Source: Lama guanicoe
Taxonomy: Eukaryota
Assembly (NCBI GenBank): GCA_013239625.1
Contig: MU053216.1
Span: 2,074,943-2,134,942, forward strand
Direction: 5' to 3'
Length of the DNA: 60,000 nucleotides
In this document: positions 1 through 60,000 of the stretch, piece by piece
Layout: each line of letters opens with the position of its first letter
How positions within the stretch are numbered: position 1 is the first letter of the stretch
Position numbers and translations under genes: made by a program
Notes under the pieces: generated by a model
Databases searched by the model: none
Seen by the model: the letters and a program-made list of their open reading frames with translations, nothing else
Told to the model about the DNA's origin: nothing

Positions 1-497
1 TCAAAGAGCTGTCTGTCCACAGGTGGCCCACAAAAAAGCCCCAGGGAGGGAGGAGGCTGAGGAATGCCACGTGGTCCTGGCGGTCGCAAAGGCAGGGAGT
101 AGACCGTGTATTCAGGGTGAATTTCCTGGTCTCAGAGGAGAAGCTAACAAGGTGTGGGGTTGCATATTCTGCATTCACTAGGGTGGGGCTGACTCCCTTG
201 ACCCTCACTCCCTTCTTTTGTCCCTTTAAATTCCTCTCACTGATATTAATTAAAGAAATTAAAAAGAGATTATTTGCAGACTATTCTATCTCACATATAT
301 AAATTCTACACTCAGAAGAGAAATAGGAAAAGGAGAAGGGAAAATATTGGTTGACATGACTCCAGAAAAGTTATCTGATATTTGCCACAATTGTGTCCAC
401 TGGTAACTTCAGACAGACAGAAAAATAAGATCTTCAATCCTCATTTTGAATTAAAAAAAAATCTTCAACAACGATTATCAAACACGGCTTCTCCTAA

Positions 498-1206
498 CCC
501 TCCTGCACTGCTGGTAGGAATGCAGTTTGGTACAGCCACTGTGGAAAAAAGTATGGCGGTTCCTCAAAAGACTAGGAATAGACTTACCATATGACCCAGG
601 AATCCCGCTCCTGGGCATATATCCAGAAGGAACCCTACTTCAGGATGACACCTGCACCCCAGTGTTCATAGAAGCACTATTTACAACAGCCAAGACATGG
701 AAACAGCCTAAATGTCCATCAACAGCTGACTGGATGAAGAAGCTGTGGTATATTTATGCAATGGAATACTATTCAGCCATAAAACGACAACATAACGCCA
801 TTTGCAGCAACATGGATGCTCCTGGAGAATGTCATTCTAAGTGAAGTAAGCCAGAAAGAGAAAGAAAAATACCATATGAGATCACTTATATGAGGAATCT
901 AAAACAAAACAAACAAAACATAAATACAAAATAGAAACAGACTCATAGACATAGAATACAAACTTGTGGTTGCCAGGGGGGAGGGGGTGGGAAGGGACAG
1001 ACTGGGATTTCAAAATGTAGAATAGATAAATAAGATTATACTGTATAGCACAGGGAAATATATGCAAGATACTTGTGGTAGCGCGAAAAAAAGAATGTGA
1101 CAATGAATATGTATATGTTCATGTATAACTGAAAAATTGTGCTCTACACTGGAATTTGACACAACATTGTAAAATGACTATAACTCAATAAAAAATGTTT
1201 AAAAAA
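498..1206 (+). mobile_element. Young 5'-truncated LINE-1 (ORF2 C-terminus, 3' UTR, A tail)
   Basis: ORF 527-844 ([31 protein letters not shown]...KQPKCPS) is L1 ORF2p C-terminal sequence. The 3' UTR ends CAATAAAAAATGTTTAAAAAA. Flanking direct repeat GGCTTCTCCTAA at 486-497 and 1214-1225. Confidence 0.95.
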
Positions 1207-2634
1207 GTGGGGGGGCTTCTCCTAAATACTATTTTGGGTCTGGAAGAAAATACTGTTTGTGGAGGCTGGTTTCCAGAATTATCAATCTGTTTTATCACAA
1301 ATGAGACAGGTGTTTTTGGAAGGTCTCCTTACTCTGGTGTTTACTTTCTTCATTTTCAACATCAGGTGGTGTACTAAATGATTTCCAAGTTCTCTTCAAC
1401 ATCTTGGCAGTCTCTGGATGTAACGACTTCTACCTAAATTGAATCTTCTTCCTTTTCCCTGTTGGCCCCATCCATGTGCAAAGGAAAAGATTTTAGTATC
1501 TTCTCGATAGTGAAACAAGACGTCTGAAGACAAAACATCTCACAAAACTGGAAACTCTGGAATAACCGAGACTGTCTACACAGAATTCTTTTCATTGTTT
1601 TGAACAACTGGGTCTGTCAATGAGTTAATAGCCTTCTAATTCAGGAGGAGGAGGGGTGGGAGACAAAGCCCCTGCTACGCATCTCAGTTGGTCAGCCACG
1701 GTGCGCGGAGGGTGTCTGATGAGACCCCACGGAACAGGATCTCAGTGAATGCCACGCTCGGTTTTTATTCACACGTCTCTGTCTGGCGGTGGCTCTCTGG
1801 GCTGGAAGCCATCAAACACAGTCTCTGCAGGGAGCAGGGAGGAGTTTCCCCCCGACGGCATCTCTCTGTGGCTTAACCTCCGCCAGTCAAAGCACCGATC
1901 GATGCTCCTGTGACAGATATTTTTCCTACCGTGAGAGCGTCTGTAAATCAAACCCCATCAGGGCACACCAGAAGCCATCACGATCATGACACTCCATCAT
2001 CCTTTGCAATTCCCCCCGTGTCAAAGAACAATGAGCATTACTTTAAAGGAAAATATTTTCTGAAAATAAATTGAGGCAGTATTTCAAAAAGTTGAATTTC
2101 GTTGGGCAAAATATGGTTGGAAATATAGTTCCTGGTTCTTTGCTGGGAGGCAAACCCTCTTCTTTTTCTTCAGGGCTGTTACTGAGAAGGGGAGAGAAGG
2201 GAACGGAACCAAGGCCCAGGAGGAAGGCGGAGCGGGAAAGACAAAGCAGGGAAAAGGTGTTTCTCCGCTGCTTCCCCGCTGGCAGGGCCTGGACCTCAAT
2301 AATCCTCACAGGACACTCGCAGTGGTGTCTGCGGGACCACAGAGGGATGGAGGAGGCGGGGCCGGGCCGGGGAGGGGGACACCCAGGAGGGGCACGGGGT
2401 GGGAAGTGCTGCTTGGAAACAGAGTTTAACATGAAAGACTCCTGGAAAGAGCACGAGTGAGCGGGACAGCCTGAGGAAGGAGAGGACAGGAGCCCAGAGT
2501 CCACTCGTCTCCCCGGATGTGAGGAGCAGCTGGGAGTTCACTGTGGGGACCTGAACTTAGGGGGCAGGGTATGCGGGCGGCAGGTGCAGCTCAGGGGTGT
2601 TGGGCCACTGTTCAGAGGTGACAGATAAAGAATT

Positions 2635-3022
2635 GGAATCTTAAAAAAAAAAAAGAAAAGAAAAAGGAAAAAAGATGCTAATGAACTTTTCTACAAAACA
2701 GAAGCAGACTCACAGGCGTAGTCAACAGTCCTGTGGTTACTGGGGGGAAAGGCGGTGGAAAGGATAAATTGGGAGTTTCAGAATTGCTAATATTAACCAC
2801 TATATATAAAATAGACAAATAATTTCTTCTGTCTAGCACAGAGAACTGTATTCAATATCTTGTAATAACCTATAATAATCTTTGTATTTTCATATAAAGA
2901 ATATGAAAATGAATATACATATGTATGTGTATGACTGAAACATGATGCTGGACACCAGAAATCGACACATTGTAACTGACTGTACTTCAATTTAAAAAAT
3001 TTACATTAAAAAATAAAAAAAA
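2635..3022 (+). mobile_element. LINE-1 3' UTR fragment with A tail
   Basis: Motifs ACAAAACAGAAGCAGACTCACAG, TAGCACAGAGAACTGTATTCAATATCTTGTAATAACC and GTACTTCAAT+A-rich tail; similar to the copy at 13555-14017. Confidence 0.9.
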
Positions 3023-3129
3023 GGAGTCATAGTGAGCAGATGTGAGGGGCTTACCCTGAGGTTCTAGCAGGATGGGGCACTTCCCTCGTTCCCTGGCTCT
3101 CAGCCACGGCCAGCACTACATAGAATGTG

Positions 3130-3330
3130 CTGGAGGGCTTTGGTTCTGCAACCTGACTGCCTGGGTTCAAGTCCCAGCTCTACCACTTACTAGTTATGTG
3201 ACCTGTCGGCAAGTTTCTTAAGGACTCCATGCCTCAGTTTTACCATCTCTAAAATGGGTATAATGACTTGTACCTACCTCCCAAGGCTATCTTGAGGGCT
3301 GAGCATGTTAATGCTTACAAAGTTGAGCTT
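3130..3330 (+). mobile_element. MIR SINE
   Basis: MIR core: CTGCCTGGGTTCAAGTCCCAGCTCTACCACTTACTAGTTATGTGACC...GCCTCAGTTTTACCATCTCTAAAATGGG. Confidence 0.85.
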
Positions 3331-5004
3331 CCAGAATCCCCCCAGCCCCCTGCATCTAACTGTGAGGTCTGCGTTCCGTCCAGTTTTGGGTGTGACTCTC
3401 AACTCTGACCTGGCTTCAATTAGCAGCAGCAGAGGAGAGGTGCAGAGAGCAAAATTTGAACTTCGCATTCATATGGGATCTGGGTAAGCGCTCAAAATAC
3501 TTTGATGTTCATAGAAACACATCTTGCCTGGAGTCACTCCTGCTGTTGGGACAGTGAAGTCTCTAGGGCACAGCCAGGAAAACCCCTTCTGTGGACTGCA
3601 GAAGGGCCTGGGTTGTTTAAATATCCCTGAAAGTGAGGAAGCACAGAGCCTTACATTAAACAAGAAGAATCAGTTAGAATTTGAAGGAAAGCTGATTCCA
3701 GATGGATGCAGAGAAGAGGATGTTAAGGAGATTAAGAGGGCTGTGCCCAAGCCCCCTTTCCCACAGGGACATTCTAAAACCGACACCGTCCCAATCAGTG
3801 GTACCCAAAGGCAACCCTCACCTCCCGGGGTCTCTCCTGCTCGAGAGTGAACGCGGGCTTTGGCCAAAGGTGACAATAAATATTAAAACCTTTATTATCA
3901 ATGTTTGATAACGGCATGAAACATTTATACTTATGTGTTACTTCATTTGCTGGAGAGATGCAGGTGGCTTTAAAGCTGCTATTGTAGGTCAGTTTTAAAA
4001 AGAAGATCTAATTATCTTCCAACCAATTTCCCTTTGTCAGAGCCGAGCAGAGAGCATGAAACAAAGGCAGGCCGGGCTGGAAGCGGGGCTGGGAGAGCGC
4101 CTGCTCACAGCGAAATAATCTGTTCTGAGTCAAGGTCGATGGTGTAGACGCTGTTGTGTTTTGCTTCTTTCTTAATTTTCTATTTAACTCCCTTCACAAT
4201 CTTCCTGTGATTTAGAAACAAATGCGTGCAGACATCTTGGCAATCACAAAAGCCATGTTCAAATGATAGAAAGCATTCACATGAGCCGAGACATTAAGAA
4301 TTCCTTTGGCGTGGATGTGGCGAGGCCTCGTTCCGTCTGGAGACGTCTTTGTATGACATACAAATGGAGGGGACCCAGAGCCCCCACCTGCCACCCTTGT
4401 CTACATGGACATAATTATGCCACTCATTTCACATCTTTTGTTATCATCGACTTTGGACATACATGGATATGTTTTAAAGGTGTACTGCAGTGGGTTTAGG
4501 GGAAAAAGTCCTACTTGTATTTGTCATCCTAAATCCCTAACTGGCCGGAAGAGGTGGTCAGACCTTAGAAAGAACGCTGGGTCAGAGGACAGCACGGCTG
4601 GATGTGAATCCCCACGCTACTGCTCACCGCCTGGGCGATCCTGGGTGTAACATGCTCCGAGACATGTCCCTGCCTGCAGGACAGAGCTCACGACACCTGC
4701 CTATAGGCGAAAGGGCTTCTATAGAGATTCCTCACAGGCCGTCTGGCGTAGAGCAATCTGTTCGTTCGGGGGGAGGTGTTTTGCCACTGCTGACAATGCT
4801 TCTTTTCCTTCCTGGTTTTAGAGGTGAAAATAATTAATCACATTCTTCTTTTATATGTAGTCATTCTGACAAGTCATTGTTTTCACATTGTATGATCACT
4901 TTTATTAACTATAATATGAAATTTTATACAGTTTATTTACAACATTGGCAAAGTAAGCCAACACCTGATTTTGTTGGATTTATCCCTTTTCTTTTTTTTC
5001 TTTA

Positions 5005-5296
5005 AAAAAATTAATTGAAGTGTAGCTGATTTACAACGTTAGTTTCAGGTGTACAGCAAAGTGGTTCAGTTACACATACACATACATATATATTTTTTCT
5101 TTTCAGATTCTTTTCCATGATATGTTATTACAAGAAATTGAATATAGTTCCCTGTGCTGTACAGTAGGTCCTCCCTGCCATTTCTCCTTTAGTAACCATA
5201 GTTTGTTTTCTATGTCTGTGAGTCTGTTTTGGGTTTGTAAATAGAATTTGCATCATTTTTTTTAAGATTCCATGTATAAGGGATATCAAATGATAT
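5005..5296 (-). mobile_element. LINE-1 3' UTR fragment (internally deleted)
   Basis: TTAATTGAAGTGTAGCTGATTTACAA...GAATATAGTTCCCTGTGCTGTACAGTAGG...AGATTCCATGTATAAG is the reverse complement of the L1 3' end. Confidence 0.85.
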
Positions 5297-5419
5297 TATC
5301 AAGTCATTTAAAGGTTGCATTTTTGGTACATTAAAGGGTGTCTAGCTTCTTGAAGGTGTTCAACTATTTCTAAAAAGTGAAGAATTTCCTCCAGCCTCTA
5401 AAAAATTCCAGTTTCCTTC

Positions 5420-5502
5420 TTTTTTAATGGAGGTACTTGGGATTGAAGCCAAGACCTCATGCATGCTAAGCACGTGCTCTACCGCTGAGCTCTACCCCTC
5501 CC
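5420..5502 (-). mobile_element. tRNA-derived SINE (camelid Vic-1-like)
   Basis: Reverse complement reads GGGAGGGGTAGAGCTCAGCGGTAGAGCACGTGCTTAGCATGCATGAGGTCTTGGCTTCAATCCC: Pol III A and B boxes with a tRNA-Ala-like body. Confidence 0.9.
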
Positions 5503-5555
5503 TCCACTGTTCTTGAAGAGCTACATGAAGATGCATTATTAGAGTACACTTTGTA

Positions 5556-5688
5556 GGGGAAGGTGTCGCTCAAGAGGTAGAGCGTGTGCTTAGCATGCGA
5601 GGTCCTGGGTTCAATCCCTGGTACCTCCACTAAGAATAAATAAATAAGATAAATAAATTACCTCTCCCCATAAAAACCCAAACAAACA
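5556..5688 (+). mobile_element. tRNA-derived SINE (camelid Vic-1-like), full length
   Basis: GGGGAAGGTGTCGCTCAAGAGGTAGAGCG...GGTTCAATCCCTGGTACCTCC, then (TAAA)n, TTACCTCTCCCC and an A-rich tail; degenerate TSD AGAGTACACTTTGT / AGAGTGTACTTGT. Confidence 0.9.
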
Positions 5689-8600
5689 GAGTGTACTTGT
5701 GTGTGCATGTGGATGCGTGTGTGTGCATGTGTGTGTGTGTGTGCACCTTCTAACCAACTCTTCTTGTATATGGTTTCATATTTCTATTTTTACCTGAGTA
5801 TGATTTAGTTGAAGTGACCATGGAAAAATTTTAGATAGCTGTTCCAATCTGCTGAATAAGCTCTCCCACTGGGTGTCTGGGGGGTCTGACACGGTGTAAA
5901 CCATGCACTTAATGAATAACTAAGTCCACGTCTTTAAAGGAGCTGACAATAGCACCCCGATAACGCCTTCACCAAGTACTAATGGCCGTTCGACCATCCA
6001 GTTAAGGCACATGTGAATTAAAACCTGGAAGTCATAACTAACGGAATACGGATTTAGAGTTCATGCCCTGCAGGGCACGCTGTGGACACTGGCAAATCTG
6101 CATCGGAGAGGACCCTCCTGCAAGCATTCCAGGGGAGGACCGTGTCTGTAGAAAGCCCTTGCTGAGCTGAATTTGGTTGGTGGTCTTGAGGCTCCAAGCA
6201 CTTGTCCTGACCAACAGTTCTTATTCTTAGACCTTCCATCTCCACACAGCCTTGGTCTTGTCCTTGTGCGGAGGGCTCAGCCAGGTGGACCCCATGTTCA
6301 CCCGAGGACCTGGAGGCCAGCCTGAGGATCCACAATGGTTGGGGACCAGATGTCAGCAGAGTGCGATGGTGAATGAAGGCTAACAGTATTTCTGTTGCAT
6401 GAGGAACTTTTGTTATTATGCTCAGTGAAGCAGGAGGAATATAATTTAAATGCTTCAGAACAATTCCTTTTGCCTGTGAAACTAAGATGCATTTGTTGTT
6501 TCAAATTTGGAAAGATCAAGAAAAGCATAAAAATTACTCAGAGCCTTATTATCCATAGCAATGTCTGTTAATGTCTGGGTGAACTTCCTTCCAGTCTCCG
6601 CCCTCACCCCACCCCGCCTTAGCTAACTATTATTTTAGATCACTTTTAGAGAAGAGAACATGAAAAGGAGAAATGAGAAGGAAATTAATTAATAGAGCCA
6701 GATATTGACTGATTCTTATATTCAACAAAATAAACCTAAGGATATGGAAATTAGTATACTGTTCTCTGTTTATTGTGATGCCATTCATCTCAAACCAAAC
6801 AAATATATCCATGAGTTATTTTTTTGTTTTTTCACATGTGTGAGCAAAGGGTATGTATTATCTGCTTTTTTTTTTTCTTTGCAGTGGCAGGTGTTCCAGA
6901 AACAGAAATTTTGTCTCATGACTCACACCTCACATTCTGTATTGCTTTCTATATTATTTTTTGGGAGGGAAGGGAGAGAAATTAGACCAGAAAAAAGAGT
7001 AACTCCAGCTTTGAAACAATTGAACATTAGGGATGAAATACAGAACAGGGGTTAAACAGCGTCATGAAAGTTCTGCTGCTTTGGATGCCTGGAAGCTTGT
7101 CTGTCAGAATTTTGTACAGCTTAATGCCCAGGGGATCTCAGATAAGTGTGTTTATTAATTACTTGTTTGTAAAGGCAGCTCTGCAGCCGAGGAGGAGGGT
7201 GTTGAGATGGCATCACACATTTGCTCTCTTCTCTAATTTGTTCTGCTAGATATTGAGTTCAGTGGGAAAAAAGAAAAAGTCCATTCTGATGACTCATATG
7301 CTGGCCCAATGGAGGAAAACCGCCTCTTTTATAAAAAAAAAAAGCTGTTGTGGGTGAAAATGAAAACTCGGTAGAAGATGGGAGATTAGGTCTCCTGAGT
7401 CTTGAGTGAATTTCTTTCAAGATTCAGGTTAATAGGGACTTTCTAGTTGCTCATAACCTGATCTGTTAAATCTGTAACACCCCACATCGGTATGTTCTAC
7501 AGGCTTACGCAGAATTTAGAACACATCCACCCGTATCTTCTTTTGAAGGAAATAAGCTTTCTCAGCTTAGGTAAACTTCTGGTTAAACCAATCGTTGGAA
7601 CTCATCAGTTTAATCTGAATCACAAAGGGGAATTCGTTTTCAGAACTGGAATTTTTCCAAACCCTTGACATACAGGAACAAGATGTAGTGCAATTTTCCT
7701 ACACTGCAATTGTAGTGAAATTTTCTCCTAATTTGAACGAGTTTAATTATAGAATTACTAAATGTCCTATGATAAAAAATGTATAAACAATGCAAGGGAA
7801 AAAGAAAATCTCTGGGGTCCATATTACTGTGATCTGCAACCACATCAGTGCTGTAAGATCATAATGAAATAATTACCTCTTGTTGAAAATTTTGATGTGA
7901 CGCACTGCAATCTAATACGGCACAGCACAGCATAATATGATATAAATGCAGCTGATATGTGGTTTACTAGTAGGGGTATTTAGACTCTTGTCTAGGTGTG
8001 TTTAAAAAGAATCACATTTCTAAATAAATAAACAAGTAATTTTTTAAAAGAAGCACATTTCTGAAATTATCTAATTTTAATTTTGTTGTAGTTATAGGTG
8101 CGAGTAGTTAACTCTGTAAGGGATCTTCCTTAATTTTGTCTATTTTATTTTAAACTAACAACTAAATGACAAATATTTGTCAGCTACTTGCTATGTGCAA
8201 GGCATTGGGTAAGAACGAGAGAGAACACAAAATAAATAAGCTGTCTACTTGGGGAGCCTAGGGACAGAAGATATTCAAATAGGAAACTATTAGAGATTAA
8301 GCAGTTTATAGTAAAATATTTATCAAATAAATTTTTAGATAAGAACAATAATTGCAAATCATTGACAGAATATGAAATTTATTTATCTCACTGATAATTT
8401 TTTTATTAAAAATAAATAATTATGACGTAGCTTATTCCTATTGGTAGCAAAACCTTTATATGTGTGTGTATGTGTTGTGTGTGTGCATGCATGTATATGT
8501 CCCTGGCATTGGGAAGGGATATGCAAATATATTCATACATGTGTGTACATGTATCTACATCCATGTATAAAATATCAGTAAATAAAAGCAAGAGTGAGTC

Positions 8601-8770
8601 AGAAGAAAAGAATTTTGTATCCTTTGGTATCTTCACTAAAATTCAATTAGATGTGAACTCTGAAACTATAGCCAAAAACTTTAAGAAAGAAGAAGCTGAA
8701 ATGAAAGAGCAATTGCATAAAGTATAAAGAAGTTAGGAGAGGAAAAAGCTTGTATGAATCTAAAATCTTT

Positions 8771-9279
8771 CTTTTTTTAATTGAAGTGTACTCAATTTAC
8801 AGCGTTGTGTTAGTTTTCTGGTGCACGGCACAGCGATTCAGTTACACACCCATGTATCTACTCCTTTTCAGATTCTCTTTCATTATAGGCTATTACAAAA
8901 TATTGCCTGTAGTTCCCTGGGCTCTGCAGTAGGACCTTGCTGTTTATTTTATATTTGGGAGTCAGTGTCTACAAATTCTGAACTCCCAATGTATCCCTCC
9001 CCACCCTGTTTCCTCACTGGTAACCATGAGTTTATTTTCTATATCTGTGAATCTATTTCCAATTTGTAATTAAGTTCATTTTTTTCTTTTCAGATGCCAC
9101 ATGTGAGTGATATCATATGTTATTTTTCTCTTTCTGTCTCACTGCACTTAGTATGATGACCTCCAGTCCATGCATGTTGCTGTAAATGGCATTGTTTCAC
9201 TCATTTTACAGCTGAGCAGTGTTCCATTGTGTATGTACACACTCACCACACCTTCATCCAGTCGTCTGTTGGTGGACAC
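8771..9279 (-). mobile_element. LINE-1 3' end fragment
   Basis: TTTTTTAATTGAAGTGTACTCAATTTACAG through CATGTTGCTGTAAATGGC and TCATCCAGTCGTCTGTTGGTGGACAC. Confidence 0.9.
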
Positions 9280-9541
9280 CCTGTAGTCTCTTCTGCTTGA
9301 TCATGAGACAAAATTTGTTTCTGGAACACCTGTTGCTATAAAAAAAAAAGCTCAGCTTAGGAGTGAGTTGCAAAATTTGGACTGATCTTTCCTAAAAGGG
9401 CTTTGAAAAACCAAGTACTCCGTGACACACACTTAAGTTGACATCTACAATTTTGTTTTGCATTAATGCCAAAAGTAGAATTGTAGTAATCTTCTGTGAA
9501 TTATAAATGTTAAAACTGGGGGGTTAACAGGCTTGCTTTTT

Positions 9542-9634
9542 NNNNNNNNNNNNNNNNNNNNNNNNNNNNNNNNNNNNNNNNNNNNNNNNNNNNNNNNNNN
9601 NNNNNNNNNNNNNNNNNNNNNNNNNNNNNNNNNN
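9542..9634. other. Assembly gap (run of N) at an L1 poly(A) end
   Basis: Run of N characters in the sequence. Confidence 1.
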
Positions 9635-11088
9635 CAGTGTACAGTTTTTCAGTTATACATGAACATGTATATATTCATTGTCACATATTTTTCTCTGTGA
9701 GCTACCATAAGATCTTGTATATATTTCCCTGTGCTATACAGTATAATCTTATCTATTCTACAATTTTGAAATCCCGTCTATCCCTTCCCACCCCCCAACC
9801 CCTTGGCAACCATAGATTTGTATTCTATGTCTATGAGTCTGTTTCTGTTTTGTATTTGTGCTTTGTTTTTTTTGTTGTTGTTGTTGTTTTTTTAGATTCC
9901 ACATATGAGCGATCTCATATGGTATTTTTCTTTCTCTTTCTGGCTTACTTCACTTAGAATGACACTTAGAAGGAGCATCCATGTTGCTGCAAATGGCATT
10001 ATGTTGTCGGTTTTTATGGCTGAATAGTATTCCATTGCATAAATATACCACAGCTTCTTTATCCAGTCATCTGTTGATGGACATTTAGGCTGACTCCATG
10101 TCTTGGCTATTGTAAATAGTGCTGCTATGAACATTGGGGTGCAGGTGTCATCCTGAAGTAGGGTTCCTTCTGGATACATGCCCAGGAGCAGGATTCCTGG
10201 GTCATATGGTAAGTCTATTCCTAGTCTTTTGAGGAATCTCCATAGTATTTTCCACAGTGGCTGCACCAAACTGCATTCCCACCAGCAGTGTAGGAGGGTT
10301 CCCCTTTCTCCACAGCCTCTCCAGCATTTGTCATTTGTGGATTTTTGAATGATGGCCATTCTGACTGGTGTGAGGTGATACCTCATTGTAGTTTTGATTT
10401 GCATTTCTCTGATAATTAGTGATATTGAACATTTTTTCATGTGCTTTTTGATCATTTGTATTTCTTCCTTGGAGAATTGCTTGTTTCAGTCTTTTGCCCA
10501 TTTTTGGATTGGGTTGTTTGGTTGTTTCTTACTAAGTCATATGAGCTGCTTATATATTCTGGAGATCAAGCCTTTGTCAGTTTCATTTGCAAAAATTTTC
10601 TCCCATTCCGTAGGTTGTCTTTTTGTCTTACTTATAGTTTCCTTTGCTGTGCAGAAGCTTGTAAGTTTCATTAGGTCCCATTTGTTTATTCTTGCTTTTA
10701 TTTCTATTGCTTGAGTAGACTGTTCTAGGAGAACATTTTTGAGATGTTTGTCAGATAATGTTTTGTCTATATTTTCTTCTAGGAGGTTTATTGTTTCTTG
10801 TCTTATGTTTAAGTCTTTGATCCATTTATAGTTAATTTTTGTGTATGGTGTAAGGGAGTGTTCTAGCTTCATTGCTTTACATGCTGCTGTCCAGTTTTCC
10901 CAACACCATTTGCTGAAGAGACTGTCTTTATTCCATTGTATATTCTTGCCTCCTTTGTTGAAGATTAGTTGACCAAAAGTTTGTGGGTTCATTTCTGGGC
11001 TCTCTGTTCTGTTCCATTGGTCTATATGTCTGTTTTTGTACCAATACCATGCTGTCTTGATGACTGTAGCTCTATAGTATTGTCTGAA
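9635..11088 (-). mobile_element. Young 5'-truncated LINE-1, ~1.45 kb of ORF2 3' part and 3' UTR
   Basis: ORFs 10537-10992 ([27 protein letters not shown]) and 9892-10455 ([21 protein letters not shown]...[18 protein letters not shown], the Cys-rich domain) are L1 ORF2p split by a frame break. Same subfamily as 498-1206 and 39533-40199 (shared LLQDDTCTP). Confidence 0.97.
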
Positions 11089-11170
11089 TTTTAATGGCAG
11101 TAGCGGGCACTGAACCCAGGATCTCGTGCATGCTAAGCACCCGCTCTACCACTGAGCTATAGCCTCCCCC
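11089..11170 (-). mobile_element. tRNA-derived SINE head; probable tail remnant at 9518-9541
   Basis: CTGAACCCAGGATCTCGTGCATGCTAAGCACCCGCTCTACCACTGAGCTATAGCCTCCCC; direct repeat AAATGTTAAAA at 9505-9515 and 11173-11183. Confidence 0.88.
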
Positions 11171-11247
11171 ACAAATGTTAAAATTTTAATGTGAATTTAT
11201 TAGATCATTTAAAAAATGTATCCAATGGAATCAAAATAGCTTAGCCC

Positions 11248-11905
11248 CGCAGTTCTACAATGTGGTCCTTGGGCCCCTGGGAGTTTTGGGGACTCTTTCT
11301 GGTCTTTTCATGATGGTGATTAGTAGTTATGAGCCGCTCGTCACCGGGTGGGCATTAATACTGACGATGCAAAAAGCAGTGGATAAACTGCTGGCGCCTG
11401 AGTGTGACTCCAGCCAGGCGCACCCAGCAGTGCTTGTGGTCAGTCAGCGTTTCCTCCGCTGCCACACAGTTGTGGCAAAAAGATGCCAGCTGCACTTGAG
11501 AACGCCTTTGACTGTATTAAGTCTTTGTATTAAGTCTTGACCCTGAGTTTACATCTTTTCCATACTCCTCAGGACAACCGGGAAGCACACACAGTTATTT
11601 CAAGGAAATGCACGTGTACGATGTTGACAACTGAACTGGCTACTTTTTTCCCACGGGACCCGTTTTCACTGAAAGAGCTATTGACAGACAACCTGTGGTT
11701 ACAGAGACGTGGATGCTTAGTAGACATTAAAAAAAAAAAATGAACCAAGTGAGTCTGTCCTGTCAAGAAAAACAAGTGACAGTGTTTGTTGCCAGTGATA
11801 CAATTCAAGTTTTTAAGAAAAACATAAATGTTGGAATATTTGTATTTGCCACTAGGAATGGCAGCTTCCCAGGACTTCAAGACTTTTCTGATGAGATTAG
11901 GGGTG
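11248..11905 (+). mobile_element. hAT DNA transposon fossil, Charlie1-like
   Basis: Terminus CAGTTCTACAATGTGGTCC. The internal stretch GACAACCTGTGGTTACAGAGACGTGGATGCTTAGTAGACATT...AATGAACCAAGTGAGTCTGTCCTGTCAAGAAAAACAAGTGACAGTGTTTGTTGCCAGTGATA resembles decayed Charlie transposase (LGYLADIF..MN.VSLSLQ). Confidence 0.8.
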
Positions 11906-12369
11906 ATGACTGATGCGAAAATGTCTCTTTTATGGGCTTGAACACATGGCCAGAGAAGTATAACCCCCAGTTACCTCTGACATGTCTTCCTTCTACCCAC
12001 GATGTCACGCTGAGCTGTCCAAGGGCAATGAGGAACTTTTCATCACCTTGAAAACATGAGACACGCACAGCTCGGGAGCAGCCCCCATCTTGATTAACAT
12101 GGGCTCAGTCCACACGGAGCCTGTCGTGTTGTCCCTCCACGTCACAGAATTTGTACCCGGGGGGCCAGGCACCAGAATAAGATCTGGGGGCCGGGGCATG
12201 CCCGGCTTTTGTCAAGAGGGCAAAGGGCAATTGTGCAGGCAAGGCGGGAAAAGAGAACAGGAGTCATCACCTGGACCACGACTTGCTCTGGCGCAGAGCA
12301 GTTCAGGGGAGGGTATATGAGTAAGAGGGTCCAAGAACTGAAACGAATTGCTGCATCACTCTTTCTAAA

Positions 12370-12751
12370 TTTTTTTGTTGGTGTTTGTTTTGGAGGGAGG
12401 GTAATTAGGTTTACTCATTTACTTATTTATTTTAATTTTTAAGTGTATTTTTATTGAAGCATAGTTGATTTCCAACGCTGTGTTAACTTCAGGTGCGCAG
12501 CACAGTGATTCAGCCTTGCGGCATCATGATTTCCTACTCTTTTTCATTATAGGTTATTGCAAGGAATTGAGTACAGTTCCCTGTGTGCCACAGTAGGACC
12601 TTGCTGCTTATCTATTTCATATGCAGTGGTTTGTATCTGTAAATCCTGAACTCCCGATTTATCCCTCCACCATCCTCCCCTTTCCCTGGGGATTGAACTC
12701 AGGACCCAGTGCACGCTAAGCATGCACTCTACCACCGAGCTATACCCTCCC
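12370..12751 (-). mobile_element. tRNA-derived SINE interrupted by a ~240 bp L1 3' end (L1 ~12448-12685)
   Basis: SINE tail GGAGGGAGGGTAATTAGGTTT at ~12392, then L1 terminus TTTTATTGAAGCATAGTTG...CCTCCCCTTTCC, then SINE head CTGGGGATTGAACTCAGG...GAGCTATACCCTCCC. Confidence 0.88.
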
Positions 12752-13554
12752 TCCACCCCATAATTCTTGAGAAGTATCCTATGGAATCCAAATATCAGAG
12801 CAATCTGTTACTCATTACCATCCATTTAAAAAATACACAGAAAAGATCTTCTTTTATAGTTGAAATGTATCATTTATTTTCTCACTTAAATTCATATTTT
12901 ACACTTAAAATATGACGTATCCTTTACACTTAAAAGCTTTTTACTAAACACTCTGCAGTTAAAGTGCCTTCCGCTGCGGATTACCTGGACTCCTGTTTGA
13001 GGATCTCTGTCTTAGATGTTCATGGGTGGACAGTGAGCTACCCCTGGTGAGACGCCTGATCCTCTCAACACCTTTCAGGCTCACAGACACTGCAGTGGGG
13101 CTCGTTAATTTTGCTTTAGTTTTGGTAGGTCTCTTACTTTAGAATGAAGGCCAACAAAGGACCACTTATCCTGCAAATTCCCTTGACTTTGATTTCTAGT
13201 TGAAATATTACAGGCAAAGTTTTTTTTTCTCTCTTCCCCAACTTTGAGGAAAAGAGGTAGCTATCGACTGGAGCTCTTTATCGGATCCCAGCGGGGGTCA
13301 GAGAAGAGATGGGCAGAGACCATTTTGATCTGAGACTCTTAATCCTAAATGCCTCCTTGTTCAGAGCCTTCGTGTGTACAGTTCTCCCACAAAGGGTGCG
13401 TTTCCTGACCAGCAGTCCTGGCGTTGCTTTTCTCAACCCATGAAGTGATAGGGTGAAAGGACCCGGATGGCTGCTTGGGAAAGAAGTGCTGAAGGAAGAC
13501 GGAAGCTCAGAGAAGAGGTCACTGGAGGGCTGAGTGGTATCCGCTGTATGTACT

Positions 13555-14017
13555 ATCAGCCATAAGAAAGGATTAAATAACGCCATTTGCAGCAACATGG
13601 ATGGAGCTGGAGGTTGTCATTCTAAGTGAAGTAAGCCTGAAAGAGAAAGAAAAATATTGTATGATGTCACTCATATGTGGAGTCTAAAAAAAAAAATAAG
13701 ACACTAATGAACTCATCTACAAAACAGAAACAGACTCACAGACATAATAATCTTATGGTTACTGGGGGGAAAAGGGGTGGGAAGGGATAAATTGGGGAGT
13801 TTGAGATTTGCAATCATTAACCACTATATATAAAAACAGATAAAAAACAAATTTCTTCTGTATAGCACAGGGAGCTCTATTCAACATTGTATAATAACTT
13901 TTAATAAAAAGAATGTGAAGAGGAATGTATGTACACATACGTATGACTGGAACACTATGCTGTACACCAGAAACTGACACATTGTTACTGACTGGACTCC
14001 AATTTAAAAAAAAAAAG
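13555..14017 (+). mobile_element. LINE-1 3' end
   Basis: GCCATTTGCAGCAACATGGATGGAGCTGGAG...CTAAGTGAAGTAAG, 3' UTR and poly(A). Confidence 0.92.
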
Positions 14018-14031
14018 AATGGAGGGGATAC

Positions 14032-14061
14032 TGTTTTGGCATCCTGAGACTAATTCCAACA

Positions 14062-14107
<46 letters not shown>

Positions 14108-14861
14108 GGGCTCCCTGCACAACACCACACACTTTTTAGAGGGTGTCCAAGAATTCAGCTCAATCCTGACACTGTCTCAGCCAAATATAAGGTCAGATTC
14201 CACATGCCAAGTGCTCAGTCCTGTAAGACTGCGTCCCCCACTCCCGCCCCCCATTCGGATGCTCGCGCAAGCCCAGGTTGCTATGTGCTTTGACTATAAA
14301 TCAGAGGCTCCCGTGACCCCCTTCCTGGGTTGCACCATTTGCTAGAGTGGCTCACAGAACTCAGAGAAGCATTTTACTTCCTAGATGACTGGTTTATTGT
14401 AAAAGGATAGGACTCAGGAACAGCCAGACGAAAGAGATGCCCAGGGCAAGGTGCAGGGAGAGGGCGCGGGGCCCCATGCCCTCTCCGAGTGCGCCACTCT
14501 CCCCAGACCCCCACGTGTTTTACCAATTGGGAAGCGCTCTGAACTCTGCCCTTTAGGGTTTTTATGGAGGTTTCATTACACAGGCACGATTGATCATACT
14601 GTTGGCCACTGGCGACTGATTCAACCTCTAGCCCCTCACGTCTCCCTGGAGGTCAGAGAGGTGGGACTAAAAGTTGGTTCCCCTGGCAACCAGTCCCCAT
14701 CCCTAGATGGGGTCCAAAAGTCACCTTGTTTACATGACAGAAGACACCTTTATGGCTTTCCTCTCTTACAAAATTCCAAGGTGTGAGCCAGGCCTGTGAC
14801 CAAAGCCCTAGTACATACCAGAATGAGCAAACACACATTTCTTATAAATCACAGCGTCGCA
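14032..14861 (-). mobile_element. MER21-like solo LTR (ERVL class) containing a (TG)n tract
   Basis: CTAGAGTGGCTCACAGAACTCAGAGAA, GGAACAGCCAGACGAAAGAGATGCCCAGGGCAAGG and the terminus CTTATAAATCACAGCGTCGCA match the reverse complement of MER21 as recalled. Confidence 0.8.
14064..14104. repeat. (GT)n microsatellite, ~20 units
   Basis: Perfect GT dinucleotide run. Confidence 0.98.
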
Positions 14862-15359
14862 GAGGCCACACACACTTCACGATTTTGCCCGAGACTAACT
14901 GTGAAACTATTTATTATAAATGAGAAAGCCTAATGTTAGAGTCCATTTTCTGTCAAGGAGGGCAGTGCAGATGGGAGAGTTTGGATGTGATTTCAAATGG
15001 CTGAAAACTGATTTCAGTTAAGCTCTACATCGAGACATTTGAGCAAATTCATATTTTTAATTTCTTGTGTCTTTTAATGAAACCTGTGAAGAGGACTGTG
15101 TGGATTGTGTTGAGAGACAAACTCAATTGGACCATTTAAACTGAATTGAAGTTTTCCATCTCCACTGACCTGCCTTCTTTTAGAAGGTAGAAACGTTCAG
15201 TGCAGGGCGACAGTGGTTAGTAATGACTTTCCTTGGAAGGGCACATTTTCCTGTGTCCCAATCATTTTTATTGTTTCTATGAAAAAGCAATGCCACATGG
15301 CATATGCGCATGCAAGCGCAGTCCTCAGCTGCTAAGCCTTGGCTGGAATTTATTTTATT

Positions 15360-15450
15360 ATTATTATTTTTTAATGAAGGGACTGGGGATTGAACCCATG
15401 ACGTCATGCTTGCTAAGCATGTGCTCTACCACTGAGCTATTTCCCTCCCC
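15360..15450 (-). mobile_element. tRNA-derived SINE with 17 bp target-site duplication
   Basis: GGGGATTGAACCCATGACG...CTACCACTGAGCTATTTCCCTCCCC; TSD CTGGAATTTATTTTATT at 15343-15359 and 15451-15467. Confidence 0.93.
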
Positions 15451-15814
15451 CTGGAATTTATTTTATTTTTATTTTTTCAAAACTGGAATTTACTTTAATT
15501 TGTGGTACAGTGAGCAGTGGCCAGAGATTCACACATCTTTAGAGATTCTTTTACGTGAACTGGGTCATGCATAAATTAATTTTTAGCTAGAGTATTAAAA
15601 TCATAGGATTTTAGAGCTGTAAGGAAAGTTAGATATCTTTTAGCATTATCAGTATTTCTTATTTATATACAATAGAAATAAATATGCAGTTGTAAAATTA
15701 CATCATCTATTAGCCAAATTAAAACCTGACTATATTATAATGACTATAATTGAATATATACATATATATATATTATATATCTGAAAATATGTATAATTAA
15801 CACATGATCCAGTG

Positions 15815-16035
15815 CCTCATGGGCTTTGGAGTCCTGGGTATGAATCCCGACTACACCATGTGCTTTGGACTTTGGACAAGTTATTGAATTTCACTAGGAC
15901 TCAGTTTCCTTATCTGTAGAGTGGGCATAATGGAAGTACCTCACAGAGACGTTGTAAAGGTTAAAGAGCATAAAGCAAATGGATTACACAGCACAGTGTC
16001 CGACATACGACGCATTCAGTACACATTAGCTACAT
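15815..16035 (+). mobile_element. MIR SINE
   Basis: CCTGGGTATGAATCCC...TTGGACAAGTTATTGAA...CTCAGTTTCCTTATCTGTAGAGTGGG...TACCTCACAGAG. Confidence 0.85.
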
Positions 16036-16899
16036 TGTTTTTATTTATAAATTTAGAACTTGAAAGAATTGCTTATTTTTTGCAGAAGTGGACACTCCAG
16101 TCACGTGGGGGTGGTCATACACAAACGTCTTATCTTTTCAGTTGATGCTCAGGGTAGAAGAACACGTATATATTATATTATGTCTGAATAAATGGGTCAG
16201 CAGACACTGGAGGCTTGGTTCTGTTCAGGGGACTGACAATGTGTCACCTGACTGTGACGCTGTAGTGTCTGTGTGGGGACAGGGCCAGAACTCACCGGGA
16301 CAAAATGAAGTCTTCAGGTACCAGGCTTTCAACTCGTATTATATACAATGAGAAAGCCTTTCTGTCACATTAGCACCTACAATGTTGTTTTTTTTTTAAA
16401 TTTAATACAAATCCATTTCCTTCTTTCGGTTTTTAAAACATATGAGTGAGAGCGAGCACTCTAATCGCTCCTCATAGCGCCCTGCACTGTGGAGACTGCC
16501 TGTAACGTCCACAGGCGCCCTCGGACGAGAATGAATCTGTCTGAATAAAACCGGTAATCTGAGGCAATTAAAGTAGTTTTGTGAGGGGCGATAAGCAGCC
16601 GCTGTTGGGTCTACGGAGCGATCGTTGGTGCTATTGTGCAGAAGATGTCTTTTTAGGCCGTGAGCTGTTTTGAAAAATTTCAGAGACCTCAAGTCTGAAA
16701 AACACAAGGACAAGATACAGGCTGGAGACACAATTAATTCTGGAGCCTCCGCCTGGTACAGACCGTTCCAACCGGCAAAGCAAAAGCTGCACAGAGGTTA
16801 CAGGAGAAGTTAATGCGCAGTCTTCAAAACAACAGAAAAAGCTGGAAGACTAGCTAAGAAATTAGTATAGAATGAGACAGTGCATTTATTTTAATGTGT

Positions 16900-17070
16900 A
16901 TGTATTTATTGAAGTAGAGTCAGTTTACTAGGCTGTCAGTTTCTGGTGTACAGCACGGTGCTTCAGTCATACAGGAACACACATATATTCCTTTTCATGT
17001 TCTTTTTCACCGTAAGTTACTACAAGATATTGAATATAGTTCCCTGTGCTCTGCAGTATGAACTTCTTGT
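16900..17070 (-). mobile_element. Short LINE-1 3' terminus
   Basis: TTTATTGAAGTAGAGTCAGTTTAC...TACAAGATATTGAATATAGTTCCCTGTGCT. Confidence 0.85.
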
Positions 17071-17599
17071 TTCAGTGTGTTTTAAAGAAAGGGGAAAGGA
17101 AGTTAAAATGTTTGTAGAAAATACAAAATAAAATTCATGTTGATGTGTATGGGGAGACAAGACTGCACTTAGGGAAACACTTTTATTTCTTGAGGCAAGA
17201 TTTCAAAAGCCCGGGAGACATGTCACACACTCTGGACAGAAAATTCTCACCCACCACGTACAGGGGAGAGGAGCCTGGAGAACCTCTGATGATGGTCAGC
17301 TTCTATCTGCAAGCAACTTCTATGTTACTGTCAACGCTTTGCAAACTTCTTTCACGAGGACCTACATTTATGAGAATAAACAAGAATAAATGAGACACTT
17401 CTGGGTCTGCCTCCTACGATAGAGGCCTCTGAATTCCATACCTGATTTTGGAAATTCAGTTTCAACTTTTAAATATGAAGACCTCGCTAAAAAAAAATAC
17501 TTCAATGAAAAAACAAAAATAATACTGCAGTTAAACAACAAAAATAAAAATCATACTTCAATTTAAATTTTTTTCAATTAAAAATAAATATGAAACAGC

Positions 17600-18620
17600 T
17601 AGCTTCCCCACTGCGGCCGAGCGCTCAGGCAGGGAGATTTCCGCTGTCTCTGCCTCCTGCCCCTTCCCCACGAAACAGATTCCGTCAGCATTTTAGAAAA
17701 AGCTCATTTTTCATCCGTGACCATTTCACGTGGGGTTTTAACCCAGGACAGCGGAGCTGTGGGCCGGCCCGTGACCTGGTGCCGGTTCCGGGCGGCGCTG
17801 GAGCCCCGCGCGCAACCTCTCCGAGCCGCGGGGCCCGGAGAGGGGCGGGCGCCTGCGCGCGGAGACCGCAGCCCGCGTCCAAGCTGCGCGGCAGGCGCGC
17901 TGGCTCCAGGCAAGCGCTGCCCCTCTTCCCGCCGGCTGTGCCCCGACTTCCAGCCGTGGGGACACCTGCAGGGAGTCCCACCTCCGGGCACATCCCTTCC
18001 GGCCGCTGCAGAGGCACGTGGTGCCCCCGCTGCTCCTCCGCCGGGCGCAGGGAGGCCCCCGGTGCCTCCAGGACAACCGGGGTGCCTCGTGGGAACCACC
18101 CGAGGCTGGAAACACCATCTGCACACGTAATAATCACATTTTTCAAAATGGGTCTCCGGCTCCTCAGTCAAAAGACGTTTTTCATCAGAGCGCTGGTGAT
18201 TCTGGGCCAAAGCTCTGATGTTCGCATCCGCTCATAAGAGGTTGCCGGACGTGGCAGAAGACAAACCACAACAACGGAACAGGATGCCCAGCTAAACCTG
18301 AACACCAGGTAGAGCCTGACTGCCTTGTTTTAAGTGTATGTACCATGTACTAGTAGGGACATAATTATACTAAAATATTCACTGTTTATGGAAAACCCAA
18401 ATTTAGTCAAGCACCCGTACTCCACCTGGGAGCCGCATCTTGGAACCAGGACGGGTAACGGTGAGGGAAGGCGGTCCCTCTCCCACGCGGAAGACGCGGA
18501 GGCCCGGACGGCGTAGGAGTCCGGTGAGTTGGGTGCTCGGGTTTCGCAGTGACGGCACCTTTCAGGAACAGCTGGGAGGCGCTCTGATCCGCCTTGACTT
18601 TTCCGCTCTCGGTCTGCCGT
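17600..18620. promoter_or_regulatory. CpG island / candidate promoter
   Basis: Dense CpG. E-boxes CACGTG at 17727-17732 and 18015-18020, GC box GGGGCGGG at 17842-17849, and a + strand donor CCG|GTGAGT (GT at 18524). Preceded by an A-rich block at ~17490-17590. Confidence 0.65.
18320..18430. mobile_element. MER53-like hAT MITE fragment
   Basis: GGGACATAATTATACTAAAATATTCACTGTTTATGGAAAACCCAAATTTAG resembles the MER53 arm as recalled. Confidence 0.6.
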
Positions 18621-19234
18621 ACTTATCTCGAAAATACACCTTCAGATATGGTGACGTTATTCTGCCATAGTGGGTGAATGACTGGCTTGCTGGCTTCTTC
18701 ACGTTTCCCTCATGGAGTGAATCAACGCTGGTGAAATTTCAGGCGCCAATTTGTGATGGGAGAAAAAAAGGTGAGGTTGCCATGTGGGTTCTCAAAGTGC
18801 TATGAGATGGGCCAGTTTTCAGTGGGGCCTGCACGCTCATCCACTACCCCCATAGCTGATGGCCGCGTGGGACACTCCTGGGCAAACCAAACAAGGTGCA
18901 GGGAAGTGACCGGTTTGCCCCTCAGTCCCCCATCTCCACCCGTCTCTCTGGGATGGGAGGCCCAGAGCAGATACTTTACCTCCAATATTGAATTATAAAA
19001 AATCTGGAAGACGGCAAAGTTGAAAGAATGATCGCATGATCTCATCTACCTGCAACCCAGAGTCTCGACTGAGCGTTTTGCTGTGTTTACCTTCCCACGT
19101 ATCTGTTTGTCTTTTCATCCTTCTATCAGTTCATCAACCCACCTTCTCTCTGATGCATGTCAAAGTAGGGTGAACAGCATTAGCACATGTCGCTCCTAAA
19201 CATTTCAGCAGATATGCAGTGAACCTGAGCTCCT

Positions 19235-19790
19235 TTATTTACGACTTTTAGGTTCAAATTGTGTATGGTGAAGTGCACAGCTCATAAATGTACCATTTGG
19301 CACATTTTGACAAATACATACACCTGTGTCACCCAGAGGTGACACAGATGATACTGGTGTGAGATACAGAGCATTACCATCACTTTAGAATGTCTCCTCG
19401 TGGCCCTTTCCAGAGGAGGCAGCTATTGTTCTGATTTTCTTGGTCACATAGGTTAATTAGGTTAAAATAGGTCAAAAGTCGTATGCTTTTGGACAAGGCT
19501 TCCTTCACGCAGCATCACGGTTTTCAATTTGTCCCTGCTGTTGGGTGTATCGGCAGATGGTTCCTTTTTATTGCTGATAGCATTTCGTGCCATGAAGAGA
19601 CCACAGAAGGGTGAGCCGTTCTGCTCTTGGGGAGCACGTGGGATGTCTCCAGGTCCCCACTCTTGTAAATAAGGTTGCCGTAAACGTTCTAGTACACGTC
19701 TTATCGTGGACATAGCTTCTGGCCCTCCCCACCCTCTGCCCATCCCCCATCTCTGGAGTCAACACCCAGGAGTGGAAGCGACCAGGTTTG
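19235..19790 (-). mobile_element. Ancient L1M (L1MC/MD/ME-type) 3' end
   Basis: AAGTGCACAG...TTTTGACAAATACATACACCTGTGTCACC...ATACAGAGCATTACCATCAC...GGCTTCCTTCACGCAGCAT...TTCCTTTTTATTGCTGA. Confidence 0.75.
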
Positions 19791-20849
19791 GGAAGCATCT
19801 TACTGGCTCATGTCATTTTGGAAAATATTGGTGGTCCTATTGATTACCTTCCAGCTTTGTTCTAGGCTGAGGATCTCGACTGATCTTAATTTTTCTCGTA
19901 GTTCTTTCTCACTTTGCTTTTAGAACTCGCAAGGACCCGGATCCTCTCTAAAGGGCTGGGATGACCAGTCCAGGACCCTCCGGATCCCTGAAACTTGCTT
20001 AGAATCAATTGGCACTGTATTCGGGATGTGGGTGCCTCTGGCAGCATCTTTCTCAACTTCTGTCATGAGGATGAATGTGTCCTTGGCTGATTTTCCCCTT
20101 CTGTGCTGTACCCTGGGGATGTGAAGATGAATGAAGGCTTGGCCCCCTGCTTCAAAGAGCTCATAGGTTTGTGGACGGACGGATGACACAAATGGCACGT
20201 CCCTGCCATGTGGTAAGTCCGTGCAGGGTGCTGTGTCCTAGGACCCTGCACATGCACGTGCCCCACAGGAGGGCATGCAGACTGCCTTGCGTTGTGAGGA
20301 GCCCAGGAGCAGCTGAACAGCGAGTCCTGGAGGGAAGTGTGTTGTAGGCAGAGGGGCTGCTGTGGGGCGCTGGGCGGGAGGCTGTCAGTAGCTCTGAAAC
20401 CTAGAGGATCTTTCTCTCGCGGCTAGAGAGATGGGAGGAGGCAGATCATGGCGGGTTTTTAGATTAACTTTGGAGTTATATATTCGGCAAAGCTTCTGCT
20501 TACTCATATATCTACACGTGAGGAATAGGTCACAGACCACCAGTTATTTCCGTTCTAATCCTGAAAACTGAAAAGGGCCCCATTTTGGTGCCTTAAGCAT
20601 GTGTTCCCTTTTCAAAATGGGGTTCACAATAAATATAAGATGTCCAATTGGTGAGGCTGCATGAGATTTTCTTAAAGAAAAAAAGCAAACAAACTCAACA
20701 ACTTAGTTGTCGGGCCATATTTGAAGGGAAATTTCAGAATCTTAGCTGGAACTGGAAAACTGCTGACCCCAGCATCCTTAAATTAACCTCTCAGGAAATG
20801 CAAGATTTATAAGTTGTGGGCTTTTTTTTTTCTTTCGAAAAAAGGTCTT

Positions 20850-21037
20850 AATAATTCAAAGAACTTTTTAATGATTTGAAAAGTGCATGTTAAGTACTTG
20901 ATGGACTGGATCAATTCGGTCTTTGTAGTTGAAGTAGCGCTGCGTTGACATCCTCTCTACATATGGAAATTCGACAGATGTACAGAAATGCTCTGCAGAA
21001 CGGGATGTTTCTTTATGACATTTCCTTGTGCGTTTCA
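20850..21037 (-). other. Candidate spliced (possibly terminal) exon of an unidentified transcript
   Basis: Minus strand: branch-point-like GACTAAC (21071-21077), pyrimidine tract and acceptor TTTCTTTTCTCCAG (AG at 21039-21038). One frame is open for 55 codons to TAA at 20870-20868, overlapped by ATTAAA. Confidence 0.45.
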
Positions 21038-22041
21038 CTGGAGAAAAGAAATGTGTATGTGCCCTTTATAGTTAGTCATTAACTATAAAAACAAGCTTAT
21101 TCACAAACCTGCTTTGATCTGAATTTCCTGTGATTTATCTTTGGCATCTCAGCATGTGCTGAATTCCTGATTGTTATTAACTCCCCAAATATTTACATCA
21201 CTCCAGATAATCAATGCTTATCACAGTCAATACAGATGTTACAGGATCTGAGAAGAATGATGGTGTCAGCATAATAACATTTTAATTATTATAGCATGTG
21301 TTTTCAACTGTATCCTTTGTTCACAGCATCAGCTAACGCAGCTACTGTAGATCTCTGATTCATAGAAAGTATTAAAATGATGGAACGTGTAAATTGCAGC
21401 TTTTTCCCACCGAAGACTGAAGCAACAGTGTGCGACTGCTTGAAGGTGTTAACGTTCCTTTAATTAATTTAAATCATGCTGCTAAGACTGTATTTTCATT
21501 TTCTGTTCCCCTGGGCTTGCACTCTCTGCAGGGTTACTCAACTGTTTAGTGAAACAAATTTGCTCGTGGATGTTTTAATGATACAAAATATCTGACTTGA
21601 GCTAGCATATCACTTTTGTTAATGAAATCGCAAGGTGGCGAGGAAAAATGAATTTAAATTGTTTGGCAAAATTCTGGTTGATTTGTAAATTTCATTTTTT
21701 TTTTTGAGCATCTTCTACTCCATGTTTGACTCTGCTTAGAGTGAAAGACTGCAGGGTTCTGTGAGGTCTGGGGTCCGTGCTTACCTAAGCCCCCCCACAT
21801 ACCTCACAGCCGCTATTCCTGCAAAGCCGAGAACTGCGTCCCAGGGGATGAAGGAACAGAATCAGGCTGCTCATGCAATCTTGTCTAGTGGTGATATTTG
21901 ACTTAATACTTCCCTTGTGAATGGCATAGCTCTGCCAAGATACGGCCACATTCACTCTTATTGGAGGAACTATGGTTTTATAGCAAGCTGCTGTGCTAAG
22001 GACAAGAGCACGAAATTCATGCTGGGCAGAGTGTGCAAGAT

Positions 22042-22187
22042 AAGGATCAGCCTCGTCTACCTCCATCAGTGCATCTTCACCCGGGAGCTAGAAGGACCAG
22101 CCTCGTCCCCTTCCATCAGTGCATCTTCACCCGGGAGCTAGAAGGACCAGTTTCATTCACCCTCATCAGTGCATCTTCACCTGGAAG
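22042..22187. repeat. Tandem repeat, 50 bp unit, ~3 copies
   Basis: AAGGA(T/C)CAGCCTCGTC..C.TCCATCAGTGCATCTTCACCCGGGAGCTAG starts at 22042, 22092 and 22142. Confidence 0.95.
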
Positions 22188-24136
22188 TCAGGTGCAGATA
22201 GAGGGTGAGAACTTGCTGATGGTTGAAAGCTGAAGCTCCGGCTTCTTCCACCTGCTTTCTACAAAGCATGTTTGCTCGGAGCTGCGGGGCTGGGCAAACT
22301 GCAAACCTCATCTTGTATAAGTACGAGATACCACAGGGACTCAGTATTTTTATGAAACACCAGAGGAAATTTCTGGCAAGATCAACGCTCTAATTTTAAT
22401 AGGAGGCCTTTGGTGATTGATGATAGCTAAGAATACCCTTTTTTCCTTTGGCATCCCCTGAAATTAGGGCTTATGGGAAGATACCATGGCTGAGTCTGTA
22501 AACCTGGGTTCTGCACTCAGTACTGCTTCTGCGGAGGCATCAGGAAGGGGCTGCCTCTGGAAAGGAAGGAACTCGGTCACAGAGACAGATGGTAAGGTGT
22601 GTCCTGCTCCCTCGGACTCCATCATCTCCAGGGGCCTAACTGGGTTAGTCTCCCAACCCTCAAGTTCATGGATGACTTTCTTTTTCAAAAAGAGACAGGA
22701 GGGGAGGGGGCAGGGGGCAGCCATTAAGAGAATGACACAGCCATTGGCACCAAGCTGGCGGGAGAGTCAACTCCCGGTAGACCCTGAGCTGCAGTATACG
22801 CGCGCTGTAATGTGCGAACGTGGTAAGCGGCACTCCTGCAGGTGCCATGACAGCAGAAGGAGTTAATCAAGAAAGGCTTCCTGGAGGAGTGGTGGTTTTG
22901 CTGGAGGACAGACAAGGTCAGGAGGGACAGGAGATGAGGGTTCCTTTGTGGACTGGGGCATCTCACAGTGGGTGGGTTTTTCCAATGACATTCATTCATA
23001 GTAATTTTTCTAGATATAGAGCTAAAATTTGAATACATTTTAAAGGTTATATACACAGTAGAATGGAAGGAAAAGTTACACTGGCTTGACTCGATTTAAT
23101 TTCAAGTACGTTAGGAAACTGAAAGATTTTTGGGGGGACCAACGTTCATTTCCCAGAACTACATTACTGAGCACCATTTAAAGTCTCATTTGTTGCCTTT
23201 GTTTATGTTAAAAAATAAAAAGTGATTCCTCCATGACTGAAGGAATCCACACTGTGTGAATCAGTTTTTTAAAAAAGTGAATCCAATTATTTATAAATGT
23301 CCTGTTTTTCTTTAACGTACACTTTGACCCGAGATGTCAAAACTGACAAGATTTTTATTACTTTGCATTGTGCTAACTTGGAATTAATACTCCATCAGGA
23401 CTTGAGGTAATTTTTAAAAGATGAATAAATAATAGTGGTTAATAATAAGTTGATTGGAAAGAGTTTATGTACTCATTAAAATAATTACTGTTTCATTTGT
23501 GTAAGTTGCGTCCTCCGGGGCGTGGATCCCAAAGATACACTCTAATCTTTCAAATAGTAAATTTGCATTTCTTTGAAATATCTCATAATTTAAACTTTCC
23601 TCCAAGTGTCAAGTTTACCTTTCAGTCTATTAGTACTGTATTCCTCTAGGGCAATACTGGAGTGAACTGACTTCTGCACTGCGTGTAGAACAGATGTCGT
23701 CTGAGCGCCACAGACCCCAAGGTTTAGAAAAATCAAACACAGGGTTGCGGGCACAATGGCCCCTGAGGCCGTGTGTGGGGCGACTCCGGGGACGCCATTC
23801 ACGCAAAGACAACCTGAGAGGGACCCCTCCGTGGAGTTGTGCGCAGTGGATGGACAGCACGTCCTAAGCTGACCCCAGCAGGGAAATGGGAGAGAATTCT
23901 GAGTAAGGAACAGGGGGAAAGCACTCAAGTTCTCTAAAGTAGAACATGAAAATGGGCAGCGGACTGTTTTATTTTCAAACCTTCTCAGTCCTGTTTCCTT
24001 AATGATTCTACTCTGTCCGATAACCATGTACTCACTGGCATCTCTTAAAAGGATAATAATAAATGCTTCTTTTTTTGATTGTGGTAAGAACATGAGAGAT
24101 CTTCTCTTTTACCAGACTCTTTTTTTCCCCACACGT

Positions 24137-24269
24137 TTTGCTTTTTTGTTTGTTTTATGAGGAGGAAGCAGTTAGGTTTATTTTTTATATTTGGAGGAGG
24201 TGCTGGGGATTGAACCCAGGACCTCGTGCATGCTAAGCACCCGCTCTACCACTTGAGCTATACCCTCCC
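24137..24269 (-). mobile_element. tRNA-derived SINE (Vic-1-like)
   Basis: GGAGGTGCTGGGGATTGAACCCAGGACCTCGTGCATGCTAAGCACCCGCTCTACCACTTGAGCTATACCCTCCC with a T-rich tail. Confidence 0.93.
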
Positions 24270-26639
24270 TGCAGTAAAGGCTTAATAAATGATAGATCCA
24301 GTGTGCTGTCATCTAAAATGGAAGCTTTACATTAAGAGATATGTACATATATGTATATACTATGAATCATAATTAATTTGGAGTAATAGAACATCTTTGT
24401 AGTACTGAGATCAAAGACCTTTCTCCCTCTCTGCCTGCCTGGTAACAGGGTGGCAGTAAGTATCCTTAGCTATTTAGAAAAAGGACTGGGAAATGATTGA
24501 GGAAACATGAGAATTCAGTTGTCAAGCTTCAGTTTGTTAAGTGGGAAAAAAAAGTTGAATCAGTCAGTCACTATGTCACACGGGCCATCCCAGATCAGAC
24601 CGTGACGGTAGCTCTCGTGGAGAGCCGTCCCAGGCTGGGGGTTAACTACTGCAGCCGCGACTTAAAACTCCGTCTCCTGTCAGATCCTAACTTTCTTTCC
24701 TGAGCGGCTCAGAGTTTTGCTTTGAACAGTCAGTACATACTTCAGTCCCCAGATGCTGTGATTTCCTTATGGGAAGAAATAATTATTTTATGACTGCATA
24801 CTTTCATGATTTTTGTATGCTCAGTCTCTACGGTTAGTTAAGGATAAAACCGTTCATCACTTGAAGTGCTACGTGTATTTAACAGGTTTCCGAATGGTTG
24901 TCCTTTGGCAGTGTGAAATGAAATACCCACTTTTTTTTTTTGAAATTACACACCAAACTATTGTAAAGACGAAGTGTTAGAAATCAATTCAAATGTTAAA
25001 TACAAAGGACAGCCTTGGCTCATCAAGTAAAAATATCTCATTTAATGAGCAGGAGAGCGCTGGTGCACACTGAACCCTGACACAAAGCAAATTATTTAAG
25101 TGATAAATTATATTTTATGGGGACTGTAAAAGTTAACAATACTCAGGGGCACGGTAATAAACGCAGAGGTGTAGCCAACGTCATCCATTGCTTTACTCAC
25201 AAACACGCCATACGCACTTAGTTCCTTGAGATGATCATAAAAAGACCGGCTAGAACGCACACGACGATTCATAAAGGGCCCTCAGCAGGATGCCTGTTCA
25301 GCGCCTCCTCTATAGCATATTACTTTAAGAGATCATTTCTCTCTCTTTTTTTTCTTTTTCTGTCATTTGCAACATTCTGCTAGCTTCATTTCTGTTTCCA
25401 CTTTTGGTCAAGAATTGGACCTTGTGGCCGTTGAAGCTGCAGCCCGCTCCTTATCTCTCGGCAGTCCTCGTGAAGTCAGCCCCGCCTTCCCTCTCTGGTG
25501 GCCCACAGGTGACCCCAGACCGCACTCAAGGGGACCAATGTGTCACATGAAGAAATCGGTGGGTGGCTGAGCTGGTGTGAGGGCCCCACCCTGGCTCTTC
25601 CCCGAGCAAACATGTCTCAGGTGTGTTGAATAGATCTATAAACAGGTGTGGTCCACGACCTCCATCCAGGCTTTGCTGAGATGCTTGGAGATCTGCTCGC
25701 TCCTGTCTCTACCAGACAGGAGAGCAGGGAAGAGCTGGGGCCGCTGTCTGGACAGCTGGGGTATGGACTGATGGTGAAGTGGAAAGAAGGAATTGCTCCC
25801 CCCCCCAATTTAAAGGACACTTTTTTTTCCTTCTGCTTTGACTCTGCTGTGGAATGAAATTTGTTCCTTTTTTGCTTGACCTCTGCCTGATTTTAGATTC
25901 TGAGAAAATTCTAATGCCGTGGCATTTTGCCCCTATTGAGGCAGATTCTAGATGAAAACGTAGCTCACTGATGCTACAGTAGTGATGGTCTTCCTGGACC
26001 GTGGGCCCACCTGGAGGCCAGGTGCTGAGAGGGACATGGAGGATTCCTTAAAGCCAGAGCAAAAGGGACTTCCGGGGGCAGCCCCACCTCTCGTCCCTGA
26101 GTGTCCTGTTTCCTATTCCTGGTTGGTCTTCCGTTCAGCAGACTCCAGCTGACGTGGGAAACCCAGCTCAGACCCGGGTTCTTCTGCCTACACTCCTCTC
26201 CTCTCTCTTCAGGTTGGTCTAATGGTTCTATGTTACTTTATATTTAAATTGCTGCATTTCCTCCTGGTATTATCTATTTATATTTCCTGCTATGCTATAA
26301 GATTCATGTGTGTAGGAACCCTGCCTTGGTCACCACTGCACATCTGACACCTAGACAGACAGTGGTCCATCATGATGGGAGCAAAGATGGAGGATGGAGG
26401 ACGGAGGGAGGGAGGGAAGAGGGAGGAAGACATCCCTTATCACACCGGCATCCTTGTGCAGAGCTGCTCCAGTGGGAAAGACCCTACCTCCCCCGGGCCG
26501 GTGATGCCCCGGCCGGGCGCTGGGCTTGGCTCCTGGAGGAGGGGTGGGATTCAGCTCTTGCTCTTTTCCTCCTGAGACCAAGGAAGAAAGGAAGAAAGAG
26601 GGAGGAAGGGGGGAATGGAGGGGAGGATGAGAGACAGGG

Positions 26640-26755
26640 GATATGTCTCTCTGCCCTCAACTGTGGGCTCCCTAAGGGCAAGGGCTGTGTCTCTTGGAGT
26701 TCCTAGAGCCAGGCACATAGCCGGGTACTTTGAACATATTTATCAGATTGAGTGG
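26640..26755 (+). mobile_element. L2 3' end fragment
   Basis: CTGTGGGCTCCCTAAGGGCAAGGGCTGTGTCT...CCTAGAGCCAGGCACATAG...AACATATTT resembles the L2 terminus. Confidence 0.65.
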
Positions 26756-27939
26756 AATTACTGATACTTGAGGTTGCGCTGCCTGCTTTATATGTAGCAG
26801 GGACCGGAAAGGGGCGGGATCACAGAGGCGGCCGGGGGGAAACGGAGAAAGTTTAGCGTGGCGCTGGGAGGAGGGACTGGCAGCCAGGAGACCTCGTGGT
26901 CAGAACGCGAAGGCTGAGTTCGGTGGCCGAACAGCACTGCACTAAATGCCAAGAATAGCTGTAGTTTATAGAATAAGATCATTAATTTTTTTCAGGTTGT
27001 TTTTCTAGAGGTAAGAAATTATTATTTATATATATTTTTTAAATCAAAGAAGACATCTAGAAACAAATGGGAGAACCTATGGCTGAAAAAACCACCCCAT
27101 GCAAGGAAAAATATGTAAGGTGTGAATTAGGTATCCTAAAACAATGACACTCATTGACTGTGTTCACACTTTGGGGACGTATTAACGGGAACTGGATTTA
27201 TTATTTAAGCATTTAAAAAGTATCTTTCTCGGCCAGGGTTATAATCATCTTAAAAGCAAATACGCACAGAATTCATTCGGAATAATCTGATCTTTGAAAG
27301 TCATGACTAAGCTACCCCTTGGGGTTGCCAGTCCCATTTCTACTGCTTACTGGGCGCGACTTCGGACAGTGCAACTTCCTCAGGACTGGACTGACCGCGC
27401 TCTGAGGGGCGTGCTGACCTCAGGCCGTGAGTGGTCGAGGGTCAGGTTGCAGGCTTAGCACAGAGTCTATACCTGTTAGTGGTGTTATTGCCAGAGCTTG
27501 GTGACAACATGCAGCGTAAGGAATATGCTTTCACACACGTGTTCGGCTTCGCCCGCACCGTCGGTTTTCCTCTGAAGAACGTCCTCTTCCGGCCTCGCCC
27601 GCAGGCTTCCGCGGGCGCCGCACCCGAGCCGGCGGCGGCGGTGGTGCCCGTGCAGGACGCGTCCCCTTCTGCGGGGGCCGCGGCCTGGAGCGGCCCGTGG
27701 CCACTGTCTGACTTCACATGGAGAAACTGAGGAGTTTGCGGCAGAACCAAGTGTTTGCAGAAGGAGAACTATTTTTCTGTGCCATGCCTATTCTCCCGGC
27801 TCGGAACCTTTTCTTTTTTGATTGAAGTGTGGTCAGTTACGTGGCCCCAGGCCCCAGGCCTCAGCTGCTGGTGCTTCCCATCAGAAGGCCGGCAGGGGCG
27901 CACCCCTCCGCTGGTTTCCCCGGTGACCGCGGGCGCACC

Positions 27940-27954
27940 TGACGTCACTTCCGC
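27940..27954 (-). promoter_or_regulatory. Overlapping ETS-CRE motif GCGGAAGTGACGTCA (GABP/ETS + CREB/ATF)
   Basis: Plus strand TGACGTCACTTCCGC: a full palindromic CRE overlapping an ETS core, followed by GGCCCCGCCCC. Confidence 0.85.
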
Positions 27955-27984
27955 TGGCGCTGCCCGGCCCCGCCCCCCACACTG

Positions 27985-28039
27985 AACCGCCGGCGTCTCT
28001 GTCGCCGACTCCCGGTTCTCTCTTGGGTCTGGAAGCTGG
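27985..28039 (+). other. Candidate non-coding first exon
   Basis: Lies just downstream of the ETS-CRE and GC box and ends at donor TGG|GTGAGT. No ATG; start position is a guess. Confidence 0.5.
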
Positions 28040-28249
28040 GTGAGTACAGGCCGCGCAGGTCTGGGGGCGCAGCCCGACGATAACGCGCTGGCAATTAGGG
28101 GAATTTTTGAAAACTGTTTTAAAAACATACGTGCTTACCAGGCTTCTCCAGGGAAGCCTCTCCAGGGGACAGACTGTATCTGACTGACTTGGGTACATCC
28201 GGCCCCAGCGCAGTGCCTGCCACATCCCAGGTGCTAACCGAACAATTGT

Positions 28250-28825
28250 TTTTTTCTTTTTTCCTTTTTTCTTTGGTTGAAGTATTGTTGGTTTACAGTG
28301 TTTCAGGTGTACAGCAAACTGATTCAGTGATTCTGTGCTTTTCCACTGTATGTTATTACAAGATACTGAATATAGTTCCCTGTGCTCTACAGTAGGCTCT
28401 TGTTGTTTACTTTATATATGGTAATGTGTGTCTGTTAATCCCAAACTCCTAATTTATTCCCTCCTCCCAATTTCCCCTTGGTAACCATAGTTTGTTTTCT
28501 ATGTCTGTGAGTCTGTTTCTGGTTTATAAATGTGTTCATTGGTATCATTATTTTTAGGTTCCACATGTAAATGATATCATATTGTATTTGTCTTTGTCTG
28601 ACTTACTTCACTTGCTATGACAATCTCTCCGTCCATCCATGTTGCTGCAAACGGCATTATTTCATTCTTTTTTATGGCTGAGTAGTATTCATTGTATACA
28701 CACCACATTTGCTTTATCCAGTCATCTGTTGATGGACACTTGGGTTGCTTCCATCTCTTGTCTATTGTAAATAGTGCTGTATGTTGGGGTGCATGTGTCT
28801 TTTAGAATTAGAGTGTTTTGTTTTT
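28250..28825 (-). mobile_element. LINE-1 3' end
   Basis: TTGAAGTATTGTTGGTTTACAG...CCATGTTGCTGCAAACGGCATTATTTCATTC...CATCTGTTGATGGACACTTGGGTTGCTTCC. Confidence 0.92.
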
Positions 28826-28900
28826 CCATTACTGTGTCCCCCATGTCTAGGACAGTGGATGGTATATAATAATGCTCAGTAGTGTGTTGAATGAGGGAAT
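28826..28900 (+). mobile_element. L2 3' terminus
   Basis: ACTGTGTCCCCCATGTCTAGGACAGTG...ATGCTCAGTAGTGTGTTGAATGA. Confidence 0.6.
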
Positions 28901-29164
28901 TAAGGGTAGAAATTATGAAAACTACAGAAAGTATAGTACAGAACAAAGAAGATCACTCCTAAGCCTGCTCTTAGAAGTCATATTTTGTTATATTGACTTT
29001 TAAAGTTTTTAGATGTATGTTTTTTTACTTAGTTGAAGTAATATAGCATATAGGATTTTTGAGAAAGGTATCATTCTATCTTTTTAGTTGAGAATTAGAA
29101 TATAAGCAATTCTCAAGTATTGAAACTTTTATTTATTTTTATTTTTACTTATTTTTAAAAAGTT

Positions 29165-29295
29165 ACTTTTTTTTAACTTTATTTTAGCGGGAGGTAATTA
29201 AGTATTTATTTATTGTAATGGAGGTACAGGGGATTGAACCCAGGACGTTGTGCGTGCTAGGCACACACTCTACCACTGAGTGACATGCTCCCCCC
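29165..29295 (-). mobile_element. tRNA-derived SINE (Vic-1-like)
   Basis: GGGAGGTAATTAAGTATTTATTT...GGAGGTACAGGGGATTGAACCCAGGAC...CTCTACCACTGAG. Confidence 0.9.
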
Positions 29296-29379
29296 GAACC
29301 TTTTAAATTATTATATTCCCTCGTATGGATACAGCATTTGGTTTACTGCCCATCTCCTGTTGATTGGGATTTAGGTCTT

Positions 29380-29495
29380 TCTTTTAATTTGAAGTATAGT
29401 TGACTTACAATGTTGTGTTAATTTCTGGTGTACAGCATAGTGATTCAGTTATATATATTCTTTTTCATTATGGGTCATTACAAGCTATTGAATAG
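29380..29495 (-). mobile_element. Short LINE-1 3' terminus
   Basis: TTGAAGTATAGTTGACTTACAATGTTGTGTTAATTTCTGGTGTACAGCATAGTGATTCAG. Confidence 0.85.
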
Positions 29496-30189
29496 GTCAT
29501 TTTTCATTTTGGATTTTGTAACTGACACTGTGAGGGGTGTTTTGCACAAACCTTCCTCTGTGCTTTGTAGTTTTAAAAATAATACATTCACAGAAGTAGG
29601 ATGACTGCATTTGAGAGAATGGTGCACGTTCCAGGTTCTTTCCCCCAAAGAGACTGTATCCAGGCACCTGCCTACCCATGCTGTGGAAAAATGTTCATTT
29701 CACCTCATTCTCATCACCAGTATTTCCAAAGAAAACTAAACTTCAGTTTTGGTAGGGCAAAAGTAGTTGTCTTAATTTGCATTTCTCTGGCATACAAGAA
29801 GAGGGGGAGAAACCTGTCCCATCCCGTTTAAACTATGGGAGGAGGATGGCTACCGAGATTGGAGAGTCTAGGGGCCAGACGCGTCTGTCCTGACATTCCC
29901 TCACGTTATGTCAGGAGAAAGGAGAGGGTTTGACAGGGCTAGAGGAACTCTGAGGGACTTGAAGAAGAGGCTGCTTTGTAGGACGTCTTAGCACCAAACT
30001 GCGGGTGAGCATATCAGAGGAAAAGTGAAGATTAAGCCAAGGGGAAGCTGACTGTCACTCAGCTGCTAAAATGGCTCTGTAGTTAGGGGTGCACGGAGGG
30101 CCGCCTCGGCTTGGAACTGAATTAGTGTCACAGGCAGGTGTCAGGGCCACTGTAGCACCAGCAAGAGTGACTGGATTGTATTTTGTTGC

Positions 30190-31657
30190 GTTTTAGTATT
30201 TGTTTATATATTAATGTCAATCTCTTATCAGATGTATGATTTACAAACATTTTCTCCCTTTCAGTAGGTTGTTTCTTGATATTATCTGTTGATACATAAA
30301 ATTTTAATCTTGATGAAGTTCAGCTTACCTGTTTTATCTTTTGTTGCCTGTGCTTTTGGTGTCGTATTCATGAAATCATTACCAAATTCAGTGTCACAAA
30401 GATTTTCCCATATTCTTTATTTTTGAAGAGCATGTTTTTCTGGATGTAGAATACAAGGTTAATTTTTTTTTTAATCCCAGTACTTTAAATATGTTGTTTC
30501 ATTTCCCTCTAGCTAGTATTATTTCTGATGATAAAAGTGAGATTATTATTATGTGTTCTCCTGTATTTAATGTCTTTTTTTTCTGTCTCTGCTTTTAAGA
30601 TATTTTCTAATCACTGGTTTTTAGTAATTTGATTATGTTGTGACTTGGTTTGTTTTTATTTTTGTTTATTATGTTTGGGGTTCTTTGAAATTCTTGGATT
30701 TATGGATTTATAGTGTTACTGAAATTTGACAAAAATTATACCATGATTTCATCATTTTTCGGTCCCTCCTCCTGTCTCTGTAATTCCAATTATATGTGTG
30801 TTAGACCACTTAATGTTATTCCACAGGTTGTTGAGACTTTGGTTTTGTTTTAAGGTCTTTTTTCTTTCTGTGCTTCAGTTGGGATCAGATCTACTGCTGT
30901 GTTTTCAAATTCTAATCTTTTTTTCTGCAATATCTAATTTGCTATTTGGTTTAGCTAGTGTATCTTTCAATTCACATATTGTAGTTTTCAGCATTTTAAG
31001 GTCCATTTGGTTCTCTCTTACGCCTTCCACTTCTCTCCTACTTGTGTTCATGTTTTCTTTAAAATCTTCAAGCATATTTATAATAGCCCTCTTAATGTCC
31101 TTATCTGCTGATTCCAGCATCTCTAGCATCTTAAGGTCTGTTTTCATTTATTGACTTTTCTCCTGATTATGGATTCCCTCCTCCTGCATTGTTGCCTGTG
31201 TAATAGTTTTTTACAGGGTGCAGAATTGTGAATAGTAGTTTATTGAGTATTTGATGTTGTGTCTTCCTTTAAAGAATGCTGAGTGTTGTTTTGGTAGGTT
31301 GTTATAGTTCAGCTTGAACTTTTTGCTCTCTGGTTCTGTGCCCCTGAAACCTCAGGCACCTCATCCTCCCTGAACTCCCTTTTCTATCTCTTCAACTCAG
31401 CAACTACTATAATCTGCTTGAGATCCCCCTCTCTGCCAGACAGTATGAAAAAAAAAAAAAACCCTCTAGAGAGACAGCTGGGACAACTGTAGGCATTACC
31501 TTGTCTGTTTTCCTTCTCTCAGAGACACAGTTCTGTGCTTTCCAAGTCCAGTGACTGAAAACAGTTGTTTTGTGTACCCTACCCAGCTGCCTAGTTCCTT
31601 ACAGCGTGGGAGGGCAAGTCTTGTTCCAATTACTCCATCAAGGCTCGAAGCAGAAAT
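30190..31657 (-). mobile_element. Ancient L1M fossil: ORF2 piece (~30190-30420), ORF1-like region and 5' end
   Basis: T-rich L1 antisense composition. ORF 30905-31147 (MLESADKDIKRAIINML...ICELKDTL...LDIAEKKI) resembles the ORF1p coiled coil. The end TTACTCCATCAAGGCTCGAAGCAGAA resembles an L1MC/MD 5' terminus. Confidence 0.75.
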
Positions 31658-32741
31658 GAGTTCTTCAGTTTTGAAACTATGGATTCCTTGAGAAGATCCT
31701 CAAACTGCTGTGGGTGATCTGCATATGTAAGAGATGTTTTGGGCGTGTGAATAATTGCTGCTGTTTTTATTCATCTCGATAGCCACTTACTAGGGATGAC
31801 GCTGTCTTTACACGAGCATCTGGAATCAGGTGCTCATTCCAAGTCCATATCTTCCTCTATTTCTCCTTATTAGATTTTTTCAGGTTCTGTGTTGATCCTC
31901 TTTTTTACCTACAATGAAAGGTCCCCCCTGCACTTGATCAGCATCTGAGTATTATGTAAACCTTATAACCTTTGTTATGAAAGCTTCTTTGCTCCCCAAG
32001 TGTCCAGCACCGTTTCTGCACACTAGGTTTGACTGCCCTTAAATTTTTACCTTATGGTATATCTTGTTCTTGGTCAACTGCCTCCGAGGAAAGTATTAGG
32101 TCTTGATTTTACCCAGATTAGAAGGCAGGAATTCCAGATTTTTGATATATTATTCTCTTTAGAGGTCTTTAAAGTGTTATGGAAAAAAATTAGAGCCCTG
32201 AAGCTAAACAGAAATATATTGAAATGATACGTCATCAAACAGCTGCATGATTTTAGGAAAATTACACTCCAAGCATTCGTTTCCTCTTCTGCTAAGTGGG
32301 ACTTTGAGACCCGTTCATGGAGCCCCTGTGAGCACGCACTCAGTGTTCAGTTAGTGCTCGTTCTCTCCTGCTCCCACCTAAATTGTTCACCCTGGTTATG
32401 CCAACAGCCATACCTCCGTGAGTCTCACTGGCTGGTAGATTCTTTAATGAGCCTGTCCTCTCAGCCACTTGGATGGGTGACTTGTTTTGTTAAACACCTT
32501 TATTGTGGTACGGTTCCTGTACAGTAACCTACACATATTTCAGAAGTACAGTTTGATGAATTTTGATAGATGTACACACCTATGGAATCTTTACGTAAGT
32601 TTTACAGTTTCTCTGTAATGCTACTGAGTCAGTCAGTGGACAGGACAATTCACCCACTCAGTAAAGTCTGTTTAATGTTCAAAAAATCTACTAAGTTTTA
32701 GGCCCCCATTTAAAAGGTGCGATGACTTAAAAGACCCCCTA

Positions 32742-32955
32742 CAGCAGAGCTGTCCACTGGAACTTTCTGTGAGGATGGGTGTGTTACAGCTGCTCCCTTC
32801 AGCACTGTGGCCACCCGCCAGCCACACCTGGCTGAGGACATGAAATACGGCTCAGGTGACTGAGAAACTGAATTTTTAATGATATCAGTTTAACTAATAC
32901 ACATTTAAATATACACGTGTGGTTCGTGGCTGTCGTATTGGGCAATGTATTTCTA
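32742..32955. mobile_element. MER3-like hAT-Charlie MITE
   Basis: CAGAGCTGTCCACTGGAACTTTCTGTGAGGATGG...GTGACTGAGAAACTGAATTTTTAAT...CACGTGTGGTTCGTGGCTGTCGTATTGG. Confidence 0.8.
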
Positions 32956-35672
32956 TAGCAATCCTATTTTTATTACAGGAAGAACTTGTAAGGGATCAAC
33001 ATAATCACCAGCTGATGGTCCTATCGGTCTTCTATTGTAGATTTGAAAATGCTACATGTAGAAAAGATATTTTGGATAGGCCAGGTACAGAACAAGAGAA
33101 AAACAGTTTGGAAATTTCATGTGATGGCGCCCTTTAAGATATACAGAGGCCCTTGAATTAAGGAAAGGACTCAGATCGTGTTAATTTGACCCATGGGATA
33201 ATAGGCATCCACATTTTTAAGTAATTCATTTTGCAGCTTTGTTGCTCTGCCTCTGTTACGTACACACACCTCCATCCCGTCCTCCTTTGTCTACCTAAAA
33301 CTCAGCCTTTTGAGGCTAAATTATCATAAACCACTTAGAAAAAAATGGAGAGAATTTTTGGTATATTAGAAAGCTGTGTTTAGAATATTTCACCTTAAAA
33401 AAAAGTCCTTGTCATTGTATTGTCTTTCACAATCAACTTTCAAATAAAAGAATTTCAGTAACGCATGTAAACACGAGGGAGGAATGTTTTTCCATCCCTT
33501 TACCCCTGACGTTAGGCCCCCTGGGTCACGTAGAGTGGGTGCTATTTTTGCTTTATTTGATGCAACTCTTGTGGCTTCAGAGAAGTTCAGTGACTTGCCC
33601 TTGGTCACCAAGGAGCTGAACCCCAATAATGTTACTCATTGTCTGTCTTTTCTTTTTCCTCCAATATGCTAGTTCTCCTCGTTAATGAAGCCGTTTAACG
33701 TTTAAAGTTGAAACTGGGTCTCTTCAAACCATCACGGCTTCAAGCTCGCGTGGCCTTACCTTCCTAATTCCTCCACTTCAAAAGGAAGAGAGCTTTGATT
33801 TATGTCAGTCGTTTAAAATTAATGTTCCCCTCATATTTTATTTAATAAATATTAATGGTCGGCTTGGGCAGAGGGCAGGGCGCTATTTTAGACCTTTACT
33901 GTAAAGATCATTATCACATCTCCAAATTTGATGTCTAGAGTGCTTATTTATCAATATGTGTTAGACACGCCGGTTGGCTGATGGCTCTCCCCGATTCACC
34001 CCGCAGAACCCCTCGCGGGCAGGGCCGCTCCCGCTGAGTGCCGTCCAGAGGGCACTTACTCGGAGCTTTGTCCTTCAGCGAAGACTCGCTGCGTCTGTGA
34101 GAGGTAACTCGGTGGTGGTGGTTTCTGTCAGCAGATGATACAACAGAAATCCTCAATCAGTAACACTTTTTATTCCTACACATTTGATGCATAACAGCCT
34201 TATTCTCATCGAGGTTTAATGTGTTGTAAATTAATTACCTGGAATGAGCACAGGGCCGATGGACCTTGGTATGACCAGGATGTAACATTAAAGTGTTCCA
34301 TTTCCTCCTCCGCTTCTCAGCGTCCTCACTCCGTCTGTGGGGCACGTCTGTTGTGCCATCTTCTGTAATAAGCTCCCTTAAGAGTAGTTAATGCCCCTCC
34401 AGGGATCGATCGATAGAAAAAAATTTGCTTTCCCATAAATCTGCTGAACTATTTTCTGCCTTCCCGACAAAAACAGGGGCATTTTTATTTGTAACCCAGA
34501 GAGTGGCACTTTTTTTTTTTAAGACGTTTAATTGAAATTTGAAATTGCCCGAGTGACTATAACAGGTTTTCTCTTAATTTGGAGCGAAAGCTGAAAGATT
34601 TGTGCAAATACAGGTGGGTTTTATTATCTGCCACTTCCTACTGGAAATGAGGATAATTGTTTATTCTCCAGAATTCAGTTCAAGAAAAGATAACTCTATC
34701 TGCCCCATCATCTAAATGCGCACATGCTGGCCACCCCGTTTCAAATGATATAAAATCAGGCATGGTAAAGCAGATTTTCCATCAGAGGCAGAGCAATTAA
34801 AAAGCAGGAATTCACTAAGTTTTAAAGGACTCAATTTTCTATTTTCTTTAAAATAAGAATGAGAGAGGCAAACTCCATTACGGCCCGAGGTAGCTCTGCT
34901 ATTAGTAGCTATAGAAACAAGGTAACCAGGTCGTGAATGGGAGGGAGGTGGGGGTGAGAGGGAGAGAAACAGGAGGAGCAGGGGCAAGAAAACCACAAGC
35001 CGGCTTGCAACGCTGAAATGCTAACCCTGTGATAGAGGAACTAATGGACTGGGAAGTAGGCTGGCCAACATCTTGGCTAGTTTGTCAGTTTGAACACTTG
35101 TGCTTAGTGCCTGGTTTCTCTGGGATGCAGGCACACCGCGCAGCACCCAAACGCAACGAATACAGCCGTCTCCAGGGAAGAGGTGGTGGAGACCAGAGCT
35201 CTAGACACACGGTGCTGACCTGCAAGAGGATCGCTGGGGTCAGCTCCGTGGTTTTTTGCAGAAGCCTTTTCCCTTCCGTCAGGTGAAGGGATGGCGGGGA
35301 GTAGAGGGGAGGGTGGTGCCACCAAATCTGCTTTTGACAATGAGGTCACCACCACGTGTAAATGCGAACTCCCGCCCCTGCAGCTGTAAGTGTCGAAGGT
35401 GGGGCTCAGTGGGACACGGAAACCTTCTGAGACGGAGCACATTTTCCAAACTCCGACCTGCTGCATGCCTGGTGGAAGCGCCTCTGGTCGTCGTTTCAGT
35501 TCCCCGGAGTATTTTCAGTGTAGACTTTATCCCCACATCTGTCCTGGACCATCAGACGGTATTACATGGCTCTTGGTCTTTGGAAGCAAACGCCCTACTG
35601 ACCAAGCTGAATGTTCTACGTGGGGCAGTCTCTTGAGCCAGCAGGGAGTTTTCTGGCTCCTCAGGCAGCCTG

Positions 35673-35784
35673 GAGGTCAGGGGATGGCGGACAGAGGATG
35701 GAGGTCGGGGGATGGAGGATGGAGGACAGGGGACGGGGGACAGAGGATGGAGAACAGGGGACGGGGGCCAGGGGGCAGAGGGCG
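35673..35784 (+). repeat. G-rich 7-mer tandem array, 16 units (consensus G[AG]GGA[CT][AG])
   Basis: GAGGTCA GGGGATG GCGGACA GAGGATG GAGGTCG GGGGATG ... GAGGGCG; phase 7 is kept with no indels. Confidence 0.9.
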
Positions 35785-36064
35785 GCTCAGGTAGACGGTA
35801 CAGCCTCTGTGCTTCTCTTTCAGGCAGGCGAGCAGTGGGATGTCTCAGCAGCTCTGTCAAATAGCAGTCACGTCTTCCACCCCTTTTATAAAAGCGATCT
35901 GCACATTTTCAGTGCATCTCGGGCTCCTTAACAGAGTAATAAGGAAGTCAGGGCGTGCCAGATAGCAACTAGGGTATGGAAGCTCCAGATCTTTTCAGTT
36001 TTCCTGCATGAAATGAAATATACTAAGAGGCAGCACCTGGCAATAATGGGTCGGGGCGGGGTGG

Positions 36065-36281
36065 GCATTCCAGAGTCACCTAGACCAAATCTGGTCCTCC
36101 ACCTGCCTGTTTTTGTAAATAAAGTTTTATTGACATTGTCGCCCTGTTTGTTACCGTGGCATCTGTGGCTGCTTTCCCACTGCCGGGGAAGATCTGAAGC
36201 GTTGCGAGGGAGGCTGTGTGTCCCGCGGTGCTGGAAATACTTACTGTGGAGCCCTTTATGGGAAGAATTTGCCAGCCTCTG
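36065..36281. mobile_element. MER58A-like hAT-Charlie MITE
   Basis: CCAAATCTGGTCC...CCTGTTTTTGTAAATAAAGTTTTATTG...TGGCTGCTTT...AAATACTTACT...GCCCTTTATGGGAAGAATTTGCCAGCCTCTG. Confidence 0.82.
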
Positions 36282-37269
36282 CTTAAGAGCCCCCCGTCTG
36301 GATCTGAATTCTGCCTTCAGCATTCACTGGCTGCGCTGCCTGGAACAGGTGTGCTTCACGCTTCAGATCCCGAATCTGAACAACGGCTGCACCTGCAGCG
36401 GTTGCCCGGGCCGCTGTGGCGACCGCCCGAGATGGTGGGTGCCAGCTCCCCCGCCTGCCTGGCCGGGGGAGTCAGTCCTGTTCTATGGCTCCCTGTTCTT
36501 AGGCCTCCGAGAAAGGTTCCTGATCGCTGCTAAAATCATCTTGCACTGTACCCTGCAGAGGACAGCTTACTTTTTCTGAGAACAGTAAGTTTCTAGGCAT
36601 TGCGACACTCATTTCTTAAAAATGTTCTCATAAGCAGCTTTCTCTTATTAAACGTAAGAGGTTACGGGAACCTCAGTCACCTGTGGGATTTCCGTGCGTC
36701 GTTGGCAGCGTCTAGCATTGTGCTGGTTCCGGTCACAGATCTGGCTCACAAGGAAATTGCATCATTTGTTCTCAAAATGCCCCAGTCTGAGTGAGGCAGG
36801 CACGTCCGAATCGCGCCCCCTGGCAGAGGCGTAGGGTGAGGCAGACGGAAGAAAGGTGGCGGCTCCTTCTTGAGTCCAGCCTCCTCTCTGGGCTCTTCGC
36901 CCACGCCCTTTCAGAGAGCCCAGGAGGCAGCCTCCTCCCGCACTGCAGACCAGAAAATCACAGGGACCGGCTCTGGGCTCCCGGGCTCCCGGCCGGTCGC
37001 ACTGGAAAATACTGCCGGGTTGGTAAGGTGCGTCTCCTGTGGCCGGACACCCCCTTCTGCTGCCTGGTGCCCCCTCTGCACGCAGTCCTGGGCTGCTCAC
37101 AGCCCCGTGCCTTACAGCCCTCAGGGCTCACTGCCTCCCACATGCCTCACCTTCCAAATGTCTTTCTCTCCCCACCTCACCTGTCCTTGAGCCAAACTCC
37201 TCTCAGTCTGAGATCCATCCGTCTAAGCAGAAATCGAGCTGATCAAAGGAACTTCTTCTCAAGGAATAC

Positions 37270-37349
37270 TTTTTTAATTTTATTTATTTTAGGAGCGGAG
37301 GTAATTAGGTTTATTTATCTATTTAGAGAAAGTACTAGGGATTGAACAC
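37270..37349 (-). mobile_element. 5'-truncated tRNA-derived SINE
   Basis: GGAGGTAATTAGGTTTATTTATCTATTT...GTACTAGGGATTGAAC; stops just past the B box. Confidence 0.8.
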
Positions 37350-37469
37350 AATTCTTTACCCATTGATACATAAGATAAGGACGTTAGCATCTGTTTTAGA
37401 GATGAACACAAAGTGCCCATATTAAGACTCTCTTTTTTTCCTAAACCAAAGTGATTATCTTTTCAGATA

Positions 37470-37585
37470 TCTATTTTTTTAATTGAAATATAGTTGATGT
37501 ACAATATTATAAAAATTACAAGTGTACAACAGTGTGCGTCACAATTTCTAAAGATCATAGTCCATTTATAGTTATTATGAAATAT
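37470..37585 (-). mobile_element. Short L1 3' terminus
   Basis: TTTTTTAATTGAAATATAGTTGATGTACAATATTAT...CCATTTATAGTTATTATGAAATAT. Confidence 0.7.
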
Positions 37586-38107
37586 CAGTCAGACACTCTT
37601 CGGTGTGGAGGTGGGCATCCATTACTCAGACAGTAAGGTGTACACACCAGATTTTTGAAACTGCATCGAAAAGTCAGTTTTCTTTGATGGAGAACGAGTG
37701 ACAGGGAAGGAGCCGCAGTGGGAGTGGTGAGAGAAGGCGGTGTCTGGAGACCTTTGGGGCTCTTTCCTGACCACAGCCTGCACCATCCACAAAGATCCTC
37801 CATTTCAAAGAGAGTTCATTGTAGATCTTTGGGAGAAGACCCTGACCCTTTGTTTAACGCGTGCTCTTTATCTCACACCCCACTGTGCGCTGTCTCTCAG
37901 TGATGCTGGTGAACAAGGTCGCTTCCAGAGTCAGGTCGCTGTGTGGCGGCTTGTTGCTTTGATGTGAATCTGGCTTTTCCACCTACAGCGAATGGAGTGT
38001 AACATCTTGCTAGGTCCTCCAGTCCCAACCTGTGGGAGTAGATCCTCTTGGGTACACTTGGCAACTATATAACTACAAAATGAAAATAAAAATGCTTAAA
38101 TGGTCCG

Positions 38108-38506
38108 ATTTGCAGCAATATGGATGGACCTAGAGACACACTCAGTGAAGTAACCCAGAAAGAGAAAGACAAATATTATACTTAGATGTGGAATCTAAAA
38201 AAATGGCACAAATGAACTTATTTACAAAACAGACAGACTCACAGACGTAGAAAACAGACTTACGGTTACCAGTAAGGAGAGGAGGTGGGGGGATAAATTA
38301 GGGGTTTGGGATTAGCAGATACTAACTACTATGTATAAAACAGATAAGCAAGTTCCTATACCGCAGAGCACAGGGAACTGTATTCAATGTCTCGTAATGG
38401 CCTGTAACGAAAACGAGTATGAAATGTGTGTGTAACTGAGTCACTGTGCTGTGCTCCGGAAACTAACACAGCATTGTGAATCGGCTGTCCTTCAATTAAA
38501 AAAATT
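38108..38506 (+). mobile_element. LINE-1 3' end
   Basis: ATTTGCAGCAATATGGATGGACCTAGAG...ACAGACTCACAGACGTAG...CTTCAATTAAAAAAA. Confidence 0.92.
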
Positions 38507-39532
38507 TTCAGCAAATGCTTAAAGGGTCCAGAGAGAAGAGAAGAGCGTTTATGGATGGCCCGGATCAGCTCTTTTTGTGTGTTTCCCTTTTTCATTACAT
38601 GCTAACGTCATCCTTACATTTGAAACGATGACTTGATGATGACACGTGTTACAACAGATCACAAGCAAGTTGTTTCAAATAAACGAGGGATTTAGTAAAC
38701 GGGGGGTCCACTCTGAGCCAGGAACCAACGGCAGACTCTTGCAGGGTGCGGCTGTTGTAAGCCGGGAAGACGGGGTCTGAGATGGTGAAGAAGAGAACTG
38801 TCGACGTTCGATGAAGAACAGCGACTGGCCTCGAGAGGCGCGTGCCTGTGAGACACACACGGCCGTTTGGCTCCCGTTCGCAGGATTTCCCTGCTTTGAG
38901 TGCAGTTGGTGGTTTCCCTTGCTCTGACTCCGCACCTGACGGTGACTCAGCCCGGCGGTCCGGACGAGCCAAGCAAGTGGAAGAAGTTACAAATTTAAAA
39001 CAGTCTGTAAGTGGGATGGCCAACTCTTGAATAACTGAAAGATGATATATTGAACAAAACCCTTGGGGATTTTGGAAAGTACATTTAAAGTAAAATTTCC
39101 ATAAAAGAGAAAGGGAAGGACTCAGTTTTTCAGAAATGGTATTTTTAAAATGTTTCTATGAGTCATATTTTGTGGGTGAAGAAACTGAAAATTTGAGGAC
39201 TAGGAAGCTTAACTAAGGTCACAGAGCTACCTAGTGGTGGAGCTGGGGTTCAGGAAGGAGTCTGTTTCACTCTGATACCTCTCTTTTTTTATGGTACCTT
39301 CAGGAAGTGTAGGGGAGAGGGGACACCTAACATAGAACAGGCTATATTACAGGGTGGGATGGGGTGGAAATAAGGCACTTCAGGGGACCACGGGGAGGTG
39401 GGCTTCCGGAGGGCACACGCCTGAGGTCCTTTGGACTTCTCGCATCTCTTCCCCAGTGCCCGCCTCCCCCGTAAGATTGTAAGTTACTTACAACTGCAGC
39501 AGAAATACTTCAGCTATTTAAGGAGAAAACTA

Positions 39533-40199
39533 ATTTTATTTATTTTATTTTTTAACATTTTTTATTGATTTATAATCATTTTACAATGTTGTGTCAAATT
39601 CCAGTGTAGAGCACAATTTTTCAGTTATACATGAACATGTATATATTCATTGTCACATTTTTTCTTTTCTTTTCCACTGGGACAGAAACATTTTCTAAGC
39701 TTTTACAAGCCATCTTCTGTTCTCATTGGAAATGAAAATATATTATGCGCTGAGAAAATCCCAGTCTGTCCCTTCCCACCCCTGCCCCCTTGGCAACCAC
39801 AAGTTTGTATTCTATGTCTGTGAGTCTGTTTCTGTTTTGTATTTATGCTTTGTTTTGTTTTGTTTTTTTTTAATATTCCACATATGAGTGATCTTGCATG
39901 GTATTTTTCTTTCTCTTTCTGGCTTACTTCACTTAGAATGACATTCTCCAGGAGCATCCATGTTGCTGCAAATGGCATTATGTTGTCAGTTTTTATGGCT
40001 GAGTAGTATTCCATTGTATAAATATACCACATCTTCTTTATCCAGTCATCCATTGATGGACACTTAGGCTGTCTCCGTGTCTTGGCTGTTGTAAATAGTG
40101 CTGCTGTGAACACTGGGGTGCAGGTGTCATCCTGAAGCAGGGCTCCTTCTGGGTACACGCCCAGAAGCGGGGTTCCTGGGTCACACGGTGAGTCTGTTC
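39533..40199 (-). mobile_element. Young 5'-truncated LINE-1 with TSD and an internal foreign segment
   Basis: ORF 39703-40158 contains the ORF2p C-terminus. Near-duplicate flanks AGGAGAAAACTAATTTTA (39521) and AGGAGAAACTAGTTTTA (40200). Confidence 0.95.
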
Positions 40200-41559
40200 A
40201 GGAGAAACTAGTTTTAAGAACGCCTGCTGCAGCAGCGCAACCAGCAGTGCTCATTCCCTCTGCTTTGCGTAACGACTCAAGTGGCACGACGACATCACGT
40301 GGGACTTTCACACCTCGTTTCCTCTCTCTTTCTGTCCTTCAATTACGTAGTGTCCCAGGATGCAGGGTATTGAACACACCAGCACAACTCCTTCAGGTGC
40401 TTTGCGCAGTTGACTTACATCACAGGAAGTAAGGAGCACAGCGTACTCAGCCCTTCGGGTAGCTGGTCTGCGTTTCCTGTCACGTGAGGAGGAAGAATCA
40501 GTAATTTCCTTCCTCTGCGCCTTCTCAGATGAAGGAAGTCTAGTGAAAATACGTGTGTGAACTAATGAATTCATACTTGATCACAACTGGCATCACATGG
40601 TACATGTAACCGTGAACTGTCTTTTAAAAAAGAATCTGCTTTCCCAGACTCTGTCCTAATACTAATAGTAAATAGAATAATTTTGTAGCTGGGTCTGTGT
40701 GTCTTCAGTTTCATGAACTGTCTCAATAAGTTGGTTTAATGGTTAATACATTTGCGTTCAAATTATCCTATCAGAATACTTCATTAGTCGAGGCAGAAAT
40801 TTTATTTTACAATATTTTTTCCACGAACCATTCAACATCCAAGTTGTGTCATGAACCATTTAGTATCCAGATCATCATAGAAGAGCAACTGTAAACAAGC
40901 GGCAGCTTGGACTTACTTCTGTCTTATCCAGGGATGCCTGAAAACTGGTGACACTGGTAGGTGATGGTAACTGTTTATTGTATTCAGTACCAAAAAGGCA
41001 GTCTGCTCGTGCTAGCTCTGGAGGAGAAGTGGTTAAAGGAATAAAGTTGTAGGCAGGCTGAACATCAGAATAATTTTCAGGAACAGAAAGTACACTGCTT
41101 ATAAATTATGGGGGATGCTTGATACATAACCTCAGATTGGACTAGAGGAAAGAGGAAAACATAATGTTTTATCAGAGGATAAAGGCCAATTTTCTGTTCT
41201 GTTTTCCATTTCTTCCATCATTTTGGTAAATTATGCAGAACCATATTTTGACCCAAACAAATGGATTAAATGTTACTTAATTTACTTTTGGCTCATTATG
41301 CACATTTGTTGTCTGGATTTACTCACTGCATGCACATTTCATACAGTGTTTAAAATTTATTTTAGAGAAAACATGTTAGTAATTTGATTTCTCGTGAATG
41401 TATACTAGTGAATATTTGTCAATGAAGTAAACCATTTAATTATTAATTTCCGTGAAAAATAGCATTGGGGATGAGTCTGTAGAACTAAGAAACATGATCC
41501 TTGTTGTTCTTTGACTTCCAGAGACAAAATCGCTATATTAAAAAGTTGCGACAAATTTC

Positions 41560-41785
41560 AGAAACAGCACAGTATGGGGGACAGACCACAGACTCCGGGA
41601 TATCCTGCCTGGGGCTGAACCCCGGCTTTGTTTCTTACTCGTTGTTTAAATGGGCGAGTCGCCGAAACTATGGGAGGTTCATCTTATTGGGAGGAAAAGG
41701 GGAGAAAAAGAAAATAAAAATACATACCTCGTGGAGCTGTTAGGAAGGTTGAGTGACCTAATATATATGAAGTGCTTAAAAAAGG
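41560..41785 (+). mobile_element. MIR SINE, split by the adjacent L1
   Basis: CTGCCTGGGGCTGAACCCCGGCTTTG...ATACCTCGTGGAGCTGTTAGGAAGGTTGAGTGA...AAGTGCTT; the MIR 3' end appears to resume near 42600. Confidence 0.65.
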
Positions 41786-41789
41786 TCCG

Positions 41790-42585
41790 GACTCTCCTGC
41801 ACTGCTGGTGGGAATGTAACTTGGTGCAGCCGCTATGGAGGACAGTGTGGAGGTTCCCTAAAAAACTAAAACTAGACTTACCTATGATCCAGCAGTCCGT
41901 CTCCTGGGCACACACCCAGAGAAGAGTATAACTCAGAAAGACACATGCACCCCAGTGTTCACAGCAGCACTATTTACAGCAGCCAAGACATGGAAGCAAC
42001 CTGAGTGTCCACTGACAGATGACTGGATAAAGAAGATGTGGTGTACACACACACACACGCACACACGCACACACACACACAGACAATGGAATATTGCTCA
42101 GCCATAAAAAAGAATGAAATAATACCATTTGCAGCAACATGGATGGACCTAGAGATTATCGTACTAAGTAAGTCAGACAGAGAAAGACAAATACCATATG
42201 ATACCACTTGTATGTGGAATCTAAAAAATATAATACAAATGAACTTACTTACAAATCAGAAATGGACTCACAGGCATAGAAAACAAACTATAGTTACCAA
42301 AGGGGAAAGGGCGGGGAGGGATAAATTAGGGGTTGGGTATTAACAGACACACACTGCTGTATATAAAATAAACATGGACCTACTGTAGAGCACAGGGAAC
42401 TATATTCAATTTCTTGTAATAACATGTAATGGAAAAGAATCTGAAAAGAAAATACATATGTACGTATATGTGTAATTGGATCACTTTGCTGTACACCTGA
42501 AACTAACATTGTAAATCAGCTACACTTCAATAAAAATTTTTTTAAAAATTAAAAAATAAAAATAAATAAAAGGGGAAAAAAAAAA
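41790..42585 (+). mobile_element. LINE-1 3' end with internal (CA)n
   Basis: Encodes [22 protein letters not shown] and MEYCSAIKKNEIIPFAATWMDLE; 3' UTR and A tail. Confidence 0.95.
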
Positions 42586-42777
42586 GAACACACACACACA
42601 AAAGCTCTGGGTACCCAGTAACACTGGAGGGCAGTTAGCTATGGCTGTGACTGTCTCTCAGCCCCTGGCACGGCAGTCGGCTCCTTGCCGTGGCCCTCGG
42701 GTCGCCGTGTGCACAGGAGCTGGGCCAGGGCTCCTGGGGCTTGGCAGCAGGAAACCCTAGAATCCGGTCTTCATAAC

Positions 42778-42805
42778 ATGACTCAGCAGAAATCATGACT
42801 CAGCC
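42778..42805 (+). promoter_or_regulatory. Tandem AP-1/MARE (ARE) sites
   Basis: ATGACTCAGCA at 42778-42788 and ATGACTCAGCC at 42795-42805. Confidence 0.6.
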
Positions 42806-43557
42806 TGAAGCGTGTGGTCTTGCCGGACGCTTTGTGAAAGGATGCTCAAGAAATCTCTTTGAATTAGATTTTCGTTTCCAAATATTCTTTGTCCGTATCT
42901 ATGAGTATGTCTGACTTTCACTGCATGTACCAATTTACCAGTTAAGCTGCTCACATAGCTCTGCTGGACTTAGCATTTTAGCTGCTCTGAGGATCCATTT
43001 TTAGAGCGGTTTGCAGCACCACAGCTGGTGCTGATCATTTGCCTTTTATCAGCTTTCTGAATCCCAAAGCACAGGTTAAATTCCAGGACACAGAAATTTG
43101 CGGCTGAATGCTTTTTCCTCTGCGCTGGGTGGGTAGTGCCGCATATTTGTTTAATAAAAAAGGCTGCCTTCTGGCTCTGGAACCTCTCCTGGCCTCTCTG
43201 ACCCGCGCCCGTCAGGTGCTCTCTGCCTTTTCCATCGTTTGGATGGCGCACCTTTGAGCCAGGCTGGCGTGTCCCTGAGCGCCGACTGGCCGCGTGGCTC
43301 CCGCCCGCCGCGGGGGCTCTCGGGCTAAACGGACTTGTTTTCTCCATGCGTCCCTCCTGGGAAGGGCTGGGGTTAAAACAGAAAGAAAGGGCGCTGAGCG
43401 GTCAGAAAGAGCCCAGAAATGGAAAGGCGCTGAACATCGTGTTCCTCAAATGTAGAACTGCCTGCCTCCGGTGTTTCTCTTCTGACAGACACGTCGAGGT
43501 GTTTAAATGATAATTTACGTATTTTCTAGAATCCCCGTTGAGCTGTATCTGCTGGTG

Positions 43558-43866
43558 TTTTTTTTTGTTGTTGTTGTTAAACTGAAGTAGAGTTGATTTA
43601 CGTTTTGCTAGTTTCTGGGGTACAGTATTTTGATTGTTACACATACGTATTTTTTTCGTATTCTTTACTAAGTGAAGTAAGTCAGACAGAGACAAATACC
43701 GTATGATATCATTTATACGTGGAATCTAAAAAAATGGCACAATGAACTTAACAAAGCAGAAACAGACTCTCGGACGTAGAGAACAAACCGACGGCCACCA
43801 AAGGGGAAAGGGTTGTGGGAGGGTAAAGTAGGGGCCCGGGGTCAGCGGTGCCCGCACCTGCTATCT
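43558..43866 (-). mobile_element. LINE-1 insertion with 5' inversion
   Basis: 43558-43666 is the minus-strand L1 terminus. 43667-43866 is further-upstream L1 sequence in + orientation (ACTAAGTGAAGTAAGTCAGACAGAG...). Confidence 0.85.
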
Positions 43867-45476
43867 TACGCGTCCTGCTGAATAGTGATACGCTTGTGGC
43901 GGATCGAAGCCCTTGAAAGCCTTTCAGGCTGTACCCTGAATTGCAGTCACGCTCCACCCATGAGATACGCGTCGATTCTGAGGCCCAGATTAAGGAAGCA
44001 ACGCTCAAAGCTGGTGTTACCAGGCACTCGTTCCTTGGGTCAGTTAGAACAATCATTGAAGCACCCACTACTCAAACAGTTTTCTGCTGGTAGATTATTT
44101 TAAAAGATGGCTGAGGAACCAGCTGGAAAAGACCTTCACTAGCCGGAGCGGGGGCACCGCCTGGCCTTCAGTTGCTTTTAGCCACAGCCGGGAGGAAGCT
44201 CAGCTGTGTTAGCGTTTCCACAAGGCACCTGCAAGACTCAGGAACATAGTGGGAGGGAGGCCCGAGGGGGACCTGGTTCCAGAGGCCGGAGGATGCTCAG
44301 AGCGGTTGATTGCCCCAGAGCAGGGGAAGAAGGAGCCGGTGGTGTCGTTTCACGGGGCACGTGTTTGTCTTGCATGTGCGTCGGAAGGAGGGGAGCAGGT
44401 GTTGGCTCCCGGCCACCAGAGGCAGCCAGTGGTTCTGCCGTGGCCACGCGCCACCTTCGATGTTGTGAGTGAATGATGACCCCAGACTGCGAGAACATTG
44501 CTGTCTGTTCTCTTCCACTGTGTACTGCTGTTTTCAAAGTCCACGGGGTGCAGATCTCCTGAGCACCTGGAGGGGCTGATCTCGGTCTTGTCAGACAAAG
44601 ACGAACAGCCCAATAAACTAGAATTTGTGCCCCACTGTAGGATTAACACAAGGAAAACGGCCAAGTTCACCTCAGATCTCCTTCGGAGAAAAAGATATGC
44701 ACCTCTCCACCATTTTTTTTTTCAAAGAGTAAGAATATGAATTTGTCAATAATAAATTAGTAACCGTCATGTTAGAATTGTCAGTGGGAGAGACTCTATT
44801 TCCTGTGTCCGGTAGTAAAGCTGCCTATTATTTTGGTAAGAAATGCCTAAATTGAAATTCCAAAGGGTATTATGAAATTGAATTAAAAAGGTAATGGATT
44901 TTTTAATAAGTTCTGGGTCAAGATGTAGTATCCAACTCTTTTCCATAGGGCATAGAATATATCGTCTATCCTTTTAATAATACCAGCCCTGGCCGTCCTT
45001 CCAGCGGCCAGCTGAGGCTGCTTGTCTGCCTCGGCCTCGCCCACCGTCCCTAACAATGAGCAGATAACTAGGCGGCCCCTGAAACGTTCTAAATAGAACC
45101 GTCTCCCAGAGAGACTGTTACTGGCAGAGACAGGTTCGATCCGGATCTGGATTACCTGCTTTGGGAAAGAGCAGATCAGTAGTGCTGGGGCGTAAGCAGC
45201 AGAGGGAGGTACTACGTTGAATTAAGTAAATCGTAAAACAGATGATCCACGCGCTGACACGCAGCCCGAGTCTGCCCGACGGCTCTGATCAGGGCCAGGC
45301 GGGGGATGATGCTGTGTGCTCACAAATTCAGAGGGCTTTCAGAGAAATAGTTATCATTATTCAAACCATTTTAGAGTAATGAAAATTCTACGTCGGAAAA
45401 TCCTTTTAAGGCGTCAAGGAGCTTAAGCAAGCACTTGAAAAGTGGTCTGCATGCATAGTTTAAGTTGTAGATGAGA

Positions 45477-45612
45477 TTTCTTTCTTTCTGTCCTTCTTTC
45501 TTTCTTTCTGTCTCTCTCCCTTCCCTTCCCTTCCCTTCCCTTCTCTTCCCTCCTTCCTTCCTTCCTTCCTTCCCTCCTTCCCTCCTTCCCTCCTTCCTTC
45601 CTTCCCTCTCTT
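45477..45612. repeat. Polypyrimidine/polypurine compound microsatellite (CTTT, CCCTT, CCTT)
   Basis: About 135 bp of almost pure C/T on the + strand. Confidence 0.95.
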
Positions 45613-46821
45613 ATTATGGTTTGGGTCCAAAGCCAAAGTTACGTCTTTAAGCTGTTCTTTCTGATGCTCCTGTCTGACTCTGTTCTGCTTTGTCACCCGC
45701 CTCTTCTGTGTGCCCTGTTAGGTAACTTGCTTTGCGGGTGTCCCAGAGCCTCTCCCACATCTCTGCTGGGGACAAAGAGATTTATACATGGAGCAATGGG
45801 GGGAAAGAGGGGCGGAAACCTTAATGATTACGAGAGAGGGGAACTCACCAGAGTTAGTGGTTCTTACATTCTCAGTGAGAAAGTCAGTTATTAGGAGCTA
45901 ATAAAGAGGAAAAAACCGCTTCTTTCATATGTAGAGACTCTGCCGTCAGGGGGAACTGAATACTGTATCTTCGTGGCCACGTTCGTTTTAGGTCATCTGA
46001 GGTTCGCGGACTTGTAATTTAATATCGGAAGCATTAAATTCATTGTTACAGATCGTCTTCTGTTTTCTGTATCTTCTCTAAAACAAAGCTCTCAGTGAGA
46101 TAAAAGAGCACCTGCCTCTTTCATCACGGACACGTGTAGAGAGGGAGTGGGTCTGGAAAACGAATTTATACTTTTTCTGGAAATGAGAGCGCTCATAAAA
46201 CACTCAGTGAGCCCAAGGTCCCTTGCTGTCACCCTGCGTCCTGGTCGCAGGGGCTGCGGGCAACCCAGAGGTCGTCAGGGTAGGGGCACGTTATTGGATG
46301 AATCTGCTTGAAATTAAAAGAATTTATACAAACTCTGAATGACAGACAAAGAGACATTTTCCCCTTTAAAAGGGGGCAAGACGAATATTCAGCCGTCACA
46401 AGATGTAATTGAAGAGAAAAATGAGACAAGCTGTTCACGCAGGCGCTGGGGGTTGGTCTACGATCACCGCAGAGCTGCGGGTCTGTGGCAGAACGTTCTG
46501 ATCTTGCTCGGGGCGTGAAGGCCTCCCGGTCTCCTCGCAGGTGGCCCCCGTGGCCGTTCTTGTGCATGTTGTGAACTTGTTTACCAGCTGTGTTCAGATG
46601 CCTCCCTCTGGGCACCTGTGTGTTCTGCGTGCCCTCGTTAGTTCTGGGAAGAATTTAAAGAGCGCTTGAATTACACTTCCAATTAGTAACTGTTACTTAT
46701 TTTTTTTAAGGTGTTGAAGAGCAAAGCTCATTGAAGCAACCCCCAGATGGTTGAATTTTATTCTAAAAACAGTCCTCGGAAGAAAAAGGCTAACTGATGT
46801 CTAGAGGTCTTGTTTTTCTGA

Positions 46822-46960
46822 ATTTTTATTTTTTTGTTTGGGGAGGTGTCCTTATTTTATTATTATTACTATTTTTAATTTTTAATGGAGGAGCTGGGGA
46901 TTGAACCCAGGACCTTGTGCACGCTGAGCACGCGCTCTCCCTCTGAGCTCTGCCCTCCCC
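46822..46960 (-). mobile_element. tRNA-derived SINE (Vic-1-like)
   Basis: TAATGGAGGAGCTGGGGATTGAACCCAGGACCTTGTGCACGCTGAGCACGCGCTCTCCCTCTGAGCTCTGCCCTCCCC. Confidence 0.92.
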
Positions 46961-49900
46961 ATTAGTGGTCCTGTCGAACCTTCCAATCCAGTTAGCACTT
47001 GGTTCCTGCTGCCTCCCGCCTAGTTCCGGTCCCAGTTTCTAAGTCCTGCTCGAATTCATCTGTAAACTTCAGACCTTGGGCGAACGCACTGGCCTCGCTC
47101 TCTGTAAGAGGTCGTCCGCTTGCGTTTTGTTACAGCAGAAGCCTGGCTGATTTGCCGTGACGTTCCCGCACCGATGCCCCCAGCCCCACGCCGTGAAGTC
47201 CGTGGTGGTGGTGCGAGGTGGGGTGGGGAGGCTCTGCGGTTCGGAGGCTGCGTATCAGGCGTTACTGAGAAGGGAGGATGGAAAAGCCCAGGTGTAACAA
47301 AGGGCTGGTTACTAGTGATCTGTAGGTCCGGAAGCCTTCCTGGAATTTCGTGGGGAAGTGTGAGCTGGGGTTTCCTGATCCACGTGGGCAGTGAAGGAGA
47401 GAAAAACTTTACCTCCATCACTTACAGATCAACACAGAACTTAGCGTGGAGCCAACCTCTCGGTTTTTCCTTGAGAGAACTTCATAGTGCATCACATATC
47501 TCCTTTTTCTCTCCTGAAATCCCACAAAAGTCCTTTGGTTAAAATGCAGGTCTTGCTCTAGAAGGAAGTTTACAGGGATGTTAAATGCTGGGACAACCAG
47601 GATTCCCACATGTGGGATATCAGGGCATTCAGTCCACTCTGGTTAAGCCTTTGGGATCGAAAAGTCCTGGCTGATTGAATGTGTAACCTTATAACTTTAA
47701 ATGCCCTTTACTCTGAAGGTCTACAGTTCTCCTTTTTAAAAATATTTCTTAAAGATTAAGAATTCTCTGAGTTTCTCGACCCTGGGTAAAGTCCACGGGG
47801 CAGTCCGAGTTCTAGCCTCTGCTCTGTGAATGTTAAACTTACAACAGCTTTATGTCGTGGGTGAGTCTCTGAATGATACAGTCTGGGGATTCTGAATTTA
47901 TGAATGAACAGGCCGCTTTGAATTCCTCATGGGAGCAGGTGCCCTGTGCCGTTCAAAGGTAACTCCCCTTAGGTTTGCATCTTGTGTGTCTGTCTCGGGC
48001 CCCTGATGCTGAGTGCTGCGTCAGGCCTTGAAAGGAAAAGGCACAGCAAAAGGAGAGAGTCCAGGAAAGGGGTGTAACGCCAGCAGACAGTCGCTTCCTC
48101 GGAGTCCGGGGAGAGTCCGGGCTCTCTTGTGCTCCATGATTCTCCTTATTTTAAGTGTCTGATTTTGTGAAGCTAAATTCATAAGAAATAAGGTTGCTGA
48201 ACAGTTTTGAAAAAAAAAATCGGGAATGAAAATTATTACGTATAATGATAAGAAGAGACCAAGCCAGGCTAGGTTTAAAAGACGTCCAGTCAGGTGTCCT
48301 CAGACATGGTGGATCTGAGGTAGAAAGATGAACAGGTTGTGGCTGCGGAGGGGAGGGGCAAGCAGGGGGGTACGTGCCGGAGCTGAGCTCAGGGGGTGAC
48401 CTTTTGTCCTTCCCTTTGGTCTCAGGACAGTTCTCACCCCATCCAGGCAGTGAGGGGTTTGAAGTTCAAAAGCTTGAGGGCAGCTTTCCGTAAACTCAAA
48501 CTCAAAAGTGTTTGTGAAAGTGAGCCAGAACATTAACGGGGGAGGCTAGGGTTAGTGGCCAGTCGAGCAAGTTAGGGTTAGGGTCAGTGACGCGTGGAGC
48601 AAGTCCCCCGATCCGGCTGCGGCAGAACAAAAGCAACCCCAACCCCAGTTCCTCCAGAAAGCACGCGGCCAAGTTCCCGCGTCTTCAGCCGGCTCTGCGC
48701 CCGGCCCGGCCCGGCCCGGCCTTAATGAATGTGAAACCACAGGCCCTGCAAGATCAGTCACAGGAAAGCAGGAGACAGGCGCAAGTAAGTCTTTGCAGGA
48801 AGGAGGAGGAAAGGGGTAAGAGGGGAGAGAGGGTCCGATCCCGAGGACAAACTGGGATGTTCCGAACGGCCATCAGTCTCCCGTTTGACTAATGTGAGTG
48901 CGTCTCAGGCTAGGGGCTTAAAAATAACTTACACGGAGAAAACTCTTGGAGTCAAAGAGAGACTTGTTTTTCAGCAAATATTGGAAGCTGCTTAAAATTC
49001 ACTATTTCATTCAATTAAATAATTTCACAACTTTTAAAATCATTTAGAGAAAGAATTGCTCTTTAAAAAGGAAAGTTAAAAAAAGGTAGTTTCTTTAATG
49101 TTTTTCCTACGTTGCAGAAGTCATCACCTGTAAACTGCTGGTAGACCAGAACTCTGCTGGACCGTGTGGCGTACACTAGTTGCTTCCCTGATGCAAATTG
49201 GCTTTGACATCCTTTATGTGTTACATCACTCGCTTGTAATTTCTTAAAAGGAACTACATGATATAGGTTCTAATGGGGGCCGCCTTTAAATGTGAGCATT
49301 TAACTGCATGACTTCAGCATGGCGTTCGGGGCTTCTTGTACAGACTGTATACACCGTTCCGTGATAACTCGCTCCAGCGATAGCACAGCCACGATTTATT
49401 AGCATTTTCATGCTGCACATGCTTCATCTTGTTTTTTCCTCTCTACATCCTATTTTTTCAATTGAGAAGAAGCAGATGTTCGGGAACGTTAAGCAGTTTG
49501 CCCAGGCTTTGAAGTTAGTTTTGTCTGATAAAAACCCCTCAACTGGGTTGTTTTCAACTCTGCCTTGACACATTTAAGCAAACCCTTGAAAGTCCGTGTA
49601 TCTGTCCTACATATATTCAAGAATGTGTTACTTAGAAAACCCTAAGTATACAAGTAAATTTGAAAAGCTTTATTAAATTATCATTCAAGTTTTTTCATCA
49701 TTGAATGGAGGTGACACACTGCAGTTATTAGCTCAAATATGTATTTAGTTTGCAAGGGTCACCAAGAAGCAATTACAATTGGATAAAAAAGAAACATTTA
49801 CTTCAGATCATTTAGTGAGTAATAGGATTTCATACCTGTTTAAGTTAACAATTAGGGGTGCTGAAGTATGTAGATGTATAATATACATACCCAAAGATGT

Positions 49901-52900
49901 AAGTCTGGTGACATATTTTGTGTCTGAGAAATACAAATCGATGAAATGCTAGTTGAATGTTTCCTTCTAGACAGACAGGTTTCTAGTGCTTTACCATCTG
50001 CCTCTCATCGCCCAGGAAGGGACATCTGACGCTCCTGTTGTGACAACCTGGAGAGTAAGTTAGGAAGGTGTTCTTCTGCTCAAGTTACTGGCTTTGCCCT
50101 GGGATGTCTTTCCAGCCTGACCCGCCTAGGAAACGCCTTTCAAGAATCTGATGCTGGTAACTTACAAATCTTCATCTCAAGCCCAAACCCGTCCTCAGCT
50201 CCTGTTCCAGGTCTTACACTGCTCGCTAGTCCCTCTACTCGGATTCTTCTGGGTCGTCTCAACCCCCCACGAGACCCTTTCCCGTGGCCTCCTCTCTGTG
50301 ACCCCATACGGGGAGTGGGTTATTCTCTTTTTGGCACCTCTGCTGTACATTGTACCAGCTTCTGAGATAGCGTCTGAAATGCTTTATTCGAGGTCTGAAA
50401 ATAGTTGACCCACAGTTCACCATCTTTTTCATTTATGGACCCTGATGATTACAATAACAGCTATCATCATTGCTAACATATGCTGAGTTCATATGAACGT
50501 GGTAGGCACTTGATGCCAAGAGAGTAGAAGTGATTGGCCAGATAAAACCCCTTTGCCATTTCTGCAAATAAATTTTTTTATTCGTCCTTACAGACATGCT
50601 AGTTCCTGATGGCACTTGTAGGCAGATTAACAAGTCAGCGAGTGAATAGGTGTATGAATGTTATATGCGTGAGTAGACAAGTCACTCTCTTCTTTGATGG
50701 GGTTTTGGTGGAACAGTCACTTGAGGGAACTCAGAGTGTGTCTTCGTGGACAGTCTGCTCCGTGGGAGAGGGCGTGTCTGATGACGGCCGTCGAGCAGTC
50801 CAGCTGCTGCTTGAGCAGTGAGTCATGTTAACCCACCGAAGTTTAAAAACAAGAAGCTTCTCTTCTGTGAGTTGAGGGAAAAGTGCCACAGCAACTACCT
50901 GTGACAAGTATGCAATATTCATCGTGCAGCTAATTCATTTTTAATATGTGCCTGTTTAATTAGCAACCAAAGAGGGCCGGCTGCCTCACACAGCCAAAGC
51001 ACGTATCTCATGCCGGTGTGAAAGCGTAGACCAGGACCCGGCTTGCAACTTCACATGCACTTCAAGATTTATGACCCCTCCATGACACTTAAAAAGTCCT
51101 CTCGAGCCAAATTATAATTATTAAGTAGTTAGAATGTTAATTACACGATGCGTTTCCTCTTTATGGAGAGAGATGTTATCCGAGAGAGCTTTGACTGCAG
51201 GAGGCTTGTGGGATCGGGGCCTTGGTGGAATTTTGTTTTTCCGTGGACTAGAAGCATATTAAAAAATTATGTCTCTAAAAGAGAAAAAAAAAATAATTCA
51301 TCACGAATCAGTGAATTGCTTTGGTCTCCATACCCAGAGAACAGTCTCGGTTCTATCCTGGGAAGTCCTGAGTTCATTTTATTTATTTGTCTAAATGTTT
51401 CAGAACGATGGAGTCGGTCACTCCTCTGTCTCTCTTGTTTCCTGTTTCCTACGGGATGCGGCCTCTATATCATTCTGCAGAGTCAGGTGGAAGGAAGAGG
51501 AAGCCCTGCGAAATGGATTTTAGAAAAACAGGAGAAAATGACTCTTACTCTTAAATGTTTAAAAGAGGAATCAGCGAACAGACTTCAGACTTAGAACTTT
51601 GTGCAGCATTTTTGTAATTACGCCCTTAGAATATATGATGTGTTTTTATTTTCATAATTAACGGGAAATACATGTTATGTATTAGACGTGACACCAGAGA
51701 GATGAATTATGCAGTCAGCTCAGTGTGTGCCGATGAGCACAAAGCCCAAGGCACGCTCAGCCCAGTTCCCGGGAAGGCCTGTAATGAGTCTCAAGTACAC
51801 AGCTTCCTGACAGAGGGGAAAGAAACATCCATCAATGCAAATTTCTGCACATCTTTTCAGCTTTTATGAATACTTTACAACTTCTAAAAACAACGAATTT
51901 CCAAAGTGCAACTCGAGCAGATTCTGTGAGCAATTTTGTATCAGGCCGTTTAGGCTCAGTGGGATCCTCAAAGCTACGCCAGGCCCTGCGCCCGTGTGCG
52001 CCGGCTCTGCCCGGAGTGTGCGGGGCACCAGTGCCCAGGCCCACCCGGGCCGGTGCTGTGCAGCTGAGCACCTGGTTAGTGTCCAGCCTGTGGTGTCAGT
52101 GCGTCGGCAGACAGATTCTCCCGTGGACCACAGAGCAAACGTGTTTGCAGATGAAACAGGCTTCTTAAGTTTACTTTCATATACGTACACAGAGTGAACA
52201 TGCGTATTTTATTCATTTCATTCTTTTGAAGAGTGGAGCTTGCTGGGAATATCTGAAGATACATGTTGGATTGAACTTTCATTTTCTATTAGAGCAGCAT
52301 GTAAACATACGCTAATGAGGAGTGAAGGAAAACGCTGGTGGAGCAAAATTGTGTCGAACATTAAATAAACATTAAAAGTTACAGGACGCCGAGGTCCTTA
52401 GAGATTCTTTATAGAATAACGTATAGTTATTGTGTAAGGAAGTCCGATAAGCAACAGCCTCCTAATTGGTTCCTAACACGTCTTCCCTCCCCCTCCTCCC
52501 AGTCTGTTTTCCACAATAAAGAGTTGTCCTGAAAAGCTGGTTTGGTCGCGGGGCTTCCCTGCTGAAAGTGTGAGGGCTGATCGCCCCGTCCTGACCCCAG
52601 CCGGTCCCGCGAGCACCCCCCAACCTCGGTCCCTGAACTGCAGGTGTAGGGCGCGGGGCGGGGGTGGGGGAGGGTCTCCCCAGATGTCCCCCGAGCAGTG
52701 CTTCTCCCCTGGAGTCCACTGCCCTCTTTTTTATACCCAAATCACAGGCAGTATGTCACGCCCTGTTTTTACACTGCTTCTTCATCTTGCCTGTTCTCTG
52801 TTCTCTGACAGAGATGTTACAGAGCAACAGCCAGCGCCTCTCCCAACACCGTATGAAATGTACAGAGAAGCTATCACCTGGCTCCCCTCCCTGGGTGTAC

Positions 52901-55039
52901 GTCATGTTGTGCGTGTGGAAAGGGACGGGTGCCCTTCCCGCCATCTCACAGAGAGCGGACACGTGGCCAGCCTCGATCCGCTGAGTCAGGATGGCCCCGT
53001 CCCGAGCACACGCCCAGCTCCCCGCACGGAGTGGTCCCTGAGTGTTCAGTGGATGCTTGTTAACAAAGGGAACTTGCCTGATTGATGCGTCTTAGGAGTT
53101 AGCAGGTGGAAGGAAGTGGAATCATTTTAACGATACTGTACGTCAACTTATTTTAAATACCATGTAACTTTTCTTTTTCTGCAAGTACATCAACACCTGC
53201 TGCAATAAAGACTCTTACTCTTGGTCTCAGCAAAAAAAAGAACACAGAATGAGTGCCCGGTGATCATGAAGAACTGCAGCTTCCTGAGAACCGGGTGTGC
53301 AGGTGGTTTTTATTTTCTTCTCACTTCCGTGCGGCTCTGAGAGTTGGCATTAGGACTCTCGTTTTTCTCACTGGAGGACGGAACCACGCAGCCCCGAGCG
53401 CTCTGGTGGCCAATGGTGGCGTGGGGACTTGAGGCAGATTTGTTTGATCCAAAGGAAACCATCTTCCCACTGTGCCACTCGGGCTATTTCCACAGACCAC
53501 AGGCTTAAAAGGTTCCTCTCAGCCCAGGAAGTCACTGCTCTGAGGCTCCTTACCAAGAACGCATTCTTCTCCATTCCCCAAAGCTGAACAGGGGAGACCA
53601 GCGTGTCAGTCGTGACGAAGGCGAGAGGGGGACAGAAGATCTCCTGCGTAACCTGAGCCCCTTCCTTCTCCATCTTCATGGATTCAGATTCAGGAATGAG
53701 AATAACATTCCTGATCTCTTATGCTATTTTCTGATTCTTGTGGGAAGAGGGAGTATCACAAAAATGCGCTCAGAATTGGGTGACACACGGATGGACTCAT
53801 GGACAGACCGGGTGCCCGTCTCACTTTCACTGTCTACGCAAGGAATAGCACTTCAGCAACTACGAAGCCCAAACCGTGGCAGAGCATGGAAGAGCCTGGA
53901 GGCCACACAGTCCGTCGGAGGTTCTGTTACGCTAACTGGCTGAAGAGCTTGTCAGTGTCTCCTGGGTACGAACGCCTCCTCTGTGATCACCCGAAAAGGT
54001 TTCCAGCACTGTAGCTGGTCCTAATTCACGAAGAACGGTGATCTCCTTTCTCCACTGGGTTTCACACGTCAGGCAATAAGCCACACTTAAGGCGTACTAA
54101 TGCTGTCCTGTTCGAGTCCCAGTGTCTCCCCGCATACACGACCGATGATGACCGGATGTCCTGTTTCAATGGTGTCTTTCAAGAGAAAGTTTGACACTCC
54201 TTGTCTCAGTGTCCGCAGGGTTCCTGTGGTCACTGTATTTCCTCACCGTGGATTAGGGACGCCCCGTGTTCAGGATAAACTCTGTCTCTGAATAATCCAC
54301 GTATAAACTGATTCAATGGACGTGGTTTTCCTGGGGCAGGAGGAGGAGGGGTGAGGATGGGTGTGTGTGCGCGCGCGCAGGGGGTTGGTGGAACTGGTTT
54401 CATCTGCATTAAATCCTTCTATTTTAATGGACACAGGGGAGGATGCTGGTGGCGCTAAATACGTCGACCTCTTTCCATAGTCAAGCCAGCTCCACGAGAT
54501 GCTTATTCTGATGTTTGTTTTAGAGATTAAGAAACCAAAACACCTTTTGTGGAAAGGTGGCAGATTGTATAGATGCATCTGACTTTATTTCTTCTGAAAC
54601 CTCAGTGAAAATACAGCAAAGAGATTTTTATAAATTAAAACCAGTGGGATGGAGAAAATGGGAGAAGGCAGCACGTAAGAAAGCTGGAAAGCAGACAGGG
54701 GAGAGAGAGTGGACTTGGCAGGCCCCAGAAGAGCCAAATCCCGCTCGAAACACGGAAAGCTGGGTCCAGTCGGGTGTGGAATCCTCAAAAGGCCCAGAAA
54801 CGCCCGGCACCAGGTACTTCGGAGGTGGGAGCAGCGGGCGTAGGGAGCCAAGAAAGAAAAAGTTCTGGAAACTGTCGGGTCCTCAGGTACCCTCTCCCGC
54901 TCTCTGCTGCTGGCGGGCTGTTCATTCCAACCTGCCGGAGTGCTTCAAGGCTCGGCCCCTGGAGAGGGCGGAGCCAGGCCTGACACGGGGAGGCCTGACA
55001 CCGTCCCGGGGACCCCAGGAATCTCTGTGTTTGAAACTG

Positions 55040-56550
55040 GCTGAAACTGACATCCCTCGGCCCTCCTTGGGCTGCTCCGCACCCGCAGACCTTGTCCTGC
55101 AGGCGGGAGATCGGGGGGCCTAGTCTGGGGAGGCAGAGCAGAAGCCCGAGAGGGAAGAGCTGGGGATTCCGCGTCACAGGGCGCCCCCCGCGTGGGCCCG
55201 ACAGTCACCCCGCGTGCCGCTGCGTGCGAGGTGGCGCCCACTGCACAGGGCTTACCAGTCCTCCCAACTCTGTTTTAAGCCTTACTCCACTCTGAAAATG
55301 GACACAAGTATGGTAGGGTAATACAGTGTATGCACAGCCGAAGTGATTGTTATACCCCCCCCCCCCGACTCTGCTCGCATCGCGTCCGGGCCCCCGCGGC
55401 TCCTCCGCAGCCCCGGGACGGCCCCGCCCTGCCCGCCCGGCGCGCGCCTGCTCGCTCTCCTGCTTCGGCAGCTGCGTGCGGCTCCTTGGCCGCTGCCTGC
55501 TTGGACCTTCACGTGAAAGGAACACGAGGAGTGCGCGTTGCTGCGTGGCTTTAGCGGTGAGGCCGAAGTGTGTCCCTTGTTGCCACTGGTGTCCGCGCAC
55601 ACCCCGCTCATCTCACCGACGCCGGGGCCGCCTCTCGTTCGGGCCCGCTGGGGACGACGTCGCCGCGGTGCGGGGGTGCCGTCCTCGGCTCCTTCAGGGC
55701 GGGGGCTGCTGGGTGTCTCCGGTAAAGGGCCAGCCAGCGACCGCTGTGGGTCCCCCGGGCCGTGCAGCCTCTCAAGTCCGTGCGAAGGCGCCCCGGGCGC
55801 CGCGGGCGGCACAGCAGCGCGCGCTCTCAGCCGCGGGCGGCAGCTGGGTTTGACCTGGGGCTTCGCGGGCTGGCCCTCCGTCTAGGGCGCGTACCGGGGG
55901 TGAACCGCTGGCTGTGAGGTAAGCCTGTCTCTCGCGTAAATAACGTCAAAGTGGTTTTCAAAGTAGCTGCGCCCGTTTATAGTCCCCCGTCGTCCCCCAG
56001 GCCAAGTATGAGGGCGAGCATCTCCCAGTGCCTTCCACACCAGCTGCTGGTGCCGCCAGACGCGTCGTCTTAGCCGCTCCGGTGACGCGGGCTGGTGCCT
56101 CCTGTGGCCGTCGGTCTCAAGTCCCTGACGCGTTATAAACATTCCCTGCCAATTAGATGGTTGAGTTTTTCTTTTTCTTTTTTTCTTTTGAGAAGTGCCC
56201 GACAGGTTACTGTGCTTGGAATGTTTGTGTCCCCCTAAAATTCATGTTGACCCCCAAAGGTGATAGCATTCGGAGGAGTGGTCTCTGGACAGCGATGAGG
56301 TGGTGAGGGTGGAGCCCTCTGAGGGGATTAGAGTTCTGAGAAAAGACGCCCCGCACCCGGCGAGGAGGTGCCAGCCCTGAGCGAGGGGCCCGGCTCTCCC
56401 CAGAGCGGCCCCTCCCTGGCGCCTTGAGCTTGGACCGTCGCATCCAGCGCCGGGAGCAGTGCATGTGTGTTCTCTGTAAGCGGCGCAGCCTCTGGTGTTT
56501 GCTGTAGCGTCCCAAACGGACGGAGACACCAGGGACCCGCCCGTCTCCCG
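55040..56550. promoter_or_regulatory. CpG island, largely overlapping transposon fossils
   Basis: Very high GC and CpG density; donor-like GAG|GTAAGC at 55919. Regulatory function is not shown. Confidence 0.6.
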
Positions 56551-56760
56551 CCCCGACTTTTCTGTTAGGTTTTCTGTTATTTTCTTACTGATTTGTAAAA
56601 TGTGCTTAAATATATTGGATGTGAGACTTTTTAAAGTTGTTTGGGTATAAATACTTTCTCCAGTTTCATGGTGTGTTTTTAATACTCTATTAATAGAACT
56701 TTTAAATGAACATATATTCTTTGTTTAATTGGTGTCATAATTCAAATTCCCTTTAACACT
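55370..56760 (-). mobile_element. Ancient L1M 3' end, strongly GC-shifted, interrupted by MLT1A
   Basis: Colinear L1M-like landmarks: TGCCTGCTTGGACCTTCACGTGAAAGGAA, GCTGCTGGGTGTCTCCGGTAA, GTGGTTTTCAAAGTAGCTGCGCCCGTTTA, CTTAGCCGCTCCGGTG, CTTTTGAGAAGTGCC, then CTTACTGATTTGTAAAATGTGCTTAAATATATT. Confidence 0.65.
56207..56528 (+). mobile_element. MLT1A-like MaLR solo LTR
   Basis: GAATGTTTGTGTCCCCCTAAAATTCATGTTG...GAGGGTGGAGCCCTC...GGCGCCTTGAGCTTGGAC...AACGGACGGAGACA; 5 bp TSD ACAGG / CCAGG. Confidence 0.85.
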
Positions 56761-56781
56761 GTATTTTTGATATACAGGCTT

Positions 56782-57468
56782 TTAAAAATATTGAAGTAGA
56801 GTTGATTTAAAGTAGTGTGTTAGTTTCAGGTACACAGCAGAGCGGTTCAGTTATATACGTATAATTTTTTTAGGTCATTTTCCGTAACAGGTTGTTACAA
56901 GATGTTGATTGTAGTTCCTTGTATTATGCAGTAAATCCTTTTTACTTACCTATTTTATACATAGTAATTATGTTAATCCCAAACTCCTAATTTATCCCTC
57001 CTCCGCCCATTTCCCCTTTGATAACCATGTCTGTTTTATATGTCTGTGAAGTCTGTTTCTGTTTTGTATATAGATTCATTTGCATTATTTTTTAGATTCC
57101 ACATATAAGTGACATTATATGATATTTGTCTCTCTCTGTCTGACTTACTTCACTTAGTATGATCATCTCTGGGTCCATTCATGTTGCTGCAAATGACATT
57201 ATTTCATTCTTTTTTATGGCTGAGTAGTATTCCATTGCATAAATATACCACATCTTTTTTATCCAGTTGCTTCCATGTCTTGGCTACTGTAAATAGTGCT
57301 GCTGTGAACATTGGGGTGCATGTGTCTTTTTGAATTAGGGTTTTTGTCTTTTGTGGATACACGCCTGGGAGCAGGGTTGCTGGGTGGTATGCTCTTATTT
57401 TGAGTTTTTTGAGGAACCTCCATACTGTTTTCTATAGTGGCTGCACCAATTTACATTCCAACTGACAG
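56782..57468 (-). mobile_element. LINE-1 3' end
   Basis: TTGAAGTAGAGTTGATTT...AGATTCCACATATAAGTG...GAGGAACCTCCATACTGTTTTCTATAGTGGCTGCACC. Confidence 0.92.
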
Positions 57469-58263
57469 TAGCACTGGTGTTTTTGTGTTCTATTTAAAAA
57501 CAACTTTTCCTACCCTGAACGCTTGAAAATATTCTACACTTTGTTTTGATCACTTGTTTTGCCCTAGATGTTTATGTCTACCATCCATTTGAAATTTCAT
57601 TTAAAAAATATATTCTTAGCTCTTAAGTTAGCCATCAAGTTTTAATTGTTTTCTGTGTGGATAGCTGGCTGGCCCAGCACTGCTGGCTGAAGACACCGCT
57701 GTCCTCTGCAGTGCTGTGTTTGTGACACATCAGTGCTCCATCTGGCTCCTCCTGGCTGCTCCTCTGGCCTTTTTGATGCTTCTTGCCCCAGTGCACGCTG
57801 CCTTTCATGCTACTGCTTTGCAAGTCTTGGTATCGGGTGGGACAGGCTATCTTCACTTGTGTTTCATTCCTGCAACCCGTATAAACCAAGGGTATGCATT
57901 TCACTGCCGGTCACGTTAGGATCTGCCCTGCTGAGAACCAAAGGCTGGCCACAGACAGCATCTGTCTCCATCTCCCATCCATATTCTTGCTGGATGTCCC
58001 ACGCCAGGACCACACCTCATCCTTGCTGGATCCCCTGGTTGTGATGAGTCCTTTTCTCCAGGACTTACTCACAGCCTTGCCCACAGATCTTCCCAGGAAG
58101 GTTCTGGGAAACTCTCAGAGGAAATAAAGACAGGCCAAGACCTAGAGCTTCCTTGCTTTTCCTCTTTGGGGAACCTTTAGTCACTAGTTTCCTGTCCTGG
58201 GGTATCCAGGCTTATGCTTGCTACTCTATTTGTATATTTGTTACCTTTCACTTAATTTTCTAG

Positions 58264-58796
58264 TTTTTTAAATTTTTATTGAGATATAACTGACACACAA
58301 CATTATATAAGTTTGTAAGTGTATAACATAGTGATTGAATATTTGTATATCTTGCAAAACAATCACCACAATAAATCTAGTTAACACGTGTCACCACACA
58401 TAGTTACAAAATATTTTCTTTCTTGTGATGAGAACTTTTAAGTTACTCCCTTAGGAACTTTCAAATATGCATCACAGCATCATGAACTGTAGACACCATG
58501 TTGTACATCGCATCCCCAGGCTTACCTATAACTGGAAGTTTGTACCTGTGGACCCACCACCACCCGTTTCTCCCACCCCTTGCCCCTCCACTCTGGCAAC
58601 CACCACCCATCTGTTCTCTGTATCTATGAGTTTGTTTTTGCTTTTATTTTATTAAGATTCCACATATAAGTGAGATCATACAGTGTCTGTCTTCCCCTGT
58701 CTGACCTATTTCACTTAGCATAATGCCCTCTGGGTCCATTCATGTTGCTGCAAATGGTAGGATTTCCTTCTTTTTTATGGCCAAATAGTGTTTCAT

Positions 58797-58827
<31 letters not shown>

Positions 58828-59080
58828 TGTGTACATCACATTTTCTTTAGCCAGTCATCTATCAGGGGACACTTAGATTGCTTCTGTATCTTGGCGACTG
58901 TAGACGATACTGCAGTGAACATGGGCTGCAGAAATCTTTCGAGTTAGTGTTTTCTTTTTCTTCAGATAAATAAATACCCAGATGTGAAATTGCTGAATCA
59001 CATGGTGATTCTAGTTTTAAGTTTTTGAGAAACCTCCATAATATTTTCTATCGTGACTGCACCAATTTACATCCCCACGA
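58264..59080 (-). mobile_element. Older L1 (L1MA-like) 3' end with (TG)n at ~58797-58832
   Basis: TTTTTATTGAGATATAACTGACAC...GTGATGAGAACTTTTAAG...AGATTCCACATATAAGTGAGATCATAC...GAGAAACCTCCATA. Confidence 0.88.
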
Positions 59081-59928
59081 ACCTTTCACTTTAATTATGA
59101 TATAAATATTAATCAGGACAATAATAAAATCTTATGTTAATAATTAATATTAATCCTCTGGCACTTTCGACCCGCCTTGTGCATGGGCAGAGAAGCCTTC
59201 CGCTGCTGGCCGAAGGGATGCCCTCAGGCGTGGAGATACCGGTGCGAGTAGTTAGAAGTCAGTGTGGGCGCCCCGAGAGGACCAAGGACTGCGAGGGGCG
59301 GTGGCAGTATCTGCTTCGCTGTGCACGCTTCGAAGTTCACTTCATACCCTCCTTTTTATCAATAAAATAATGCTGTCTCTCCAGTAACAATTCTTCCTGA
59401 GTGTAGGAATGTTTTCTTGAATTATGTGTTTTTTGTATTTTTCTATTTGTGTCGTTCCCTACTGGTGGCACCAATTATGTATAACTTACCTTTATTGTCT
59501 GTCTTTCATATTTACTGTTTGCTCTCCGTTCCTTTAAAACTACTTGCTCATTTCCATGTATTTGGTCAGCTCTTTGTGAAGTCTCTGTCCTTCTGGCCCC
59601 TGCCGTGCCGTGTGTAGTGAGTACCTTTCTGGTTTTGTTTCCATCATGGTTTTTATTTACGTGACGGCTGTTTTTCCTTCTGACGTTTTCTGAACTCTAA
59701 TTGCGCATCTTTTATTTTCTTGCTGTGTCTTCCCCGAACTCTGCTTTAGCTCTTGTTTTAAAGAATTATTATTATTATTATGTTTATTTTATAGCAGTAC
59801 ATTGGGTCCAGATTTTGTCAGTGACATGGCAACATTTTTCTGGTGAATGTTCTTTTTCCAGCATTTGTTTGTTTTTTCCTGTTCCTACTTTTTTCTCCTT
59901 ATGTTATCTACATATAGATTGTCTACTT

Positions 59929-59944
59929 TTATTATTATTATTAT

Positions 59945-59976
<32 letters not shown>

Positions 59977-59982
59977 TTATTA
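59929..59982. repeat. Compound (TTA)n(CTA)n microsatellite
   Basis: Direct reading of the sequence. Confidence 0.95.
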
Positions 59983-60000
59983 ATCTTGAACCGGGCTGCG

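Follow-up and report, generated by a model that had tools for sequence, protein, structure and literature searches.

A CpG island apparently built from an AT-rich LINE-1 fossil and its nested inserts, with GC-biased gene conversion as the best-fitting cause

Comparison with paralogous repeats in a 60,000-nucleotide stretch of Lama guanicoe DNA (the window, that is, the whole stretch analysed) showed that sites once A/T have become G/C over about 1.2 kb of a repeat nest, with few G/C sites lost. The DNA concerned is a CpG island at 55300-56560, and the alignments support its construction from an old L1 fossil together with inserts that this fossil received. GC-biased gene conversion (gBGC) best fits the shift from A/T to G/C, and we infer it as the cause with a probability of about 0.8. 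CpG islands made by gBGC are already published, and the locus is one well-documented example.

The island spans 1261 bp with GC 0.65, 118 CpG and a CpG o/e of 0.88, and passes the CpG-island thresholds for length (at least 200 bp), GC (at least 50%) and CpG o/e (at least 0.6) used in the accessible text of PMC4121359. Its core, 55370-56120, had GC 0.70 and o/e 0.97; the o/e of the whole window was 0.51. The sequence-only reading had placed the island among the most CpG-dense stretches of the window, and counts in 500-bp bins bore this out, bin 55501-56000 being the first of 120 with 59 CpG, followed by 27501-28000 with 47 and 55001-55500 with 42. Seventeen patches with GC of at least 0.6 and o/e of at least 0.65 were found in the window, the longest at 55021-56170, and no gene was seen. 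The right edge of the island, near 56560, was sharp, and the passage into AT-rich L1 described for this point was found again: 56561-56790 had GC 0.25 and no CpG, and the L1 homology goes on. AT-rich stretches also remain within the converted island, near 55920-55985 and 56130-56200.

The L1 copy at 9636-11090 of the window served as the reference for the old L1, and each piece was searched freely against the whole copy. This reference is a young L1 whose ORF2 C-terminal frame is nearly open (2 stops in 331 codons) and which adjoins a 93-base assembly gap at 9542-9634; its minus-strand frame 10093-10485 matched residues 1077-1209 of human LINE-1 ORF2p (E=1.6e-62). The alignments reported here were scored symmetrically (match 5, transition -1, transversion -5); a matrix favouring A/T to G/C changes (W>S) was used for leads only. 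In one setting whole-sequence dinucleotide shuffles were too lax, an unrelated CpG patch scoring z 5-7 under them, and the controls were therefore extended by decoys and by shuffles of 30-nt blocks. The features of the region are the following.

54570-55300, no strand assigned: GC-rich left flank; GC 0.59, 37 CpG, o/e 0.58.
55306-55355, minus strand: perhaps the 3' end of the old L1; weakly similar to the beginning of the majority reference made from the in-window L1 copies.
55370-55699, minus strand: piece A, apparently GC-converted L1 3' region; GC 0.73, 45 CpG, o/e 1.03; maps to 9936-10173.
55509-55516, no strand assigned: palindromic E-box TCACGTGA; a single site, equalled by 2 of 500 shuffles.
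55700-55880, no strand assigned: piece B, DNA-transposon-like insert, apparently GC-converted; GC 0.77 against 0.52 in its other copy.
55877-56201, minus strand: piece C, probable L1 ORF2 C-terminal coding fossil; maps to 10165-10483, within the stretch matching ORF2p (residues 1077-1209).
55916-55924, plus strand: donor-like GAG/GTAAGC; L1 copies have this motif at the aligned place, on the L1 antisense strand.
56208-56528, no strand assigned: LTR-like insert of about 325 bp; it separates old-L1 homology ending at 56201 (reference 10483) from that starting again at 56543 (reference 10489).
56543-56750, minus strand: piece E, probably the same old L1, unconverted beyond about 56560; 56543-56738 maps to 10489-10681.
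56790-57469, minus strand: 3' end of a younger L1 inserted in the old L1; roughly 70% identical to many L1 copies of the window, 5 CpG.
57474-57829, minus strand: piece F, probable continuation of the old L1 ORF2, moderately GC-rich and CpG-poor; maps to 10704-11082, score 313 against 162±21.

Pieces A, C, E and F map to the reference in order and their joints nearly abut, which argues for one old L1 split by three inserts; this L1 may belong to the L1M group (MB/MC/MD). An exon or a retrocopy had been considered as the origin of the island and was ruled out by the collinear repeat map. The case for L1 homology, as judged from the alignments, is strong for pieces C, E and F. Piece C scored 227 against 107±18 in the 30-nt block shuffles, none of 200 reaching its score, and at most 2 of 200 reached it for five of the six L1 copies tried; for piece E none of 200 did so against either of two copies. 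Two strings had been quoted by the sequence-only reading as L1 3'-end landmarks, and both are present. The second, at 55951, lies inside the alignment of piece C; the first is at 55494, in a stretch where the in-window copies align in another register, and its comparison with an old L1-like copy, 19330-19730, was not significant (33/200 shuffles).

For piece A, whose aligned part is 55482-55698, the case for L1 homology is moderate. Its score was reached by at most 1 of 200 block shuffles against three of eight copies only, and these three are close kin, 82-89% alike. The core of the piece, 55595-55699, fell at the same L1 position with z of at least 2.2 in six of nine copies, and gave 41/300 with the majority reference. 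Model-based alignment to the majority reference gave 60/300 for piece A, which is non-significant, and 4/300 for piece C. No homology was found for 55370-55480. The weak match at 55306-55355 was reached by 1 of 300 shuffles with one matrix and by 60 of 300 with another.

This left end bears on a further explanation, which we regard as unlikely though the most probable of the alternatives to the main reading: 55370-55600 would be an older GC-rich element or an ancestral island, L1 would lie on the right only, and conversion would have spread from that seed. The segment without homology, the failure of piece A against five of eight copies and the adjoining GC-rich flank, which may be retrotransposon-5'-like, would all suit such a seed. 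The core of piece A nevertheless falls at one and the same L1 position in six of nine copies, with piece C adjoining it on the other side of the duplication that flanks piece B, and the CpG peak lies within L1 and transposon DNA and not in the flank. The left flank itself, presumably resembling the 5' region of a HAL1/L1-type element, is a possible seed of the island; it had no in-window match above control, and three of its ORFs gave no Pfam match. An older seed alters the trigger and leaves the gBGC mechanism as it is.

Other searches of the island were negative. Plain blastn gave no match of the island elsewhere within the window, an nhmmer profile of 12 in-window L1 copies gave no hit in 55300-56205 and likewise none in 200 shuffles, tblastn revealed no remaining similarity of the island to ORF2 protein (its best E, 0.037, fell on a lysine-rich stretch), and one 108-aa island frame had no PDB hit at E of 10 or less. 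None of the eight ORFs run against Pfam, out of 14 listed for the island and its flanks, gave a match; this is weak evidence because true ORF2 pieces also give no Pfam match.

A chance resemblance or an assembly artefact could in principle produce such a map, GC-rich queries being able to inflate scores, but we hold this to be extremely improbable. Block shuffles and reversed and complemented controls were low, and the 4 of 284 decoys that outscored piece C all overlap another L1 copy, 40001-40199. Among the 24 sequencing runs listed for 53500-56560, 18 DNA runs (8 studies, 4 organism labels) contained 0.82-0.94 of the sampled words, which makes an assembly artefact unlikely; these 18 all represent very close relatives, and one may be the source of the DNA. 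Four of the listed runs contained 0.00 of the words, and two RNA runs reached a share of 0.07, none being higher, which speaks neither for nor against transcription.

Two of the three inserts, piece B and the younger L1, were absent from the earlier reading. Piece B is dispersed, with one other copy within the window at 36065-36295, to which it aligned in one orientation only (134 against 76±13, 0/200 shuffles, 0/9 decoys). It is flanked by an imperfect 8-bp duplication, 55693-55700 and 55881-55888 (6 of 8 identical), and at this point the L1 intervals of pieces A and C share 9 nt. These features fit a hAT-type transposon with an 8-bp duplication, presumably MER58-like, whose ends showed only partial complementarity as terminal inverted repeats. 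The LTR-like insert may be an MLT1A (MaLR). Insertions of MaLR LTRs of this kind are about 330-370 bp long with a 5-bp duplication; here the flanking 5-mers matched at 4 of 5 positions by eye, and no second copy was found within the window. The contrast noticed between its two sides is real, the left being CpG-poor (56201-56300, GC 0.50, 2 CpG) and the right CpG-rich (56300-56560, GC 0.67, 21 CpG). The younger L1 is a separate element, for which no convincing target-site duplication was found.

Base changes were polarised by paralogues, with one in-window L1 reference that belongs to another subfamily than the old L1; pieces A and C were counted as inside the island and pieces E and F as outside, against the same reference. 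W>S changes were found at 131 of 289 sites inside versus 84 of 338 outside (0.45 versus 0.25, P=9e-8, sites treated as independent), the reverse S>W changes at 38 of 215 versus 74 of 194 (P=4.5e-6, on the same treatment of sites), and GC-neutral changes did not differ (38/504 versus 55/532, P=0.13). By piece, the W>S and S>W counts were 60/115 and 9/87 in A, 71/174 and 29/128 in C, 20/121 and 35/70 in E, and 64/217 and 39/124 in F. Over 55881-56205, nearly the span of piece C, 25 CpG were counted against none in the 319 bp of the reference paralogue. The majority of the 12 aligned in-window L1 copies is AT-rich (GC 0.36), and therefore it is the island that changed and not the family. Piece B, which is unrelated to L1, showed the same skew against its other copy (36 S/W against 8 W/S), which ties the force to the place and not to a repeat family. 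The younger L1, which sits 230 bp from the right edge of the island, had not drifted towards GC, with W>S at 33/359 and S>W at 38/212.

The signature of a gBGC tract, with W>S in excess, S>W in deficit and GC-neutral changes unaffected, is thus present as polarised by paralogues. According to the accessible text of PMC11161765, W>S goes up and S>W goes down under gBGC, and substitution-based estimates are ill-suited to a single locus. Of the proposal that a CpG island arose here de novo by long-lived gBGC, the repeat origin and the W>S shift relative to paralogues, with GC-neutral changes unaffected, stood up to the analysis, and gBGC is retained as the best-fitting cause.

A toy simulation was run with assumed mutation rates and 12 replicates per cell, starting from an in-window L1 (GC 0.41). 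To attain GC 0.72-0.76 it took 0.15 neutral substitutions per site at B=8 or 0.3 at B=5, and at B=20 it passed this range between 0.05 and 0.1 substitutions per site. With B=1 and no CpG decay, GC was only 0.50 after 0.4 substitutions per site. This bears on germline hypomethylation alone, by which CpG decay would have halted and GC would have risen in the absence of any conversion bias. The low S>W proportion inside the island and an o/e near 1 would be expected from it, but W>S was also raised and not just S>W lowered, and the simulated GC of 0.50 falls short of the 0.73 of piece A, B=0 being expected to give less still; we judge this explanation highly improbable. At B of at least 5 the simulated o/e was nearly equal with and without methylation, and therefore sequence cannot tell a methylated from an unmethylated island; CpG o/e, considered as a sign of hypomethylation, was ruled out on this ground.

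The mammalian rate is about 2 per 1000 million years, at which the required substitutions per site correspond to tens of millions of years. Human hotspots, as described in the accessible text of PMC4510005, have B above 10 and ages under 0.7-1.3 million years. The time needed greatly exceeds these ages, which suggests a bias that persisted for long or came back repeatedly; with a larger ancestral population less time would be required. By the collinear mapping, an old L1 3' part landed on the minus strand, and a DNA transposon, an LTR and a younger L1, family names aside, entered it later. Under gBGC, a recombination hotspot, strong and long-lasting or recurrent, would then have driven biased conversion over about 1.2 kb for a duration far beyond that of one PRDM9 allele, the CpGs arising as a by-product. 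The AT-rich patches left inside the island indicate that conversion was patchy, which one smooth hotspot does not predict.

No regulatory function is required to explain the island. The sequence-only reading had suggested that it may act as a promoter with a first exon, based on the donor-like site, whose GT is present at 55919 as described. At the equivalent position three of the 12 aligned in-window L1 copies carry GTAAG and one carries GTGAG, and the site is therefore inherited from L1; with no gene found nearby, the promoter idea was not upheld. In a scan of nine motifs only the E-box palindrome exceeded the shuffles, and its evidence is weak because it was one of nine and was noticed before the test; five GC-boxes were found against 2.4 expected (P=0.09). 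Rfam over 1-56200 gave five tRNA-like matches only, all heads of one SINE family (5428-5499, 15377-15446, 24195-24267, 29219-29290 and 46886-46956). Selection on a repeat nest co-opted as a promoter or enhancer, with G/C and CpG gains favoured, would draw on the o/e near 1 of the core, on the E-box with the GC-boxes, on AT-rich patches that could be constrained where they resisted conversion, and on the association of species-specific orphan islands with enhancer marks reported in the accessible text of PMC11170920. The roughly 130 W>S changes are, however, scattered across unrelated repeats, and the single enriched motif, the inherited donor, the absence of Pfam matches and the restriction of Rfam matches to tRNA-derived SINE heads speak against it. 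We consider selection improbable, and gBGC is preferred.

Several other patches of the window were recorded. A younger L1 piece at 43666-43859 had W>S 23/105 against S>W 3/57 and 9 CpG relative to the in-window majority, and appears as a second, more recent patch of GC drift. Nine extra L1 copies were scored; GC* exceeded 0.7 in three that were long enough and was 0.42 or less in five; this mixture points to a bias that is local and recurrent in the region. The L1 3' fragments 12448-12686 (25/122 versus 5/60) and 16890-17072 (14/111 versus 1/40) showed a mild W>S excess. Two gene-free CpG-rich patches, 17601-18210 and 27441-28160, had core o/e of 0.81 and 0.90 and no repeat origin was shown for them; the latter contains the 3' terminus of an L1 as a short stretch, 27810-27838. 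In the old L1, 57640-57860 had GC 0.53 and 3 CpG and is possibly an extinct conversion patch with decayed CpGs. A 50-bp tandem repeat (2.8 copies, 87% matches) is found at 22042-22181.

Among known systems, the island resembles the BGC class of CpG islands in the classification of Cohen et al., as described in the accessible text of PMC4121359 and PMC4417305, in being kept or made by a W>S fixation bias and not by selection. As given there, that class was defined from primate substitution rates and is constitutively methylated; the UCSC islands of PMC4121359 exclude repetitive sequence, whereas nearly all of the present island derives from repeats. The accessible text of PMC11170920 describes orphan CpG islands that overlap phastBias gBGC tracts, and proposes that CpG-rich DNA arrives with a transposon insertion; here, in contrast, the source L1 is almost CpG-free (0 in 319 bp). 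The collinear DNA homology to an in-window copy matching ORF2p residues 1077-1209 likens the fossil to the LINE-1 ORF2 3' region, from which it differs in being dead, interrupted three times and of GC 0.56-0.73 versus about 0.41, with no protein-level match. Stable PRDM9-independent hotspots across placentals are reported in the accessible text of PMC11161765, and such hotspots at hypomethylated sites (PMC11161765 and, in its accessible part, PMC13186367) likewise combine a narrow, long-lasting W>S excess with a CpG-rich site. The same part of PMC13186367 reports, for mice, a depletion of repeat families at PRDM9-independent hotspots and, for every PRDM9 allele tested, a depletion near L1, which makes the island somewhat unexpected as a PRDM9-independent hotspot. 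Camelid names are absent from the main text and four supplementary files of PMC11161765, and the literature search returned no paper on camelid PRDM9. No island built from an L1 3' fossil is described in the titles and abstract beginnings searched, subscription journals and bioRxiv supplements lying outside the search.

Two states of the island appear nearly equally probable, germline-unmethylated and now attracting recombination to itself, or methylated and lying in a region of high recombination, the methylated state being slightly favoured. In its fullest form the unmethylated state would be an unseeded hotspot that began in CpG-free L1 DNA, germline-unmethylated, PRDM9-independent and self-sustaining for tens of millions of years; conversion would make CpGs and a factor-binding site, these would protect from methylation, and protection would bring more recombination. 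We regard this combination as speculative and rather doubtful.

The locus indicates that AT-rich, CpG-free L1 DNA can turn into a textbook CpG island. Since repeats carry their own ancestral state through their paralogues, no outgroup is needed for a repeat nest to reveal a fixation bias that acts locally. Converted fossils can escape a profile made from AT-rich copies, and so converted repeats may be found among the CpG islands regarded as non-repetitive. Should the island be unmethylated and recombining at present, it would bear on the origin of PRDM9-independent hotspots; and if the self-sustaining form were true, the island and the smaller patches of the window would be dated snapshots of the birth of default hotspots and of CpG islands.
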